Assembly (NCBI RefSeq): GCF_003334385.1 | Contig: NZ_QOWN01000005.1 | From: Escherichia coli | Lineage (GTDB): Bacteria > Pseudomonadota > Gammaproteobacteria > Enterobacterales > Enterobacteriaceae | Strand: one strand, 5' to 3' | Length of the DNA stretch: 64,000 bases | In this document: one piece after another, positions 1-64,000 of the stretch | Layout: the number at the start of each line of letters is the position of its first letter | Position numbering within the stretch: position 1 is the first letter of the stretch | The notes under the pieces: model-generated | Seen by the model: the letters and a program-made list of their open reading frames with translations, nothing else | What the model was told of the DNA's origin: nothing | The model's database searches: none | Program-made: the position numbers and the translations under genes

Positions 1-32006: not shown

Positions 32007-33899
32007 TTACATCACCAGACGGCGAATGTCAGACAGCGTGTTGTTAATGATGGTAATGAAACGGGCACCATCAGCACCGTCGATCACGCGGTGGTCGAAG
32101 GAGAGAGAAATCGGCAGCATCAGACGCGGCACGAACTCTTTACCATTCCACACCGGCTCCATCGCGGACTTGGAAACGCCGAGGATAGCCACTTCCGGCG
32201 CGTTCACAATCGGCGCGAAGTGGGTAGTACCCAGGCCGCCGATGCTGGAGATGGTGAAGCAACCGCCCTGCATTTCGCCCGCAGTCAGCTTACCGTCACG
32301 CGCTTTCTTAGAAATAGTCATCAGCTCGCGAGACAGCTCGATGATGCCTTTCTTGTTGACGTCTTTGAATACCGGAACAACCAGACCGTTCGGGGTATCC
32401 ACCGCCACACCGATGTTGATGTATTTCTTCAGGGTCAGACGCTGACCGTCTTCCGACAGCGAACTATTGAAGCGAGGCATCTGCTCAAGAGCTGCAGCAA
32501 CGGCTTTCATGATGAAGACAACCGGGGTGATCTTCACATCCAGCTTACGTTTCGCCGCTTCTTCGTTCTGCTGTTTACGGAACGCTTCCAACTCGGTGAT
32601 ATCGGTTTTGTCGAAGTGAGTAACATGCGGGATCATTACCCAGTTACGGCTCAGGTTCGCACCAGAGATTTTCTGGATGCGGCCCAGTTCCACTTCTTCG
32701 ATTTCACCAAACTTGCTGAAGTCCACCTTCGGCCACGGCAGCATGCCAGGGATACCACCGCCAGTCGCTGCCGGAGCTGCTTCTGCACGTTTGATAGCTT
32801 CTTTCACGTAAGCCTGAACGTCTTCGCGCAGGATACGACCTTTACGGCCAGTGCCCTTCACTTTCGCAAGGTTAACACCAAACTCGCGTGCCAGACGGCG
32901 GATCAGCGGAGTCGCGTGAACATAAGCGTCGTTTTCAGCAAATTCAGATTTGCCTTCCGCTTTCGCAGCTGGTGCTGCTGCCGGGGCTTCAGCTTTTGCT
33001 GCCGGTGCCGGCGCTGCCGCTTCCTGTTTCGCAGGAGCTGCCGCAGGCGCTGCGCCTTCAACTTCGAAGATCATAATCAGCGAGCCAGTTTTCACTTTAT
33101 CGCCAACGTTGACTTTCAGTTCCTTCACGACGCCTGCAAACGGCGCCGGAACTTCCATAGAAGCTTTGTCGCCTTCTACGGTGATCAGTGACTGTTCAGC
33201 GGCAACTTTGTCGCCCACTTTCACCATCACTTCAGTCACTTCAACTTCGTCACCGCCGATATCCGGAACGTTAACTTCTTTCACGCCAGCCGCTGGTGCA
33301 GGGGCCGCTGCCGGAGCTGCTTCCTGTTTAGCGGCCGGAGCTGCCGCGCCTGCTTCACCCGCGACTTCGAAGACCATAATCAGCGAGCCGGTAGACACTT
33401 TGTCACCCACGTTCACTTTGATCTCTTTCACGGTGCCAGCAAACGGAGCCGGAACTTCCATAGAAGCCTTGTCGCCTTCTACGGTGATCAGCGACTGTTC
33501 AGCTTCAACTTTATCGCCAACTTTCACCAGGATTTCGGTCACTTCAACTTCGTCGCTGCCGATATCCGGAACGTTAACGTCTTTTGCCGCCGCAGCCGCT
33601 GGTGCTGCTGCCGGAGCTGCTTCTTTCTTCTCTTCTGCCTGAGCAGGTGCAGCGTCTGCTGCACCGTCGGCGGAATCGAAAATCATAATCAGTGCGCCGG
33701 TCTGGGTTTTATCGCCAACAGAGACTTTGATCTCTTTAACGATACCCGCCTGCGGAGACGGAACTTCCATAGAGGCTTTGTCGCCTTCTACGGTGATCAG
33801 CGACTGTTCGGCTTCAACTTTGTCGCCCACTTTGACCAGGATCTCGGTGATTTCAACTTCATCAGCCCCGATGTCCGGTACTTTGATTTCGATAGCCAT
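32007..33899 (-). CDS. aceF: pyruvate dehydrogenase E2, dihydrolipoyllysine-residue acetyltransferase
   Basis: 630 aa with three lipoyl domains ([10 protein letters not shown] x3), Ala/Pro linkers and a catalytic domain with the DHR motif. Confidence 0.96.
33051..33899 (-). repeat. three tandem ~300-bp imperfect repeats encoding the lipoyl domains of AceF
   Basis: Protein-level triplication visible in the translation (residues ~1-283). Confidence 0.85.
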
Positions 33900-33913
33900 T
33901 ATTCTTTTACCTC

Positions 33914-36577
33914 TTACGCCAGACGCGGGTTAACTTTATCTGCATCGATGTTGAATTTGGCGATTGCGTCAGCAACCACTTTCTTATCGATTTCGCCACG
34001 TTTAGCCAGTTCGCCCAGCGCCGCAACCACGACATAAGAAGCATCAACTTCGAAGTGGTGACGCAGGTTCTCACGGCTGTCGGAACGACCGAAGCCATCA
34101 GTACCCAGTACGCGGTAGTCGTCAGCCGGTACGTAAGTACGGACCTGCTCAGCGAACAGTTTCATATAGTCGGTAGATGCCACTGCCGGAGCGTCGTTCA
34201 TCACCTGAGCGATATACGGAACGCGCGGAGTTTCCAGCGGGTGCAGCATGTTCCAGCGTTCACAATCCTGACCATCACGCGCCAGCTCGGTGAAGGAGGT
34301 CACGCTATAAACGTCAGAACCTACGCCGTAATCTTTCGCCAGGATCTCAGCTGCTTCACGGACGTGACGCAGGATAGAACCGGAGCCGAGCAGCTGAACT
34401 TTACCTTTGCTACCTTCAATAGTTTCGAGTTTGTAGATACCTTTACGGATACCTTCCTCAGCACCTTCCGGCATTGCCGGCATGTGGTAGTTTTCGTTCA
34501 GCGTAGTGATGTAGTAGTAAACGTTCTCTTGTTTTTCACCGTACATACGCTCCAGACCGTCATGCATGATGACAGCAACTTCGTAAGCGTAAGCCGGGTC
34601 GTAAGAGATACAGTTCGGGATAGTCAGCGACTGAATGTGGCTGTGACCATCTTCGTGCTGCAGACCTTCGCCGTTCAGGGTGGTACGACCGGAAGTACCG
34701 CCGATCAGGAAGCCACGCGCTTGCTGGTCGCCAGCCGCCCAGCACAGATCGCCAATACGCTGGAAGCCGAACATCGAGTAATAGATGTAGAACGGGATCA
34801 TCGGCAGATTGTTGGTGCTGTAAGAGGTCGCCGCTGCCAGCCAGGAACAACCTGCGCCCAGCTCGTTGATCCCTTCCTGCAGAATCTGACCTTTCTCGTC
34901 TTCTTTATAGTAAGCAACCTGCTCGCGGTCCTGCGGGGTGTACTGCTGACCGTTCGGGCTGTAAATACCAATCTGACGGAACAGACCTTCCATACCGAAA
35001 GTACGCGCTTCGTCGGCGATGATCGGTACCAGACGATCTTTGATCGACTTGTTCTTCAGCATCACGTTCAGAGCACGAACGAAAGCGATAGTGGTAGAGA
35101 TCTCTTTGCTCTGCTCTTCCAACAGCGCGCCGAAGTCTTGCAGGCTCGGCAGCTCAAGCTTCTCGGTGAAGTTCGGCTGACGGCTTGGCAGATAACCGTG
35201 CAGTTTCTGACGCTGAGCGTGCAGATAGGTATGCTCTTCAGAACCTTCCGGGAAGGTGATGTACGGCAGTTTTTCGATATCTGCATCAGACACCGGCACA
35301 TTGAAACGGTCGCGGATATGACGCACACCGTCCATGTTCATTTTCTTAACCTGGTGCGCGATGTTTTTACCTTCAGCCGCGTCGCCCATGCCGTAACCTT
35401 TAATGGTATGAGCAAGGATTACTGTCGCTTTGCCTTTGGTTTCCTGCGCTTTCTTGAATGCAGCGTAGATTTTCTTCGGATCGTGACCACCACGGTTCAG
35501 TGCCCAGATCTGCTCGTCAGTCCAGTCTGCAACCAGTGCTGCGGTTTCAGGATATTTACCGAAGAAGTGTTCACGAACGTACGCACCATCTTTCGATTTG
35601 AAGGTCTGGTAGTCGCCGTCAACGGTTTCGTTCATCAGCTGGATCAGTTTACCGCTGGTATCCTTACGCAGCAGTTCATCCCAACGGCTACCCCACATCA
35701 CTTTGATCACGTTCCAGCCAGCACCTTCGAAGATGCCTTCCAGTTCGTTGATGATCTTGCCGTTACCGGTGACCGGGCCGTCAAGACGCTGCAGGTTACA
35801 GTTGATAACGAAGACCAGGTTATCCAGTTTTTCACGGGTAGCGATGGTGATCGCACCTTTGGATTCCGGTTCGTCCATTTCACCGTCACCGAGGAACGCG
35901 TAAACGGTTTGTTTAGAGGTATCTTTCAGGCCACGGTGTTCCAGATATTTCAGGAATTTAGCCTGGTAAATAGCACCAATCGGACCCAGACCCATAGATA
36001 CGGTCGGGAACTGCCAGAATTCCGGCATCAGTTTCGGGTGCGGATAGGAAGAGAGGCCATTGCCGTGAACTTCCTGACGGAAGTTATCCAGCTGCTCCTG
36101 AGTCAGACGACCTTCCAGGAAAGCACGAGCGTACACGCCCGGGGAGATGTGGCCCTGGAAGTAAACCAGGTCGCCGCCATCCTGCTCGTTGCGTGCACGG
36201 AAGAAGTGGTTAAAGCACACATCATAAATGGTTGCGGAAGACTGGAAGGACGCCATATGGCCGCCCAGTTCGAGGTCTTTTTTCGACGCACGCAGCACCG
36301 TCATGATGGCGTTCCAGCGGATAGCTGAACGAATACGGCGTTCCAGTTCCAGATTACCCGGATACTCCGGTTGTTCTTCAACGGGGATGGTGTTGATGTA
36401 GTTGCTGATACCTGTGCCTGCGGCTACGTTTACACCGCCTTTGCGGGCTTCAGCAAGCAGTTGGTCGATCAGATACTGAGCACGCTCAACACCTTCTTCA
36501 CGGATGACCGATTCGATCGCCTGGAGCCAGTCGCGAGTTTCGATCGGATCCACGTCATTTGGGAAACGTTCTGACAT
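33914..36577 (-). CDS. aceE: pyruvate dehydrogenase E1 component
   Basis: 887-aa translation recognised as AceE ([21 protein letters not shown]...). Confidence 0.96.
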
Positions 36578-36737
36578 GGGTTATTCCTTATCTATCTAAT
36601 AACGTTGAGTTTTCTGGAACCTGTCCCATTGAACTCTCGCCGGAAAGCTCAATAAGACAGGTTCTACGTTTAGTTGCCGCGCTTTTATATGCGCTTGATT
36701 TACAACATCTTCTGGATAATTTTTACCAGAAAAATCA

Positions 36738-37502
36738 CTAATTCTTTCGTTGCTCCAGACGACGCAGAGAACGCTCACGGCGGCTCTCTTCACGACTTCT
36801 GTCGAGCAAAATTTCTTCGATAAAGGCCAGATGGCGATGCGATGCTTCGCGCGCTTCTTCCGGCTTACCGGCCATAATCGCTTCAAATATGCGGGTGCGG
36901 TGACTACTCACCAGCGGCAGCATCTCGCGACGCGAATAGAGCAATTCGAAGTTCTGGCGGACATTCTGGGCCAACATCGGCTCCATACACCTTAGCAGAT
37001 GAAGCAGAACCACATTGTGGGCCGCTTCGGTGACGGCAATCTGATACTGGAGTACGGCGTTTGATTCCGCGTCCAGATCGCCAGACTGCTGCGCCAGCTC
37101 TATGGCGTGGTGGAGTTCACGGATGCGTTCCTTGTCTTCATCGGTACTACGCAGCGCGGCGTAATAAGCGGCGATACCTTCCAGGGCGTGTCGTGTTTCG
37201 AGCAAGTCATACTGTGACTCAGGATGGTCGGAGAGCAGCTCCACCAGCGGATCGCTGAAGCTTTGCCATAGGCTGCTCTGGACAAAAGTGCCGCCACCCT
37301 GGCGACGAAGCAACAAGCCCTTCGCTTCGAGACGTTGAATCGCCTCACGCAAGGAGGGACGGGAGACGTCAAACTGTTTTGCCAGTTCGCGTTCCGGTGG
37401 GAGTTTTTCGCCCGGGCGGAGAGTGCCTTCGAGGATCAAAAACTCCAGTTGCTGCTCAATCACATCGGAGAGTTTTGGTTGGCGGATTTTGCTGTAGGCC
37501 AT
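36738..37502 (-). CDS. pdhR: GntR-family pyruvate-responsive repressor
   Basis: Start set at [20 protein letters not shown]... (254 aa); GntR-type HTH. Confidence 0.93.
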
Positions 37503-37533
37503 GAGTTCCTGTCTTAAGCCACTTGCCGAAGTC

Positions 37534-37550
37534 AATTGGTCTTACCAATT
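37534..37550. promoter_or_regulatory. PdhR operator palindrome AATTGGT-N3-ACCAATT
   Basis: Perfect 7-bp inverted repeat 32 bp upstream of the pdhR start; matches the PdhR box as I recall it. Confidence 0.7.
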
Positions 37551-37953
37551 TCATGTCTGTGACGCTAAAGTAACAAAGTATTCACCTTATGTCCATACAG
37601 GTTTTGATTGAAATCATGAAACTGTGCACATTTTAACAACTTGACATATATAACGTTTCAAAGTTGTAACTATGCACAAATGTAGACTTTACGTAGGAAA
37701 GGAGTTTTTTAACGATTATTAAACTATAAAAATCCGAATTGAACCGATTCACTTACCAATTTTGTGATTTTTAATTCAATTAAAACGAATTTAAATTCAT
37801 TCTACATATTGAGAGGGGTTGAGGCTGAGCTTTACAAACGGTTTCTTTTTAAGCAACTCATCTTCAACCATGCATAAAGCGGGTGCATTCGCTGCCGCAT
37901 ACCATTATTCTTGATCTGACGGAAGTCTTTTTGTAACAATTCAAACTTCTTTG

Positions 37954-37971
37954 ATGTAAACAAATTAATAC
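37954..37971. promoter_or_regulatory. candidate TyrR box (TGTAAA-N6-AATACA) upstream of aroP
   Basis: One perfect half-site and one imperfect half-site with correct spacing; aroP is a TyrR-regulon member by established knowledge. Confidence 0.3.
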
Positions 37972-38042
37972 AACAAACGGAATTGCAAACTTACACACGC
38001 ATCACTGCGTAGATCAAAAAAACAACCACCGCACGAGGTTTC

Positions 38043-39416
38043 ATGATGGAAGGTCAACAGCACGGCGAGCAGCTAAAGCGCGGCCTTAAAAACCGCCATA
38101 TTCAGCTTATCGCGCTGGGTGGCGCGATAGGGACCGGGTTATTCCTGGGTAGCGCCTCCGTAATACAGTCCGCAGGGCCAGGGATTATCCTGGGTTACGC
38201 CATTGCTGGTTTTATCGCCTTTCTGATCATGCGTCAGCTGGGTGAAATGGTGGTCGAAGAACCTGTCGCAGGCTCCTTTAGCCACTTTGCTTATAAATAC
38301 TGGGGCAGTTTTGCCGGTTTCGCCTCTGGCTGGAACTACTGGGTACTGTACGTTTTAGTTGCCATGGCTGAGCTGACTGCCGTGGGTAAATACATTCAGT
38401 TCTGGTATCCGGAAATCCCCACCTGGGTTTCTGCCGCCGTATTCTTTGTGGTGATTAACGCCATCAACCTGACCAACGTTAAAGTGTTTGGCGAGATGGA
38501 GTTCTGGTTTGCCATTATCAAAGTTATCGCGGTGGTAGCGATGATCATCTTCGGCGGCTGGCTGCTATTCAGTGGCAACGGCGGCCCGCAGGCGACCGTT
38601 AGCAACCTGTGGGATCAGGGTGGTTTCCTGCCGCACGGCTTCACCGGGCTGGTGATGATGATGGCGATTATCATGTTCTCGTTCGGTGGTCTGGAACTGG
38701 TGGGGATCACCGCAGCAGAAGCTGATAACCCGGAGCAAAGTATACCGAAAGCAACTAACCAGGTTATCTACCGCATCCTGATTTTCTATATTGGTTCGTT
38801 AGCCGTTCTGCTCTCACTGATGCCGTGGACCCGCGTTACCGCCGATACCAGTCCGTTTGTGCTGATCTTCCACGAGTTAGGCGATACCTTTGTGGCGAAT
38901 GCGCTGAACATCGTGGTACTGACTGCGGCGCTCTCCGTGTACAACAGCTGCGTATATTGCAACAGCCGTATGCTGTTTGGTCTGGCACAACAGGGTAATG
39001 CGCCAAAAGCGCTGGCGTCTGTCGATAAACGTGGTGTACCAGTAAATACCATTCTGGTGTCTGCACTGGTAACGGCGTTGTGCGTACTGATTAACTACCT
39101 TGCCCCAGAGTCCGCTTTCGGACTGTTAATGGCGCTGGTGGTATCTGCACTGGTAATCAACTGGGCGATGATTAGCCTGGCGCATATGAAATTCCGTCGC
39201 GCCAAGCAGGAACAAGGCGTGGTAACTCGCTTCCCTGCTCTACTTTATCCGCTGGGTAACTGGATCTGCCTGCTGTTTATGGCGGCGGTACTGGTGATTA
39301 TGCTGATGACCCCAGGAATGGCGATTTCGGTATACCTGATCCCGGTATGGCTGATCGTGTTAGGTATCGGCTATCTGTTTAAAGAGAAAACCGCCAAAGC
39401 CGTAAAAGCGCATTAA
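38043..39416 (+). CDS. aroP: aromatic amino acid:H+ symporter (APC family)
   Basis: 457 aa, polytopic membrane protein; recognised as AroP. Confidence 0.95.
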   Translation: MMEGQQHGEQLKRGLKNRHIQLIALGGAIGTGLFLGSASVIQSAGPGIILGYAIAGFIAFLIMRQLGEMVVEEPVAGSFSHFAYKYWGSFAGFASGWNYWVLYVLVAMAELTAVGKYIQFWYPEIPTWVSAAVFFVVINAINLTNVKVFGEMEFWFAIIKVIAVVAMIIFGGWLLFSGNGGPQATVSNLWDQGGFLPHGFTGLVMMMAIIMFSFGGLELVGITAAEADNPEQSIPKATNQVIYRILIFYIGSLAVLLSLMPWTRVTADTSPFVLIFHELGDTFVANALNIVVLTAALSVYNSCVYCNSRMLFGLAQQGNAPKALASVDKRGVPVNTILVSALVTALCVLINYLAPESAFGLLMALVVSALVINWAMISLAHMKFRRAKQEQGVVTRFPALLYPLGNWICLLFMAAVLVIMLMTPGMAISVYLIPVWLIVLGIGYLFKEKTAKAVKAH

Positions 39417-39425
39417 TCTCTCTAC

Positions 39426-39450
39426 GCCCTCACCCGTACAGGGTGAGGGC
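39426..39450. terminator. hairpin terminator between convergent aroP and ampE (gccctcaccc-gtaca-gggtgagggc)
   Basis: 10-bp perfect inverted repeat directly after the aroP stop. Confidence 0.55.
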
Positions 39451-39458
39451 AATAATCT

Positions 39459-40313
39459 TTACACCAACGCCCCGTAAATCGTCAGTAGTGCAATCACCAC
39501 CACGACCACGAACGAGGTTTTCTTCGCCATTGAAACCGCTGCCTTCGGCGTCTCCACCTTATCGACATGCGGTTCACGCGCCAGAGAGAACTGCGCCAGA
39601 CGCGTTAACACCTGATACTGCGAAGTATGGAAATCACCCAGCGAAGCAAACCAGGCCGGTAACGCTTTCTCACCATGACCGATCAAGGCATATACCACAC
39701 CCGCAAGACGAACCGGCACCCAATCCAGTACATGAAGCACGGCATCAATGCCGGACTGTAAACGATGATGCGGCGTCTGATATCGCGCCAGCCAGTATTG
39801 CCATGCACGCAAAAACGCATACCCCATCAGCGTAACGGGTCCCCAGGTTCCCCCCACAATCAGCCAGAACAGCGGTGCAAGATAAAAACGAAAGTTAATC
39901 CACAGCAATGCATTTTGCAGCTCACGCAAATACTCACGTTCGTCGCAGCCTGCCGGGACGCCGTGAATCATGGTGAGTTCGCCAGCCATCGTGGCACGGG
40001 CATGGCTATCATTACGTGAAGCAGCTGTCAGATAAGCATGATAATGAAGACGAACTTTACCTGCGCCAATACACAGCAAACCAATCAGCAGCCACACCAG
40101 TAGCGTGGGAACGTTGAACAATACTCCCTGCAATGCGCGTAACAGTAAAAAAGTCACGCCCATCGCAATAATGGTCATGCCTAACGTGCGCCCGAGAGAA
40201 AAATGTTTCACCCGCCGAAAGAACGCTTCAAGACGATGATCAAGCTGCCAGTGCTCGCCCAACTTAAACAGGCGCTCGAAAATTAACACCAGTAAGGTTG
40301 TAAATAGCGTCAT
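39459..40313 (-). CDS. ampE: inner-membrane protein AmpE (ampicillin-resistance regulatory protein)
   Basis: Start set at [16 protein letters not shown]... (284 aa); overlaps the ampD stop by 4 nt. Confidence 0.9.
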
Positions 40314-40861
40314 GTTGTCTCCTTGCTGACCAGCACACGAAACCGTGCCCAATCAAATGCAGGACCGGGATCGGTTTTCCGATCCGGCGCAATATCACAA
40401 TGGCCCGTCATGTTTTTAGCGATATCCGGATAGCAATCAATCAGTGCCCGCGTAACCGCCGCAAGCTGTTGATACTGCGCATCGGTATACGCCAGCGTAT
40501 CGGTGCCTTCAAGCTCAATCCCAATAGAAAAATCATTGCAGCGTTCGCGCCCCTGATACTGAGAGACTCCCGCATGCCATGCACGTTTATCGAAAGGAAC
40601 ATACTGGACTATTTCACCATCACGGCGAATCAAACAGTGAGCGGAGACGCGCAAATGGGCGATCTCAGCAAAGAAAGGATGTGCCTGCGGATCAATAGTT
40701 CCAGTGAATAATGCGTCGATCCACGGACCGCCAAACTCGCCTGGCGGCAGGCTAATATTGTGCACCACCAGCAGGGTGGGTGTTTCGTCATCCGGGCGGC
40801 AATCGTAATGTGGTGAGGGAACGCGGCGCGCGCCAACCAGCCACCCCTGTTCTAACAACAT
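40310..40861 (-). CDS. ampD: 1,6-anhydro-N-acetylmuramyl-L-alanine amidase
   Basis: 183-aa translation recognised as AmpD. Confidence 0.95.
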
Positions 40862-40888
40862 GCAGGATCTCCTTATATGTGGTGCTAA

Positions 40889-41842
<954 letters not shown>

Positions 41843-42044
41843 TAGTTGACAGATTTATCCGCTCCATCGCGGGCGGATAATCTCCCCTTCCCCAACTTTC
41901 TTCGTAACGCCTCGCAAATTTCTTGTCTTTCGCTGCAACGAAATAAAAAACCTCGGAATCTGCTTTCCCGTTTCGTTTTTTGCCCCTCGCCTGTGCTGAT
42001 GGCGTTTGCCAAAGTAGCGCCAACCAAATCAAGGAGCGAAACAG

Positions 42045-42485
42045 ATGGACAAGCAACGCGGTTTTACACTTATCGAACTGATGGTGGTTATTGGCATCAT
42101 TGCCATTTTAAGCGCCATTGGTATTCCCGCTTATCAAAACTACCTGCGCAAAGCCGCACTCACCGACATGCTACAAACCTTTGTGCCTTACCGTACCGCC
42201 GTAGAGTTGTGCGCGCTGGAACATGGTGGATTAGATACCTGCGACGGTGGCAGCAATGGCATTCCCTCGCCTACCACCACCCGCTATGTTTCAGCCATGA
42301 GTGTGGCAAAGGGCGTGGTGTCGCTGACCGGGCAAGAAAGTCTCAATGGGCTAAGCGTCGTCATGACACCGGGTTGGGATAACGCAAACGGCGTCACCGG
42401 CTGGACGCGCAACTGCAATATTCAAAGTGACAGCGCATTGCAGCAAGCCTGCGAAGATGTCTTCCGCTTTGATGACGCCAACTAA
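42045..42485 (+). CDS. ppdD: type IV prepilin (prepilin peptidase-dependent protein D)
   Basis: 146 aa; class III signal with G/FTLIE cleavage motif followed by a hydrophobic helix and Cys residues. Confidence 0.93.
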   Translation: MDKQRGFTLIELMVVIGIIAILSAIGIPAYQNYLRKAALTDMLQTFVPYRTAVELCALEHGGLDTCDGGSNGIPSPTTTRYVSAMSVAKGVVSLTGQESLNGLSVVMTPGWDNANGVTGWTRNCNIQSDSALQQACEDVFRFDDAN

Positions 42486-42494
42486 GGAGCGGCA

Positions 42495-64000: not shown

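What the first reader, a model, noticed from the sequence alone, without database searches (positions are those of the whole stretch)
33051..33899. Triplicated lipoyl-domain repeat in aceF and its mirror-image Ala/Gly-rich antisense ORF
Seen in sequence: AceF residues ~1-283 are three ~100-residue near-identical lipoyl domains, i.e. ~300-bp tandem DNA repeats. The opposite strand carries a 230-codon open frame (32950-33642, +) rich in Ala/Gly/Ser that mirrors the repeats. Inference: the antisense ORF is a compositional artefact, but the tandem repeats are a recombination-prone substrate that can change lipoyl-domain copy number.
Basis: partly seen in the sequence, partly recalled or inferred. 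Interest (0 to 1): 0.25.

Follow-up and report, generated by a model that had tools for sequence, protein, structure and literature searches.

The report
Three repeated lipoyl domains in aceF
This is the textbook triple lipoyl-domain repeat at the start of the E. coli K-12 aceF gene (the core E2 subunit of pyruvate dehydrogenase); the antisense open frame is a by-product of its amino-acid content, and public genomes show the repeat does occasionally lose or gain a domain by recombination.

Summary
The window is E. coli K-12, and aceF (32007-33899, minus strand) is 100% identical to MG1655. Its first ~306 codons are three tandem units of 303-309 bp. TRF gives period 303, 2.7 copies and score 910, the only strong tandem repeat in the 64 kb. 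"Near-identical" is too strong: the folded domains are 73-86% identical in protein and 75-84% in DNA.

The antisense ORF at 32950-33642 exists and starts with TTG. It is Ala/Ser/Thr-rich rather than Gly-rich, and it is an artefact. All 2000 synonymous recodings of AceF left an open frame of at least 238 codons in that frame. Its length and start are not conserved, and it has no promoter-like site or NCBIfam family match.

The recombination inference is supported by natural alleles.
- **Two-domain alleles:** 8 of about 5,424 complete E. coli genomes carry intact ones, with hybrid junctions in the conserved core or the linkers. Exact-sequence look-ups find these alleles on up to 454 contigs.
- **Out-of-register deletion:** one clone has a 192-bp in-frame deletion.
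- **Four-domain alleles:** these reciprocal products occur in a few draft E. coli assemblies and two complete Salmonella genomes, but in no complete E. coli genome.
- **Related species:** all 78 Enterobacterales species sampled keep three domains, and lip2 and lip3 show partial concerted evolution.

The feature is already known. The intraspecific polymorphism is a modest add-on.

The parts
32007..33899 (-). aceF coding sequence, 630 aa: dihydrolipoyllysine-residue acetyltransferase, the E2p core of the pyruvate dehydrogenase complex
   Evidence: ORF. 100% identical to E. coli K-12 MG1655 aceF. NCBIfam equivalog NF008814 scores 1101 bits against a cut-off of 722. Pfam architecture.
33588..33896 (-). 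Repeat unit 1: lipoyl domain 1 (residues 2-78) plus Ala/Pro/Glu/Lys-rich linker 1 (to residue 104). 309 nt.
   Evidence: PF00364 covers residues 4-73.
33285..33587 (-). Repeat unit 2: lipoyl domain 2 (residues 105-181) plus Ala/Pro linker 2 (to residue 205). 303 nt.
   Evidence: PF00364 covers residues 107-176.
32982..33284 (-). Repeat unit 3: lipoyl domain 3 (residues 206-282) plus the start of linker 3 (to residue 306). 303 nt.
   Evidence: PF00364 covers residues 207-277.
33778..33809 (-). Unit 1 copy of the conserved core GAACAGTCGCTGATCACCGTAGAAGGCGACAA (encodes [11 protein letters not shown], ending at lipoyl-lysine K41). This is the longest exact run shared between units and a mapped crossover zone.
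   Evidence: The 32-nt exact run shared by units 1 and 2. Junctions of natural 2- and 4-domain alleles fall in or next to it.
33469..33500 (-). Unit 2 copy of the same 32-nt core, ending at lipoyl-lysine K144
33163..33188 (-). Unit 3 copy of the core. It shares a 26-nt exact run with unit 1 and a 23-nt run with unit 2, around lipoyl-lysine K245.
32814..32921 (-). Peripheral-subunit (E3) binding domain, residues 327-362. Not part of the repeat.
   Evidence: PF02817, E = 7.5e-16
32013..32705 (-). Catalytic acyltransferase domain, residues 399-629, with the DHRVIDG active-site motif
   Evidence: PF00198, E = 3.4e-80. Motif visible in the translation.
32950..33642 (+). Antisense open frame of 230 codons with a TTG start, rich in Ala/Ser/Thr. 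Judged non-coding: a shadow of AceF's amino-acid composition.

Best explanation
The region encodes the N-terminal swinging-arm part of E. coli K-12 AceF (E2p). It holds three tandem lipoyl domains, each about 77 residues long and carrying a lipoyl-lysine (K41, K144, K245). Each domain is followed by an Ala/Pro-rich flexible linker. After them come the E3-binding domain and the catalytic core.

The DNA consists of three units of 303-309 bp that arose by ancient tandem duplication. lip1 is an old, separate lineage. lip2 and lip3 are kept more alike within a genome by occasional gene conversion.

The units still share short identical runs of 23-32 nt around the lipoyl-lysine codons, and 17-18 nt in the linkers. 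Rare unequal recombination or template switching between units therefore removes or adds a whole domain in frame. This yields functional-looking two-domain alleles, which circulate in natural E. coli lineages, and rarer four-domain alleles.

The 230-codon antisense ORF is not a gene. It stays open because this part of AceF lacks Tyr and His and has few Gln codons in the contexts that would create antisense stops.

Shown here: the repeat anatomy, the natural variant alleles and their junctions, and the shuffle statistics for the ORF. Inferred: the recombination mechanism (RecA-dependent or slippage), and selection that holds the number at three.
For: - **Identity and architecture:**
- **Repeat statistics:**
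- **Codon sharing:** paralogous domains share more identical codons than codon bias predicts. Observed against expected: 38 vs 30.1, 37 vs 28.1 and 48 vs 32.7.
- **Two-domain alleles in complete genomes:** strains C2, C4, VTB97379v and Rb-50 carry lip1 plus a lip2N/lip3C hybrid. DSM 103263 (528 aa) and FDAARGOS_1283 (530 aa) carry lip1 plus lip3, joined in the linker. Strains 01_3327 and 03_3013 (527 aa) carry a lip1N/lip2C hybrid plus lip3. Sources. All are intact ORFs.
- **Different backgrounds:** their flanks differ by up to 26 SNPs in 1560 nt.
- **Not singletons:** the exact sequences are seen on 454, 182, 22 and 17 contigs. A 90%-identity cluster of two-domain AceF holds 305 distinct sequences.
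- **Reciprocal four-domain products:** lip1-[lip2N/lip1C]-lip2-lip3 (P0001, loci L004 and L005) and lip1-lip2-[lip3N/lip2C]-lip3 (P0003, loci L001-L003) appear.
- **Evidence against an assembler artefact:** L005 is an exact K-12 background, with 0 differences in 3 kb of flanks. Its junction lies in a 5-nt AAAGT between mismatches, where a k-mer collapse could not place it.
- **Salmonella:** two complete chromosomes carry four domains, CP006575 and CP075029. In the latter the two copies of lip3 are 231/231 identical.
- **Concerted evolution:** in 78 species lip1 always groups with lip1. Within-genome lip2-lip3 DNA identity (0.71-0.95) often exceeds orthologous identity.
- **ORF artefact:**
- **Literature:** E2 chains carry one to three lipoyl domains, and E. 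coli has three at 73% identity (PMC8421416, PMC6270654). Serratia symbiotica lineages have lost one or two (PMC5013485).
Against: - None of the roughly 5,424 complete E. coli genomes has four domains. The E. coli four-domain alleles rest on draft or metagenome assemblies only.
- Several ENA metagenome four-domain proteins look like inter-species chimeras and are probably misassemblies.
- I could not inspect reads for any variant.
- The same two-domain allele appearing in different backgrounds could reflect horizontal transfer of one allele rather than repeated events. Only about five structurally distinct deletion events are certain.
- The repeats are about 20% diverged and their identical runs are short. 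The absolute recombination rate must therefore be low, and it was not measured.
Confidence: 0.9

Rival explanations
1. The two- and four-domain alleles are assembly artefacts, caused by collapse or expansion of a 300-bp repeat. On this view aceF copy number is fixed at three in nature.
For: No four-domain allele occurs in about 5,424 complete E. coli genomes. Many four-domain hits come from metagenome assemblies, and some are clearly chimeric between species. Most junctions lie in the longest shared k-mer, which is also where a de Bruijn graph would mis-join.
Against: - The units share at most 32 identical nt. This is shorter than the k used in the final stages of modern assemblers. That statement rests on my own knowledge and was not tested here.
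- Two-domain alleles occur in eight finished chromosomes from unrelated projects.
- The exact alleles are seen on 454 and 182 contigs, from different assemblers and sources.
- At least five distinct junction structures exist, including linker crossovers.
- The K-12-background four-domain junction lies in only 5 nt of identity.
- Salmonella Pullorum CP006575 has a mosaic four-domain gene whose duplicated units have since diverged.
Confidence: 0.07
2. Copy-number change arises mainly by RecA-independent replication slippage or template switching at short imperfect homologies, not by RecA-mediated unequal crossover.
For: The 192-bp deletion in the strain 463 clone joins out-of-register VGDKV-coding motifs at a 5-nt GTGGG microhomology. 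The K-12-background duplication has its junction in a 5-nt AAAGT. Deletions outnumber duplications by far, as expected of intramolecular slippage.
Against: Most junctions fall within the 23-32-nt identical core or the 17-18-nt linker repeats, in register. Reciprocal duplication products with the matching hybrid structures exist. Selection against more than three domains could also explain the asymmetry. The data cannot separate the two mechanisms.
Confidence: 0.3
3. The antisense ORF at 32950-33642 encodes a real overlapping Ala/Ser/Thr-rich protein.
For: It is 230 codons long and uninterrupted in K-12. An open stretch exists in the same frame in all 77 species examined.
Against: The open frame is fully predicted by the AceF sequence: 2000 of 2000 synonymous recodings left at least 238 codons open. 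Its length varies from 114 to 439 codons and the start codon is not conserved, even within E. coli. K-12 has only a TTG start, with no Shine-Dalgarno-like sequence in the 40 nt upstream. There is no promoter-like site and no family match. Longer shadow ORFs of the same kind lie opposite aceE, lpd and the rest of aceF.
Confidence: 0.02

Closest known systems
E. coli K-12 AceF (E2p), whose three tandem lipoyl domains were described with the aceF sequence by Guest and colleagues. The 1985 reconstruction paper by Guest et al. (J Mol Biol 185:743) is cited in PMC8421416 and PMC5013485.
   Same: It is the same gene: 100% nucleotide identity, with the same architecture of three lipoyl domains, PSBD and catalytic domain. 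PMC8421416 puts the identity among the three domains at 73%, which agrees with the 73-86% found here.
   Different: Nothing differs in the window itself.
Engineered E. coli E2p chains with altered numbers of lipoyl domains, from the Guest and Perham laboratories. Dave, Guest and Attwood 1995 (Microbiology 141:1839) is cited in PMC10579247 and PMC11754459.
   Same: Whole domains are removed or added in frame between repeat units, and the protein still looks functional. The natural two-domain alleles found here correspond to the engineered ones.
   Different: Those were made in vitro. The alleles here arose naturally and persist in wild lineages, on up to 454 contigs. This happens even though the title of Dave et al. 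states that lowering lipoyl-domain content reduces growth rate and yield.
Between-species variation in lipoyl-domain number: one to three per E2 chain (PMC6270654, PMC8421416), and loss of one or two domains in Serratia symbiotica (PMC5013485)
   Same: The same kind of change: whole-domain gain or loss within the tandem array.
   Different: Here the variation is within one species. All 78 free-living Enterobacterales species sampled have three domains. Four-domain alleles exceed the 'one to three' stated in the reviews.
Shadow (antisense) ORFs opposite highly expressed, codon-biased genes
   Same: A long open frame on the opposite strand that the sense protein's composition explains fully. Similar ORFs lie opposite aceE (757 codons), the rest of aceF (409 codons) and lpd (285 codons).
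   Different: This one shows internal repetition, because it lies over a tandem repeat.

Membership tests
AceF / E2p (NCBIfam NF008814, PDH-complex dihydrolipoyllysine-residue acetyltransferase) | Whole-protein score above the curated equivalog cut-off | tested here: met
   1101.5 bits against a cut-off of 722, covering residues 1-630
AceF / E2p | N-terminal lipoyl domain(s) of the PF00364 type with the lipoylatable lysine in a DKA motif | tested here: met
   Three PF00364 hits with E values from 1e-21 to 5e-23. DKASMEVP motif at K41, K144 and K245.
AceF / E2p | Peripheral-subunit binding domain followed by a C-terminal 2-oxoacid_dh catalytic domain with the DHRxxDG motif | tested here: met
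   PF02817 at residues 327-362 and PF00198 at 399-629. [11 protein letters not shown] is present in the translation.
AceF / E2p | Operon context pdhR-aceE-aceF-lpd | tested here: met
   All on the minus strand: pdhR-like ORF at 36738-37535, aceE at 33914-36577, aceF, then lpd at 30258-31715. RefSeq annotation of identical loci agrees.
AceF / E2p | Lipoylation and acetyl-transfer activity | not testable with these tools
   Known experimentally for this exact protein (PMC8421416). Not testable here for the variant alleles.
Tandem repeat subject to unequal homologous recombination | Head-to-tail direct repeats with shared exact runs long enough to pair | tested here: met
   Period 303-309. Exact shared runs of 32, 26 and 23 nt. 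These are borderline for RecA-dependent exchange; that threshold rests on my own knowledge.
Tandem repeat subject to unequal homologous recombination | Natural deletion and reciprocal duplication products with in-register hybrid junctions | tested here: met
   Two-domain alleles with 2N/3C and 1N/2C hybrids and with linker junctions. Four-domain alleles with 2N/1C and 3N/2C hybrids.
Tandem repeat subject to unequal homologous recombination | Dependence on RecA, and a measurable rearrangement rate | not testable with these tools
   Needs genetics. Some junctions lie in only 5 nt of microhomology, so part of the events may be RecA-independent.
Overlapping antisense protein-coding gene | Open frame longer than the sense protein and codon usage predict | tested here: not met
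   P(at least 238 codons) = 1.000 in 2000 synonymous resamplings and in 2000 permutations, with a mean of about 308
Overlapping antisense protein-coding gene | Conserved start, stop and length among relatives; translation signals; family match | tested here: not met
   Length ranges from 114 to 439 codons and the start codon type varies. No promoter-like site. No Shine-Dalgarno-like sequence upstream. No NCBIfam family.

The most novel reading that the evidence does not exclude
Lipoyl-domain number in E2p is a standing polymorphism within E. coli, not a fixed species character. Intact two-domain aceF alleles have arisen at least five times by recombination between the repeat units. They persist in wild lineages: one 527-aa allele is on 454 contigs and one 529-aa allele is on 182. 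Four-domain alleles, above the 'one to three' of the reviews, appear sporadically in E. coli and Salmonella. This would mean that three domains is not strictly required for fitness in nature, despite laboratory results. It would also mean that lip2 and lip3 evolve in concert. I found no paper reporting this in five of the seven full-text searches run, but the older subscription literature is not covered.
Probability: 0.55. Interest if true: 0.35.

Novelty: already known. Interest (0 to 1): 0.2.

Why it matters
The feature itself is textbook biochemistry, so the main value is closure.

The by-product is modestly useful. Public genomes already contain a natural allelic series of E2p with two, three and four lipoyl domains, including one in an exact K-12 background. 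Junctions are mapped to a 23-32-nt conserved core or to the linkers. This offers ready-made material to revisit why three domains are kept, and a natural example of recombination at the lower limit of homology length.

It also flags an annotation trap. PGAP marks the intact 527-aa two-domain allele as a pseudogene.

Tried and rejected
1. **Four-domain alleles in complete E. coli genomes.** I used two real four-domain genes as queries. Every top hit was a normal 1893-bp gene aligned in two pieces, so there are none.
2. **The plain-region query.** This query could not separate clean one-domain deletions, because BLAST pieces were joined to at least 80% coverage. It revealed only the 192-bp deletion clone. 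Synthetic deletion queries were needed to bring two-domain alleles to the top. A synthetic one-domain query (d13) was built but not run.
3. **The representatives search with one lipoyl domain.** This was meant as a broad copy-number survey. Its top 150 are mostly fragments and are biased towards multi-domain proteins. It shows only that proteins with 2, 3 and occasionally 4 matched stretches exist.
4. **Truncated loci.** The E. albertii (L016) and Dickeya undicola (L092) loci from the species scan are cut off at the 5' end of the gene. They cannot be scored for domain number.
5. **Metagenome chimeras.** Several ENA four-domain proteins (for example P0002, P0010, P0015, P0025) combine E. coli-like and other-genus-like units. 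I treat them as probable chimeric assemblies and not as evidence.
6. **Literature searches.** Searches for natural aceF copy-number variation, concerted evolution of lipoyl domains, or aceF duplications found nothing relevant. The Klebsiella mecillinam and carbapenem papers concern loss-of-function aceF mutations, not domain number.
7. **dN/dS-type test of the antisense frame.** I considered this and rejected it. Its third codon positions coincide with those of aceF, so the test would have little power.
Full report
**What the window is**

The 1893-bp ORF at 32007-33899 (minus strand) is 100% identical to aceF of E. coli K-12 MG1655, and 5,425 of 5,426 complete E. coli genomes match it. Only strain JCL301 matches just a 96-bp remnant. 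It lies in the expected minus-strand order pdhR, aceE, aceF, lpd. It passes the NCBIfam equivalog for the PDH-complex E2 with 1101 bits against a cut-off of 722. Pfam finds three Biotin_lipoyl domains (residues 4-73, 107-176, 207-277), an E3-binding domain (327-362) and the catalytic 2-oxoacid_dh domain (399-629).

**Checking the observation: the repeat**

Tandem Repeats Finder reports one array at 33064-33878 with period 303, 2.7 copies, 80% matches and score 910. It is the only array scoring at least 80 in the whole 64 kb. The repeat finder puts three 300-nt copies in register with spacings of 303 and 309. A diagonal self-match profile of 32900-34000 peaks at offsets 612, 303 and 309 (0.53, 0.50 and 0.47 identical). 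Other in-frame offsets give 0.303 +/- 0.022.

Anchoring on the lipoyl-lysine motif DKASMEVP (K41, K144, K245) gives these units:

| Unit | Window coordinates | Length |
|---|---|---|
| 1 | 33588-33896 | 309 nt |
| 2 | 33285-33587 | 303 nt |
| 3 | 32982-33284 | 303 nt |

"Near-identical" overstates the similarity. The 77-residue folded domains are 78%, 73% and 86% identical in protein (lip1-2, lip1-3, lip2-3) and 77%, 75% and 84% in DNA. This matches the 73% quoted in PMC8421416. The longest exact runs shared by units are 32, 26 and 23 nt. All lie over [12 protein letters not shown] around the lipoyl-lysine.

**Checking the observation: the antisense ORF**

The ORF is exactly as stated: 32950-33642 on the + strand, 230 codons, TTG start. 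Its product is Ala 24%, Ser 19%, Thr 14%, Pro 8% and Gly 8%. It is therefore Ala/Ser/Thr-rich, and it repeats internally because it overlies units 2 and 3.

In this frame an antisense stop needs a sense Tyr codon after a codon ending in T or C, or a His/Gln codon after a codon ending in T. The lipoyl and linker region has no Tyr or His and few Gln. The ORF ends at the GCT-CAG in linker 1. This follows directly from the sequence.

The tests gave these results:
- With the protein fixed and synonymous codons resampled from aceE/aceF/lpd usage, or permuted, the frame stayed open for at least 238 codons in 2000 of 2000 trials each, with a mean of about 308.
- Across 77 Enterobacterales species the open stretch ranges from 114 to 439 codons and the first start codon varies among TTG, ATG and GTG. 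In another E. coli strain the ORF is only 177 codons long.
- There is no NCBIfam match, no sigma-70-like site in 32500-34100 and no Shine-Dalgarno-like sequence upstream of the TTG.

**Does the repeat change copy number?**

A protein search with AceF returned, above the normal 630-aa sequences, about 40 proteins of 723-738 aa with four lipoyl-lysine motifs. Dissection shows the hybrid structures that unequal exchange would produce:
- P0001 (E. coli, 733 aa) is lip1-[lip2N/lip1C]-lip2-lip3.
- P0003, P0011, P0012 and P0014 (E. coli, 727-731 aa) are lip1-lip2-[lip3N/lip2C]-lip3.

Some ENA metagenome versions mix units of different genera. I discount these as chimeric assemblies.

I fetched DNA for both E. 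coli types (L001-L005). Using them as queries, none of the roughly 5,424 complete E. coli genomes has four domains. All best hits are 1893-bp genes aligned in two pieces.

Locus L005 has flanks identical to the window over 3 kb. It is otherwise an exact K-12 aceF with a 309-nt insertion, and its junction lies in a 5-nt AAAGT between mismatches. A k-mer collapse could not place a junction there. L004 has the same protein, but its junction lies inside the 32-nt run, so it is a separate event.

Two complete Salmonella chromosomes also carry four domains. In CP075029 (723 aa) the two lip3 copies are 231/231 identical and are joined in the linker. In S. Pullorum CP006575 (725 aa) the gene is a mosaic of diverged units.

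**Deletions**

A query of the repeat region found a 192-bp in-frame deletion in strain 463. Three sister isolates share it. It joins the VGDKV-coding motif in the second half of lip2 to the one in the first half of lip3, at a 5-nt GTGGG microhomology.

Synthetic one-unit deletion queries then brought intact two-domain genes to the top. Eight complete genomes carry them, annotated with junctions mapped:

| Strains | Protein length | Structure | Crossover site |
|---|---|---|---|
| C2, C4, VTB97379v, Rb-50 | 529 aa | lip1 + lip2N/lip3C | conserved core, about nt 97-149 of the domain |
| DSM 103263 | 528 aa | lip1 + lip3 | Ala/Pro linker DNA |
| FDAARGOS_1283 | 530 aa | lip1 + lip3 | Ala/Pro linker DNA |
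| 01_3327, 03_3013 | 527 aa | lip1N/lip2C + lip3 | conserved core |

Flanking sequence differs by up to 26 SNPs in 1560 nt among the carriers. This points to several origins or to allele transfer. At least five structurally distinct deletion events are certain.

Exact-sequence look-up shows that these are not singletons:

| Allele | Contigs |
|---|---|
| 527 aa, two domains | 454 |
| 529 aa, two domains (C2 type) | 182 |
| 530 aa, two domains | 22 |
| 529 aa, two domains (VTB97379v type) | 17 |
| 528 aa, two domains | 2 |
| 566 aa, 192-bp deletion | 6 |
| 733 aa, four domains (P0001) | 2 |
| 731 aa, four domains (P0003) | 4 |

The 90%-identity cluster of two-domain AceF holds 305 distinct sequences.

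**Related species and concerted evolution**

A scan of one genome per species returned 80 Enterobacterales loci. All 78 that could be scored have three domains, with spacings of 95-126 residues.

lip1 always has a lip1 of another genome as its nearest protein neighbour, so the triplication predates the order. For lip2 and lip3 the pattern differs. Within-genome DNA identity (mean 0.85, range 0.71-0.95) often exceeds orthologous identity to E. coli. Examples are Mixta tenebrionis (0.89 against 0.74 and 0.71) and Leminorella (0.91 against 0.81 and 0.77). Orthologous and cross comparisons are nearly equal.

In K-12, paralogous domains also share more identical codons than codon bias predicts: 48 observed against 32.7 expected for lip2 and lip3. 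Both results point to occasional gene conversion between lip2 and lip3.

**Mechanism**

Shown here: the anatomy, the in-register hybrid junctions, the reciprocal products and the homogenisation of lip2 and lip3.

Inferred: exchange between misaligned units, either between sister chromosomes or within one molecule, at short identical tracts. A minority of events occur at microhomologies and are probably replication slippage.

The excess of deletions over duplications could reflect intramolecular deletion pathways. It could also reflect selection against more than three domains, or both. From memory of the Guest laboratory's work, which I did not read here, three domains gave the best growth and chains with more domains assembled less well. 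The open literature I could read cites Dave et al. 1995 for reduced growth with fewer domains (PMC10579247) and Guest et al. 1985 for one domain being sufficient for activity (PMC5013485).

**Comparison with what is known, and novelty**

The triple lipoyl domain of E. coli E2p is textbook (PMC8421416, PMC6270654). Engineered chains with other domain numbers, and loss of domains in Serratia symbiotica (PMC5013485), are published. Reviews give "one to three" domains per chain.

I found no report of natural two- and four-domain alleles within E. coli or Salmonella. The searchable library omits most older subscription papers.

**Verdict**

The feature is already known, the finding is correct, and its interest is low. 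The natural allelic series is a modest and probably unreported add-on.

Noticed in passing
window 31962-33191 (+), 34055-36328 (+), 30231-31088 (+): Longer shadow ORFs lie opposite the rest of aceF (409 codons, ATG start, directly opposed frame), aceE (757 codons) and lpd (285 codons). In the aceF simulation the directly opposed frame is expected to stay open for about 470-500 codons.
   Followed up: partly
loci L013 and L014 (NZ_CP074961.1, NZ_CP074958.1), aceF: PGAP annotates the intact 527-aa two-domain aceF as a pseudogene ('incomplete; partial in the middle of a contig; missing N-terminus'). Yet the ORF starts with the normal [12 protein letters not shown] and has no internal stop. This is an annotation artefact of a length mismatch, and the exact protein is on 454 contigs.
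   Followed up: yes
window 36580-36693 (+): An Rfam hit to the sRNA family tp2 (103 bits against a gathering score of 50). It lies in the pdhR-aceE intergenic region, on the strand opposite to the operon.
   Followed up: no
window 28442-30187 (+): From its position this ORF is probably yacH (not checked). Its C-terminus holds three repeats of about 35 residues (…RQRIQSASPEQRQAVREKMQ… / …RERIQSASPEQRQVFKEKVQ… / …RQRVQSASPEQRQVFREKVQ…). It also has a His/Asp-rich tract (DDDDHDHHHHDNDDYHHHDGGH), both visible in the translation. TRF did not report it at a score of 80 or more.
   Followed up: no
window 31683-32006 (aceF-lpd intergenic); loci L007-L014: The aceF-lpd spacer comes in two lengths among E. 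coli strains. In the annotated loci lpdA starts about 208 nt or about 325 nt after the aceF stop. K-12 has the long form. This is a roughly 117-nt insertion/deletion polymorphism, possibly a REP-type element.
   Followed up: no
hits H20, H154, H155: Some complete E. coli genomes have aceF spans 12 nt shorter (1881 instead of 1893 nt, or 1089 instead of 1101 nt). This suggests 4-codon indels, presumably in the Ala/Pro linker DNA, which contains short GCAGC/GCTGC-type repeats (families D2, D3 and D5).
   Followed up: no
window 47181-47374 (-), 47778-47847 (-), 53494-53583 (-): Other Rfam hits above gathering score: two adjacent naRNA4 copies (REP-derived), STnc40 and PssrA.
   Followed up: no
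protein P0038 (668 aa, E. coli): A partial 38-residue in-frame duplication inside lip2 (…[18 protein letters not shown]…) gives a fourth lipoyl-lysine motif. It is a second out-of-register rearrangement besides the 192-bp deletion of the strain 463 clone. It is seen on one contig only, and I did not fetch its DNA.
   Followed up: no

Follow-up and report, generated by a model that had tools for sequence, protein, structure and literature searches.

The palindromic element at positions 37534–37550 of the window (the whole 64-kb stretch of E. coli chromosomal DNA that was analyzed) is almost certainly the known PdhR operator of E. coli, which mediates pyruvate-relieved autorepression of the pdhR-aceE-aceF-lpd operon. 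The element, also designated pdh operator or PdhR box, reads AATTGGTCTTACCAATT on the plus strand, is assigned to neither strand and occupies positions +11 to +27 of the pdhR transcript. Its identification is based on the sequence itself, the published box, the score of a PdhR weight matrix and conservation across species, and nothing that contradicts it was found in the sequence, in the conservation or in the comparison with the literature. As an operator that ties the pyruvate level to expression of the pyruvate dehydrogenase complex it represents a textbook case of autoregulation; the element is already known, and nothing new emerges about the operator itself.

The pdhR operon and its chromosomal setting

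In the window, aroP (38043–39416, plus strand; an NCBIfam equivalog match) is arranged divergently from pdhR, which is followed on the opposite strand by aceE, aceF and lpd. The gene pdhR (36738–37502, minus strand) encodes a protein of 254 amino acids, a pyruvate-sensing repressor of the GntR/FadR family, which matches the NCBIfam equivalog NF007001 with 495.7 bits (cut-off 330) and is identical to RefSeq WP_000331776.1. Co-transcribed with pdhR is aceE (33914–36577, minus strand; TIGR00759, 1645.8 bits), encoding pyruvate dehydrogenase E1, followed by aceF for the E2 acetyltransferase (32007–33899, minus strand; NF008814, 1101.5 bits) and lpd for dihydrolipoyl dehydrogenase (30258–31715, minus strand; TIGR01350, 501.3 bits). 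The limits given for lpd are those of a mechanically called reading frame; since the TIGR01350 profile match starts at residue 18, the true start probably lies about 33 nt further inside. The longest mechanical reading frame of pdhR, in turn, begins with a TTG at 37535 and thus within the box. The start codon of pdhR is the ATG at 37502 and not this TTG, because the NCBIfam PdhR profile aligns with residues 1–254 of 254 and the RefSeq annotation agrees. The cognate repressor is accordingly encoded next to the site, and the box is situated in the control region of pdhR-aceE-aceF-lpd, an operon of the PdhR regulon. The aroP-pdhR spacer as a whole finds matches in 5424 of 5426 complete E. coli genomes, with 95–100% identity.

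Sequence, position and uniqueness of the box

The box is a perfect palindrome of the 7-N3-7 type, whose arms AATTGGT and ACCAATT are exact reverse complements separated by a spacer of 3 nt. The dyad stops at the edges of the box, with C at 37533 and T at 37551. On the pdhR strand (minus) the element reads AATTGGTAAGACCAATT, and 31 bases separate it from the ATG of pdhR (37502–37500), which places the nearest base of the box at −32. All 14 specified positions of the PdhR-box dyad AATTGGT-N3-ACCAATT are matched, and the core GGTnnnACC is present as GGTCTTACC at 37538–37546.

Throughout the 64-kb window the box is the sole perfect match to AATTGGTNNNACCAATT, at a chance expectation of 2.1e-4 calculated from base composition; if up to two mismatches to the pattern are allowed, shuffled sequences contain 0.37 matches on average. 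Generic 7-N3-7 palindromes are common, with seven observed in the window versus 3.9 expected, and the signal therefore lies in the fit to the PdhR consensus and not in palindromy itself. With a symmetrised weight matrix derived from the PdhR sites of six other genes (cyoA, ndh, grcA, glcD, ppsA, and wzc), the box scores 22.5 bits out of a maximum of 24.4, 8 bits above the runner-up in the 64 kb, which reaches 14.4. An earlier reading made from the sequence only had described a perfect AATTGGT-CTT-ACCAATT palindrome 32 bp upstream of the pdhR start and had proposed a motif scan as a check; both the symmetry and the distance are borne out, and in the scan the box ranks as the best site of the window.

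The runner-up, AATTCGTACTACCAACT at 55672–55688, carries two mismatches, one of which falls in the GGT core, and belongs to the final codons of ddlB, 20 nt ahead of the ATG of ftsQ. Since its GGT core is broken and about 0.37 such matches are expected, it was treated as a chance match and is probably non-functional. For mraZ, however, a role of PdhR in controlling the dcw cluster has been suggested (PMC3265435).

Promoter geometry

Olvera et al. 2009 (PMC2759082) mapped the transcription start of the pdhR promoter, pdhRp, to an A that precedes the ATG by 58 nt. The promoter sequence given in that report, which ends at the start site, maps exactly to positions 37598–37560 of the window and thereby places the start at 37560 on the minus strand. 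From this it follows that the box extends from +11 to +27 with its centre at +19, a position fit for repression. The 58-nt untranslated leader of the pdhR mRNA (37503–37560, minus strand) holds both the operator and a Shine-Dalgarno-like AGGA. Read relative to the published start, TACTTT at 37567–37572 (positions −12 to −7) is the probable −10 hexamer, and TGGACA at 37590–37595, set apart from it by a spacer of 17 nt, the probable −35 hexamer, both on the minus strand. Both in a box-anchored profile and in an alignment of Enterobacteriaceae, the −10 and −35 blocks are kept across genera at a constant distance from the box, and the −35 hexamer TGGACA is unchanged throughout the Enterobacteriaceae alignment. 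The −10 hexamer fits the consensus poorly. A scan of 37400–38100 for consensus promoters and terminators returned neither a sigma-70 promoter nor a terminator, matching the remark on 'poor sigma-70 elements' of the pdhR promoter in PMC2759082. As no consensus promoter was called, the two hexamers were assigned from the published start together with their conservation.

This geometry modifies one point of the sequence-only reading, which had let the box overlap the promoter. The box is within reach of a bound polymerase, but instead of covering the −10 or −35 hexamer it lies just downstream of the transcription start. What the analysis adds is thus the confirmation that the sequence-only reading was accurate, together with this single correction, that the operator at +11 to +27 stays off the core promoter hexamers. 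The further claim that PdhR regulates its own operon through the box is well supported, since the sequence is identical to that of the published operator, of the footprinted site and of the site under the gSELEX peak described below.

Conservation of the box

Of 5426 complete E. coli genomes, at least 5408 are matched by a 31-base query with the box in its middle, a match for which an exact 28-mer is required. With a 46-base query 5424 genomes match, 5383 of them without any mismatch, and in the one variant that was inspected the difference falls outside the box.

For a comparison across species, pdhR loci were collected from one genome per species by means of a degenerate codon pattern that encodes the N-terminus of PdhR (MAYxxIRQPKLxD) and is independent of the operator. 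The scan yielded 120 loci under 45 genus-level labels, comprising Enterobacterales, Vibrionaceae and Ferrimonas. Upstream sequence of 200 bp or more was available for 116 loci, and a search of up to 400 bp from the ATG found a perfect box at 115 of them; the sole exception is Ferrimonas, where the box has two mismatches. The element is conserved down to about 64% identity of the PdhR protein. All 14 arm positions are unchanging across the loci (2 bits each), the spacer occurs in seven forms (ATT, AAG, AAT, CTT, CAT, ATG, and CAG), and gaps of 28–33 nt between box and ATG are the commonest. The survey thus reveals tight constraint on the 14 arm bases across Enterobacterales and Vibrionaceae. 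Since PdhR regulons have been reconstructed comparatively for 55 proteobacterial genomes (PMC5343134), conservation of the PdhR site is likewise not new in principle.

Directly 3′ of the box, as read along the pdhR strand, the triplet GAC (37531–37533) is conserved across genera nearly as well as the arms and does not continue the dyad. It may extend the operator asymmetrically or reflect constraint acting on the leader.

Location within the leader raises the question whether the palindrome acts mainly as RNA, forming a 7-bp hairpin that governs stability or translation of the pdhR mRNA. The AAUUGGU/ACCAAUU stem is indeed present in both the minimum-energy and the centroid fold of the leader. 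However, the fold is no better than that of shuffled sequences (z = 0.16; 106 of 200 shuffles are as stable or more), and an Rfam scan of 37300–38200 at E <= 1 matched no family. Moreover, the arms show no compensatory changes over the 45 genus labels and the 3-nt 'loop' is free to vary, which suits protein contacts better than a stem, and the motif is also found at untranscribed positions, namely in the distal box of Vibrio upstream of the promoter (see below) and at other PdhR targets (PMC7660256). On the strength of the fold statistics and the Rfam result, an RNA element as the main function was rejected and is regarded as very improbable, whereas a secondary role of the palindrome in the RNA may exist.

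Comparison with the published operator and with related operators

Letter for letter, the box is the published pdh operator. In Table 1 of Anzai et al. 2020 (PMC7660256) it is listed as AATTGGTaagACCAATT with a score of 14/14 in the aroP/pdhR spacer, under the strongest PdhR peak of the gSELEX screen; the same report places the PdhR box of K-12 at position 122052 and names the GGTnnnACC core as needed for tight PdhR binding. Göhler et al. 2011 (PMC3265435) used a 37-base EMSA probe termed 'PdhRop', GCCGAAGTCAATTGGTCTTACCAATTTCATGTCTGTG, which was bound by PdhR and is identical to positions 37525–37561 of the window, and reported an 11.6-fold enrichment of the pdhR site in ChIP; the EMSA that the sequence-only reading had suggested as a check is therefore already on record. 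According to PMC10572922, Quail & Guest 1995 obtained a DNase I footprint from +11 to +27, which equals the position of the box as calculated from the mapped start. The same paper reports repression of more than 1000-fold in vitro and states that PdhR at +19 blocks effective binding of RNA polymerase. A preprint of 2025 describes that ATTGGTAAGACCAAT, put into a heterologous promoter, confers repression by PdhR and induction by pyruvate. Compared with the pdh operator of K-12, the element displays the same 17 bases, the same 31-nt gap to the ATG, the same position from +11 to +27, the same flanking genes and the same PdhR protein. No difference was found, and the two are the same element, the orientation of the window being opposite to that of the K-12 map. 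The pdh operator is already in use as part of pyruvate biosensors.

The present analysis covers the letters of the site, where it stands with respect to the mapped start, that no other perfect match occurs in the window, which repressor the neighbouring gene encodes and how far the site is conserved; physical binding, release by pyruvate and exclusion of the polymerase are supplied by the literature on the identical sequence (PMC3265435, PMC7660256, PMC10572922). Taken together, these data suggest the following mode of action. At low pyruvate, a dimer of PdhR, a member of the FadR subfamily of GntR regulators and the product of the adjoining downstream gene, would occupy both AATTGGT half-sites. 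Bound at +19, the repressor would prevent effective binding of RNA polymerase at pdhRp, resulting in repression of pdhR and of the read-through into aceE, aceF and lpd and hence in negative autoregulation. Binding of pyruvate to PdhR would weaken its affinity for the box and thereby de-repress the operon.

Other PdhR boxes of E. coli (cyoA, ndh, grcA/yfiD, glcD, and ppsA; PMC7660256) are recognized by the same protein and share the AATTGGTnnnACCAATT consensus with its GGTnnnACC core. They match 11 to 13 of the 14 positions, whereas the pdhR box is the only one with 14/14 in the table of that report and displays the strongest peak. More generally, the TGGT-CTT-ACCA of the box conforms to the TKGT/ACMA pattern of FadR-subfamily GntR operators, A/T-rich palindromes with 3 nt between GT and AC (PMC4494728), but the outer AATT bases, unlike this general pattern, are particular to the PdhR/LldR group. 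The operators O1 and O2 of LldR at lldP (PMC10272880) resemble the box as 17-bp palindromes with a TGGT-N3-ACCA core, and one of them is located downstream of the start site as in pdhR. In contrast to the single operator of E. coli pdhR, LldR acts through a pair of operators at each target and prefers C-n-G as central bases.

In view of this similarity, the box might primarily be an operator of a paralogous regulator of the FadR subfamily, for instance LldR or GlcC. Of the 14 specified positions in the LldR box as published, AAnTGGTCnGACCAnTT, it matches 13, and among the NCBIfam families matched by the PdhR protein, LldR and GlcC come next in rank. Against this stands the genomic SELEX of LldR, with eight peaks of which none falls into the aroP/pdhR spacer and with aroP and aceE unmentioned in the corresponding paper, whereas the top peak of the PdhR screen is located in exactly this spacer (PMC7660256). 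Cross-binding of LldR at the box was rejected in the absence of an LldR peak there, and a paralogue as primary ligand appears exceedingly improbable. The idea that the palindrome is a functionless chance event in AT-rich intergenic DNA, which can point to the abundance of generic palindromes and to another one about 220 bp off at 37769, is refuted by conservation and the published binding data, given an expectation of 2e-4 per window for the box pattern and its perfect form at nearly every orthologous locus, and retains practically no probability at all.

A second upstream box in other lineages

Besides the proximal box that corresponds to the PdhR operator of E. coli, a distal box with an intact TGGTnnnACCA core is located 134–142 bp further upstream, equivalent to about 13 helical turns, at 21 of 22 Vibrio loci, where it is often perfect (among them loci L007, L012, L014, L021, L026, L035, L037, L082, L088, L091, and L100). 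It is also found in Salinivibrio (L016, L042), Plesiomonas (L032), Serratia (L029, L034, L064), Yersinia (L006, L086, L087, L102), Dickeya (L041, L049), Brenneria and Chimaeribacter, as well as at one Hafnia and one Edwardsiella locus (further loci L047, L111, L022, and L078). The distal box is missing, with at least five mismatches or a broken core, at the loci of Escherichia, Citrobacter, Enterobacter, Klebsiella, Kluyvera, Erwiniaceae and Morganellaceae. In line with this, a search of the E. coli spacer for a second full PdhR box found none, the second-best sites having at least five mismatches.

In Vibrio, the gene upstream of the distal box, which from its N-terminus we take to resemble ampD, is co-directional with pdhR, and the distal box can thus not serve a divergent promoter. 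It probably serves the control of pdhR itself, in a layout resembling the two operators of LldR. A tentative evolutionary reading of these alignments is that the single-operator layout of E. coli might be derived, an ancestral repression by two operators, possibly with looping and similar to that of LldR at lldP, having been lost in Enterobacteriaceae, Erwiniaceae and Morganellaceae; we consider this possible without favouring it. The distal sites may already be contained in comparative regulon databases.

Other features of the aroP-pdhR spacer

An insertion in the aroP-pdhR spacer is present in about 1060 of 5424 E. coli genomes, CFT073 and ST131 strains among them. The insert of CFT073 (locus L122, 920–5961) comprises a bacteriocin-like gene annotated as tssD, three immunity genes and an IS3 transposase; the tssD-annotated gene is probably the usp bacteriocin-like gene of PAIusp. 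Relative to the window, the spacer is interrupted at about 37644–37692, with CFT073 again similar to the window from about 37644 onward. The insert stops on the upstream side of the pdhR promoter; promoter and operator are undisturbed, and the box is still 31 nt away from the ATG.

Two further blocks of the spacer are strongly conserved across Enterobacteriaceae, namely TGAACCGATTCA at 37740–37751, an imperfect TGAA-N4-TTCA palindrome, and ATAACGTTTCAAAG at 37650–37663. Both resemble the consensus of Cra (FruR) and are candidate sites of this regulator. Repression of pdhR-aceEF-lpd by Cra has been reported (PMC5888115).

Directly adjacent to the first of these blocks, CTTACCAATT at 37752–37761 is an exact 10-base copy of one half-site of the operator plus the spacer (AATTGGTAAG on the pdhR strand), situated 211 bp further upstream than the centre of the operator; its would-be second half does not match. 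As in the Enterobacteriaceae alignment this copy is common, imperfectly, only to E. albertii, it is probably due to chance. A second perfect 7-N3-7 palindrome in the AT-rich spacer, TTTTAATTCAATTAAAA at 37769–37785, for which no match is known, may likewise be a chance occurrence, given the base composition. Finally, TGTAAACAAATTAATACA at 37955–37972, upstream of aroP, resembles a TyrR box (TGTAAA-N6-TTTACA), in keeping with the known control of aroP by TyrR.

What the first reader, a model, noticed from the sequence alone, without database searches (positions are those of the whole stretch)
37931..37971. Candidate TyrR boxes in the aroP promoter region
Seen in sequence: TGTAAACAAATTAATACA (37954-37971) and a weaker TGTAAC-N6-AACTTC (37931-37948) lie 70-110 bp upstream of the aroP start. 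Established knowledge: aroP is repressed by TyrR through paired boxes of consensus TGTAAA-N6-TTTACA. The match is imperfect, so this is tentative.
Basis: partly seen in the sequence, partly recalled or inferred. Interest (0 to 1): 0.2.

Follow-up and report, generated by a model that had tools for sequence, protein, structure and literature searches.

The report
aroP TyrR operator: one box misplaced

Summary
The window is E. coli. Its aroP-pdhR intergenic region (37503-38042) is 100% identical to K-12 MG1655, so published work on the K-12 aroP control region applies directly.

- **Strong box, confirmed.** TGTAAACAAATTAATACA is at 37955-37972. It matches 10 of 12 consensus positions and has the required G-N14-C. 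A TyrR matrix built only from other TyrR-regulon promoters ranks it first of 63,983 positions in the window. It is conserved across Enterobacterales.
TGTAACAATTCAAACTTC is at 37932-37949. It matches 5 of 12 positions and none in the right half, and it has T where the invariant C should be. It scores -11 bits, is not conserved, and is replaced in about 1059 E. coli genomes.
- **Real second box.** CGGAATTGCAAACTTACA is at 37978-37995, 23 bp towards aroP. It matches 8 of 12 positions, has G-N14-C, and is conserved at +22/+23 in 63% of 60 related promoters. It is the side required by published deletion constructs, which place the weak box further from promoter P3 than the strong box.

Published mechanism: TyrR bound at the two boxes recruits RNA polymerase to the divergent promoter P3 and so blocks the main aroP promoter P1. 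This is already known and of low interest.

The parts
37955..37972 (.). Strong TyrR box, TGTAAACAAATTAATACA. It matches 10 of 12 consensus positions and has G-N14-C. K-12 coordinates 121622-121639.
   Evidence: Exact position. Rank 1 of 63,983 with the PWM built without aroP, 17.2 bits. A box matching at least 9 of 12 consensus positions, with G-N14-C, lies upstream of aroP in 76 of the 80 sequences scanned (window plus 79 loci). The region is identical to K-12, where TyrR binding is reported (PMC7142922).
37978..37995 (.). Weak TyrR box (box 2), CGGAATTGCAAACTTACA. It matches 8 of 12 consensus positions, has G-N14-C, and starts 23 bp after the strong box on the aroP side. K-12 coordinates 121599-121616.
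   Evidence: PWM score 6.3 bits, rank 34 of 63,983. A second site of at least 6 bits lies at +22/+23 in 63% of 60 non-redundant orthologous promoters, against 3% at -23 and 0-2% at every other offset shown. The 23-bp spacing is the same as in the aroF, tyrP and aroL pairs. The sequence is identical in the second E. coli allele. The side agrees with the deletion constructs of PMC7142922.
37932..37949 (.). It is not a TyrR box. It is a variable-sequence, fixed-length spacer between the P3 core promoter and the strong box, and is probably the stretch that PMC7142922 describes as the P3 UP element overlapping the P2 -10 (inference).
   Evidence: Matches 5 of 12 positions, has T at position 17, and scores -11.2 bits. 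Not conserved. Replaced by agcattatcataattcag in the allele found in 1059 E. coli genomes. Figure 2 legend of PMC7142922.
37899..37904 (-). -10 hexamer TGGTAT of the divergent promoter P3, which TyrR activates.
   Evidence: PMC7142922 gives the hexamer sequence and shows that mutating it lowers P3 activity. Its reverse complement ATACCA is read at these coordinates.
37906..37911 (+). Conserved TATTCT hexamer, probably the -10 of the main aroP promoter P1, overlapping P3. This is an inference: the mapped start sites could not be read.
   Evidence: Found (as TATTCT, TATTGT in one locus) in all 65 sequences searched. It starts 49 bp before the strong box in 52 of them and 48-50 bp before it in 62.
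38043..39416 (+). aroP coding sequence (457 aa), the regulated gene.
   Evidence: ORF. RefSeq annotation of the identical K-12 region.
36738..37502 (-). pdhR coding sequence, the divergent neighbour. P3 points towards it.

Best explanation
The segment is the known TyrR operator of E. coli aroP. It has two 18-bp TyrR boxes starting 23 bp apart: a strong box at 37955-37972 and a weak box at 37978-37995. Both lie between the aroP promoters and the aroP start codon.

[quoted passage not shown] From there it recruits RNA polymerase to the divergent promoter P3, whose -10 (TGGTAT) is at 37899-37904 on the minus strand. P3 overlaps the main promoter P1, so polymerase held at P3 blocks P1 and lowers aroP transcription.

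It lies in the spacer between the P3 core promoter and the strong box.

Shown here: the sequences, the statistics, the conservation and the fixed spacing. Taken from the literature: TyrR binding and the P3 recruitment mechanism. Inferred: the assignment of TATTCT to the P1 -10, and a strong-box centre near -71 relative to P3.
For: - The intergenic region is 100% identical to K-12 MG1655.
- With the PWM built without aroP, the strong box ranks 1 of 63,983 and box 2 ranks 34.
- A pair of this quality at 22-24 bp spacing arose in 0.025% of simulated intergenic regions of the same composition.
- Anchoring 60 non-redundant orthologous promoters on their single best site, 63% have a second site of at least 6 bits at +22/+23, 3% at -23, and 0-2% at the other offsets shown.
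- The 23-bp spacing is the same as in the box pairs at aroF, tyrP and aroL.
- The -10 block starts 49 bp before the strong box in 52 of 65 sequences, although the sequence in between varies.
- Literature: aroP has a strong and a weak TyrR box; P1 is repressed by TyrR, which recruits RNA polymerase to P3; the strong box is next to P3 and the weak box is beyond it (PMC7142922). TyrR binds two sites downstream of the P1 start, and G-N14-C is essential (PMC4374768). Repression needs RNA polymerase at P3 (PMC3167631).
Against: - The primary mapping papers (Wang et al. 1997a, 1997b, 1998; Pittard et al. 2005) are not in the library. I could not read the footprinted coordinates or the published box 2 sequence, so its identity rests on indirect evidence.
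- Box 2 alone is weak. At 6.3 bits, about 30 sites this good are expected per 64 kb by chance.
- The deletion series that fixes the box order was made in Salmonella bongori, not E. coli.
Confidence: 0.9

Rival explanations
1. One reading: the operator is the pair 37932-37949 (weak) plus 37955-37972 (strong), and 37978-37995 is irrelevant.
For: The left half TGTAAC matches 5 of 6 positions, and the element starts exactly 23 bp from the strong box, the usual spacing.
Against: - The right half matches 0 of 6 positions and has T at position 17, so G-N14-C is absent (criterion).
- It scores -11.2 bits, while the weakest site used to build the PWM scores +8.6.
- It is not conserved beyond close relatives.
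- It is absent from the allele carried by 1059 E. coli genomes, which keeps box 2 unchanged.
- The published truncation that removes only the weak box while keeping P3 and the strong box could not be made with this layout.
Confidence: 0.03
2. A three-box operator: in the K-12-type allele, the half-site at 37932-37949 is a third, very weak contact used only by the tyrosine-induced TyrR hexamer, in addition to the two real boxes.
For: It sits in phase, 23 bp from the strong box. The G at position 2 is kept in Escherichia, Citrobacter and Salmonella. The aroF and aroL regions each contain three box-like sites. TyrR forms hexamers that reach several sites (PMC4374768).
Against: Same failures as the first rival: no C at position 17, strongly negative score, no conservation, and lost in the second E. 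coli allele. A TyrR dimer there would occupy the stretch just upstream of the P3 -35 element, where PMC7142922 places the P3 UP element, and would work against P3 activation (inference).
Confidence: 0.05
3. The matches are chance similarity with no regulatory role.
For: The plain consensus scan is not enriched over shuffled sequence. AT-rich intergenic DNA gives many matches at 7-8 of 12 positions.
Against: The strong box is the top-scoring position in the window with an independent matrix. The pair has a simulated probability of 0.025%. Both boxes and their spacing are conserved across Enterobacterales. Published genetics and binding assays support function.
Confidence: 0.02

Closest known systems
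E. coli K-12 aroP regulatory region (promoters P1, P2 and P3, with a strong and a weak TyrR box; Wang, Yang and Pittard 1997-1998, as summarised in PMC7142922 and PMC4374768)
   Same: It is the same locus. The 540-bp intergenic sequence is identical to MG1655, the P3 -10 is TGGTAT, and a strong and a weak box lie between the promoters and aroP.
   Different: Nothing differs in the sequence.
Adjacent strong/weak TyrR box pairs at tyrP, aroF (boxes 1 and 2) and aroL
   Same: An 18-bp palindromic box with G-N14-C and a partner box starting 23 bp away. By established knowledge, the weak box depends on the neighbouring strong box (PMC4374768).
   Different: At those promoters TyrR represses by overlapping the promoter. 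At aroP the boxes lie downstream of the P1 start, and repression works through activation of a divergent overlapping promoter.
aroP-usp control region of PAIusp-carrying E. coli and Salmonella bongori (PMC7142922)
   Same: The same strong and weak boxes and the same P3 -10. Box 2 is identical in sequence.
   Different: The strong box is CGTAAAGAAAAAAATACA, the spacer between P3 and the strong box has a different sequence, and P3 drives the genotoxin gene usp instead of being non-productive. This window has the K-12-type allele without the island.

Membership tests
TyrR box (operator of the E. coli TyrR regulon) | An 18-bp palindrome resembling TGTAAA-N6-TTTACA. At least 10 of 12 matches makes a strong box; fewer makes a weak box (PMC4374768). 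| tested here: met
37955-37972 matches 10 of 12 (strong). 37978-37995 matches 8 of 12 (weak).
TyrR box (operator of the E. coli TyrR regulon) | Invariant G and C 14 bp apart (positions 2 and 17), essential for binding (PMC4374768). | tested here: met
   Met by 37955-37972 and 37978-37995.
   Position 17 is T. The PWM score is -11.2 bits against +8.6 to +22.4 for the 13 sites used to build the matrix.
TyrR box (operator of the E. coli TyrR regulon) | A weak box lies next to a strong box at a fixed helical phase. | tested here: met
   37978 starts 23 bp after 37955, the same spacing as at aroF, tyrP and aroL. The +22/+23 partner is conserved in 63% of 60 orthologous promoters.
TyrR box (operator of the E. 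coli TyrR regulon) | Conserved upstream of the orthologous gene in species that have TyrR. | tested here: met
The strong box and box 2 are conserved across Enterobacterales.
TyrR box (operator of the E. coli TyrR regulon) | Direct TyrR binding (footprint or gel shift) and TyrR-dependent regulation in vivo. | not testable with these tools
   Reported for the identical K-12 region by Wang et al. 1997, as cited in PMC7142922, and shown there by gel shift and deletions for S. bongori. The primary papers are not held.
aroP P1/P3 divergent-promoter repression switch | A divergent promoter P3 overlapping P1, with the strong box upstream of P3 on the correct face of the helix. | tested here: inconclusive
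   The P3 -10 TGGTAT is present at 37899-37904. The strong-box centre is about 62 bp from the -10 centre, or about -71 relative to P3 (inference). The 49-bp spacing from the -10 block to the strong box holds in 52 of 65 sequences. The consensus promoter scan found nothing, and the mapped start sites could not be read.

The most novel reading that the evidence does not exclude
In the K-12-type allele, the in-phase half-site TGTAAC at 37932-37937 is a third, hexamer-only TyrR contact between the strong box and the P3 -35 element. It would make TyrR control of P3 and P1 differ between the two E. coli alleles of this region: the K-12 type in 4365 genomes and the PAIusp type in 1059.
Probability: 0.05. 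Interest if true: 0.3.

Novelty: already known. Interest (0 to 1): 0.08.

Why it matters
It matters mainly for correct annotation. The aroP operator is a textbook case of repression achieved by activating a divergent overlapping promoter. The window carries it unchanged from K-12, so there is no new biology in the finding.

The useful correction is that the weak box is at 37978-37995, not 37932-37949. The cross-species analysis adds a small point: the distances from the -10 block to the strong box (49 bp) and from the strong box to box 2 (22-23 bp) are held almost constant across Enterobacterales while the sequence between them drifts. That pattern fits a mechanism that depends on the face of the DNA helix.

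Tried and rejected
- **Plain consensus scan.** With up to 3 mismatches it gave 20 hits against 26 expected. It does not discriminate, so I replaced it with a PWM built without aroP.
- **Primary papers.** Wang et al. 1997a, 1997b and 1998 and Pittard et al. 2005 are not in the library. A full-text search for the box sequences found nothing. Two searches failed because a term was too short.
- **Promoter and terminator scan of 37500-38060.** It found nothing, so P1, P2 and the P3 -35 could not be placed independently. I left it as a remark.
- **Second PWM hits near pdhR.** The matches at 37530, 37558 and 37569 (8 of 12 positions, with G-N14-C) score 3.8 to 7.5 bits and have no strong partner. The first overlaps a perfect palindrome near the pdhR start. 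I did not pursue them as TyrR sites.

Full report
**Locus.** The window carries aroP (38043-39416, + strand, 457 aa) and, divergently, pdhR (36738-37502, - strand), followed by aceE. The 621 bp around the finding match E. coli chromosomes at 100% identity and are annotated aroP and pdhR. The whole 540-bp intergenic region is identical, base for base, to K-12 MG1655. Window position x corresponds to K-12 position 159,594 - x. Anything mapped in K-12 therefore applies here directly.

**The observation.** Both strings occur once each, one base to the right of the stated coordinates:
- TGTAAACAAATTAATACA at 37955-37972
- TGTAACAATTCAAACTTC at 37932-37949

A plain consensus scan with up to 3 mismatches finds 20 sites in the window against 26 expected. 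Resemblance to the consensus alone therefore proves nothing.

**An independent matrix.** I fetched eight other K-12 TyrR-regulon promoter regions: aroF, aroG, aroL, tyrP, tyrB, mtr, tyrR and folA. I listed their box-like sites and built a palindromic position weight matrix (PWM) from 13 of them, taken from seven of these regions (none from tyrB). No aroP sequence was used. Scores over the whole window:

| Element | Score (bits) | Rank of 63,983 |
|---|---|---|
| 37955-37972 (strong box) | 17.2 | 1 |
| 37978-37995, CGGAATTGCAAACTTACA | 6.3 | 34 |

The 13 sites used to build the matrix score +8.6 to +22.4. In simulations:
- A site of at least 17.2 bits occurs in 6% of 64-kb windows.
- It occurs in 0.6% of 540-bp regions with this intergenic composition.
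- A site of at least 14 bits with a partner of at least 6.3 bits at 22-24 bp occurs in 0.025% of such regions.

**Definition test.** PMC4374768 states the rules. At least 10 of 12 consensus matches makes a strong box and fewer makes a weak one. G and C spaced 14 bp apart are invariant and essential. Weak boxes need an adjacent strong box.
- 37955-37972 matches 10 of 12 with G-N14-C, so it is strong.
- 37978-37995 matches 8 of 12 with G-N14-C, so it is weak.

Starts 23 bp apart are also found for box pairs at aroF, tyrP and aroL. Both flanking candidates have that spacing, so spacing alone does not decide between them.

**Phylogenetic footprint.** One scan of genome contigs with AroP returned 80 loci across Enterobacterales.
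- A box matching at least 9 of 12 positions, with G-N14-C, lies upstream of aroP in 76 of the 80 sequences scanned (window plus 79 loci). In most it starts 70-110 bp before the start codon.
- I anchored 60 non-redundant loci on their single best PWM site and scored every offset from -45 to +45. A second site of at least 6 bits occurs at +22/+23, towards aroP, in 63%. It occurs at -23 in 3%, which are loci where the downstream box happened to score best. The other offsets shown give 0-2%.
- The anchored alignment shows box 2 as (C/T)GGAAT-N7-TTACA in genus after genus.

**Within E. coli.** The control region has two alleles.
- The K-type allele is in 4365 of 5426 complete genomes.
- A second allele is in 1059 genomes. 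I read one of these genomes, strain MSB1_4I, which has a gene annotated tssD in the usp position beyond an IS element upstream of aroP. PMC7142922 reports that PAIusp integrates in this intergenic region. Linking the whole 1059-genome allele to the island is my inference.
- In the second allele the strong box is CGTAAAGAAAAAAATACA and box 2 is unchanged.

**Literature.** PMC7142922 summarises the mapped architecture:
- P1 is the major promoter, P2 lies 21 bp downstream of it, and the divergent P3 overlaps P1.
- TyrR with any aromatic amino acid represses P1 and recruits RNA polymerase to P3.
- The P3 -10 is TGGTAT, which is 37899-37904 on the minus strand here.

Those constructs are possible only if the order is P3, strong box, weak box, aroP. 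That places the weak box on the aroP side, where 37978-37995 lies. [quoted passage not shown] PMC3167631 says TyrR binding alone is not enough and that polymerase must be recruited to P3. The primary papers were not available, so the exact published coordinates of box 2 remain unread.

**Geometry.** A TATTCT hexamer (37906-37911 here) is conserved, next to the complement of the P3 -10.
- It starts 49 bp before the strong box in 52 of 65 sequences and 48-50 bp before it in 62.
- The second E. coli allele has TATCTT in its place; counting by hand in the sequence, it also starts 49 bp before the strong box.

By my own arithmetic the strong-box centre is about 62 bp from the P3 -10 centre, or about -71 relative to the P3 start. 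That position suits a class I activator, and PMC7142922 cites TyrR as one. The Figure 2 legend of PMC7142922 describes a P3 UP element overlapping the P2 -10, and my arithmetic puts that stretch here. These placements are inferences. The consensus promoter scan found nothing.

**Verdict.** The strong box is real, known and correctly identified apart from a one-base coordinate shift. The true partner is at 37978-37995. The feature is already known and unchanged from K-12, so interest is low.

Noticed in passing
window 37880-38045; L090 2905-3091: E. coli has two distinct alleles of the aroP control region: the K-12 type in 4365 complete genomes and a second type in 1059. In the second, box 2 and the P3 -10 are kept, the strong box has a different sequence but is still a TyrR box, and the spacer has a different sequence but the same length. 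The one genome read has a gene annotated tssD in the usp position upstream of aroP, so the allele probably goes with the PAIusp island described in PMC7142922.
   Followed up: partly
L090 1772-2752 (E. coli MSB1_4I): An IS5-like ISKpn26 transposase gene lies between the aroP P3 region and the gene annotated tssD (in the usp position). Since PMC7142922 reports that P3 drives usp, this insertion would cut usp off from its promoter.
   Followed up: no
window 37899-37911 and L002-L081 upstream regions: The -10 block starts 49 bp before the strong box in 52 of 65 Enterobacterales sequences. By eye, in the sequences listed, the final T of the P3 -10 (TGGTAT) is present in roughly a third of the loci, among them Escherichia, Citrobacter, Salmonella and Rahnella. 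Most others read TGGTAA or TGATAA, so the P3-recruitment mechanism may not be universal.
   Followed up: partly
window 17000-17017 (and 16917-16934): The second-best TyrR PWM hit in the window is CGTAATTATTTGGTTACA (14.6 bits, with G-N14-C). It lies in the short region between a 308-aa ORF on the minus strand and a 220-aa ORF on the plus strand, 15-32 bp before the latter's ATG. From my memory of the K-12 map these are probably yadG and can. Three sites of at least 14 bits were observed in the window against 0.45 expected.
   Followed up: no
window 2602-2619: The third-best TyrR PWM hit is TGTGAACTTATTTTTACT (14.1 bits, 10 of 12 consensus matches, with G-N14-C). It lies in the AT-rich region between a 159-aa ORF and a 194-aa ORF, about 200 bp before the latter. 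From memory these are probably folK and yadN. It may be chance in AT-rich DNA.
   Followed up: no
window 37533-37549: A perfect palindrome, AATTGGTCTTACCAATT, lies about 30-45 bp upstream of the pdhR start codon. From memory it matches the PdhR autoregulatory operator. It also produces a spurious TyrR-like match (8 of 12 positions) at 37530-37547.
   Followed up: no
window 37938-37946 and aligned positions in L009-L035: A partly conserved A/T-rich motif, (C/G)AAAATTCA, sits 12-20 bp upstream of the strong box in many genera. It may be part of the P3 UP element or the P2 -10.
   Followed up: no
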